Below are positions 1 to 64,000 of a stretch of DNA of 64,000 nucleotides, one piece after another (the stretch's first letter is position 1; each line of letters starts with the position of its first letter). A model generated the notes under the pieces. It was not told where the DNA came from, searched no databases, and saw only the letters and a list, made by a program, of their open reading frames with translations. Made by a program: the position numbers and the translations under genes. This DNA is from Pecten maximus (Eukaryota), in contig NC_047024.1 of assembly GCF_902652985.1 (NCBI RefSeq), forward strand, positions 39,370,001 through 39,434,000, in the 5' to 3' direction.

Positions 1-1489
1 TTATATACTACCTTACTAAAAGGCATCTTTTATATATACTGTAGTATTATCTTGTTTTCTAAAACTTGATCCTGGTTAAATAGTTTACATACTTACATTT
101 TACACCAATGTCATTGTGATATTGTCATACTGAAATAAACAATATTGACTTGGCTTTTCCTTCGTAGTCATCGCTTGGATACAGAGCTTGTCAACAAAGC
201 CATGCAATCTGACCAAGCTGTTTTAGAATTACAGTGAACAAAGAGACTTTTGATGAAACACTTTAATTTGTGTCTGATCCGAGTTCACTGCTCAGTACAT
301 GCAGTCTTTCTCAAAATTGCCAATATTTATCACTGAATCAAAATTGACCTTTGACCTTTCAACCTGCACTTTTAACTAATTCAAAATACTTAATTACGTA
401 TCAGCTGAATTTCTAGTCCTTCAGCGAAGCATAATGTAAAAATAACAAGTCTTTAACAATTCTTTGACCTATATATTAACATACTTCAGTAGATACAGCG
501 ACCTTTAACCTTTTGACCTTGTGAATGTGATTCTGTCTCATCTTCGCATTGGATATAGTAAGCAAGTGTATAAACAAAGGAACTCATTATGACCTATCAA
601 TAATATGTAAACCATGTACAGTTCAGTCCTAGTTCAATGGTAAAAGATAAGACAAAGAAGTGAGATAAATCAGATTTTATTCATTGTATTTCCTTCAATA
701 TCACAATGTTTTCACTGAAAAATAAAACTGATTATTAGCCCTGTAAAAAGAACAACATTTTAGCAAATTACAAACAATATACTTACAGTTTAGTACTTGG
801 TTTCATTTCACTTCATTGAAGGACAGAGAAGAAGCAGAAAAGTTCAAAAACTTGAGAATCATAAAGTTCTGTGAACAGAACATTTTCATTGACAAAATCT
901 CTTCAAAAGAAAAACTGTGTGTGCAGAAGAATAATTTAAAATCACAAAGTAAGAATTCCATGACAGGAACGTTTTCAGTTTTTTTTCAGAAAAATGTAAA
1001 AATCCACAAGACAAAATATTGCCACATTTTCTGATACTTTTTTCTGTTTCTTCATTTTAAGTTGTATCCAAGGGAAAGTGAGAAGGGGTGATAGAGGAAA
1101 CAAAATTCAATGAGTTGGTAAAAAGGACAAAGGAAAGGACAGAAAGAACTGAACAGAAAGTACAAAATTGATAAGAAGATCACTGGATGTAGAAGACTAA
1201 ATAACCGAACATTAATGTTCATTTAAAAACCAACCCATGCCAAAGTAAAATACATTCATGTATCTAAATACACAGAAGTACAAAAACATTAAAAGAATTT
1301 TCAAATCAATATGCAGCTTAAGAAAGTACACCTTAATGTTACATTAAATTTCATCAAGTGTCAAGAGGTCAGTCATTAAGATGACAGAAATGGGTGATTA
1401 CTTTAACAAATAATCCCTGAAAGGCAATTTCCTTAAGAAAGCACAACTACATGATTGTCACGCTGATGTAGTCTACAAAGTTTCGGGTG

Positions 1490-1848
1490 GTCTTCAGGTT
1501 CTCGTCTTCTCGTTCACGCCCAATGCAGTGAGGGGCGGTCTTTAGATGGTTTATAAGTTCTCGTCTTCTCGTTCACGCCCAATGCAGTGAGGGGCAGTCT
1601 TCAGTTGGTTTACAGGTTCAACTTCTCATCTTTTCTTTTACGGCCAATGCAGTGAGGGCAGTCTTCAGTTGGTTTACAGGTTCAACTTCTCATCTTTTCT
1701 TTTACGGCCAATGCAGTGAGGGCAGTCTTCAGTTGGTTTACAGGTTCAACTTCTCATCTTTTCTTTTACGGCCAATGCAGTGAGGGCAGTCTTCAGTTGG
1801 TTTACAGGTTCAACTTCTCATCTTTTCTTTTATGGCCAATGCAGTAAG
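1490..1848. repeat. 64-bp tandem repeat, about 5.5 copies, intronic
   Basis: Unit ttctcatcttttcttttacggccaatgcagtgagggcagtcttcagttggtttacaggttcaac recurs at 1623, 1687, 1751 and 1815, with diverged copies upstream. Confidence 0.9.
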
Positions 1849-2837
1849 GGTCGGTGTTTATGTCCACCTCTGTTTAAGTGTACCAGTCTAGGGGTGTGAC
1901 AGGACAGCTCCCTGGAACAGAAACTCTTAAGGTGGTCCTCTTCAGGTCCTCTTAACGAACAACGCTTTTGTTTTAAATAGGTCAACTGGAAGCTTAGACA
2001 GGGGATCTTAGGACAAATAAATTGATGACAGGCAGACAATGCCATACAATAAAATGTTTCTTAAAACTTTTATGGTATGTAAAAAAGGCTGGCTTGAAAT
2101 GACAGAGAAAAGGATTTACACGATGCAGTGAAAAGAGGAATGGATTATACAGAAAAATATGATTTTTTCTGCAGTGTTTCATTACATCTTCAAGAAAGCT
2201 GGTTATATGAGGACAGATATATACAAAAATAGGTATAAGAAGTGCAAATTGAACTGAGAAATGATAAGGAGAGAGAAAACAATGAAGCGAAATGAATCCT
2301 TTCAGTTTGTTCCTATTGATAAACATTTATGTTGAAGCCAGTCACTTTTGTCAAGGAAAATATCAAAAATGACACAAGTTATTGTCAAATCTGGTTCTTT
2401 TTTAAGCGGAAAAGCATTTTATTAATTTAAACTGTATCTCTACAGACATAACTTCAGCTCTGTCCACGGTTGAGACTCAATTCATAGTTTTTTTTAAATT
2501 TTGAATTCCTTTACTTATTGTTTTATATCAACAATTTCTAGTTTCTCTTTCTCAATGGGTACAAAATAAAATCACAACATACCCACTTACTATTCACTAC
2601 CAGGTATATTACATTTACAAAGAATTTAATGCAATGTTGAATTCTGATTTGGAATTATTGTGAAAACATTCAAGAAAGATGATCCATTTTAAAGTGTTTT
2701 TTTCTCAATGAATCTCAAATAGTGTGACTGACATCAACATAAAATATTCATATGTTATCCCCAACCAAAATCATCATTAACAGTTTCCCTTTTCCATCAT
2801 AGATAACAAATGAAATATATAACCAGTTTTTACTCAC

Positions 2838-3095
2838 CTTTTGTCCTTACAAAACAGTTTCAAGAATCAATTTCTTCTCTTTCTCCTCTTGGCTTAAGAT
2901 GTTTTGTTGCCATGGAAACCATATCTGACAGTCAGATGATCAGTTGTCATGAAAACAAAGGTCTTGCACATTTCACAAAAGTCTTTGACCTTTGAACTGC
3001 AGCCAAGAACAGTTTTTACACTGTCTCCAGTGCTACCACAAAATGGCAGTGAGTCAATCTGTCCAAATGCTGACACAATGCATTCAAATATGGAC
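2838..3095 (-). other. Candidate alternative (poison/NMD) exon in FNBP4
   Basis: Acceptor tatttcag|G at 3095 and strong donor AAG|gtgagt at 2838. It reads in frame with the preceding phase-2 exon to TAA at 2896-2894, 56 nt before the donor. The peptide is not WW-like. Confidence 0.4.
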
Positions 3096-3367
3096 CTGAA
3101 ATAGGGTCTTTCTTATTTTAATTAATAAAATAAAACTTTTCATCTGAAATCTTATGTCATCCTCACTTCTTAGTGCATAAGAGTTCTATGATAACACAGA
3201 ACAAGCAGGCAAGCTAAACTAAGTAAGGCTTTAATAAATTCTTATATTACACATGAATTTTCAACGATATAGTTTTAGAAGTTTGGTGTTGGGGGTGGGT
3301 AACAGGTCCATACTTGGTGGCACTAATGAGGATGTAGATGACAGTAGAGAAAACAAGATGGCCGTAC

Positions 3368-6300
3368 CTGTCCCAGTGACACGTCCATCCAGGGGGTGCT
3401 GCACTCTGCTCATACTGCTGTAGTTGCCAGTTTGCCTCCTCAAGTTTGGCTACAAAGAATTCTGTGTTCAATCCACCAGCCTGCCAGTCTTGATGTCTTG
3501 TCTGAAAATATAAATATTTCGTTAACTCTTTTCGTTTCACTAATAATCATGGACTATCCCATGATGAACTGTGTTGAAATTATTATTCCCTTATTTCAGT
3601 TCGAACTTGCCCCAAAACCACGGTCTTTCTAACACTGACTACACCTGTATACTAAATGCTAGAATATCACCTCACCCCTGTGTTATTTTCTGGAAACATT
3701 CATTCTTAATAAAAGATAAGGGGAGGTAGGGTGGTAAATCAGTGTGGTGAGTACAAACCTCATTCATAAAATAATGATTTTAAAAGAAATTTTTAATTTC
3801 ATTTCATTTGCTTTGTACTTGCTACACATGTACAATTACAATAACACTGCTAGTATGCTGGACAGTCTATATGTTACACCTGACTAGACAAGGTGTTGAC
3901 CGACCTGATTCTGTATCTGTAGCCTTACCTCCAGCTCTATCAGAAGTATCTGTAGTTTGGAAAGGCCTTTCTTTGTCACTTCCAGAAACTCAAGTTTACT
4001 GAGAGCCAAATCTGCCAACTCTGATGCCTGCATCTGTACACGATAAAAACTTTCTTTTCACAAAGTTTGTAAGAAGAATTCTTAATTCTTAAATATATAT
4101 TAATTGTATATTTCAATTTATTCATTTTGAATTATATGCATTTTATTTGACAAGAATCAACGATCATTATCATACAAGTTCTCTTCACACATTCTAAAAC
4201 TCATGAGGATTGTGTTCATCTATTACATCTGCAAATGAGATAACTTATTGAGAATTTAGTCCTAGGAATTCAAAGATGCTCCAGCACCAACTGATTTTAA
4301 CAACACGCTGTAGCATACCTGGGCTTTACTAATTATTTATCAAATGCTTGAAGGTGACAGAGTGTAGTCACCGAAACCCAACAAGATGCCCATAGGCCTT
4401 ATCGGTCATCCGAGTTCTGATAGATATACGGCCAAGAATTACATGTAATTATGTGTATGTATACGATTTCATTGCTACCATGCTAGTCAATACATGATAT
4501 TTATTATTGTAATTACCTGAGAATATTTTAAAGATCTTACTGATATAAAATTTGAGTTTTACCTTGATACTACTATATCATATGATCGACCTGGAGATTG
4601 GCTTGGTTCTGACTGCCTATAAGTTTGTAGTGTGACCAGTTTGACTTTAGAACTACAGTATCATATGATCGACCTTGAGATTTGCTTGTTTCTGACTGCC
4701 TATAAGTTTGTAGTGTGACCAGTTTGACTTTAGAACTACAGTATCATATGATCGACCTTGAGATTGGCTTCGTTCTGACTGCCTTTGTGGTATGACCAGT
4801 TTGACTTTAGAACTACAGTATCATATGATCGACCTTGAGATTTGCTTGTTTCTGACTGCCTATAGTTTGTAGTGTGACCAGTTTGACTTCAGAACTAGTA
4901 TCATATGACCGACCTTGAGATTGGCTTGGTTCTGACTGCCTTTGTAGTGTGACCAGTTTGACTTCAGAACTACAGTATCATATGACCGACCTTGAGATTT
5001 ACCTAACTGGACCCTCCTTTAGTCGATCTTCAGACTTAACCATAGACTAAAGTGTTGTAAACCTACCTTGAGATTAGCTAACTGGACCTCCTTTAGGCGA
5101 TCTTCAGACTTAACCATAGACTTAAGTGTTGTAAACCTACCTTGAGATTAGCTAACTGGACCTCCTTTAGTCGATCTTCAGACTTAACCATAGACTAAAG
5201 TGTTGTAAACCTACCTTGAGATTAGCTAACTGGACCTCCTTTAGGCGATCTTCAGACTTAACCATAGACTAAAGTGTTGTAAACCTACCTTGAGATTAGC
5301 TAACTGGACCTCCTTTAGGCGATCTTCAGACTTAACCATAGACTTAAGTGTTGTAAACCTACCTTGAGATTAGCTAACTGGACCTCCTTTAGTCGATCTT
5401 CAGACTTAACCATAGACTAAAGTGTTGTAAACCTACCTTGAGATTAGCTAACTGGACCTCCTTTAGGCGATCTTAAGACTTAACCATAGACTAAAGTGTT
5501 GTAAACCTACCTTGAGATTAGCTAACTGGACCTCCTTTAGGCGATCTTCAGACTTAACCATAGCTTTCTCCAGGAACTTCTCTGTTTCTGGGGGAAGCTC
5601 CTCTACAACAGGCACTTTCTGTACACTTTCATCCTCTACATTCACAACTTCTTTTTCTTTTATTTCCTCTACAATTACTTCAACCTCTTTCTTCTCCTTC
5701 TTTTCTTCTTTTTTACTCTCTTTCTTCTCCTTCTTCCCATCTTTGTCTTTCTTTTTCTCATCACGGTCTCTATGCTTATCTTTCTTTTTCTCATCTTTGT
5801 CCTTATCCCTGTCTCTGTCTTTTCTTTTATCTCCCTTTTCATCTCGATCTCTCGAATGTCTGTCATCTTTTTTCTTTTTCTTGTCTTTTCTGTCTTCATG
5901 TTTCCTCTTAGAGTCTCTATCATGATCTCTCTCACTCGATGATCTATGTGATCCTGCATGCAGTAGTGATAATGTTAACATCATTTTAATTTTACATTTC
6001 AGAGAGCACAAAAAAAAGATAGTATTTCATTATGATATAATTAAAAAATTTACATTTCAGAGAGTACAATGAAACTGTAGTTTAAACATTATTTCATATA
6101 TATGATATTTTGCATGGAGTACGGAAAAATGATACTATTTCATTATGATAATGTCGTACATTAAAAATTTTACATTAAGATATAAACTTTCACATACAAC
6201 ACAATCAAATGTAATAGTCTAAACAGTAGATAGTATAATAAAACATTAATTTTTATTATTAAGCTACAGCAAAAAATAATCAAGTGTTATCGATAAATAG

Positions 6301-9300
6301 ACAATTAAATACACACCATGTTCATGGTCCCTCTTTCTGAAGTCAGAGCCCTTTGGTCTCTTGCTATCCCACACTGTCTGTGGGAGGTCGTCCTCACTTG
6401 GCCGTTTTCCTTGGTGGTCCAACACGCCGCTCAAGTTCTCGTGCCATCATCTCCTCAATGGCAGCTTTGCGTCTAGCAGCATTACGCGCCTCCATCTCTT
6501 GTCGTTTCTGGACCTGCATAGATTGGAGGAGCATGTGTTTGTAATGAATTATCTGATAGAAAAGATTTTAGTGTGGAAAACACTATAACCGTTGCCAGAG
6601 TGGCGGACTAAAACCTGCCACTTCCCAACCTACCCAGATTCCCCCTCCACTCAACACACTGTTGATTAAGGGACAAAATTAACCAGATTCTGTCTATACA
6701 TAGGTAAAGGAGCATAATGTCACAAAAAAATAAGCAGATCAAAACAGTTAATACAGGTGCACAGCTTAAATGTTTGTATGCTGACACATAGTTCCATTTC
6801 GTTTATTTTGTTCAAAATCATATTATCAGCCAGGGTTATTTAGGGACATGCCAGGTTTTGAAGGTGGAGGGAAACTGGAGAACCCGGAGAAAAACCACCG
6901 GCCTACGATCAGTATCAGACAAATTTCATCCCTTCACCACTCCAAAATCAGAATTTACAGATGAAAGAGTGATGTTTAACCCCGACTAAATGATGACCCT
7001 TTGATGGTGTGATAGAAGGACAGCACCAATCTAGTAATAGTGAGATACTAGGAAGTCTTTCTACAGTAGTACATACTTTGTGGCGCACGACTTACCTGTT
7101 CCTTCATTTCCTCAACCAGGCTCCTTTGCTTCGGTCCTTTGATCTCCTTCTTTTTCTCTACGACACTAGCTTTGGGCTCCTCTTTAGGCGTCTTCTTGCT
7201 TTCGGGCTGATGCAGAAAACATCAAAACATTTGATATAATATTTATTGATAACAAACAAAATATTTGGCAATATTTTACATTAATAAACTTCTTTATTAT
7301 TGTTTTGGATATTGTTCAAAAACTTTGGTACCTCCAAGCATTCAATTTCTCTATATATCTCCCTAGTAAAACAAAACCTCAAGACAATGAAGTTACCATG
7401 CTGATATCCCTACTTTGTATCTTTGTTGCACCTACAGGACATAATACGTGCAAATTATTCCCATTGCTTCATTTAGAAGATTTTTTTTTACCTAATGCAA
7501 ATTTTAGTCAATCTTATGACTAACCTTTTTAGTTTCTTTATTGTCAAATGCCATGTCAAGGGCTGCATCAATATCGTCCAGATCCATGTCTACCTCGGCA
7601 CTGTCAGAGTCCTCCTTGCTCTTTTTGGTTGGCTTTTTAGCATCATCACTATCATATGCACTACTACTACTCTCGTCATCACTATTGTCAAAGTAAGTAG
7701 CATCAACCAATGATGCTTTAGAGGACTTAGTGCTGTCTGGCTTGGGAGAATGCTGATGGTCTACATTTTTTAGAATACCACTACTTTTCTTCTGGTTCAG
7801 GAAACTAGAGGTTGATGATACACCAGAGTTATCACCCCCTTCCAGAGAGGAAACACTACCAGAGGGCAGCTCAGGACCAAACAGGCCAGTTTTTCCAGAA
7901 TTCACACTGTCAGGACTGATATAAAACATCAATTATTGATTGTTCAATCAAAATACTGCCCAATAAACTTAAATACACACCCTACAATGTTTCAAAGAGA
8001 TCAGCTCAAGAACAAAGTCAGAAAAGATACTTTTTCAAAATTTGTTGAATCAAAATTGGTCAGGAAAACTGCTTTTTCCCATATTTATATAGCATTATAA
8101 CAAGTTCTGAAGAGTTTAGAATGGTCAAAACCGGAAAGGAAAGATTGCTAAGACAAAAGATTAAATTACTGTAAAACCCATCACGATTGCAACTCATTGT
8201 ATTTAGATGTTATATTCATAAACAAAATAACATTGGTGTAAATTTACAAATTTGTTTAAACAAATGTCCTCTCCAACATAATAGACATATATGCATGTGG
8301 TGTAAGTATGGTGTATGAAATTATTAGGGATATATTACAATAGGGTTAAGTGGTTTACGAGGATTTCCTCCAGTAATTACACTATCAATTTACTCACTTG
8401 TCCTGTTTGGGCTTGGTTGGTTTGACCCGCCCTTCCTTGGTGAGTCGGTCAACTTTCTCCTCATACTCCTTGCGTAGTAACAGGTACTGGGTGAATTCAG
8501 CTGGGATCTCCCAGGTCACTTCGTTAGTGATTGTATTCCAGTAATAGAAACACTGGGTGTGTTCATCCAGCGTCTGCTGCCAGACTGACACAGGCTCTAC
8601 GGAGGAAATGCCACATTTTTTTTCAAACAAAATCATTTCTTGAATTTTTTGCTTTCAATCAAAAACATATCCTAATTTTCTCTAATTTCTCAAAATACAA
8701 GTGGATAGAAACATTCTTTCTTTACTTTCTCAATTTAAAATCAATAGATTTTACTTTCTCAATTTAAAATCAATAGATTTATAGTTTTCTCCAATTTCTT
8801 AATTTTTAGTCAAACATAAAGTATTTTTCAATTCTGTTTCTGAAGTATCTAACTCTCAATTATTTAGTTTTGTATTGAAGGTGCTAATGTCTTGTATGTA
8901 CATGTATGAGCATGTAATTATAAATGCATACCAAAAGAAATAGTTACAGTATTTGTAATACAATTATGTATTGAAGCATGTTATGTATTGTATGAATTGT
9001 CCTAACAGTTGAGAACACCATTGACATTGGGTAGTTTTATTTGGCTTAATCCCTTGGCTTATGTCTTTTGTACAATCTTTTTCACACCTAGTGCTAGTTT
9101 CCTTTTATAATTACCTTCTGGCCATTGTTCTTCCCTCGATTCCTTAGCAACTGCTTCAGTGTTTTCCTTCTGTGTCATAAACTCAGATGCCCCCTTAACA
9201 AACATACTCTTGTACTTGGACCTAGATTCCATATCTTTTGCTGCCTCTTCCTTTTTATTGAAAGACTTTGTGTGTGGATTCTCATTCCTGAAGTTCCGTA

Positions 9301-11177
9301 TAGACGTCTCTTCCTGATCATTGCTGCACTGCTGCGGATTAGTATTCAGCTTAAAGCTTGGTGGAGGAATTTCTACTTTAAAGCTTGGGCGAGCCTCTTC
9401 TTCCTCCTCATCTTCCTCTTCATCATCTGGGACAGGCAAGGCATCAATTTCCTGAGGAAAAAAAACAGTTTAATGTTAAACACATCCATGATCGGCTTTA
9501 CACTCTTCACTTTGTTAAACTTATTTTTGGTTCTAAAAATGATTACTTTGTCTAATTTCTTAATTTTCAGTTAACAGAAATAGTTTCCTTTAAATTCTCA
9601 GTTCAATTGAATTGACTAGAATGAATTTCATTTAATCATTAATGGATGGCTTTAACTCTTCCACATAATCACACCATGTGACACCTCCGGTCCTATCCAT
9701 TATAACATTTGAAACAATCCTCACAAGTTTTTGATAGTCATTGATTTATTCCTCTGATTTAAGACTCTGTTTTTGTTTATGCTCCCTCTCATGGGTACAT
9801 GGGTCTCTTTGGCCCATGCCTAAATAATTCTAGACTTACAGCCAAAAAGTCTGCCACTTTGTCATCAATGTCTGTTTTACCACCGTTGACCTGGCCTGGT
9901 GGTATGGAGGTCGCAATTCCATCCTTCCCAGGACCTAGAATGGTGTGTATTGATATCCAAAATACATTAAGAGTAAAGCATAATTGGTCAAGTGCATAAT
10001 AAACTTAACGCTAAAAACATTAATATAAATTCATTGCAGGATTTGGATTACATAACTAGCCTTTTTTTTTAAAAAATGTCCACTGTGATATTGATGGATG
10101 TTATAATTAAGTATAACTTGATTTATTTTTTGGTATAGTGAGAGTCCACGGTGGCATTACTTACCTTCATCAAGCTCCTCATCAGTTACCTGTTCCTCAT
10201 CATCATATCCGCCATCTACAAAAGCACCTAAAGAAAAAAAATTATAGTTGTTAATTTCCAAATTTTAGTGTTTATCAACAAAGAAAGAAGACAAAGGACA
10301 AGAAAAGTAAAATAACAAGATTATTCTGCTACTATTTTATCATTGAAACACTTGGTAAAGCTTGTTAAAGAATAAAAGAATTTGTTGGTATTTCTACTGA
10401 AAGGTCACTTGTGTATGGATTTATTGTTGAATGAAATATGGTAATCTTAGAATATCACAACTAGCAGATTTTACACATAAAACTGTTACCTCTTGAATCA
10501 TCATCTTCTTCATTTTGTCGTCCATAGCCATAGCGTGCTGTGAAGACAGTTAAATGTGTTAATTTAAAATAAATATGTTGAAGTTGTTTAATGTTAAGAA
10601 ATTAATAACAAGTGCTAATTGTAATGTGGACCATCACAGATGTGCCCCAAACACCCCCAGTCATACTATTGTGCTCGGTATCCCTCATAACCTATCTATA
10701 CCAATTTTCACTTTAATTTGACAATTTCTTAATTTCGACCAACGGCCTTAAAGGCCTCCATTTCGTTACCGTGGCAACAAAACTTTCCGAAAATGTGACC
10801 ACATTATTCAGCATCCCTAAAAACCCCTATGTACCAATTTTTACAGCTATTGGAGAAAATCCGACAGAAATCACCTCTGGTGGCCATCTTTGATTTCTGA
10901 TTGCCAAAAAAAAAAAAAATATGCGTGCACCCCCTGACCCTAATTAGTGTGTCTGTGAAGTTTCATGAAGATCCTCACAGCAGTAGTTTCTTACAAAAAA
11001 AATGTCCGGACATCAATTAGAATTTTACATTTATAAAATTGATCAGTATATGCATATTGATTATATATATAAGCTAGCATAGTGAAATCAGTCCTGTAGA
11101 CAATATCTACCTAGAAAACTGTCCTTGTTGTCACCCAGTTGTAGTACTGTCCTCCTCTTCCCTCTCTGTTTTCCCAT
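3368..11177 (-). CDS. FNBP4: Formin-binding protein 4 (WW-domain protein), multi-exon, 3' end continues left of the window
   Basis: Coding exons (minus strand): 11177-11111, 10537-10490, 10227-10165, 9934-9840, 9451-9115, 8596-8398, 7915-7525, 7206-7096, 6552-6317 (or 6398), 5953-5511, 4033-3929, 3501-3368. All are GT-AG and phases match except at the 6.4-kb exon (see findings). FNBP4-like motifs: N-terminal MGKQRGKRRTVLQL, DIDDKVADFLAEIDA, WW1 (WQQTLDEHTQCFYYWNTITNEVTWEIP), ELADLALSKLEFL...ETRHQDWQAGGLN, and the start of WW2 (PPGWTCHWDR). Confidence 0.88.
4576..4995. repeat. About 80-bp tandem repeat, about 5 copies, FNBP4 intron
   Basis: tatcatatgatcgaccttgagatt...gaccagtttgactttagaactacag repeated with a 76-84 bp period. 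It shares accttgagatt with the adjacent 74-bp array. Confidence 0.88.
4992..5563. repeat. 74-bp tandem repeat spanning an FNBP4 exon end and its 5' splice site
   Basis: cttgagattagctaactggacc units at 5067, 5141, 5215, 5289, 5363, 5437 and 5511. The copy at 5511 is the real exon end. Confidence 0.95.
6838..6910 (-). mobile_element. SINE-like fragment
   Basis: ggagggaaactggagaacccggagaaaaaccac resembles a conserved central-domain motif of aquatic-animal SINEs (recognised from memory). Confidence 0.35.
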
Positions 11178-11607
11178 ACCTGGAATAGTTAATACATGTA
11201 CTTACATGTAATTAATAAATTCAATGTCAAAGCAACAGTGATCAGAAAGCCAATATTTTAATCTTAATTAACAAAAACATCTTATCATTATTTTGATATT
11301 ACTGAGGCCATTATGGGGTAAACTAAAATGACCATGTGATATAGAAGGAATGTTACATGCATCAAATATGAAATTACTCAGAATCACCAGTAGGACAGTG
11401 TTAAATACAGCTGTGAGGGGAATATAATACACACAGAATATAACACAGCTATGGGACCAAACAAGCGATTTTGGGTAAATAAACATTCCATTATCCATTT
11501 ATGTATAAGGTAGTTGTTCTGTCATGCCAAATCTATTTTGTCTACACCAAAATCTTAGCAACATCAAACAGTTGGAGAATTTCATGTTTTCATATACTGT
11601 AGAGCAA

Positions 11608-12120
11608 GGGTACGTAATTTCGCACACCTGACAATTTTTTTAGTTAATCCTCAAAGTGGTTGAGGACTGTGTTTTGTTTATATGGTGAATAATGTCAGAC
11701 TTTCATGGAACTTTTGCTATTTCAAATATATCTTTTCTGATTAAGTTTGTTCTGAAAACAAAGTCTGACTGATACGATTCTCTTCCGATAAATATATATA
11801 CAGGAAAATTAATTATTTTATCTAAAATAATCCTAGTTAAGGAAAATATCCTTTGATCAGATGTGCCAAGTATAACTGCAAAATTAAAGAAGTTAGACAG
11901 GTGGGAGAAATTACGTTCCCGATCAATTCAAATCCAGAAATAAACACAAGTTAATGTCAATTCCCATGCACAGTGATATGCGTACGTAGTAATATAACAG
12001 GTTATACAATTGTATGTTATGAAGAATTTGTACATCTAACAATGCGAGATATTCTTTCTCAATCTGAAATTTCGAAATGCATTGAAAAAAACACCGAAAA
12101 TGTAAGAAATTACGTACCCC
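11608..12120. mobile_element. Non-autonomous TIR element (MITE-like)
   Basis: gggtacgtaatttc (11608) and its inverse gaaattacgtaccc (ending about 12120). A further internal inverted copy lies at about 11896-11920. Confidence 0.5.
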
Positions 12121-12699
12121 ACTAGTACTCTACCCTATGTTTACACATTCGGACTATGTCACGATCTGTCAGAAACTCTGGCTAAGCAAAGCATTGATGT
12201 TTGGTCACAAATTTAAAAGAGTTTTCTTGCAATATCAGCATACTGTAACTATTATTAAATGAATTACAGCTCTGTAAATCATATTGTGCTCGTTGGTTTT
12301 AAGAAGCGCCTATACATATTTGGTCATATAATGTGCGAATCTCATGGCCATGTTTAATTTTCCAGACGCACGCCAGCACCGCTGTGGTGTTCCAAGTGTG
12401 TACGTATATATACCCATATTGAAAAGCCTGGGCAAGCAATATGCTATAATATTTTTTTTTATAGTGAACAAAACTATAACCCGAGACCCCGTATACAGCT
12501 AATGGTCGAAAATAGTCAATACAACAGCTTCGCCGTGGTGTTATAGGGGCCTATAACAATATAGACACGATCTCGGTTATCGATCAGCCATGCAGACAGA
12601 CCATGTTACTGATGTTAGGTCTTATTTCATTACAACCGTCACGTTGTCCTGATGTATGTAAAAATCATACTAACTTTTTATAATCTATATACTGTTTTG

Positions 12700-12840
12700 A
12701 AGCAGTGATTTCCATCCAAGTTCTCACATTTTCGCCGTATTAGTTCGTGTAAAATGTCAAAGCGAACTCCACCTGACCCATTTCTCTTCGAGACTGACCG
12801 AATTTTCCTAATGTAACCGATGCTGTGATTGGTCGGAAAT
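12700..12840 (-). promoter_or_regulatory. Possible FNBP4 promoter and non-coding first exon
   Basis: CpG-richer patch upstream of the ATG exon, which starts with an acceptor only 2 nt before the ATG and so needs an upstream exon. CCAAT box on the minus strand at 12828-12832. Confidence 0.3.
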
Positions 12841-13413
12841 AAATTACAGATTGTACTCAGTCTGTTCATCGACTAAACGAACCATTTTATAAATTTCGTC
12901 AAGTGCACGATGTTAATATTAGAATACAGTCATATTTGACTTCGATCTGTGTCTTATTCAATCTTTGTTCTCTTTCGGAATAGAAAGGAAAGAAATCACA
13001 AAATAGATAAATAAGATAGCTACAGTATATCCGCACCGCAAAAAATATATATGTATTAAAATAAAATAATATTATGATAAATGGTCAACTTTATTTTATC
13101 CATTAACTCAGAAATTAGTTCCTAATTGCTATATTTAATTGATACCACTTAAACTATAAGATGATATCAATAATTCAATTTGTTATAGGCCTAGTGATAA
13201 CACCAGAGACATATACATATATAGATCTATATGTCTCTGATAACACCAACTCATTATAGGGATATCACCTATTCAGTTTCAGAAGACGCTTACACTGCCG
13301 GACAATCTTGCCATAGTTTCAATGGTCTCCCTGCAAATCGCTTTATTCATTTTGAATTAGAATTACGATTTGACTTTTATGTGCTTATATTTTCTATTTT
13401 CTATTTTGTTATG

Positions 13414-13900
13414 AAATGAACAGGCGATCGGAGTGAATGTGACATTATCACAATGAATAGGTGACATCACCACGATGAATAGGAAACATCGCCACAATGA
13501 ATATGTGATATCACCACGATGAATAGATGACCTCACCACGATACATAGGTGATATCACCACGATGAATAGGCGATTAAAATGAATAAATGACATCACCCT
13601 GGTGAATAGGTGATCATAATGAACAGGTGACATCATCACGAAGAAACTAGGGATCAAAATGAACACGATGAATAGATGACATCATCACGATGTATAGGTG
13701 ACATCACCAAAATGAATGGCGAACATCACCAAAATGAATAGGCGATATCACCACGATGAATAGATGACATTATCACGATGAACAGGTGACATCACCACGA
13801 TGAATAGGCAATCAAAATGAATAGGTGACATTATCACGATGAATAGATGACATCATCACGATGTATAGGTGACATTATCACGATGAGTAGGTGATCCAAA
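13414..13900. repeat. Diverged 22-bp tandem repeat (atgaataggtgacatcaccacg)
   Basis: About 22 degenerate copies, related to the palindromic unit inside the 14632-15482 element. Confidence 0.85.
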
Positions 13901-28000: not shown

Positions 28001-31000
28001 CATTCTTTACTTGTTCAAGATTGATATGTGTAGCTTAATATAGAAATTCTCAGAGATATGTTATGACCAGACTAATTCGTATTTGTATTTTAATTTGAAG
28101 TTATAACATATACAGTGGATATTTTATTATTTTATGATCACTAGAATACGTAACGTTGATATGTTTTGAACTTTTAACATACATTACATGTACCCTGGTT
28201 TACTTATAGCTTTCTGTGTTTACCATTCAGACCTTTGATTCGTTATGAGTTACATGGATTCACATACCTGATGGAGGTTGTTGATTTAATTCTCCGGGAT
28301 GCGGATGCTCGGCAGTCTGGACTTACGGAACAGGAGGTGGACCTCTGTTGTGAAATCCTCAAAATTCTCTTCAACATCACAGTCCCGATTGATAAAAATG
28401 CTTTAGATGAGGTGAGAAAACCAGACTTTCATTGATGATTACCATAGAGATATCCATGAACAAGTGTTTCATGACTAATCAAATATCATTAAAACTTACA
28501 ACCTTTAAAGAGACAAATTTTAAGTATATGAAACAGTATAATGTGATATTGTTTTCTCTACAGGAAGAGGAAGCCCACTTTATGCGCCTGGTTAGTGTAC
28601 TGCGGGACCTGTTGATGAGTAGAACACAGAGCAAGGACCGTCAGGAAGAACTACAGAGGTAGACAAACCATCACATGTCTGCTCTCTCGTAAATTACAAT
28701 AGGGAATTTATCACATTTGACAATAAGTCCATGCTTGGTAATAACCCCACTATGTCTATAAAAGTTCAGTAATAATACTAACTAACGCTATTTTAATGTC
28801 CTTAATGAGCCCATCCCAAAGCTTTGAGTCACAGTTTATGTGTTGGACCCTATCATAATGGTTGTGACATTGGGAGATGCTACTTATTTAGAATAGATAG
28901 ATGTTCATGCACCGTAAAAAGAAGTCGGCTGTAAATTTGTGTTATTTTTCTTCTCACTTCCATTTCAGTTGGTCAATGTTTGTAATCTAATACTAAAACA
29001 TACTAATCTAACTTAAATTTGATCAATTTATACTGACTAGAATTGAACCTAAGATTTAAATTAGATTGAAAACACACAACTACATGAACAAGGATTTCAT
29101 GGTCATAAGGTTTCATTGGCCAGAAAAATGGCTTTTGTCAGTACTTTGAATAAATTGTTCATGTGAAGAATTTTGTAAAGTGATTACAAAAATCCCTATT
29201 TCAATCAGTTGTGCCTTTCAAAAGGAAATAATACATGTGAGTATCTGGTAATACATATGAGTACAAGGTAATACATATGAGTACCGGGTAATACATATGA
29301 GTACCAGGTAATACATATGGGTACCAGGTAATATGTTAAAGTACCAGGTAATACATATGAGTACCAGGTAATACATATGAGTACCGGGTAATACATATGA
29401 GTACTAGGTAATACATATGGGTACCAGGTAGTATATGAGTACCAGGTAATACATATGGGTACCAGGTAGTATATGGGTACCAGGTAATACATATGAGTAC
29501 CAGGTAATACATATAGGTACCAGGTAATACGTATGAGTACCAGGTAATACATATGAGTACCAGGTAATACATATGAGTACCAGGTAATACATATGAGTAC
29601 CAGGTAGTACATATGAGTACCAGGTAATACATATGAGTACCAGGTAGTACATATGAGTACCAGGTATTACATATGAGTACTAGGTAATATGTTAAAGTAC
29701 CAGGTAATACATATGAGTACTAGGTAATACATATGGGTACCAGGTAGTATATGAGTACCAGGTAATACATATGGGTACCAGGTAGTATATGGGTACCAGG
29801 TAATACATATGAGTACCAGGTAATACATATGAGTACCAGTAATACGTTATGAGTACCGGGTAATACATATGAGTACCGGGTAATACGTATGAGTACCAGG
29901 TAATACATATGAGTACCAGGTAATACGTATGAGTACTAGGTAATACATATGAGTACCGGGTAGTACATATGAGTACCAGGTAATACATATAGGTACCAGG
30001 TAATACGTATGAGTACCAGGTAATACATATGAGTACCAGGTAATACATATGAGTACTAGGTAATACGTATGAGTACCGGGTAATACGTATGAGTACAAGG
30101 TAATACGTATGAGTACCAGGTAATACGTATGAGTACCGGGTAATACATATGAGTACTAGGTAATACATATGAGTACCGGGTAGTACATATGAGTACCAGG
30201 TAATACATATAGGTACCAGGTAATACGTATGAGTACCAGGTAATACATATGAGTACTAGGTAATACGTATGAGTACCGGGTAATACGTATGAGTACAAGG
30301 TAAAATGTATGAGTACCAGGTAATACGTATGAGTACCGGGTAATACATATGAGTACCAGGATATACATATGAGTACCAGTAATACGTTATGAGTACCGGG
30401 TAATACATATGAGAACCGGGTAATACGTATGAGTACTGGGTAATACATATGAGTACCGGGTAATACGTATGAGTACCAGGTAATACATATGAGTACCAGG
30501 TAATACGTATGAGTACCAGGTGGTACATATGAGTACCAGGTAATACATATGAGTACCAGGTAATACATATGAGTACCAGGTAGTACATATGAGTACCAGG
30601 TAATACATATGGGTACCAGGTAATACGTATGAGTACCAGGTATTACATATGGGTACCAGGTAATACATATGAGTACCAGGTAATACATATGAGTACCAGG
30701 TAATACGTTTGAGTACCAGGTAATATGTATGAGAACCTGATAATACTAGTTCTTTATGTTGTCATATCTTTAATTGTATGTAATGCAGACAAATTTCATG
30801 TTATTGTCTATCAACGCTGCATTAAAACAAGATACAATATGATCCAGAGCGAAGACTACAGAAATAAATGTGATGTCTTTCTTTCTTAGTCACACAGTGA
30901 ACCTACTTACAAACATCCCACGGGACTGTTATGAGGAGCTGCTTATTCCTCTCAACGAGATCGATGTTGGTGGTATGGAGAATAAAGATGTCGAGTTTGA

Positions 31001-34000
31001 CGGGAAAAACATGGAGGCAGTTATTGTTCTTCTTGACTTCCTCTACAACAGGCTAGACGTGGTAGTAATTTTTAAAACAGAGCTTTTTCTAGTCATTTTC
31101 TGTACTCATGTTCCTCTACAACAGGCTAGACATTGTACTTAAAACAAGAGCTTTTTCTAGTCATTTTCTGTACTCGTGTTCCTCTAGTTGTTCTCTACAA
31201 CAGGTTAGATGTGGTAGTAACATTGTTCTCTACAACAGGTTAGATGTGGTAGTAACATTGTTCTCTACAACAGGTTAGATGTGGTAGTAACATTGTTCTC
31301 TACAACAGGTTAGATGTGGTAGTAACATTGTTCTCTACAACAGGTTAGATGTGGTAGTAACATTTAAAAAAGATTTAATTCTCTAGTCATTTTCTGTACT
31401 CTTTTGTTCATCTTGCCTTCCTCTACAATATGCTAGACTTGGTAATACTACTTAATATGTTGTCTTTACTCCCATTGTCTTCCTCACCAAGAAGCTGAAT
31501 GTGGTATACTATCTAGGTTTTATGTTCTAGAATCAAGTAGGCATAAAATGTACAAACCAGTAACTCAACGTAATTAGGGATATTCCAGCAAAATATCAGT
31601 ATCTACCCAACAGGATCACTAGGGTTTATCAGACAAGAACCACCAAAAGAAGTGATTTAATAAAACAGTATCATAATTATAAGACATATCATTTTCTCCT
31701 GCATCAACCTAGAATTTCTTTATTTCCTTCCCGGAGATATTTATTTTTACTTGAATAACTGACCAGATATACTTTCCTCGGATAGCCCCAACTAAATTTG
31801 TTCAGATGTAGTGTCATCTTAACAGATTAAAATTCAGATAAATAGCTAATATATGTAATAGTAATACTATATGTAATGATTAGTAATCATCTAGATTCTT
31901 TAGGTCTTTACTTTTAGCCTGATGTGTATATAAACTTAAGTGTTTTCCTTTGTGCATTTAGTTATTTTGTGTTTTAGCCAATGAAGTCTCTGAAGGAAAG
32001 TCTCGCTCCCATTCTTCACTGCCTGTGTGAGACCTGTAGGGCTAACAGAGCTATCCGCAAGTTCTGTCGCTCTAAGGTAAGTAGAAATTGTGATGTTGAA
32101 GTGTGAGTTTAGTAGCCAATACTGTTCTAGTATACCACAATGTATTGTCCTTAGGTACCCATTTCATTAGCGGCCATGATAACTCAGTGTGTTAAAGTGG
32201 CGTCACCTAACCTCAGGTGAAGATCCAAGGTGCATGGTTCGACAATCCTACCTGTGTTGGTTTGTGTTTCTTGGGAAGCTGAAAAACGGGCTGGTCTTTA
32301 CTGCGTGGTCATCTTTACCCCACTGCTCTGGACAAACTAACCAATCCATGTGCTGACGTCTTGTGTTAAGCTTTTCCTGCCTGCAAACCAACTAGAATTC
32401 TTGCCATCTAGCACATGGCATGATTTGATACACATAAACAGGACATTTTCAAGTTGCCCGGCTCTGTTGCTGCTGTCATCTGACCAGACCAACACAACAG
32501 GATTATACCTATATTGTACTTTGTAGTCCCAGCATGTAATATCGAGGTCACTGGGGGAAAAGAACATTGAAAACCACATTATTTTATTTGTTGGTTGATT
32601 TAAATTTTACCATTTTTTTTTTTTTTTTTTTTATTTAAGGTGTTGCCACCCTTGAAGGATGAGGTGAAGAAATTACCAGAAGATGGAGATACACTTAGAA
32701 ACAGGTGAGTTGTCTCCCCTTCCTCACTTTCACACCATGATCACATTTGTCATGATCCAACAGATAATAACAGATAAACACACAGATAATTCTGGAATAA
32801 CCCTGATTGAATGTAATAAGTGTAGTCATAAAGAAATGTAGTGATTACAGTGAAATTTGCTCTAAATGCTGTCACTGACTGTGTATATTAAAAATCCTTA
32901 TATATATTAATAACACAATGTGAATTTGTGTATATTTATATGGATTATATAATTAATGTATTTTATATAGATGATGTGATTAATGCATATTTATATAAAT
33001 TATGTATATTTGATTAGATTTATAATTCATGTATATTTATATAAATTATGTTAATTGTTTTTTTTGTATAGATTATGTAATTCATATATATTTATATAGA
33101 TTATATACTTTGTGTATAGTTATATAAATTATGTAGTTTATGTTTATTTATTTAGATTTATAATTCATGTATACATTGTATTTACAGTCAAACCTGCTCT
33201 AACGACCCCCTGTATATAATGACTGCCTGTCTATAACGTCCGGTTTTAAGATTCCCCGTGAGATTTTACTATATAACGACCCTCTGTATAGCGACTACCT
33301 GTCTAATGTGACTAACGACCGGTGATTTTGGAACGGCGGTCGCTAATTTGTTTTCTATAGCGACCGATTTCTGTCAGCCATCTTCTGCTCTCGGCAGTCA
33401 TCCCTCATAAAATCCCCGGAAAATTCAGACACATCGACCCTGGACTGATTATACAAACAAAGGACCACCACAACCCTGGCCTGATTATATAAACAAAAGA
33501 CCCCTACCACCTGTTAGCCTATAATTACTGTAGCTGCCCTGGCCTGGGGCTCGGTGAGAGAGGAGTCGGGTCACCATGCATGTCAGTATTTACATTACAA
33601 CTGTGCATAGGTGGCTTCCTTTGACACGGTCAGTTAATTTTGTGATTACAACTAGGATACATCACTTCAATAACAAACACTGGTCATATCTGTCAACAAG
33701 ATTTACTCACATGAAAGCCAATAATGCCTTTCTTAATCGTAGCTGTCGGTACTAGCGTTTGTACTGCCGCCATCTTTAATTAGTCAATACTAATAAAAAG
33801 TCGTAAACTGCCACAAATATCCGGATTTCAATTTGGGTAAAAAAAAAATCTTTTGGTTTTAGAAGTTAGACTATATGTCACAAAATAATTAGTAGTAACA
33901 CAAATATAATTGATTAATTAATTATTGTGTGATATTTTTCTTTATTTAAGAAAGAAAGAAAGGGAGACAATTTGATAGATACATATAGCATTATTTCAGA

Positions 34001-36304
34001 ACAAAATATTAAAAAAAAAAAAAGTAAGACCAATTTGAGTTATGTTTTGTCTTTGGGTCCACAAAATCATTAAAAATTAAACCCTTCAGATTTATAAAGT
34101 TTATGCATTTATTTGACTTCTGACTGGTCTTCTGAATGCCCTGTTCAATGACATGTTATGTATGGCAGTTTCATGTTAATTGGTTGGTGCGATAATTTTG
34201 ACCTGTCTATAAAGGCAACCTGTCTATATTGACCGTTTTTCTGTCTCCCCTTGGGTGGTCGTTATAGACAGGTTTGACTGTATATAAATTATGTAATTTG
34301 TATATATTTATATAAATTATGTGATTAATGTATATTTATATAAATTATGTAATTTGTGTATATTTATTTAGGTTTATAATTCGTTTATATTTATATAAAT
34401 TATATAACTTGTATATATTGATATAGATTGTGTAAGCTGCTAACATCACCGATCACAGATGTCAAGGACTTGGCTGCAGATTTCTTGTTTGTTTTGTGTA
34501 AAGAGAGTGGTAAGGATATTTTTGATATGAATACAGAATTGTTGAACCTTAAAGATAATGATGCAGTGCATATGCTAATTAATTAGTGAAGTACCATATT
34601 AACTTAAGAATGGTTTCTTTTGCTAAATAGATGGATATATTGTAAGTGTTTCATATAATAATTTCTCATAATTTGTCCAAAATAAACCTCCAGTAATTCA
34701 AGAATATTATGATGGGTATATAGCACACAATTTTACACATTTCTGTGATGGCTCAATCAAGACTAATGGTCCTCAGGGGAAAATACGGCGGTTTATGTTT
34801 CTGATGGAGCTGAGATCATATAATGTCTTGGTTGTTGTGATTGTGTTCATTGGCAAGAGATTTTACCCTATTCACCCTGGATAGTATGCAGCAAACCCAA
34901 AAACCCCAGCCCCCTTTGTTCATTAGTGATGTAGCCACCAGCTACTACAAGAAAATTGCACCTCAAAACTAACTTTGATCACTGTATATCACATCAATGT
35001 CGCTTAATGAAATATAAATACCTTTGGTATTGTTCTGTCTGTCTAATGAATGACTGTCTTGACCCACAGTTAACAGAATGGTGAAGTACACAGGCTATGG
35101 GAACAGTGCTGGCCTCTTAGCCAACAGGGGTCTTCTGCTCGGAGGAAAGTCAGGGGGAGACTACTCCAGCAACTCAGATGACTCGGACACTGAAGAGTAT
35201 AGCCAATTGCGAGACATGTAAATTCATAGTTTCTAATATTAACTGTAAAAGATTAATTGAATAGATAAAAACAACTTACACTTGTCATTACCTGGGGTAT
35301 GCCAAACTCTATATGAAGAAACCTGTTTAAGAAAACTTTGAACTAGAAAATTGTTCCATATGTTCAGAAGACAGTTTTTACTGTAGTTTAAGTTTGTTTT
35401 TTTTTATAAGTCAACAAATCTTTGTTTTTATTTGATTTATTTATATATATGGATGTCGACTAAGATGCCTAATTAGGCTTTTGTATCTAAACAAATTGGT
35501 TTACACAAAAGTTCAATATTGTTTAACGGATAAGAAAATTTAAGATATCTTTTTAACTGGCAGTAACTGACAAAGTTGTACTTGTTGTAGGGTTAATCCT
35601 GTAACAGGCAGATGGGAGGAGGATAAACCAGATCCTTTCGAGGGAATGAGTGAGGAACAAAAGGAGTTTGAAGCCATGAAACTAGTCAACATGATGCACA
35701 AACTCCAGTGGTGTGTACCTACATCTGTAATACATAGGGCCTTGTATAAAAGGTCTTTCATAGGTTCCATGTCATAAAAAAATTCATTTTACCATGTCTA
35801 AAATGTAAAATGAAAACATTTGTGTTTACTATACCTCATATGAATCACCTAACTAATATTTTGTTGCAAACATTCATGACAACAGCATTGTATCAGACAG
35901 ATTGAAATTTTAAATGATGCTAATCTTACCCCATTACTCTTTCAATGATTACATCACAATACATACCTATGATGTCAAGAAGTTATTATAACGCATTTGA
36001 AACAATTGGCATCTTTGACCAATCACTTCTCCGCTACATGTTATATTGTTTTAAAGTTTTTTTGGGTGATTTCCAACATAATATAAACCATTTTAAGATG
36101 TTTAATGTAAAACAAATATGCATTTAGATTTGCAAATCTTGATATTCTGCAAAATTTTCTGTTATCATCTACAGCCAAGGGATCATCCAGCCGAGTCGTG
36201 TTGACGAGTCTGGACGTCCTCAGCCTGTCGAACATGTCCTGGAACTGATGGAGAACATGACCAACCCAAGTGGAGCGACCGGGGATCAGGAAGATTTGGA
36301 TTAG
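16042..36304 (+). CDS. RIC8: Synembryn / Ric-8 (G-alpha GEF and chaperone), 15 exons, 548 aa
   Basis: Exons 16042-16128, 24285-24332, 25990-26209, 26659-26728, 27148-27223, 27558-27610, 28231-28411, 28564-28658, 30890-31061, 31978-32076, 32640-32704, 34427-34509, 35070-35217, 35591-35710, 36175-36304 total 1647 nt, all GT-AG with consistent phases. Motifs: [94 protein letters not shown]. Confidence 0.96.
18889..22838 (+). mobile_element. Full-length hAT DNA transposon (5-bp TSD, hAT5-like) in RIC8 intron 1
   Basis: Perfect 14-bp TIRs CAGGGACTTTCCTG (18889-18902) and CAGGAAAGTCCCTG (22825-22838). TSD AGTTG at 18884-18888 and 22839-22843. Subterminal ttcccaat repeats at both ends. Encodes a transposase. 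Confidence 0.93.
19140..22657 (+). CDS. hAT transposase (ZNF862/ZMYM1-like DDE), 4 exons, 851 aa
   Basis: Exons 19140-20367, 20678-21504, 21808-21956, 22306-22657 (2556 nt, open). TTF-type Zn finger (YPWL..YLCKLC..H..H), [25 protein letters not shown] (CxxH), TTRWLS and the C-terminal dimerisation motif [12 protein letters not shown]. Confidence 0.92.
24637..25867. repeat. 30-bp minisatellite, about 41 copies
   Basis: Unit agtataggagttaactcttagttagggagg with variants, in RIC8 intron 2. Confidence 0.95.
29229..30745. repeat. 20-bp minisatellite, about 75 copies
   Basis: Unit gagtaccaggtaatacatat in RIC8 intron 8. It produces the spurious minus-strand ORFs in this region. Confidence 0.95.
31038..31510. 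repeat. Tandem copies of the RIC8 exon 9 end and donor (35-bp units plus longer diverged units)
   Basis: ttctctacaacaggttagatgtggtagtaacattg x4-5 matches the exon end CTCTACAACAGGCTAGACGTG|gtagtaa. Confidence 0.88.
32920..34430. repeat. AT-rich ~29-bp degenerate repeat abutting the RIC8 exon 12 acceptor, split by a MITE
   Basis: tatatttatatagattatgtaatt-type units at 32920-33180 and 34281-34426. The last unit contains the real acceptor atatag|ATTGTGTAAG. Confidence 0.7.
33185..34280. mobile_element. Tc1/mariner-pogo-type non-autonomous element
   Basis: TIRs cagtcaaacctgctctaacgacc ... ggtcgttatagacaggtttgactg with TA on both flanks, and subterminal cctgtctata repeats. Confidence 0.85.
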
Positions 36305-37667
36305 GGGCCTCCCACAGGGTACCTGATGTAAGAGGCCTGTGACGGCCTGTTTTATCATCTGCTCCTATCAGACAGATTGGAGGTATATTTCCACATATAC
36401 CAAGGTCTCAATCTTGCCAATTTTGGTGTGTTGGGTTTGAAGCTGGAATTCAGAACCTGATGACGTATTTACGCCATAATTCATGGCAAGGAAAGTATTA
36501 TCTGAAATTGTGACTACGCAGTCTGGCAGATAGACGGTGTCAGTAGACATGTTGTTTATGAACCTACAATGGCGACGGAATCAACTTTGTGTGAGAAGTA
36601 TTATATAGTCTACTTTGTGTTGTCTTTAGATCTGATCAAATGGCCTGAAGTAATCTGGCATTATTTATCTCACAAGCATCATAAAGCTGCAAATTCATAT
36701 TTCTGCTCTGCTAAATTCCTGATGTGTGTTTTACTGTGAACAGGGGTTCTATATGATAGAACTTTACATTTAGAAAAAAATATTTCCTGGAAAGTATGAA
36801 CAGTTTATTAAAATTAGTAAACATTGATTTTTCTCTTTTTTTTTTGATAATGTATGTTTGATTGCGAAAAAAAATCAGAAAAATCACCATATGTGATTAA
36901 TGTGACTTTCTTATTTTGAAATTTTCATTGAATAATGCGTATACATCTTTATTTATCAATAGGAATATTTTTCCGGTGGTATCAGATTAAAAGTACTATT
37001 TTGATTTTGCAAGATTTCAGACTCCATTTAGTTTTTGAGAACCACAAATCTCCAACAGAAGTAAAGGATGAAAATCACTTTTAAGACGCTAAGTAGAAAA
37101 TAAATGGTTTGTGTAAATGTAATCTAACAACATCAAGGTGATGGTCAAGGTCATGTAAGAAATCAAGGTCACTTAATGTGAAACAGAATGTCAAGGTTAC
37201 ATAGTAAAATGTCACACCAACATAAGTGTATAATGTGAGGCGAGATAGTGAGAGGAGAAACCTGAGGAGTACTGCCTGATGTGTATTGTATTGGTGATCA
37301 GGATACACTCATGCTGGCAGTGTTCATACAGTGGAGGGCCCACCTCTTAGAGGTATTTTTATCACAAAAGTATTTTTGATAAGGAATGTGAAACTGCCAA
37401 TTTCTTTCTTAAGGTCTTAATTAAGGCTGTTCTATTTTGAAGAACAATTGTTGAACTTTTATAAAATGTTGACTTCTTGTATTGTGTTTATTGTTTTGCT
37501 GTGTTCATACAGACCAGCAAACATTTATAAATTATTACAAGTCAGACAATTGTATTAAATCAATCATAAAGTTTTCAATATTTTGTCTTTTGTTTCAATG
37601 AAGGATATCAACTTTTGTCTTAATGAAGTGGCATGTATGATATGGTAATTCTGGATGATGTGATATA

Positions 37668-37875
37668 ATAATACTAGATCATGTGATATTGTAATACTAG
37701 ATTGTGTGATATTGTAATACTAGATCATGTGATATTGTAAAACTAGATCATGTGATATTGTAATACTAGATCATGTGATATTGTATTAATAGATCATGTG
37801 AAATTGTGTTATACTAGATCATGTGATATTGAACTACAAGATCATGTGATATTGTAATACTAGATCATGTGATAT
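37668..37875. repeat. 23-bp tandem repeat, about 9 copies
   Basis: Unit gtaatactagatcatgtgatatt. Confidence 0.9.
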
Positions 37876-38093
37876 ATATTGTTGTACAAGGTGAGGAATT
37901 TACCAAAGACACACATGGAATGGAATTTGAATAATACAATTAGATCTATTGGCTACATGTATTTCAATAAGTAATCTTACAACCAAGCAGACTATTTCAA
38001 TACTTGTGTACATCAGACTACTAACAGACATGGGTATACTGTTTGTGTTTGCACAAAGAACATTACTGAAGTGAGATGTGTGTAGGCCAGGGA

Positions 38094-39710
38094 CAGTATT
38101 GTAGTAAGACCTGTGTGTAGTAACGGTACTGTAGTAAGACCTGTGTGTAGTAACGGTACTGTCGTAAGACCTGCGTAGTAACAGTACTGTAGTAAGACCT
38201 GTGTGTAGTAACGGTACTGTCGTAAGACCTGCGTAGTAACAGTACCGTAGTAAGACCTGTGTGTAGTAACGGTACTGTCGTAAGACCTGCGTAGTAACAG
38301 TACCGTAGTAAGACCTGTGTGTAGTAACGGTACTGTCGTAAGACCTGCGTAGTAACAGTATTGTAGTAAGACCTGTGTACTAATGTACTAACGGTACTGT
38401 AGTAAGACCTGTGTGTAGTAACGGTACTGTAGTAAGACCTGTGTAGTAACGGTACTGTAGTAAGACCTGTGTGTACTAACGGTACTGTAGTAAGACCTGT
38501 GTGTAGTAACAGTACTGTAGTAAGACCTGTGTGTAGTAACGGTACTGTAGTAAGACCTGTGTGTAACGGTACTGTATTAAGACCTGTGTGTAGTAAGACC
38601 TGTGTGTAGTAGCGGTACTGTAGTAAGACCTGTGTGTTGTAACGGTACTGTAGTAAGACCTGTGTAGTAACGGTACTGTATTAAGACCTGTGTGTAGTAA
38701 CGGTACTGTAGTAAGACCTGTGTGTAGTAACGGTACTGTAGTATAAGACCTGTGTAGTAACAGTACTGTAGTAAGACCTGTGTGTACTAACGGTACTGTA
38801 GTAAGACCTGTGTGTAGTAAGACCTGTGTGTAGCAACGGTACCGTAGTAAGACCTGTGTAGTAACGGTACTGTAGTATAAGACCTGTGTAGTAACAGTAC
38901 TGTAGCAAGACCTGTGTGTACTAACGGTACTGTAGTAAGACCTGTGTGTACTAACGGTACTGTAGTAAGACCTGTGTGTAGTAACGGTACTGTAGTAAGA
39001 CCTGTGTGTAGTGAAGGTACTGTAGTTAGACCTGTGTGTAGTGAAGGTACTGTAGTTAGACCTGTGAAGTAACAGTACTGTAGTAAGACATATGTGTACT
39101 AATGGTACTGTAGTAAGACCTGTGTGTAGTAAGACCTGTGTGTAGTAACGGTACTGTAGTAAGACCTGTGTAGTAACGGTACTGTAGTAAGGCCTGTGTG
39201 TAGTAACGGTACTGTAGTAAGACCTGTGTAGTAACGGTACTGTAGTAAGACCTGTGTGTAGTAACGGTACTGTAGTAAGACCTGTGAGTAGTAACGGTAC
39301 TGTAGCAAGACCTGTGTGTAGTAAGACCTGTATGTAGTAAGACCTGTGTGTAGTAACGGTACTGTAGTAAGACCTGTGTGTAGTAACGGTACTGTAGTAA
39401 GACCTGTGTGTAGTAACGGTACTGTAGTAAGACCTGTGTGTAGTAACAGTACTCAATGGACAATGGTTACGACCTGTGTGTACTAACGGTACTGTAGTAA
39501 GACCTGTGTATAGTAACGGTACTGTAGTAAGACCTGTGTGTAGTAACGGTACTGTAGTAAGACCTGTGTAGTAACGGTACTGTAGTAAGACCTGTGTGTA
39601 GTAACGGTACTGTAGTGAGACCTGTGTGTAGTAACGGTACTGTAGTAAGACCTGCGTGTAGTAACGGTACTGTAGTAAGACCTGTGTGTAGTAACGGTAC
39701 TGTAGTAAGA
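38094..39710. repeat. 30-bp minisatellite, about 55 copies
   Basis: Unit gtagtaagacctgtgtgtagtaacggtact with 28-bp and 16-bp variants. Confidence 0.95.
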
Positions 39711-40305
39711 TTTGAGTGCTGTCCATTTAAGGTATAGTTGATGAGATGCCAACAGAGAGCCATTGTGCAGGAACTGTGTATGTAGACTGAAGTTCATATC
39801 TTGTATTTAGAAAGGCAATGACAAAGACCTGTCATATTAACTTTACCATGGCGATGAATCTCAATAAATTAGGCATATTAATGTTCAAATCATATGCTTA
39901 TATTGTAAGTGTTCAAAACATATAGAAATTATAAAAAATATGTGTACCTCCCTTCTCCCAAGTCCTTTCATTGTTTATGTTTGTAAATGGTTGGAAATTA
40001 AAGTAGCTGTAAATGTTTCTTTGTAGGATCCTACAGATATGTACAGATAGCTATGGAAATCATTTTTCAAATTGTAGTCTGGGTGAGAGCGATAACAATG
40101 AAGTGTCAGATTACAGAGGTATGGGAGATTGTCTGATTACACAGGTTCTATATAGTTATGTAGTGATCGTGTTGATGATCATTTCAATGGTTAACAAAGT
40201 GTATTATAGATTTGTAGCGTATATTGCTACACATTTACCTACAGACTGATGTGAATGCCAACGTCTCACAGATGCTATATCCACAACAGACTTTCAGAGT
40301 ATTAC

Positions 40306-40430
40306 CTGTTGCTATGACTACTGACTGTTGCTATGACTACTGACTGTTGCTATGACTACTGACTGTTGCTATGACTACTGACTGTTGCTATGACTACTGA
40401 CTGTTGCTATGACTACTGACTGTTGCTATG
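40306..40430. repeat. 19-bp perfect tandem repeat, about 6.5 copies
   Basis: Unit ctgttgctatgactactga. Confidence 0.92.
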
Positions 40431-40615
40431 GCTGCTCTGTGCTATGATGACATGCTATTTCTACAGACTGTGTTTGCTATAAAACCTATTATACTGTGTC
40501 GTACTGACAATATAATGAAGATATTGATGTTGCTATCATTTTATGTTGTCACAGTGATTACCTACGTATCTCTCAAGTTTCTGTGAGCTTGTTTTGCCTG
40601 TTAAATTCTAGATTA

Positions 40616-41631
40616 CAGTGCAACTTCCGAAAACCGAACCTTCTAAAAACCGAACACCTCTGAATACCGAACGAATTGACATTGTACGGAATTGGTCCTT
40701 CTTTATTATAGTATTAAAAAACTTCCAAATACCGATCCCTCTGAATTCCGAACACCGGACCGATTTTGCGTCCGGTTCCTGTTAAAATATACCAAAAATT
40801 ACTTCTGAAAACCGGCCTTACCTGAGCGATTATGACACGAGGTCAGGCCAGTCAACCGTGAAACAACAACTGTGACGGGTATTGTGTGAAGCCTTATTGT
40901 CTCGGTACCTATGTAGGTGATTTGTACAGGTATCCAATATATATCCCAAGGGGACATTATGACGGATGGCCCAGTGTATAATCAACACGATAATTATGAA
41001 ACAATGTCACACTTCATTGAAGCGAGTCAGTTCGTTTATCTTCTCAATGCAAGTAGAGCTAGAAGCCTGAGTTTCGCATTTAATTTAAATGAGGCCCAAA
41101 GGGGGTTGTTTTCGTAAAAGAAGCCACTGATGTTTTTTTTAGACAACAGCGATGTCGGAAATACGACCAGTATCAACTGATCAATTGTAATTGATATTGA
41201 AACAAAACATCTTCACACCCTTTAATATTAGTCGATATGTAAAATATTCCGTATTGGACTATCGGCCCCATCCACATGACGGAAGCTTCACCGGATGTAA
41301 CAAAATGTAGGTCGATCGTAAAGTGTAGTTGTACATGTGAAAAAACTGTTTAAAACTATAGTTAAAGTCATTTGCCTTTCTTATATATTCTGCAATATAT
41401 ACATGTACATTGATTAACTTTCATAATATGCATATTATTCAGACAAACCAAATATTGTCTACGTGTGTATGCGCCGGTTTGTAATCGGGTGCATTCTAAT
41501 AAAAAATCTTCCGACCAATTATATCCGGAATTCGACCGGTCATTTTTCGATCAACTTCTCCAAACCGAACCCTCTGTAAACCGAACAAATAGTCATGTCC
41601 CATGCATGTTCGGTTTATAGAGGTTCCACTG
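40616..41631. mobile_element. pogo/Tigger-like non-autonomous element
   Basis: Imperfect TIRs cagtgcaacttccgaaaaccgaac ... gttcggtttatagaggttccactg with TA flanks, and subterminal aaccgaac repeats at both ends. Confidence 0.8.
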
Positions 41632-44372
41632 TATAATTAAATAATTGTTGACATGCAGTATATTGGAAAAGAGTATTACAAGTTTAGATCTCATTTTTAC
41701 TCCTATCTGTGTTAATATATCAGCTATAACATCTGTTACTTGTTGTTTCATTTGTGTTAAGTTAATATGCTGTGTATTAGTATTGGTGTATAGGGTCCAT
41801 TCTGTGATGTTGCGGGAAGATAGCGCAGTGAATACAATTAAACAACTCTACCAGTATTTAAAATTCAATATTATTCTTTGAATGGTATGAATTTGACAGA
41901 ACTGGCAAAATATTCTTTTGTGAATTCAGACAAAACTGGCAAAAAAATTTTTGTGAGATCAAACAAAAAATTGTCTGGGTTTCTCCAGTTTTAACGTTTT
42001 CTAGGCTTTTTTCAGTGTTTTTATTAAATGCACAATATTTAATTTTACAACAACAAAAATTACCACGAAAAACATATTAGATATACATGTATGTGTACAT
42101 CATTGTGTATACAGATCACAATACCAGGGGCAATGTAGTATAAATATCTAGATTTGTTTTTCATATTTTTATCGAAGGTCAGTATACATATTATGATATC
42201 TGCTTCATTCTTTGTTCATGGTAAGGAGGCATTAAGTGACAATACACATGTACCTGTATATCATTGATCCGGGTTGAGTAGGTTAAGTGCAGGATTAACC
42301 TGTGTTGTGTTATGTCGGTGCATTCAGTGCTAGTTTCTCAAATCTGTATTCCCATATGTACGCTAAGTCAATGAGTATGCAAGGTATGATAGTGGAGAGA
42401 AGGACCAAGAGAATTATTGATATTTAGATTTATTATACGGATCGACTGATTTATCTTAATTAATTTTTGCATGTTTATTTTTAACTGAAAAGGCAAAACT
42501 TACAAGTTGTGGTACTTACTTGTTTAGCTTTTTCTTCAGAATGGCAAAAATTAATGCTGAAGTCCTCAAAAACTGTAAGTATCTGTATTATATACAGTGC
42601 AGTCAAGTTCTTGTCAGAGAAAGCAGACTTATGTAAAGTGTCTATTACTGTAACTGTTTTAGATGGTTCAAATTTCAATGTGTCACAAGATTTGATTCAC
42701 ATTAAGACAGTGTGTCAAAGTAAGTTTTAATACATTTACGTGTATAGAGAAATAAAATATCAGACTTACTGTGAAAAAGCTCGTTTTAACCAGATGAAGA
42801 AACTTTTTTTCATAACTTTATTGAACTACAAAATGTACTTTTTTCACTTGTGAGAAGCACAAACTGTTTAAGCATTGGCCTCTGGCCTTAAAATGAAAAA
42901 AAGTCATCTTTAGAAAGGAGTTTAGTGTTTTGTTAATAGAAGTTTTATCTGCAACAGGACAAAAATAACCTTTAATATAAATCTTCTAATAGAGAACTTT
43001 TGGAAACTACTACCTGTTAATTTGAAATTTAAACCTATCACATAACACAAAAATTTGAGCCTATAAAATGAAAGCATATTACTCGATTTAAAAGGTGCTT
43101 GTAATATTTGTTTCACTTATACCGTGGTAGTTGATAGCTGAAATATTTTTATATTTTAATTGTCCAAGGAAGAGTGAAAAGAAAAATATCATTTCAGTGA
43201 AGTTTCCACTATTATAATATTGGAATGAGGAACAACCCATTGGGACAAAACTAGAACAAAAAGCTTGTTAAGGTGCCTGTGTGTGAAGTCTGCCATGTTT
43301 TGTGGTGGTGCTGTTACTTGTGCTAATATTACCATGTATACCAGTCGGTAGTTGTATGGCATTTAAACATTATTTTTAAAAAAGTGCTGATTTAACACAT
43401 TTAATGTTAGCTTCAATTATAATTTATTGTGAGAATGTGATCATATAAAAATCCAAATAAAGTCATGTCTGAAAGTGTGTATCTTTTGTTTGTTTCTACC
43501 GTGTAAACTTGATGTATTCAGGATGCCATCACTACCTTGACCAGTCATTCTCAGCTCCCATCTGCTGTCAAGCGTATGTCTTAATACCGAGAATTAAAAT
43601 GAAGGGAAGTAAGTTAACTGTGGTAAATCAGACTGTTACCGGTATAGTCAAACCATCAGAGAAAACTGGCCTTCATATGTAGGGGTTCATAAACAAAGGA
43701 TTTTGTACAGTTGGAAATAAAAAAATGAATAGATTTTATATAGACTGTTATACAAATATTGGTTTGATAGGGATGACTTTTAGGACACCAGGTTCGTGGT
43801 TGCATTAAAACTGATCTGGAGATGAAGCCCGTTTCACAGAAGTAAATATGTGCACATGACAAAGACATTTGGAAAATAAGTTAATTCAGCCTTTCTATTT
43901 TCCAAGGCCGTTCTTGGTTAAATTTGTTCTCTTAAACATGCACTTTATATATTGATACATTTGTATAACTACATTCTAGTATTTTCAGTAGTCTTACTGC
44001 AGTATGTACACCCTATCTCTCTCTTGAGATCGGATGGGATTTATTGCTTAATAAAGTAGATTACGAGAGCTATGATCAAACAATTACTCTCCACCATCAG
44101 AAATTGTGAGCTGATGAATCATGATCATTAGAACACCGTCATAGGAACTCCACTGATCACCTGAAATCACTACAGCATTTCAAAATTGTTAAATTTTAAT
44201 TCGCAACATATATTACTAACCAGCAAGTGTAAAATGTAGACAGATTCTTTATGTTGTAAATATATTATATTTGTTTGGAGCTTGTTTCAAAATCTTTCAC
44301 ACACATCTTGTACATGTGTTAAAATGAAAGATAAAAATAATGGATCATAATAAGGTTTCAAGCGATAGGAAA

Positions 44373-44577
44373 CACAGGGGCTCGGTTTGTAATTTTTGAG
44401 TAACATATGACATGAGTTAACAACCACAACACTATAAATTCAGTCTTCATTTATAGTGTTGAAGTTGATGTAACTGATGTCATATGTTACTCAAAATCAC
44501 GAAACCTAGCCCACGTCTGGTATATATATGGTGTCAGGGTCAGAGGCAATTCGGGCTACCAAAACCGAGCCCCTGTG
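44373..44577. mobile_element. 205-bp CACAGG-terminal MITE
   Basis: TIR cacaggggctcggtttg ... aaaaccgagcccctgtg. Internal inverted pair ttttgagtaacatatgacat / atgtcatatgttactcaaaa. Contains half of the 47677 hairpin family. Confidence 0.7.
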
Positions 44578-44789
44578 CTAAGAAGCGGTGACTGTTCTAG
44601 TCATATCGGTTTGCCTAAGCTTAGTATAGTTGAAAAGCAACCATAAAAATCAAAAGTCAATGTTAACTCCATGGGGAAACTTACATGCTCTTTTCATGTA
44701 CCTATAATCACAAATAACATTAAATTTCGGCTCAAATAACCCGTTTACCATTCCTCAAATTAGTACACACACATCTACTCGGAACACAG

Positions 44790-44990
44790 CGCGTGGTTTC
44801 TTTAAAAGCAGTGAAATTCGCTGATGTGTTCCGAGTTATTCACTTTCGGTTTGATCGGAATTACCCGGATTTTACCGGCAAAATTTCGAAGCGACTAGGA
44901 AACATACAGCGGTTATTAGTTGATAACTGCTTGAACGACGTGGTGCGTCTGCACATACGCGGCTATATACTACTTCTTTACACCGTAAGT
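44790..44990 (+). promoter_or_regulatory. Likely promoter and non-coding first exon of the uncharacterised gene
   Basis: CpG-rich patch ending in the donor ACC|gtaagt at about 44984. The ATG exon has an acceptor at 45661-45662. Confidence 0.45.
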
Positions 44991-45669
44991 ATATCTTCCA
45001 ATGTTTATCAATGCATACAATCTTAGAATATATCCAAAGTCACTGTTTTGTTAGAAGTGGAAAATTTGAACGACGTTTCCCGCTATGTGTCGTGAGCTGT
45101 TGTCAGGGTATGTTTATGTATGGTTAGCTTTACAAATATTTTACTGTAAATTTTCGTCAGATATTTTCAAATGTAATGAGTTTCATAATTTGATATTCTC
45201 CTATGCATGACATATTTAATGTTCATTTAATTCTATCAAAATATGCATATTTCAAAGGAAATCTAATATTTAGTTTGTTTCACAAGGACATGCATGGAAA
45301 CGCTAACAAAGTGAAGGTTATCATGAAACATCAATTTAAAATAAAAGATATTCAAATAATTTATACAGGTTAATTGTTAACTTTCCAACTGAAATATTTT
45401 AGGAATAAAACATTAATGATATGGTGTGATTCCTTCTTCATTCGGAATGTGTATAATATATTACTGTTATTAGGGCTGCCAATGTAAACATCATGACTTT
45501 GCTCATATTGATATATGCACTTACTAAAATGACATAATCATTAGAATAATTGCATGTAAAGTTAGCATTAATTAAACAAGAAACTATATTAAAATGTGCC
45601 ATCTATATACTTGTTTATATGTGTAACAGTAATTGCTCTCAATGGACAGTATTATTTGTCAGATATAAA

Positions 45670-48600
45670 ATGCCAACAAACAAAGACTTCTCCTTTTCAA
45701 TACGAGTGGGAGACACTACACTGCCAGAATACAACAAAGATGGAGTCAGTTATGTAGAGAGCAACTTGTTCACACCATTCAGCTACCAACAGGAATATTC
45801 AGAGATCATTCATGGTGAAAATGAAACGCAGGTATGACCACTGTCTGATTTTGTTGAATATGTATACATTGTATATATAATGGTACATGTAATAATCTTT
45901 TTCGGTAGTGTTGCCAAGCCACTTTGTCAAAGACTTTGACAAGTCAACCTGATATCTCTAATAATCTGCTCTGAAATCATGAATATAAAGTATTTTCACT
46001 TGATGACCTCTTAAAACACCCCTTCAGCTTTTCTTTTTAAAGGGGTGACACAGTATTAAAATTTATGAAGGTGATAGTGACATTTGAGTAAATAATAGGA
46101 ACATCTGTAAAAGTAGAGAGTATAAGATCACCTTTCTAGCTCAGATTAGTCTAAGTGGGAATTTCCCTTTAGCCTAGTGGTAGGATGTTTGCCTTGAGAT
46201 TGAAAAGTTGTTAGTTCCAAGGCCAGCACGGGCAGGGTATTTTTCATTACTCCTTCCTATTACAGATTTGCTGCCATTGACCACTCCAAGTGAAAGCTAT
46301 AGGAGATTGAGAGGCCTCCTTGGAAATAAAAAAGTTGTGGTTGTCTTTGGGGGCAAAGACTTTATGAAGGAGGGAGTAGTGTAAAAGTATAGAGTATAGG
46401 ATCGTGACTCGATAGGGCGGAGGAAGAAAGGTCGCTAGTTTAAAGCCTAGCAAGGACAGGGTATTTTTCATTACTATCTCCTTCTATTACACATCAACTT
46501 TTTTTGATTTTCCAGAAATGGCCAGTGACACCATTTGTGATTGCTCTTCGTGGAAAATCTTCCATTCCACGTTCATATTATCGTGTGTATGTGGATGGTC
46601 AGGTGGTCAAGAAGATGAGTGTTCCTCCAGGGAAGACCAGGTACAAGCTAAAAGCGACATTTCTGATCCTTCGGGTATTTTATAATATATTGTAATATGT
46701 CTCTCCCATTCTTCAACATTTTTCTTGACACTTTATGGACAATGTTTCCTGATATTGTGGCGTGTCATCAAGACCTTTGTTTTCATGCCCCCGCCAAGAA
46801 ATTTGGGGGGGGGGGGGTGTTGCATGCAGTGTTACCAAAGTCCATCTTGTCACGTCCCGATACAATGTAACTAGATAATCTCAGGAACTGCTGATGTGAT
46901 CCTCACCAAACTTTGTTTTGGGTATCAAGGGGCAACAGGGGTATTTATGTCTTGCAGACACTTTCTAGTTATTCTTTGTTCTTTGTTCTTGTTACCTGGG
47001 GCAACCAAATTTTATGATATGTCGGTACATGTTGGTATATGGCAGACTTTTATTTTTCACTGTGTAGATTTACACATTGATGATGTTAGTCCTCTATATC
47101 ATTTTAGGCTCGTGAGAGGATTCCGGGACGGAAATAATTGTGTGGAATTCCTATTTTCCCTGCCAAGGTTCTGCCGTGGAGAGGTTTGTATGCTATAGAC
47201 CATATCTGTTTTCTATGCCAAGGCATGTTGTAGAGGGGTTTGTATGCTATAGTCTGTATCTGTTTTCTGTGCTAAGGTCATGTTTGGAGGGGTTTGTATG
47301 CTATAGACCGTATCTGTTTTCTGTACCAAGATCATGTTGTAGAGAGGTTTGTATGCTATAGTCCATATCTGTTTTCTGTACCAAGGTCATTTTGTAGAGA
47401 GTTTTTTTTTTGATATTGTAAATATAATACAAATATACAATTAACACTTAAATATCCCGATAGTGACATTTCAATTCAAATTCATCCCATTTCTAGAGTT
47501 TTATGTAAAATTATGAAAATGATATTGAAGTTCAAGTCAATTTCCTGTATATTAAGCATTTTGGATCAGATAAACTTTTTAGGTGTGATTGTAGTTTTAC
47601 TTTCTAAAGATATATCCAAGGTAAACCATTTTAAGTTCTTGAAAATTATGTGAAACGATTTTAGTACAGTACCTCCTAGCCCGAGTTCCCTATGGCCCTG
47701 ACACCTGCAATTAATTGTCTGGTGTCAGGGCCAGAGGAAACTCGGGCTAAGTACCTCCCACACTAGGTAGAGCATATATTATGAAGTAAGCCAAAATGTG
47801 GTCCATGATTTCATTGAAGACTTGACTAGAGATTTCACTAGAATCTAGGGGTGACAGATCACATAGGAATACCAAGGACTTCAGATGGAGTATCAAACAT
47901 CTTGGTGAGGTAGATTCTGTAAGTCCCAATTTTATGTCCCACATATCCAAAGTCAAACATCTCAATGAGGAAGATTCTGACCTGTATTATATTTATTTTA
48001 TGTCCCACATATCCAAAGTCAAACATCTCATTGAGATGGATTCTGTAAAGTATCCTACTTTCTTCCAAACTCCAGGTCGTTCATTTGTGGTAATTGTAAA
48101 CCTTGTAAGTTCTCCACAGGAACCAAGGGGACTCTACTTCTCTATTGTGTTATTCTGTGTGTCCTTCCTTCCTTTCTATCATTTCATCTTTCACTTTATC
48201 TTGTTCAGGCTCTATCTCCTACACTTCTTGTCACTGGAACTTCTATTTTGGGACAATTGGATAATCTAGGTGAGTCTGTGTGTCATGTATCAAAAGTACA
48301 TTTGTAGGTCACTTAACCTACAATTTGACCTATGACCTACACCAAAGAAAAAAACTTTCCTGTTTTATTTCCTACCATTCTGATTAAAATAGGTCATCAT
48401 GCACTATGTTATGATGATCTGGAGGTGGCCAGTAAGGGTCACGTTCAGATGACTTTTCAACCAGCCTATCAAAATGTGACTGACAAAGTTTTGTCAGCGT
48501 TATAGTTTCCTCTCGGGACATATCATTGTTGGCCATTTTTGTTAATATCATAGTGACCCAAATATCAAACCAAACCAAGATGGCTGTGCCTATCACAAGC

Positions 48601-51600
48601 TCCTTTACACCTGAAACAATGTATTTATTGGACAAAGTATGCATTGTAGTGTGTGGATTTTCCATTAAAATAGCCCTAAAGGAGATGAAAAAGCAAGAAA
48701 ACAGATCAGATGTTTTAATGTTTTCAACACTGTTGATTGCCTATTCCATTGCTTCACTGTTTTTTTTTTCTGCCATATTGCACATACTACTGAACAGGCA
48801 TACAAGAGATGCATTTTGTCATTTCGATTGGTTGAGAAAATCACATAGTCTTTGGTAAAGCAATTTGAAGTCACCTGAACATGACCTTACTGGCCGCTGT
48901 CAGATCTCCATAGAATATAGTGTATAATGATATGTATCTTAATCAGATTGATTTCCTACACAATATAGGTCACTGGCACTCGATATTTTGGGCATTGATC
49001 AACCTAGGTGATAGATATGTTATGAATCAAAAGTAAGCCACTCTGACCTACATTTCTTTTCCTTTCTAGCCATATACTTTCACATTCTGTAGGAGACTGC
49101 GGTTCACCAAATTATCTTGTTGATACTTTAATGAACCCTGAAGATGACCATCGATTTAGGTGAGATTTGCATTTTGCTGAGGAGTTAAAATACATCAAAC
49201 TTTTACTCTTGCAGGGCGACAAGTTGGCAACAGATCAGGTGTCACGGGTCGGTCTTATTGAGGTGGAGTGCTACAAGGCTGTAAAGAAGGCAACATTTGT
49301 GACGAGGAGAAAGAGAGATCTCCTCTTTGACCAGGCCAACAAGAACGACTGTTTTGTTGTCACACAAGGTATGGGATCTGTAATAGTTGATGGGTAGGCC
49401 ATTGTCACAGTAATAGTTGATGGGTAGGCCATTGTCACAGTAATAGTTGATGGGTAGGCCGTTGTCACAGTAATAGTTGATGGGTAGGCTGTTGTCACAG
49501 CAATAGTTGATGGATAGGCCGTTGTCAGAGTAATAGTTGATGGGTAAGGCCTTTGTCACAGTAATAGTTGATGGTTAGGCCTTTGTCACAGTAATAGTTG
49601 ATGGTTAGGCCGTTGTCACAGTAATAGTTGATGGGTAGGCCGTTGCCACAGTAATAGTTGACGGGTAGGCCGTTGTTACAGTAATAGTTGATGGGTAGGC
49701 CGTTGTCACAGCAATAGTTGATGGGTAGGCCATTGTCACAGCAATAGTTGATGGGTAGGCCGTTGCCACAGTAATAGTTGATGGTTAGGCCGTTGTCACA
49801 GTAATAGTTGATGGGTAGGCCGTTGTCACAGTAATAGTTGATGGGTAGGCCGTTGTCACAGCAATAGTTGATGGGTAGGCCGTTGTCACAGCAATAGTTG
49901 ATGGGTAGGCCGTTGTCACAGCAATAGTTGATGTGTAGGCCATTGTCATAGTAATAGGTGATGGGTAGGCTGTTGTCACAGTAATAATTGATGGGTAGGC
50001 TGTTGTCACAGTAATAGTTGATGGGTAGGCCATTGTCATAGTTATAGGTGATGGGTAGGCTGTTGTCACAGTAATAGTTGATGGGTAGGCTGTTGTCACA
50101 GTAATAGTTGTTGGGTAGGCTGTTGTCACAGTAATAGTTGTTGGGTAGGCTGTTGTCACAGTAATAGTTGATGGGTAGGCTGTTGTCATAGTAATAGTTG
50201 ATGGGTAGGCTGTTGTCATAGTAATAGTTGATGGGTAGGCTGTTGTCACAGTAATAGTTGTTGGGTAGGCCGTTGTCACAGTAATAGTTGATGGGTAGGC
50301 TGTTGTCACAGTAATAGTTGGTGGGTAGGCTGTTGTCACAGTAATAGTTGATGGGTAGGCTGTTGTCACAGTAATAGTTGATGGGTAAGCTGTTGTCACA
50401 GTAATAGTTAATGGTTATGCTGTTGTCACAGTAATAGTTGATGGGTAAGCTGTTGTCACAGTAATAGTTGATGGTTATGCTGTTGTCACAGTAATAGTTG
50501 ATGGTTAGGCTGTTGTCACAGTAATAGTTGGTCTTGTCACAGCAATAGTTGATGGGTAAGCTGTTGTCACAGTAATAGTTGGTCTTGTCACAGCAATAGT
50601 TGATGGGTAAGCTGTTGTCACAGTAATAGTTGATGGGTAGGCCGTTGTCATAGTAATAGTTGATGGGTAGGCCGTTGTCACAGTAATAGTTAATGGGAAG
50701 GCTGTTGTCACAGTAATAGTTGATGGGTAGGCTGTTGTCACAGTAATAGTTGATGGGTAGGCCATTGTCACAGCAATAGTTGATGGGTAGGCCGTTGTCA
50801 CAGCAATAGTTGATGGGTAGGCCGTTGTCACAGTAATAGTTGTTGGGTAGGCTGTTGTCACAGTAATAGTTGATGGATAGGCTGTTGTCACAGTAATAGT
50901 TGGTGGGTAGGCCGTTGTCACAGTAATAGTTGATGGGTAGGCTGTTGTCACAGTAATAGTTAATGGGAAGGCCGTTGTCACAGTAATAGTTGATGGGTAG
51001 GCTGTTGTCACAGTAATAGTTGATGGGTAGGCCGTTGCCACAGTAATAGTTGATGGGTAGGCTGTTGTCACAGTAATAGTTGATGGGTAGGCTGTTGTCA
51101 CAGCAATAGTTGTTGGGTAGGCCATTGTTACAGTAATAGTTGATTGGTAGGCCGTTGTCACACTGATGAAACTTTATTGTGCTGGTGGGTGCAAATTAAT
51201 GTAAAATAAATCTATGGGTGTAAGTGATGTAAATACTAGCCGCAATATACCGCTTAGCTAAACAGAAGACCTCTTGAGCTCAATCAATTGAGTGTAAGAC
51301 TGGTAAGCCAGAGGTCCCAGGTTCAATCCCTAGCTGAGTCAGTGTTTTAAATTTAATAAATCATGCACTCTGTTACAAAAAGAATATGTTGCTGTTTTTA
51401 TGACATTGATGATTTCATCATTTCACTTTTAATGTTTTTTTTTTGTGTTAAGATTAGTAACTGCTGCAACTTAAACCAAACTTGGTATCTATAGCAAGTC
51501 TTCAAGGACTCAGAGTTGTACATTTTTGCATGCTGTACTTTTTTTTGTATATTGAGTTGCATTTTTGAAAGTTTTCAATATTAATTCCTTATTCTGTATT

Positions 51601-52106
51601 TTGGAATTTAATTTCACTCAATAAACAGCTATTTCAGTATTTCGAAATTCTATCACTTCCATCCATGTACTTTTATATTCATACTTTTGTTGCTCTGAAA
51701 ATGATGTTTAACCAGCTAGTCCTTTATTTGATATGTTTGAAGCATTCAGTGATTTCTACTCAATACTCTAGGGCAATACCTGATGGCGACCACCAAGGCT
51801 GGGAGAGTCCTCAAGAAGCGCCCGACCACTAAGATGACTGACCACTGGACAATTGAGCGCATGCGTAGTCGGCAGAGTGTGAAATATGTGACCTCACAAA
51901 CTCTTGCTGATCTTGGAATTTCCATCGTTCCCATCCCCTTCCCCACCAATCCCACAACAGAAAAAGGCAAAGAAAAATCTGTTAAAAAAGAAATATGTAC
52001 TAAACCAGTGAAGCAGGAAACCCAGGGTCCTTCTAGGGCCTTAGCCCCAGACAAGGGTCCTTCTAGGGCCTTAGCCCCAGACACTCGCATCAAGTTTCTA
52101 ATTTGA
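45670..52106 (+). CDS. Uncharacterised protein, 5 coding exons, about 283 aa
   Basis: Exons 45670-45831, 46516-46640, 47108-47183, 49215-49368, 51772-52106 (852 nt) with GT-AG sites and matching phases 0,2,0,1. Peptide: MPTNKDFSFSIRVGDTTLPEY...RVYVDGQVV...VRGFRDG...FLFSLP...VGLIEVECY...KYVTSQTLADLGI. Confidence 0.82.
46100..46495 (+). mobile_element. Two degenerate tRNA-derived SINE-like fragments
   Basis: A-box-like tagcctagtggtagg at about 46169. The 3' segment cagggtatttttcattact...ctattaca is shared at about 46233 and 46456. Confidence 0.4.
47151..47403. repeat. About 55-bp tandem repeat copying an exon end and donor site
   Basis: ttttccctgccaaggttctgccgtggagag|gtttgtatgctatagaccatatct x4.5. 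The first unit is the real exon end at 47183. Confidence 0.88.
47677..47749. mobile_element. 73-bp hairpin mini-element with 9-bp TSD
   Basis: tagcccgagttccctatggccctgacacc...ggtgtcagggccagaggaaactcgggcta flanked by AGTACCTCC at 47668-47676 and 47750-47758. Confidence 0.8.
49381..51162. repeat. 30-bp minisatellite, about 59 copies, starting 12 nt after a donor
   Basis: Unit gtaatagttgatgggtaggccgttgtcaca. The gttgtcaca part also occurs in the preceding exon end. Confidence 0.95.
51268..51335 (+). mobile_element. tRNA-derived SINE head or tRNA-like fragment
   Basis: A-box-like agctcaat and B-box ggttcaatccc, with no intact acceptor stem. Confidence 0.45.
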
Positions 52107-54416
52107 CTGTAGTACTGCATTGACTCTGTAATCATTTATATTTACACCACAAACTGATTATCTATTGCATGTTATGGTATGGCATTGTCCATCCATCCAT
52201 CCGTCCGTCTGCCCAACTTAAACTTCTATTTGTCCCACATTCCCCTTCTACATTTTCGACCATTCTCTTTGAAACTTGGTATACATTACATGTATTTTCA
52301 TGAATTGAAGTTTTTTTCTTTGACAAGAATTTTGTTTCAACAATTTTTGCAAAGGTTAACAAGCTTTATTTCAGTAAATGACTTTTTGTCTGGAGATTTA
52401 CATTTTTTTTTTTTTTTTTTACAGATTTCTTTGATAATTGCTATACAGTATAATTACTACATGAAATTGTGTTTGCCTGGAAGAATTTTGATTCAATTAT
52501 TTTTGTAAAAATAGTATTGCCATTGTTTATTTCAGTATGATATTTTGTCCAGAGATTTCCTCCTAAATTTTCAACTTTGAATGCATTATCTATGATCATG
52601 ATATAAAGTTTCTGTTTACACGAAAACATTTTGATTCAACTATTTTTGCAGAAGTTATTGCCCTTTGTTTATTTCTAATACTTGCACCTTGTCCAGAGAT
52701 ACCCTTTTACAGTTTTCTATCAATTTCTTTGAAACTTGGTAGACCCTTTAGTCATGATATTAAGTTGTGTTTAATGAGTTGGAGATTTTGATTACTAGTT
52801 TTCCTCAAATTGTTAGAAAATTGAACATTGTCTTTGTAGTGAAAGGTGAGATTTATAACATGCCACCTAGCAACTTTTAGGGTAATGCAAATATTATTAT
52901 AATGCAAGACACTATACAACACTACATGACATTAGACATGTGTACATTGCTCTGCCCTGCTGTACTGTTCTTCAGCATCTCATTTGACGTAAATCACATC
53001 CATCTGACTCTCATTTACATACATGTACTTCATATTCCAGAAAGTGTTTTAGTCTAGTCATAATGAAGTCTTTTTCTTGGGGATATTAAACAATCAAAGT
53101 GTAAACAGTTTATTAAGATTTCCAAAAAACAATGGCAACTGATTCGAATAGCTTGGTTGCAATGATAATGGAATGAAAACCTCTTGATTGGTCAGAATTT
53201 AGATGATGTATGATTTCGCCAAAAATTGGTACATAAGGGTTTTGAGGGATGCTAATCATAGTGGCAATAGTTTTTTTTTTTAGAAGTGGTTGTCATAGTA
53301 ATGAAATGGAAGCCTTCCGATTGGTTGAAAATGCTAATATTATCAGATTTTGATGAAATTTGGTATGAAGTCGTTTCCTTATACTTCAAATAGAACTGGG
53401 ACATCTATTTCTGGATTTAAAAGAATACTGCTATTTGGCTATCTTTTGATTGGTGGAAATTAAGATGTTAAATTTCGACGAAAGGTAGTTTTTTTGGAGG
53501 TTTATTATCAACTGCAGGGGTATTTTTTGGGAACTTAGGTAGACATTGTTACTATTTTCACTTGTTACTATTTATTTGTGTGTGTTTATTTTTGCACTTT
53601 CATTTCTACACATCAGAAAAATGATTTAGTTATTATGTGCGTCAAGATTGTTGGTATGTGTATATAGGAACGTGTGTAAGTTGGTACAGTGTATGTGTTA
53701 TAAGAATTAGGCAGACCTATTTTGTACATTCTAAGTTATTGCTTGAAAAACTAAGAAAATTATTATTATATATTGTTTAATATCCATCGCTGAACCAGAA
53801 GATATTAATATTGACAATCAAAGAATAATTTGTTTGAGAAGTACACAATTGAGTTAATTCTTCATAATAAAGGTATTTGACGACAAGCTGGTATATTTTC
53901 CTTGTTCATTTCACTGAAAAAACTTGTCCACCTCATAAATAATCATGAATCATGTCTTGAGTAAATCGTAACAGTTGTCTTTCAGTTGACTTTATTGTCA
54001 ATAATCACAAACCTGTCGTATAGAAATCTGATTATTTTAATGCCAATATTACAATTTGTTTATTGCACATCATTGATATGATATCATGCTCATGAAATCT
54101 CACACATTTCATTTAATGTAATTATACAAAATAAAAACTGTCCCCATGAAGTATGTAAGGAGGTAAATGTACATGTACAGATGTCATGTTAATCAAGAGT
54201 TTTAGTGACTAAGTCCTTCATAGTATTTGGTCGATGTCAAATTTTAATAAGATAAACAGATAAACCTGATAACCCATCAAATGATGCATATTTTCTCAGC
54301 TTGCTTTACAAATATTCTTGAACTACAAACCATCAGTGATATAAATCACTATCACAGAAAACAAACTTTTAAGTGTCCACCTTCCCCAATAAAAAGAAGA
54401 GATATACGTATATTAA

Positions 54417-57400
54417 TTACTGTCCATTAATTTTGGCTGGATCACCAAGTGTGGCATCCCAGATTTTCATTTTGTCTCCGCCAACAGAGTTCTTTGTTTT
54501 AGCCCATTTGTCAGCAGATTTGTCTCCATGGGGAACACCAAACATGGCATCACCAAGGTCGGAGCTTAACTCAGCCAATATCTTAGGGTCTTTGTAGTGT
54601 GTCACAGCTTGTGCCATAGCAACTGCCCGCTTTGCGGGATTTGAACTTTTGAAAATTCCAGAGCCTACGAACACACCATCCACCCCAAGCTGCATCAAAA
54701 GGGAAACATCAGCTGGAGTAGCTGCAATAGAAAACACGTTTAACAGTAAGGTATTGGTTGATAGCATATGCAAAATTAAAGATTGAATTCAATCAAATAT
54801 AATATGTTTCAAGACTTGAAAAATTTTATTTCAAATAACTTCAACAATATTAGAAAATGGGGAACATAATATCACATAATGATTATAAGAATATTAGAAA
54901 ATTGAGAAACATTTACATATATAAAGTCACAAGTACTGTATTGATTTTCATAATATCACAGGTTTAATTTCAGATCAAAGATCATGCACTTAACTATGAC
55001 CGGTTAAAATGATGGAACCAGTTACCTTATCCGGCAATGTTACCTAATCATTAGTAGATGGTAAGATTCACCGTGTCTAGTTTTACGGGACTAAAGGAGG
55101 CTTTATTTACCTAGGCCCCCTGCGGCAAAGTTGACTACAGGAAGTCTTCCCAGCTCCGCGGTCTTTTTGAGCAGATCGTGTGGCACCCGGAGCTCCTTAG
55201 CGTAGTTATATAATTCAGTCGAGTCCATGGCACTGGCTAACTTGATCTGCTTATTGATTGTTCTGGCATGTTTAACAGCTTCAGAAACATCCCCTTTAGT
55301 GAGTAAAAGGTCAATTCAATGACTGATGCATCAAAAAAGAATTAGAGTGACTAGGTATGATTAAGCCATGAAGAATTTCTTGGTATGAAAAAGTAAAGTT
55401 AGAGCTTTGAAAATATAAATGAAATGAACATAGCCTTTATTCAATATCATTTAAAAGTTCATCATAGGTCAGGGAAATTTAAATTTGTATAAAGCTAGAG
55501 ATTATAGAAGTTCTAGAATGATATGAATATATGCACTATGAAAATTCAGTTCTACACACATGATAATGTTGACTTGATAATTTCTATACATAAGAGATTG
55601 TGACTTGAAACATGTCCTATTTTACTTGTCAGTGTAGTAACAGGTTCATACCAGTGCCTGCTTCTCCCTTTGTCCTGATCATGGCAGCACCCTCGGAAAT
55701 TCTCCGTAATGCTTCACCGAGGTCACGTGCTCCACAAACAAACGGAACCTCAAAATTGTGTTTGTTGATGTGATTCACCTCATCTGCTGGCGTTAAAACT
55801 ACAACAAAATAATCATAGAATTTACATTACACAAATACAGGTACAAAATTAGTATTATTTTACCTATCAGCTAGTCTTGTCTGGTTTACACATAAAGGTT
55901 GAAGTGTGCTTCTGTGACTAACCTAACCTTGTCAAGTTCTCAATCATGATGAAACCCACATGTATGTTCTAATACAAAATCCAGGCTGTTATACAATTCT
56001 ACACGACTGACATCCAGACTTCATCCCCTTCTTTTCCCTTTAAGAGGAGCCGATGTGCCCAATCTATACCCATATTTTGGTATGAATATGAATAAAATTT
56101 CTTTATTCTGAGTTCAAAAATCCAATTACCAATTAGTGTAACTTCAAGAACAGCTTGTAGCTTTACAACATTGTGCTGTATTGAGGTAAAAATTTGTCTT
56201 CTTTTCTGAGGCTTGAAATTGTTCTTGTGTATGGTGGTTTTCATCTCCAGGGGCCTGAAAGTACACCTTTCCAGTCCCTGGGGCCAGACCCTGAGTAGGG
56301 GAAATATTTCTTCAAAAGCCTTCTCAATTCTGTATGAGCAAAAGGTTTTTTGTCCATGTTTTTCGTCTGAAGCATCTTGGAGTGAAAGGGAACCAAATTT
56401 TATAAATAGTGGGCCTGGCCCCACAAGGGCTGGAGGGGGAGCACAGAATAGGAGAAATACAGCAAATGTTTGAAGTCTGTTTTGCTTTAATCACTGCAAT
56501 ATCAATGTGAGTGATACAGGCCCACTTGGCCTCTTGTCCATCACCAACACTTGTCCTTATGAATGATAGAAATGCCTTAGTAAGGCAATCATTTTCTAGC
56601 ACTGATGGTCTACTTTATGAAAGAACTGCTTTGATTAGGTAAGCATTTTATAACACTGATGTTTTAACTTCTGCTAAAACTGCCTTAGTAAGGCAAACAC
56701 TATCATAACCCTGATGCTCTACTTTCTAATAGAGCTGCCTTAATTAATATGGCAAACATTTCTTTAACATGGATCCTCTACCTTCTGATTCATCCACCAT
56801 GTCCACTCCAAGAGCTTGCAGAATCTGGGCCTCTGCGAAATGACCAATCCTTGATTTAGCCATCACTGGGATAGTCACTGCAGCAATAATTCCCTTAATT
56901 TTCATTGGATCAGTCATTCTGGCCACGCCTCCCTCTCTTCTAATATCAGCAGGGACACGCTCCAATGCCATGACTGCACATGCCTAAAAACAGTATTATA
57001 GAACTATTAAAATATTGTCATTATGTACATGTAAATAATTTCAAGATGTTCAAATTTTTTTTTTAGTGATACACATGTTCAGATTTTGGTTATACTAACC
57101 CCAGCCTCTTCAGCAATTCGAGCTTCCTCTGGAGTTGTCACGTCCATTATTATGCCACCTTTGGCCATCTGAGCTAGGCCAGCCTTTACCTTGAATGTCC
57201 CTGCAAACGAGAAATTTATTACATACCGTGGAGTCTTACTTTAGTAATATAGACAACTCTAGGACATGTTTTATAAGGTCTTGTATTTTCCCTGTAGTGT
57301 GAATTATTTTTGATCTACATCATTTGTTTGTATCATCTGGGTAAATTGAAACAATGGATTCCAAATATTTCAGTCATTTCACATTATGGTAACATAACAT

Positions 57401-57889
57401 TATTATGATGCAACAACTTTTTATCAGACTTCATTATGACATTTATAGCTGAAATGAATAACTACATGATGTGAACACACTGATCTGCAGTTATAACTCC
57501 TAGCCTGTGATAACCCATGACGTCATGTAACTTACTGGCTTACCCCTACATGACTTATATTGCCAACTATAGTCATGTTCTGTCGGCTGAACTTAGTTAC
57601 TGGTTTAAATTTACTACCTACATGACTTCGCCCCTTGCTAGGTTTTATCTCACCAACTACGTTAGAGTCATTGTTCTGTAGACTTTAGTAAGTTACTGGT
57701 TTACCGCCTACATGACTCCACCTATTGCTAGGTTTGGCATTGTTGTCTATAGTTGTGTTCTGTTGGCCTTAGTTAATTACTGGTTTACTGTCTATATCAC
57801 GCCTATTGCTAAGATTCGACTCATTGTTTTGTCAGAGTCCAGCTTTTACAACAGTACTTACCAGTCTGTGTAGAGACAGCGTCCTTCAT
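54417..57889 (-). CDS. PDX1: Pyridoxal 5'-phosphate synthase subunit PDX1/SNZ/PdxS, 6 coding exons, about 321 aa
   Basis: Exons 57889-57862, 57200-57100, 56983-56782, 55798-55652, 55293-55111, 54721-54417 (966 nt, GT-AG, phases consistent). Motifs: [45 protein letters not shown] (catalytic Lys), [42 protein letters not shown] (second Lys), [29 protein letters not shown]. The symbol refers to the vitamin B6 enzyme, not the homeobox gene. Confidence 0.97.
56571..56786. repeat. Diverged ~55-bp tandem repeat ending at a PDX1 donor
   Basis: gccttagtaaggcaa...gatg(g/c)tctacttt units; the last unit is gatcctctac|cttct, the real donor. Confidence 0.6.
57525..57861. repeat. Diverged ~85-bp tandem repeat abutting a PDX1 donor
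   Basis: ttactggttta...cctacatgact...ttgctagg...tgttctgt units at about 57531, 57597, 57693 and 57777. Confidence 0.6.
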
Positions 57890-57987
57890 TGTGAGATTAG
57901 TGACATCACAGGTCACACCTGTTACAAAAATTAAAAACAATTGATGAAAAGGTCAAAACAATTTATACCGACATCACAAGAGACATT

Positions 57988-59430
57988 GGATGTGATGCGA
58001 CTAAATTGGTTTGTGATGTGACTGCATTGGTTGTGATGTGATTACATTGCTGGTTATGCAACTTCGTTGGTTATGATGTTGGTTGTCATTTGACTTCATT
58101 AGTTGTGACATGACTACACTGGTTTTGATGTGACATGTGGGTTGTGATGTGACTAAAATGGTTGTGATATGAGCATTGGTTGTGATGTGACATGCGAGTT
58201 GTGATGTGACTACATTGGTCGTTAAGTGACAATGTTGGTTATGACATGTTTAAACTGGTTGTGATGTGACTAAACTGGTTATGATGCGACTAAACTGGCT
58301 GTGATAACTATTATGGTTGTGCCATTACTAAACTGGATGTGATATGAGCATTAGTTGTGATGTGACTGAACTGTTTGTGATGTGACTACACTGGTTACAA
58401 TGTGACTACATTGGTTGTGATGTGACTAAACTGGTTGTGATGTGACTACACTGGTTCTGATGTGACTAACTGGTTGTGATATAACTAAACTGGTTGTGGT
58501 GTGATTAACTGGTTTTGATGTGACTTACTGGTTTTGATGTGACTAACTAGTTGTGAATCTGTGATGTGACTAAACTGGTTGTGATGTGACTAAACTGGCT
58601 GTGATGTGAATGCTCTGATGTGACTATTATGCTTGTCACATGACTACACTTTTTTATGTGAACATTGGTTATGATGTGACTCAACTGGTTGTGGTGTGAC
58701 TAAATCTGTTGTGATACGACTACTTTGGATGTGATGTGACTACACTGGCTGTGATGTGAGCATTGGTTGTGATGTGACTAAACTGGTTGTGATGTGAGCA
58801 TTGGTTCTGATGTGATAAAACTTGTTCAGATAACTGGTTATGATGTGACTAAGCTGGTTGTGGTGTGACTAAATTTGTTGTGATATGACTACATTGTGCA
58901 TGATGTGACTACTTTGGTTGTAATGCGACTACACTGGCTGTGATGTGACTAAATTGGCTGTGATGTGACTATATTGGTTATGATGTGACTTAATTCGTCG
59001 TGATGTGACTACATTGGTTGAGATGACTCACATGGTTATAATGTGACTTAACTGGTTATGAAGTGACTAAATTTGTTGTTGTATGACTACATTGTATGTG
59101 ATGTGATTGGTTGTGATTTGACTAACTTTGAATGTGATGGGACTAAATTGGCTGTGATGTGACTAAGCTGGTTGTGGTGTGACTACATTGGTTGTTATAT
59201 GACTACATTGTATGTGATGTGATCGGTTGTGATTTGACGAACTTTGAATGTGATGGGACTAAATTGGCTGTGATGTGACCACATTGGTTGAAATGACTTA
59301 CATGGTTATGATGTGACTAAGCTGGTTTTGGTGTGACTACAATGGTTGTGATGTGACTACAATGGTTAAGATGACTCACATGGTTATAATGTCACCAGGT
59401 TATGTGACAACACGGTTACGATGTGACTCC
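57988..59430. repeat. Degenerate 20-bp minisatellite in the PDX1 5' intron
   Basis: Unit ggttgtgatgtgactaaact, about 70 diverged copies. Confidence 0.9.
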
Positions 59431-60106
59431 ATCGCTTGTGAATTGACAACACTGATTGCAGTACTAGTGTGACAAAATAGTTTGTGTGACTACGTACATA
59501 TACGTGCGTTGATTGTGATGAACACGGCTGGGACGCCCTATGATGTCCTTCATTAAAATCAATATCTTCCTGTTTTTAACCGATTTTATAATTCATGAAA
59601 AGTCATTTTTATTTATGTATTTCGTAATATCGCTTACTAAACCTACGCCATATATCCATGCTCTTTTGACTTACCGTCGCCTGTATATATTTTGCTATTT
59701 CTTTTATAAGGAGACGAATTAATATAAGCTTTAGGCTTGTTTTCGAATCCTTACATTCATGTAATGTGTACAACTTTGCTGTTTACAAAATAAAATACTG
59801 TTTAAACCAAACCTACGCCAGTCCTGGCTGTTGTAAAGCATGCGTAAACAATCTTGTATCTTATTACATGCGACATGGCCTGACGTTGTTTTAGACCTCC
59901 AGTATATCGATATAAAAGAGTGACAAAATGGCTGTTATTTAACATCAACACTTGTATAAGTATGGATACACGTGGTCCGTGTCGTAAAGCTGTACGCGTA
60001 CACTACTCACCATTTACAAGCTTTCCTGTCTCGGCCATTGCTCTGTTTGTCTCCGGTATATTACAGATGTGTTTTACTGGCGGACTTGTCGTCGATAGTC
60101 ACTCAC

Positions 60107-60438
60107 CGGAACTGTATAACGTGTGTAGAGCACTTCACGGTCGAGGTCTTTAAGTAAGGAATTCGATCTACGCTACCTTTTAAATAGTCCGTATAAAACC
60201 TAGAACTGCCTATATTAGCCTACTTTCAACCAGATAAAATAATTCTGACGCAATTCCACATTTATGATGATCTGACCTGCATCTGCCAAGTTCAACTCCG
60301 CCAATGGTAGGACCCTTTTATACCAAGGACAACTGATCGCGTTTGTTTGTGTACCGAACAGTTTCGTAACACGTGTTTTGTAAGACAACATATACAAGTT
60401 ACATAAAGTTTGTGTTTGGCGTAGGACTCTGTCGACAG
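60107..60438. promoter_or_regulatory. Putative bidirectional promoter and first non-coding exons of PDX1 (-) and PDX2 (+)
   Basis: CpG-richer segment bounded by a minus-strand donor CCG|gtgagt (60106-60101) and a plus-strand donor CAG|gtaaga (60439). Both ATG-bearing exons begin with acceptors (exon starts 57918 and 62093), so upstream exons are required. Confidence 0.55.
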
Positions 60439-61553
60439 GTAAGAGATTTAAACTATTATAACCATTTCTGTCGGGAATTTACAGCTGTACAATGCACTCA
60501 TTGGCAGTACATATCGAGGAAAATTTTAAATCTGGTTTTAATTACCAGATCTATACAAGTGCCTGTGAATGCACTGTATGAAACACATTTTGAGTTATAA
60601 CTTATAAGTCGAGACTTGTCAGTTTCATGATAAGAATTATAATTTTGTATGACATTGATATAATATGACAGTGATATTTTCACTGAGAGTGTATGATATG
60701 CTTCTTGTGGCTTATGAAACCATGACTTATATTAGCTAAGCCTAAAACAAAGTGATGAAACCTAGTCTACAAGTGGACTAGGCGGGCCCATATCAGTTAG
60801 AATTTTAGATTGTGACTAAAGAGTTTCAAAAGGGAGATAATTGAACTAAGCCATTCAGCCAAGGAACAGATCAAATTCGAACCAAATATTTTAATTCCTA
60901 CGGAAATTGTCTAAACTACAGAATCCAGAAACATAATTCGTGACTAGATACATTGACTTAGGTGTTGATATATATAGACAGAGACATATATATGTCTCTG
61001 ATATAGATAACTTAAGTCCGTGCTTATATTAACGATCTTGAAACACAACATATGGCTGTGACCTTGAACATCTTGGTTAATGATCAATAGCTACAACAAT
61101 GTACATATATTTCACAAATGGGTGATTATTTTCATATTTTCCACAAGTGAAAAAGAGAAAACGATTCAGGAGTAAAATAACGGGACAATAATGAATTCGC
61201 CAAACAAAGGCCCAGTAGGCCTGTACCACTCGCGTGTTCATAAAAAAATAATTTTGGTGTTGGATACGGAACCCAAATTGACATAGCTCAAAACTATCAT
61301 TCTACACTCCTCGGTAATGGTTTATTTCGAAATGTAAATTTCTGGAACTTATTCTCCGTTCCTATCGCAAAATCAAAACAATTTGATATTCTATATATTC
61401 TCTAGTTTATAAAATTCTATCGAATTGACGATAACACATGAATAATTTATATCATCATATTCAAACAAAACAGACAATGCCAAGGCTAATGGCTTTTTTT
61501 TAGGGAATATTGCAATATAGACTATAGGTATATAACCACGAGGAAAATGTATA

Positions 61554-61712
61554 ACGTGTCTTATGTAACATAAATTATGTCGTATGTAACATAATCAATT
61601 ATGTCTTATGTAACATAATCAATTTTGTCTAATGTAACATAATCAATTGTGTCGTATGTAACATAATCAATTGTGTCGTATGTAACATAATCAATTGTGT
61701 CTAATGTAACAA
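61554..61712. repeat. About 24-bp tandem repeat
   Basis: atgtaacataatcaattgtgtcgt x6-7. Confidence 0.85.
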
Positions 61713-62100
61713 TGATTTAATCTTGTTTGTAACTAGCATTTTAATCGGCTTATAAAATGTTATCAGTCCATAACGTAAAAAAAATGACGTTGCCGTTTAT
61801 AACGTCGCTTTTTATTGGTGGATGGATCAGCGTAATGATTTGTAAGAGAAAATAGTCCATAAATGAAAATGAATTTTTGCAGGGCATAGATTAAATTATA
61901 AAGATTAACTTGAATATACATGTATTTTTATGTTATGGAGTTATAACACAAAAAATCGAAGTGTAAATAGAGTACACTCCGGATTTATTTCACCTCCATA
62001 AAATAAGAAATAAGTTAATCCTTTATTATGAATTATGTCCTTTGTGACATGAGTATGGAGTATGCTATTATGATATTAATACTCTTTTCTAGGATCAAAG

Positions 62101-62463
62101 ATGCCGCCCTCTGGACTTAACGGAAACCAAAAACGACACAGAAAAATCGGCATTCTGGAGGTTCAGGGTGCATTTCAAGAACACAAGGTGGCTCTGATGA
62201 GGGCCAAAACATGTATGCATGTGAAAACAGAACTTGAAGTGGTGGAGGTTCGCCATCCAGACCACCTAGTGCCCGACATGGACGGTCTGATTATACCGGG
62301 AGGCGAGAGTACCACTATTAGTCTATTCCTGAAAAGAAACAATATGGAAGAGCCTCTCCGGAACTGGATACAGACAAAAGGTCACGTGGTGTGGGGAACC
62401 TGCGCAGGGATGATCCTTTTATCAAGGTTTACCGAAAACCAAAAAGACGGCGGACAACCAACG
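62101..62463 (+). CDS. PDX2: PLP synthase glutaminase subunit PDX2/SNO/PdxT, first coding exon (121 aa); gene continues beyond the window
   Basis: KIGILEVQGAFQEH, DGLIIPGGESTT and the nucleophile motif WGTCAGMILL. Acceptor at 62091-62092 and donor ACG|gtaagt at 62463. Confidence 0.93.
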
Positions 62464-62864
62464 GTAAGTCGTATCCGGCACATATCCAGTTCTCAGGATA
62501 TTCATACGGATTATTTGTATTGATAAGCGTATGTTACACCTGACGTTTTCATTACAAAATGAATATCGATTGTATATAATATCAAATTATTTAAGTGTAA
62601 CATATGGTGCCAAAACACAGGGGCCTGAGGATTGAGACACGGAGTGTATGTCGAGACCCGACGTGATGTTTTGGGAGTTATAGGCAGTTGTCGTGTAGTT
62701 ACAAAATTACACTGTAAACACTATCCCAGTGGTAATTGTCTTATTCATGTACTTTGTACTTTACTTTTTACAATAGGAGATGTCCCGACATACTTACTGT
62801 GACTTGATTCACAGAACCCTGTTAAAAATGGAAATATCATGCGACATTTCAACAGCTTGTGACA

Positions 62865-62964
62865 TATGGCGCGGGAAGGATGTCATAATTAAATATTTCT
62901 GCCTGGGCAAAATCGAATATTGCTTAGGCAAAAATATTTAATTATGACTCCTTCCCGCGCCATA
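62865..62964. mobile_element. 100-bp hairpin element with TATGG...CCATA ends
   Basis: tatggcgcgggaagga(t)gtcataattaaatatt ... aatatttaattatgactccttcccgcgccata; no TSD seen. Confidence 0.65.
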
Positions 62965-63301
62965 GATCTAGAATCTTTTGTTCTACCCTGTCACATAAAC
63001 CTGATCGGGACTATTTCAGTTATTAAACATGATACTTGTACGACAACGTGCACACTCAATTTCAATCAACCACAGTACAAAATGAAATAAACAAGACGAT
63101 TTGTTTAGGTGTTTAGTTCTAATAGAAAAGGTTTCACAGGGACTGCATGTGTACGCGATATACTCATCATGTAGGCATGGAGCGCATAATGAGTATATGC
63201 TCATATGAAACCAACTCAAACACTTACTGATTGATAGTTCATATTACGTGTATTGCGAATTTTATTGTTATTTGGTTTTTCTAAAAACTTCGCGTTTAAT
63301 T

Positions 63302-63580
63302 TCAGTCAGTTATAACTTTCTGACGAAACGTTTCGCGCGAGGCAAGTGTGTACAAAGAACTAAAAGTATCTTGCGACTCCAGAAAACGGATTATCTCGTG
63401 TAGATAATCACTCGCCGTACCACCACTGATTACGGAATGTTCCTCCTCTGTCTCTATTTTCTCCTCGTCTTCACTGTCCGAAACATTCAGAGCGTCTTTT
63501 ACAACATCTGCATTAGTCATCTCCGTAGTATTACTGAGGAAATCGGTCGCGGTGACCTTGACCCCGGGAGCGTCGTTTTA
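63302..63580 (-). mobile_element. pogo/Tigger transposase C-terminal remnant in a PDX2 intron
   Basis: Peptide MTNADVV..SDSEDEE..ASDYLHEIIRFLE..RQKVITD has the acidic tract, helix and terminal QxxITD pattern typical of Tigger-type transposase C-termini (recognised from memory). Confidence 0.5.
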
Positions 63581-64000
63581 CTGCTATTGCGAAACATACA
63601 AACATCGATAAAACAACTCACTTTAATCAGAAGTCATCGAAAACACAACTCAACAATTCAATAGCCGTACACATATATACTAGAAATGTACCATCGAGCG
63701 CCTCTCGGTGACACGGTCGTGATCACCAGGGCATGACTTACCTACTTCGGAAGATGGGTTCGTACTATAGTGTTAAAATAACACGGAATTTCAGCCGACG
63801 GGACCGCTAAATTGGATCGTTATAGACAATATTTCGCTGCGTGAAATTCGCACTATAATTATAGAATTACATAGAAGTAAAATCGCTATTTATAAGCGTG
63901 TTCGTACTAAACGTGTTTTACTGTATGTTAACATGTCGAAAGCTAGGGGTTGCGTTCTTGATCAGGTACATTGTATTTCGTCAGAGATTATATGTGAGCG

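What the first reader, a model, noticed from the sequence alone, without database searches (positions are those of the whole stretch)
54417..62463. Complete de novo vitamin B6 (PDX1+PDX2) pathway in an animal genome
Seen: an intact 6-coding-exon PDX1 with both catalytic lysines and the phosphate-binding motifs, plus a PDX2 exon with PGGEST and the GTCAG nucleophile. Both lie in the same contig as typical eukaryotic RIC8 and FNBP4 genes and carry host-type repeats in their introns. Established: PDX1 and PDX2 together form the DXP-independent PLP synthase of plants, fungi, archaea and many bacteria. Vertebrates, insects and most studied animals lack it, with sporadic exceptions such as a sponge SNZ and horizontally acquired genes in cyst nematodes. 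Inference: this animal, probably a bivalve, may make its own vitamin B6. The many spliceosomal introns point to long residence, either ancestral retention or an old transfer.
Basis: partly seen in the sequence, partly recalled or inferred. Interest (0 to 1): 0.9.

Follow-up and report, generated by a model that had tools for sequence, protein, structure and literature searches.

The report
Scallop PDX1–PDX2 vitamin B6 gene pair
This scallop chromosome carries an intact, expressed, head-to-head pair of the two genes (PDX1 and PDX2) that make vitamin B6 from scratch; the pair is real and looks inherited from early animals, but at least PDX2 is already annotated in public databases for this and many other invertebrates.

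Summary
PDX1 lies on the minus strand with six coding exons (54417-57889) plus a non-coding first exon at 60011-~60135. PDX2 lies on the plus strand with a non-coding first exon at ~60128-60438, a coding exon at 62093-62463, and a last exon 3 kb beyond the window that carries the catalytic FHPE motif.

All splice joints appear in RNA contigs from four separate studies. The first exons of the two genes abut or overlap, so they share a bidirectional promoter.

Catalytic residues are intact in both genes, and each gene is single-copy in the 918-Mb genome. The introns hold host repeats, and a Ric8 gene lies nearby. This rules out contamination.

The two PDX2 coding exons equal, residue for residue, a RefSeq protein named "PdxT-like [Pecten maximus]". 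Named orthologues exist in bivalves, gastropods, a chiton, an annelid, copepods and sponges. In a maximum-likelihood tree they form one animal group (support 91/83), and the molluscs inside it follow the species tree (99/98). This favours ancestral retention over transfer.

The finding is sound but already known in kind (sponge SNZ/SNO, 2001), and PDX2 is already annotated. Enzyme activity is untested. The same stretch was also noted once more by this scan (s1-788517).

The parts
54417..54721 (-). PDX1 last coding exon (ATPAD...GSGIFKS...C-terminal tail, stop TAA at 54417-54419)
   Evidence: Sequence reading. TIGR00343 profile positions 210-273. Matches PDB PDX1.3 residues 233-306.
55111..55293 (-). 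PDX1 coding exon 5
   Evidence: TIGR00343 positions 148-208.
55652..55798 (-). PDX1 coding exon 4, with the second catalytic lysine ([10 protein letters not shown])
   Evidence: The RNA contig loose end at 56782 continues with the first letters of this exon in all four runs.
56782..56983 (-). PDX1 coding exon 3, with the first catalytic lysine ([10 protein letters not shown]) and DESE
   Evidence: Covered by RNA contigs of four runs.
57100..57200 (-). PDX1 coding exon 2 ([11 protein letters not shown]...IIMDV...AEEAG)
   Evidence: The joints 56983/57100 and 57200/57862 appear in RNA contigs of four runs.
57862..57918 (-). PDX1 exon with the start codon (ATG 57889-57887; MKDAVSTQT+G), preceded by a 6-codon upstream ORF
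   Evidence: Sequence. Joints to 57200 and to 60011 in four runs.
60011..60135 (-). PDX1 non-coding first exon. Its 5' end is approximate: the contig end in run X10 is at 60135.
   Evidence: Joint 57918/60011 with AG..GT on the minus strand in four runs. X10 record 1 ends at 60135.
60128..60438 (+). PDX2 non-coding first exon. Its 5' end is approximate: a contig starts at 60128 in run X10. It abuts or overlaps the PDX1 first exon, which makes the promoter region bidirectional.
   Evidence: Joint 60438/62093 (GT..AG) in four runs. In three runs one contig runs through 60008-60436.
62093..62463 (+). PDX2 first coding exon (ATG 62101; PGGEST, GTCAG nucleophile). The last coding exon lies outside the window at L005:1603-1953.
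   Evidence: The RNA loose end at 62463 continues with the first letters of the L005 exon. The two exons together equal P0001 exactly.
57983..59367 (.). 20-bp minisatellite (about 71 copies) inside PDX1 intron 1
59652..59811 (.). 160-bp dispersed host repeat inside PDX1 intron 1
   Evidence: At least 40 copies at 94-100% identity on many chromosomes. It is seen inside unrelated RNA contigs.

Best explanation
This is a host-encoded, vertically inherited PLP synthase gene pair of the scallop Pecten maximus. PDX2 (a class I glutaminase with a Cys-His-Glu triad) would hydrolyse glutamine and pass the ammonia to PDX1. PDX1 would condense ribose 5-phosphate, glyceraldehyde 3-phosphate and ammonia into pyridoxal 5'-phosphate through its two catalytic lysines, as in the PdxS/PdxT complex of bacteria, plants and fungi. 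The two genes are transcribed divergently from one shared promoter region, and their non-coding first exons abut or overlap at about 60130. What is shown: gene structure, intactness, single copy, splicing, expression, host location, family membership, and grouping with other animal PDX2. What is inferred: enzyme activity, complex formation, co-regulation, and the claim that the scallop does not need dietary B6.
For: PF01680 and PF01174 match only this locus in the genome. NCBIfam equivalog TIGR03800 scores 169.4 bits against a cut-off of 105.55 for PDX2. The five larger PDX1 coding exons tile TIGR00343 positions 1-273 of 287 in order. Catalytic residues are present: PDX1 lysines, and PDX2 C101, H213 and E215, which are invariant in 25 animal sequences. 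The PDX1 exons score higher against catalytic PDX1.1/1.3 and PdxS than against the pseudoenzyme PDX1.2. Spliced RNA contigs from four studies carry every joint inside the laid stretch, and their loose ends match the next exons. Differences in the coding exons among the runs are few: the two in PDX2 (62319 T>C, 62352 G>A) are synonymous and none is listed in the PDX1 exons laid, whereas the shared 5' exon region has many substitutions and indels. The host context is clear: a position 39 Mb into the contig, Ric8 nearby, even base composition, and a dispersed host repeat plus a minisatellite in the introns. PDX2 tree: molluscs 99/98, named animals on one side of a branch at 91/83 and in 100% of 200 bootstrap trees relative to the named fungi, plants and bacteria.
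Against: No enzyme assay or complementation exists for any mollusc that I could find. The PDX1 protein was never joined or searched full-length, so its phylogeny and its database annotation were not checked. The contigs are unstranded Logan assemblies, so transcription start sites and strand are inferred from splice-site orientation. The animal branch has only moderate support (91/83), with no choanoflagellates or cnidarians among the named rows. The PDX1 tail is about 25 residues longer than in characterised enzymes, with unknown effect.
Confidence: 0.87

Rival explanations
1. An ancient horizontal transfer brought the pair into the mollusc stem lineage from another eukaryote or a bacterium. 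Introns were gained afterwards, and the genes were not retained from the first animals.
For: The distribution among animals is patchy, and many well-studied groups lack the pathway (established knowledge). Cyst nematodes did acquire these genes by transfer (recalled from memory, not checked here). In the first, thinner tree the sponges did not join the molluscs.
Against: With wider sampling, molluscs, sponges, the annelid Owenia and copepods form one group apart from fungi, plants and bacteria. The mollusc subtree follows the species tree from chiton to gastropods to bivalves. The introns are spliceosomal and the locus is embedded in host sequence.
Confidence: 0.08
2. The genes are intact and expressed but no longer make PLP. 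They might act as a stress or singlet-oxygen resistance factor or as a regulatory pseudoenzyme like plant PDX1.2, or PDX2 might serve another amidotransferase role.
For: Activity is untested. The PDX1 C-terminal tail is extended, with a lineage-specific KIW(D/N)xTLG motif. The tail matters for catalysis in known enzymes (established knowledge).
Against: Every catalytic and phosphate-binding motif checked is kept. Scores are clearly higher to catalytic PDX1.1/1.3 than to PDX1.2. PDX2 passes the equivalog cut-off. Both partners are retained together and share a promoter region.
Confidence: 0.04
3. The locus is a contaminant or an assembly chimera with a non-animal organism.
For: None found.
Against: The locus lies 39 Mb into the contig. 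GT-AG introns hold a repeat present in at least 40 copies on other chromosomes. Ric8 lies 20 kb away. Composition is even. Spliced RNA comes from four studies of the same organism label. Orthologues occur across molluscs.
Confidence: 0.01

Closest known systems
RefSeq protein 'pyridoxal 5'-phosphate synthase subunit PdxT-like [Pecten maximus]' (P0001) and its mollusc orthologues
   Same: P0001 equals the two PDX2 coding exons of this locus residue for residue. Named orthologues exist in Ylistrum, Mizuhopecten, Mytilus, Saccostrea, Pinctada, Sinanodonta, Mercenaria, Mactra, Mya, Lottia, Patella, Haliotis, Littorina, Babylonia, Pomacea and Liolophura.
   Different: Nothing differs. It is the same gene, named by an automatic pipeline, and no experimental work was found.
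Sponge Suberites domuncula SNZ/SNO (Seack et al. 2001, Biochim Biophys Acta 1520:21; cited in PMC3078890 and PMC7954711)
   Same: It is an animal-encoded PDX1/PDX2 pair. The sponge SNO (P0066) groups with the scallop PDX2 in the animal clade at 46% identity. I recall that the sponge genes are also linked head to head, but the paper is not held in the library and I could not check this.
   Different: The phylum differs. The scallop genes have non-coding first exons that abut or overlap, and long repeat-filled first introns.
Yeast SNZ1/SNO1 and bacterial PdxS/PdxT, plant PDX1.1/1.3 with PDX2 (solved structures 2NV2, 2ISS, 3O05, 5LNR)
   Same: Same two families, same catalytic residues. Identity is high in the conserved core exons. 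The yeast pair is divergently transcribed (from memory).
   Different: The scallop genes have 5 and 1 coding-region introns plus one 5'UTR intron each. PDX1 carries a C-terminal extension of about 25 residues with a KIW(D/N)xTLG motif, shared with its closest unnamed fragment relatives.
Cyst-nematode (Heterodera) SNZ/SNO acquired by horizontal transfer (recalled from memory, not checked here)
   Same: It is another animal with both genes.
   Different: Those genes are reported as bacterial-like transfers. The scallop PDX2 instead groups with sponge, annelid and copepod genes.

Membership tests
PDX1 / PdxS / SNZ (PF01680, TIGR00343) | Profile match over the whole family model | tested here: met
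   PF01680 positions 2-207 are covered by four exons, each above the cut-off. TIGR00343 positions 1-273 of 287 are tiled in order by five exons. The exon scores for NF003215 sum to about 401 bits against a cut-off of 395. This is a rough sum, because the joined protein was not scored.
PDX1 / PdxS / SNZ (PF01680, TIGR00343) | Two catalytic lysines (B. subtilis K81 and K149; Arabidopsis K98 and K166), plus the D24, DESE and GSGIF phosphate-binding motifs | tested here: met
   [30 protein letters not shown] and GSGIFKS align to solved PDX1 chains.
PDX1 / PdxS / SNZ (PF01680, TIGR00343) | PLP formation from R5P, G3P and ammonia | not testable with these tools
   This needs an enzyme assay or complementation.
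PDX2 / PdxT / SNO (PF01174, TIGR03800) | Equivalog-level profile match | tested here: met
   TIGR03800 scores 169.4 bits against a cut-off of 105.55. PF01174 is matched by both exons. The best PDB hits are PdxT/Pdx2 chains, with E-values down to 1e-34.
PDX2 / PdxT / SNO (PF01174, TIGR03800) | Cys-His-Glu catalytic triad and the PGGEST oxyanion region | tested here: met
   C101 (GTCAG), H213 and E215 (FHPE) and P66-T71 are invariant in 25 animal sequences and align to T. maritima PdxT.
PDX1-PDX2 complex | The two subunits bind each other (12+12 assembly) | not tested
   This is inferred from the family.
Divergent SNZ/SNO-type gene pair with a shared promoter | Head-to-head orientation with adjacent 5' ends | tested here: met
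   PDX1 first exon at 60011-~60135 (-) and PDX2 first exon at ~60128-60438 (+). Contigs merge across the two in three of four runs.
Divergent SNZ/SNO-type gene pair with a shared promoter | The same linkage in other animals and fungi (conserved microsynteny) | not testable with these tools
The metagenome scan returned only intron-less matches at 39-47% identity.

The most novel reading that the evidence does not exclude
De novo vitamin B6 synthesis is functional and widespread in marine invertebrates: all mollusc classes sampled, some annelids, copepods and sponges. In that case the textbook line 'animals cannot make B6' holds only for the lineages that lost the genes. The PDX1-PDX2 head-to-head unit with a shared promoter would then be an ancient linked pair, kept from the common ancestor of fungi and animals down to scallops.
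Probability: 0.45. Interest if true: 0.5.

Novelty: already known. Interest (0 to 1): 0.3.

Why it matters
Reviews still state flatly that animals cannot synthesise vitamin B6 (for example PMC7954711). This locus shows that a commercially important bivalve carries and expresses the complete two-gene pathway. The database hits show the same for many molluscs, an annelid, copepods and sponges. This bears on invertebrate nutrition and aquaculture feeds, on how host-symbiont vitamin exchange is read, and on the history of vitamin dependence in animals. None of it is a new kind of biology, and the pathway, its animal occurrence and the PDX2 annotation are already on record.

Tried and rejected
1. 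It was searched exon by exon, so no full-length PDX1 search, tree, fold or complex prediction was made.

2. The representative search with the last PDX1 exon returned mostly unnamed C-terminal fragments. The three full-length representatives I inspected (P0165, P0183, P0249) were not usable animal PDX1 sequences: two have unrelated N-terminal halves and P0183 is fungal-like.

3. A profile of PDX1 exons aligned on a full-length scaffold (A3) was dominated by the scaffold, which proved to be fungal. It listed only fungal-named or unnamed proteins, so the RefSeq PDX1 entry of Pecten maximus was not recovered. The first alignment (A2) had misplaced the second coding exon.

5. The metagenome scan with the animal PDX2 alignment gave only contiguous matches at 39-47% identity. 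These look bacterial or transcript-like and say nothing about synteny.

6. Ten literature searches found no open-access paper on mollusc, annelid or copepod PDX genes. Only citations of the 2001 sponge paper turned up, and that paper is not held.

7. The first, thin PDX2 tree could not place the molluscs relative to sponges and bacteria. It was superseded.

8. The RNA contigs place non-coding first exons of both genes back to back at about 60130, with no measurable spacer.

9. FNBP4 was not checked.
Full report
**What is there**

The window is G000:C10:39370001-39434000 of a 918,306,378-base assembly in 3,983 contigs. Pfam SOR_SNZ (PF01680) and SNO (PF01174) each match the whole genome at this one locus only. 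Both genes are therefore single-copy.

Reading the minus strand gives six PDX1 coding exons with canonical AG/GT borders:
- 57889-57862, holding the ATG
- 57200-57100
- 56983-56782
- 55798-55652
- 55293-55111
- 54721-54417, ending in TAA

The lengths add to 963 nt (321 codons). The four split codons read Gly, Val, Gly and Ala, which are the residues homologues have at those places.

PDX2 starts at ATG 62101. Its first coding exon ends at a GTAAGT donor after 62463. The last exon lies outside the window at L005:1603-1953, which would be window coordinate 65507-65857. It is preceded by a TTTCAG acceptor and holds FHPELT and the stop.

**Expression and true gene ends**

Logan contigs of four runs from four studies, all carrying the same organism label, were laid on 56700-62600. 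They show these joints:
- 56983/57100
- 57200/57862
- 57918/60011 (AG..GT on the minus strand)
- 60438/62093 (GT..AG on the plus strand)

The loose ends at 56782 and 62463 continue with the first letters of the next PDX1 exon and of the out-of-window PDX2 exon.

Each gene therefore has an extra non-coding first exon: PDX1 at 60011-~60135 and PDX2 at ~60128-60438. In run X10 the two transcripts are separate contigs that end and start at 60135 and 60128. In the other three runs one contig runs through both, so some transcripts overlap.

The pair thus shares a bidirectional promoter region with no measurable spacer. Contigs cannot give strand or exact starts, so the orientation rests on the splice-site letters.

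The arrangement holds, but the spacing does not.

Differences among the runs are many in the shared 5' exon region. In the coding exons I found only two, and I checked that both are synonymous (62319 ATT>ATC, 62352 GAG>GAA).

**Family membership and catalytic residues**

The two PDX2 coding exons equal, residue for residue, the 237-aa protein P0001, named 'pyridoxal 5'-phosphate synthase subunit PdxT-like [Pecten maximus]'. I used P0001 as the full-length PDX2.
- It passes the NCBIfam equivalog TIGR03800 (169.4 bits, cut-off 105.55).
- It aligns to solved PdxT chains.
- Its Cys101, His213 and Glu215 are invariant in 25 animal sequences.

The PDX1 exons tile TIGR00343 positions 1-273 of 287 in order. 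They hold both catalytic lysines and the phosphate-binding motifs. They score higher against catalytic PDX1.1/1.3 and PdxS than against the plant pseudoenzyme PDX1.2.

The PDX1 tail is about 25 residues longer than in characterised enzymes. It carries a KIW(D/N)xTLG motif shared with the closest unnamed fragment relatives.

**Host origin**

- The locus sits 39 Mb into the contig.
- Base composition is even across the window.
- Ric8 exons lie at 35054-35708.
- PDX1 intron 1 holds a 1.4-kb 20-bp minisatellite and a 160-bp repeat with at least 40 near-identical copies on other chromosomes.

Contamination or a chimeric assembly is excluded as far as these data go.

**Where it comes from**

Named PDX2 orthologues are found in:
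- Bivalves: scallops, mussels, an oyster and a pearl oyster, a unionid, and venerid, mactrid and myid clams.
- Gastropods: patellogastropods, abalone and caenogastropods.
- A chiton.
- The annelid Owenia.
- Three copepods.
- Three sponges.

In a careful maximum-likelihood tree of 73 rows (LG+C20+F+G4, quick version) the molluscs form one clade (99/98). Their internal order follows the species tree. All named animals lie on one side of a branch (91/83). They are a single change relative to the named fungi, plants and bacteria in all 200 bootstrap trees.

This favours retention from early animals with many later losses over a transfer into molluscs. Three caveats apply:
- Support for the animal branch is moderate, and the bootstrap had not fully settled.
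- No choanoflagellates or cnidarians are among the named rows.
- PDX1 could not be treated in the same way.

**How it most likely works**

By inference from the families, PDX2 hydrolyses glutamine and channels ammonia to PDX1. [quoted passage not shown] The shared promoter would keep the subunits co-expressed. No assay exists for this species that I could find.

**What is known already**

The sponge SNZ/SNO pair was published in 2001; its citation appears in PMC3078890 and PMC7954711, but the paper itself is not held. PDX2 of this very locus and its orthologues are named in RefSeq. Reviews nevertheless still say animals cannot make B6. Ten literature searches found no open paper on mollusc, annelid or copepod PDX genes.

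**What could not be done**

- The metagenome scan gave only intron-less matches at 39-47% identity.
- One protein search was wasted on a fungal-dominated profile.

As a result, conserved linkage and intron positions in other animals, and the PDX1 annotation, remain unchecked.

**Verdict**

The feature is already known in kind, and PDX2 is already annotated. Interest is modest.

Noticed in passing
window 57886-57906 (-): A six-codon upstream ORF (MSLISQ, then stop) sits in the PDX1 start-codon exon. Its TGA overlaps the main ATG (AATGA), which could allow termination-reinitiation control of PDX1 translation.
   Followed up: no
window 59652-59811: A 160-bp dispersed repeat has at least 40 copies at 94-100% identity on many chromosomes. 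It also appears inside unrelated RNA contigs, so it looks like a young SINE- or MITE-like element.
   Followed up: partly
window 57983-59367: A 20-bp minisatellite (consensus ACATTGGTTGTGATGTGACT, about 71 copies, with higher-order periods of 116-274 bp) fills much of PDX1 intron 1.
   Followed up: no
window 57685-57735: A piece of about 42 bp inside PDX1 intron 2 matches abundant RNA contigs that continue into unlike sequence on both sides. It is probably part of a repeat expressed elsewhere.
   Followed up: no
window 54420-54500 (-): The PDX1 C-terminal extension carries a KIW(D/N)xTLG motif. The motif is conserved in the nearest unnamed fragment relatives (P0121-P0128) and absent from plant, fungal and bacterial enzymes.
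   Followed up: partly
window 60011-60438: The shared 5' exon region is highly polymorphic among RNA runs, with up to 10 substitutions and several indels. The coding exons show only synonymous differences.
   Followed up: partly
window 61556-61711: A 24-bp tandem repeat (6.6 copies, 90% matches) lies in PDX2 intron 1.
   Followed up: no
   Followed up: partly
I did not examine it.
   Followed up: no

Follow-up and report, generated by a model that had tools for sequence, protein, structure and literature searches.

A divergent PDX1/PDX2 (SNZ/SNO) pair in Pecten maximus has its first exons in one 428-bp segment and counterparts in animals of four phyla

The window analysed here, 64,000 nucleotides of Pecten maximus DNA numbered from its first letter, carries a divergent PDX1/PDX2 (SNZ/SNO, PdxS/PdxT) pair encoding both subunits of the glutamine-dependent PLP (vitamin B6) synthase. 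PDX1 lies on the minus strand and PDX2 on the plus strand, head-to-head, as a sequence-only reading of this DNA had proposed; matches to PF01680 (SOR_SNZ) fall on the former strand and those to PF01174 (SNO) on the latter. Exon by exon, PF01680 is matched over profile positions 2-207, with scores of 40-113 bits (cut-off 27), and comparison of PDX1 with solved PdxS/PDX1 chains gave E=2e-26. Its exon translations carry AKSRIGH, RTKGEAGTG and GGIIMDV; on the structural literature, we take AK.RIGH and RTKGE.GTG, with their lysines, and GG.IMDV to be catalytic in PdxS/PDX1/SNZ. PDX2 matches PF01174 at 78.9 and 80.8 bits, above cut-off, and carries the motifs of a Cys-His-Glu triad, GTCAG in exon 62093-62463 and FHPE in the last coding exon (L005). 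Solved PdxT structures also match, the alignment to 2iss_D spanning GTCAG, and the first coding exon is 100% identical to a Pecten maximus PdxT-like protein (P0001). These searches took single exons or database proteins as queries. Each gene is single-copy in the 918-Mb assembly, and the locus sits at 39.4 Mb of a 44.8-Mb chromosome-scale contig. Both genes are intact, intron-bearing and present in spliced RNA. Their products form one obligate complex.

RNA evidence came from Logan contigs of four runs from four studies; such contigs cannot show transcription starts, strand or level. For PDX1, exon 1 extends at least over 60011-60181 (X1 contig 60008-60181). Intron 1 (57919-60010; 2,092 nt) is seen as a CT..AC joint in 4/4 runs, all of which join 57918 to 60011, and its donor GTGAGT begins at 60010. 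RNA joints and translation define the 57-nt exon 2 (57862-57918), which contains an internal ATG at 57889; at 88% identity it has its Ylistrum match at L014:4852-4918, and a synonymous change lies upstream of that ATG. It is followed by intron 2 (57201-57861; 661 nt; RNA joint in four runs) and coding exon 3 (57099-57200), placed by contig pieces from four runs and by translation. Coding exon 4 (56782-56982), which encodes AKSRIGH, matches PF01680 with E=1.7e-30, its upper end being set by an RNA loose end. The bounds of the next two coding exons are approximate: exon 5 (55650-55797), with RTKGEAGTG, matches profile positions 101-151, and exon 6 (55106-55290), placed also by frame reading, matches positions 149-207. 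The last coding exon, given as the ORF-bounded interval 54417-54773, has its true acceptor inside, near 54735, and ends in a stop codon at 54417-54419; in Ylistrum the C-terminal tail shows 88% identity.

Translation of PDX1 most likely starts in exon 1, at ATG 60038 (60038-60036), as judged from sequence comparison. This ATG is in frame, reads MAETGKLVN and then a split codon, and corresponds by homology to the PDX1 start annotated in Ylistrum; the start is kept in Lottia and Owenia too, where the first PDX1 coding exon is likewise short and ends in ..NG before gt. The 220 nt upstream of it on the minus strand contain no ATG (P about 0.014). Intron 1 is probably of phase 1 and inside the coding region, and hence not a 5'UTR intron. 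With this start, the two start codons are 2,063 bp (about 2.1 kb) apart. The 4.2-kb distance claimed earlier corresponds to ATGs that do exist, at 57889 (minus) and 62101 (plus), spaced 4,212 bp, but the former is probably internal.

PDX2 begins with a non-coding exon 1 of which at least 60206-60438 is covered (X1 contig 60206-60436, joined to 62091-62463). A 5'UTR intron of 1,654 nt (60439-62092; GT..AG joint in four runs) leads to exon 2 (62093-62463), the first coding exon, with its ATG at 62101, 121 codons, GTCAG and a PF01174 match of E=6e-22. Intron 2 starts at 62464 and runs past the window end at 64000; the RNA loose end at 62463 continues into L005:1603, where the last coding exon (L005:1603-1953, about window 65507-65857, plus strand) matches PF01174 positions 66-187. 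The earlier description of the gap between the start codons as 5'-UTR introns and satellite thus applies to the PDX2 intron but probably not to PDX1 intron 1. The satellite itself is present inside PDX1 intron 1, as a minisatellite (57983-59367; TRF) in which a 20-bp unit with the core TGGTTGTGATGTGACTA is repeated about 71 times. Its unit dimer is confined to this locus in a search of the 918-Mb genome, and the TGGTTGTGATGTGACTA core is also arrayed in the orthologous Ylistrum intron. A 24-bp tandem repeat is found in the PDX2 5'UTR intron (61556-61711; TRF).

Between the two first-exon donors lies a shared core of 428 bp (60011-60438), in place of the ~330 bp previously put forward. It is indeed richer in CpG, with an observed/expected ratio of 1.13 vs 0.51 for the window, at a GC content of 42%. 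One unbroken RNA contig spans 60008-60436 in each of runs X3, X5 and X7, linking PDX1 exons through the core to PDX2 exons, while in X1 the contig is interrupted at 60181 and 60206, the sites of an indel and a SNP in the other runs. Intron depth is zero in X3 and X7, so the contig signal is not DNA carry-over. As RNA contigs cover the whole core, the first exons abut or overlap; and since both end within these fully covered 428 bp, the transcription start sites should be separated by less than 428 bp, barring unseen upstream exons. The only RNA-supported exons between PDX1 and PDX2 are their own first exons, with no intervening gene, and an Rfam scan of 54000-64000 gave no match. The central 255 bp of this core (60113-60367) are not a repeat, occurring once in the genome. 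Separately, contig continuity across the core could stem from minor upstream starts.

Several candidate promoter elements were found in the core. TCACCGGAAC (60103-60112, plus strand), with an ETS-like CCGGAA core, is kept in Ylistrum at L014:7696-7705, collinear with both donors. A motif scan returned a TATAAAA at 60192-60198 (plus), a second, facing one at 60316-60322 (minus), a CCAAT box at 60301-60305 (plus) and an E-box, CACGTG, at 60370-60375, which also occurs in the Ylistrum core (L014:7773-7778); about 0.29 TATAAAA would be expected by chance per 428 bp. Were the TATA boxes used outward, the start sites would be non-overlapping and about 185 bp apart, and the 5'UTRs would then also be free of upstream ATGs. 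When the whole inter-ATG region was compared with Ylistrum by blastn, exons alone aligned; a short-word search and MAFFT recovered, beyond the two donors, only TCACCGGAAC and the E-box. A comparison of seven species found no common promoter motif beyond scallops, so that outside the scallop family the regulatory logic is not kept at the sequence level.

The linkage extends well beyond scallops. Divergent PDX1/PDX2 adjacency was found in 8/9 animal genomes examined, including Pecten, across four phyla. In Ylistrum, Mytilus, Lottia, Owenia (annelid), Tigriopus (copepod) and Ephydatia (sponge), an opposite-strand SOR_SNZ gene lies directly upstream of PDX2, and tblastn showed the same head-to-head arrangement in Haliotis. 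The exception is the sponge Amphimedon, in which no PDX1 was found within 10 kb of PDX2; the pair can therefore be separated. Linkage in related species, a check proposed in the sequence-only reading, holds in seven of the eight other genomes. Spacing between coding-sequence starts ranges from 0.2 kb, in Ephydatia, to >9 kb. Orthologues were found across Mollusca and other phyla, the animal PDX2 proteins form one clade (support 100/99), and a PDX2 intron position is common to sponges, copepod and molluscs. On these sequence comparisons, the linkage looks retained rather than recent. Our searches for literature on PDX1/PDX2 in molluscs or other metazoans gave nothing relevant. The same pair was described by Dávila López et al. 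(2010, PLoS One, PMC2871058), who reported SNZ/SNO as a divergently transcribed pair kept in 12 species, including Ciona intestinalis (an animal), Dictyostelium, Neurospora, Fusarium, Magnaporthe and Candida, and ranked it fifth in conservation among the divergent pairs of eukaryotes. That paper is without molluscs, annelids, arthropods, sponges or transcript-level anatomy, which are added here. The suggestion of old microsynteny is thus supported, by adjacency from sponge to mollusc and by the published fungal, Dictyostelium and Ciona pairs.

Several known systems resemble the Pecten locus in part. Saccharomyces cerevisiae SNZ1/SNO1, SNZ2/SNO2 and SNZ3/SNO3 belong to the same two families and are head-to-head neighbours with a short shared upstream region, and appear in a list of head-to-head pairs to which common regulators bind (PMC3303733). 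The yeast genes, however, are intronless and separated by a true intergenic spacer of a few hundred bp, whereas in Pecten an intron follows the first exon immediately in both genes, the first exons abut or overlap, and the ATGs are 2.1 kb apart. The bacterial pdxS-pdxT operon likewise couples the same two subunits genetically for joint expression, but its genes are co-directional, not divergent, and share one mRNA, while the Pecten pair is divergent and yields separate mRNAs. Mammalian CpG-island bidirectional promoters have start sites <1 kb apart and ETS/GABP, NF-Y and E-box sites. The Pecten core is like them in its close divergent first exons, its lack of CpG depletion and its putative CCGGAA, CCAAT and CACGTG sites, but unlike them in its GC content and in its two TATAAAA boxes, which are atypical of that class. 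Among animals, the sponge Suberites domuncula has SNZ and SNO genes of the same families, for which Seack et al. in 2001 reportedly described a shared bidirectional promoter; its SNO (P0067) groups inside the animal PDX2 clade.

We favour, with a probability of roughly 80%, the reading that this is an ancient divergent PLP-synthase pair with one compact bidirectional promoter region (predicted) and coupled expression of its subunits (proposed). Under this reading, transcription of both genes would start inside 60011-60438, from a single region in which TCACCGGAAC, the two facing TATAAAA boxes, CCAAT and CACGTG are candidate elements; the 5' ends would overlap in at least some PDX1 and PDX2 transcripts, and PDX1 translation would begin at 60038. 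Such interleaving of promoters and first exons may couple the expression of both subunits of the complex, and may also make it hard for rearrangements to split the pair; this would account for the pair having stayed together since before animals and fungi diverged. A bolder version, which we regard as tentative and rather doubtful, holds that the arrangement is a single ancestral unit older than the divergence of animals, fungi and Amoebozoa, that it has stayed linked for over a billion years through interpenetrating transcription units (in Pecten, 5' ends overlapping between the facing TATA boxes), and that the scallop TGGTTGTGATGTGACTA minisatellite, locus-private and sequence-conserved, would act as a homotypic regulatory array.

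The promoters could instead be independent and merely close, with adjacency kept by inertia or physical overlap and with neither shared regulation nor a benefit from co-expression. The lack of motif conservation beyond Pectinidae, the wide range of coding-sequence spacing and the case of Amphimedon, which split the genes yet kept PDX2, are consistent with this, as are the separate X1 contigs, with depths of 335 vs 47.5. Contig depth, however, is one figure per contig and cannot rank genes, and was dropped as a proxy for co-expression. We consider such independence unlikely, given adjacency in 8/9 animals plus fungi and Dictyostelium, the sharing by the Pecten first exons of 428 bp fully covered by RNA contigs, and the joining of the products in one obligate complex. 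It is also quite improbable that the linkage is not ancestral and arose by repeated convergence or by independent transfers of the gene pair among eukaryotic lineages. The genes are unlinked in plants and Plasmodium as well as in Amphimedon, and, against sponge SNO, bacterial (Caldilineaceae) PdxT proteins score about equal to plant and fungal ones; but convergence or transfer accords poorly with the single animal PDX2 clade, the intron position common to sponges, copepod and molluscs, the short first PDX1 coding exon common to molluscs and annelid, and the co-directional order of bacterial pdxS/pdxT.

Two further explanations have little or nothing left to them. In its exact form, the sequence-only reading placed a ~330-bp core between opposite-strand donors at 60106 and 60439, with both introns in 5'UTRs and the ATGs 4.2 kb apart. 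The donor at 60439 is correct and used in four runs, and 60101-60106 does read GTGAGT on the minus strand; all four runs nevertheless splice at 60010 and none at 60106, the 60103-60112 motif is kept in Ylistrum, which has no donor there, and ATG 60038 is in frame and conserved. We hold this model to be very improbable, and it is refuted for the four runs examined. Finally, the textbook view that animals cannot make vitamin B6 (e.g., PMC7954711) might prompt one to see a bacterial contaminant or recent bacterial transfer, an origin that is next to inconceivable for genes that both have spliceosomal introns with GT..AG joints in RNA, that lie at 39.4 Mb of a chromosome-scale contig, and that have orthologues across Mollusca and other phyla, with one animal PDX2 clade. 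Splicing evidence and genomic context exclude it.

The pair itself has already been reported, and the gain here is one of breadth and anatomy, not of kind. What had been proposed as a two-gene metabolic cluster in an animal stands as a divergent PLP-synthase pair whose first exons occupy one short, CpG-undepleted segment, and in Pecten this core is a compact element of 428 bp whose few candidate sites are open to dissection. PDX1/PDX2 is one of very few functionally linked pairs adjacent across animals, fungi and Amoebozoa, and as such is naturally suited to testing why certain divergent pairs withstand rearrangement. While textbooks state that animals make no vitamin B6, the present locus, together with its orthologues, shows that an intact and expressed PLP synthase persists in many marine invertebrates.

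The window belongs to a 918-Mb assembly (3,983 contigs), and the region studied is free of N runs. Queries were single exons and, where full length was needed, database proteins. A profile search found one copy each of the PDX1 (SNZ/PdxS) and PDX2 (SNO/PdxT) families in the genome. On the minus strand, the PDX1 ORF pieces at 54417-57200 matched SOR_SNZ (PF01680, profile positions 2-207) in a Pfam search, and one PDX1 exon matched solved PdxS/PDX1 structures (E=2e-26). On the plus strand, PDX2 (62101-62463) matched SNO (PF01174, E=6e-22) as well as solved PdxT chains, and P0001, a 237-aa protein encoded on a 44.8-Mb contig and annotated 'pyridoxal 5'-phosphate synthase subunit PdxT-like [Pecten maximus]', shows 100% identity to the first PDX2 coding exon. 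The last PDX2 exon, likewise a PF01174 match, lies beyond the window, at positions 1603-1953 of L005, a Pecten stretch that reaches past the window end. In the exon translations the PDX1 motifs and the GTCAG and FHPE motifs of PDX2, which we take from the structural literature to be catalytic, are all intact.

Transcript anatomy was determined by placing Logan RNA contigs from four runs, each from a different study, on 57050-62500; such contigs give neither transcript starts, strand nor level. RNA joints present in all four runs delimit PDX1 intron 2 (57201-57861, minus strand), PDX1 intron 1 (57919-60010, whose CT..AC ends read GT..AG on the minus strand), and the PDX2 intron (60439-62092, plus strand, GT..AG). 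The sequence-only reading had located the PDX2 donor correctly, at 60439, but had placed that of PDX1 at 60106; in every run the splice is at 60010, where GTGAGT is read leftwards. The two donors consequently enclose a core of 428 bp (60011-60438), rather than the ~330 bp first proposed. Two segments inside the PDX1 introns, 57684-57735 and 59652-59811, are covered by high-depth RNA contigs whose ends run into unrelated sequence; in our reading they belong to dispersed repeats transcribed at other loci and are not PDX1 exons.

In runs X3, X5 and X7, one unbroken contig extends from the PDX1 exons through 60008-60436 and into the PDX2 exons. Because the k-mer assembler is blind to strand and needs RNA on every word across this interval, we infer that PDX1 and PDX2 transcripts overlap in at least some cases, by ~30 nt if k=31 is assumed, and that the first exons abut or overlap. 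Carry-over of DNA is excluded by the zero depth of the intron bins (X3, X7). The remaining run, X1, has contig breaks at 60181 and 60206. These positions coincide with variants seen in the other runs, namely a +T indel (behind 60177, where a run of T extends to 60181) and, at 60205, an A>G SNP, and the breaks are therefore read as heterozygosity bubbles rather than transcript ends. Among the scallops sampled the core varies, with a 2-bp deletion, the +T insertion and four SNPs relative to the reference (at 60147, 60177, 60205, 60254, 60334 and 60341); these variants could serve allele-specific expression tests of PDX1 and PDX2.

PDX1 translation likely begins in exon 1, at 60038. The ATG at this position reads MAETGKLVN plus one base, and its frame stays open over intron 1 into exon 2, so that the ATG at 57889, initially taken as the start, is an internal Met. 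In the scallop Ylistrum balloti the annotated PDX1, of 338 aa, begins at the homologous position, with MTEKLLN and one further base before gtgagt. Exon 2 of Pecten and Ylistrum shares 88% identity, and the sole difference 5' of the internal ATG is a synonymous change. A short first coding exon with ..NG at its end is likewise present in Lottia (..NNNG, then gt) and Owenia (..VTNG, then gt). The 220 nt 5' of 60038 on the minus strand contain no ATG (P ~0.014 by shuffling). Given a start at 60038, the PDX1 and PDX2 start codons are likely 2,063 bp apart, instead of 4.2 kb, and the 2.1-kb, satellite-bearing PDX1 intron 1 is likely a coding-phase intron, not the 5'-UTR intron it had appeared to be.

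The satellite of PDX1 intron 1 is a minisatellite (57983-59367) with a 20-bp unit, core TGGTTGTGATGTGACTA, in ~71 copies; a dimer of the unit (two or fewer mismatches) has no site elsewhere in the 918-Mb genome. An inverted near-copy of the unit is present in PDX1 exon 2 (57896-57915). In the orthologous intron of Ylistrum balloti this core recurs in an array of ~110 copies (4946-7155 of locus L014), yet around the minisatellite the introns of the two species do not align. The minisatellite may constitute a putative homotypic binding-site array. Tandem repeats also occur in the PDX2 5'UTR intron, with a 24-bp unit in Pecten (61556-61711, 6.6 copies) and an unrelated 37-bp unit in the equivalent Ylistrum intron (L014:8923-9192, 7.4 copies). 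Much of PDX2 intron 2 is a tandem array of ~40-bp units (…TTGTTCAGGAGTTTTGGTCGTCACACTCCC…) past the window end (L005:480-1340, ~window 64384-65244). The same intron contains a 72-aa acidic ORF (63302-63520, minus strand) with only a sub-threshold Pfam match, to NUCB1_N (E=0.0016, under the cut-off), which may be a transposon remnant. Upstream of the studied region, a 30-bp tandem array yields long ORFs in which the 10-aa unit TTAYPSTITV is perfectly repeated (49785-51161, minus strand).

The core has a GC content of 42% and a CpG o/e of 1.13, against 0.51 over the whole window, which bears out the CpG enrichment noted earlier and suggests an unmethylated, promoter-like state. Its middle 255 bp (60113-60367) occur once in the genome, and a scan of 54000-64000 returned no Rfam family. 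Candidate elements from a motif scan are TCACCGGAAC (60103-60112), two TATAAAA boxes (plus strand at 60192, minus strand at 60322 to 60316), CCAAT (60301), and the E-box CACGTG (60370); the chance expectation for TATAAAA is ~0.29 per 428 bp. Only both donors, TCACCGGAAC and the E-box are recognizably conserved in the Ylistrum core, all collinear, and the Ylistrum equivalent, measured between the PDX1 ATG and the putative donor of PDX2, spans only ~172 bp. If the TATA boxes act in the canonical sense, transcription would start near 60225 (plus) and 60290 (minus), giving a ~65-nt 5' overlap, consistent with the continuous contigs. If they instead act outwards, starts would lie near 60165 and 60350, and both 5'UTRs would be free of upstream ATGs; the continuous contigs would then require minor upstream starts.

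Linkage in other animals, a survey proposed with the sequence-only reading, was examined by collecting PDX2 proteins in a word search and inspecting their contigs, with 10-kb flanks, for PDX1. PDX1 lies upstream on the opposite strand in the sponge Ephydatia muelleri (CDS-start gap 0.21 kb), the copepod Tigriopus californicus (0.59 kb), the annelid Owenia fusiformis (0.78 kb), the gastropod Lottia gigantea (2.0 kb), the scallop Ylistrum balloti (2.4 kb), and the bivalve Mytilus edulis (4.2 kb). The gastropod Haliotis asinina shows the same arrangement by tblastn only (no called gene), at ~9.9 kb to a PDX1 exon. Divergent adjacency was thus found in seven of eight species, the exception being the sponge Amphimedon queenslandica, with no PDX1 within 10 kb of PDX2. 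When 39 PDX2 proteins were placed in a maximum-likelihood tree, the 20 animal sequences split from those of fungi, plants and bacteria (support 100/99), and the intron that follows the first 121 codons of PDX2 is identically placed in sponges, copepod and molluscs. These results fit vertical inheritance of the linked pair within animals, with linkage lost in Amphimedon. Within the span of the Tigriopus PDX1 model, on the same strand, a gene is called for a 906-aa coiled-coil protein (CFAP58/CCDC39-like; 5312-8032 of locus L012); it either sits nested in an intron of PDX1 or is an artefact of annotation.

A 2001 study of Suberites domuncula SNZ and SNO reportedly had 'gene structure and promoter activity' as its subject. 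In a comparison of 64 eukaryotes (Dávila López et al. 2010, PMC2871058), SNZ/SNO takes fifth place among the evolutionarily conserved divergent pairs, represented there by Candida, Chaetomium, Ciona intestinalis, Dictyostelium, Fusarium (two species), Gibberella, Lodderomyces, Magnaporthe, Neurospora, Pichia and S. cerevisiae (three pairs), and the yeast pairs are among head-to-head genes with common regulators (PMC3303733). A review acknowledges the B6 pathway 'in some sponges', yet describes animals as unable to make B6; our literature search turned up none that treats the pair in a mollusc, annelid or copepod. Of the original observation, the divergent pair and the PDX2 donor stand, while the RNA joints displace the PDX1 donor and core bounds; of its interpretation, linkage, a compact shared region and antiquity are upheld, with boundaries and start codon revised. 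What is new is an anatomy, backed by RNA, for an animal PDX1/PDX2 pair, whose first exons appear to abut or overlap, a corrected, likely PDX1 start codon, and a conserved PDX1/PDX2 adjacency now in four animal phyla.
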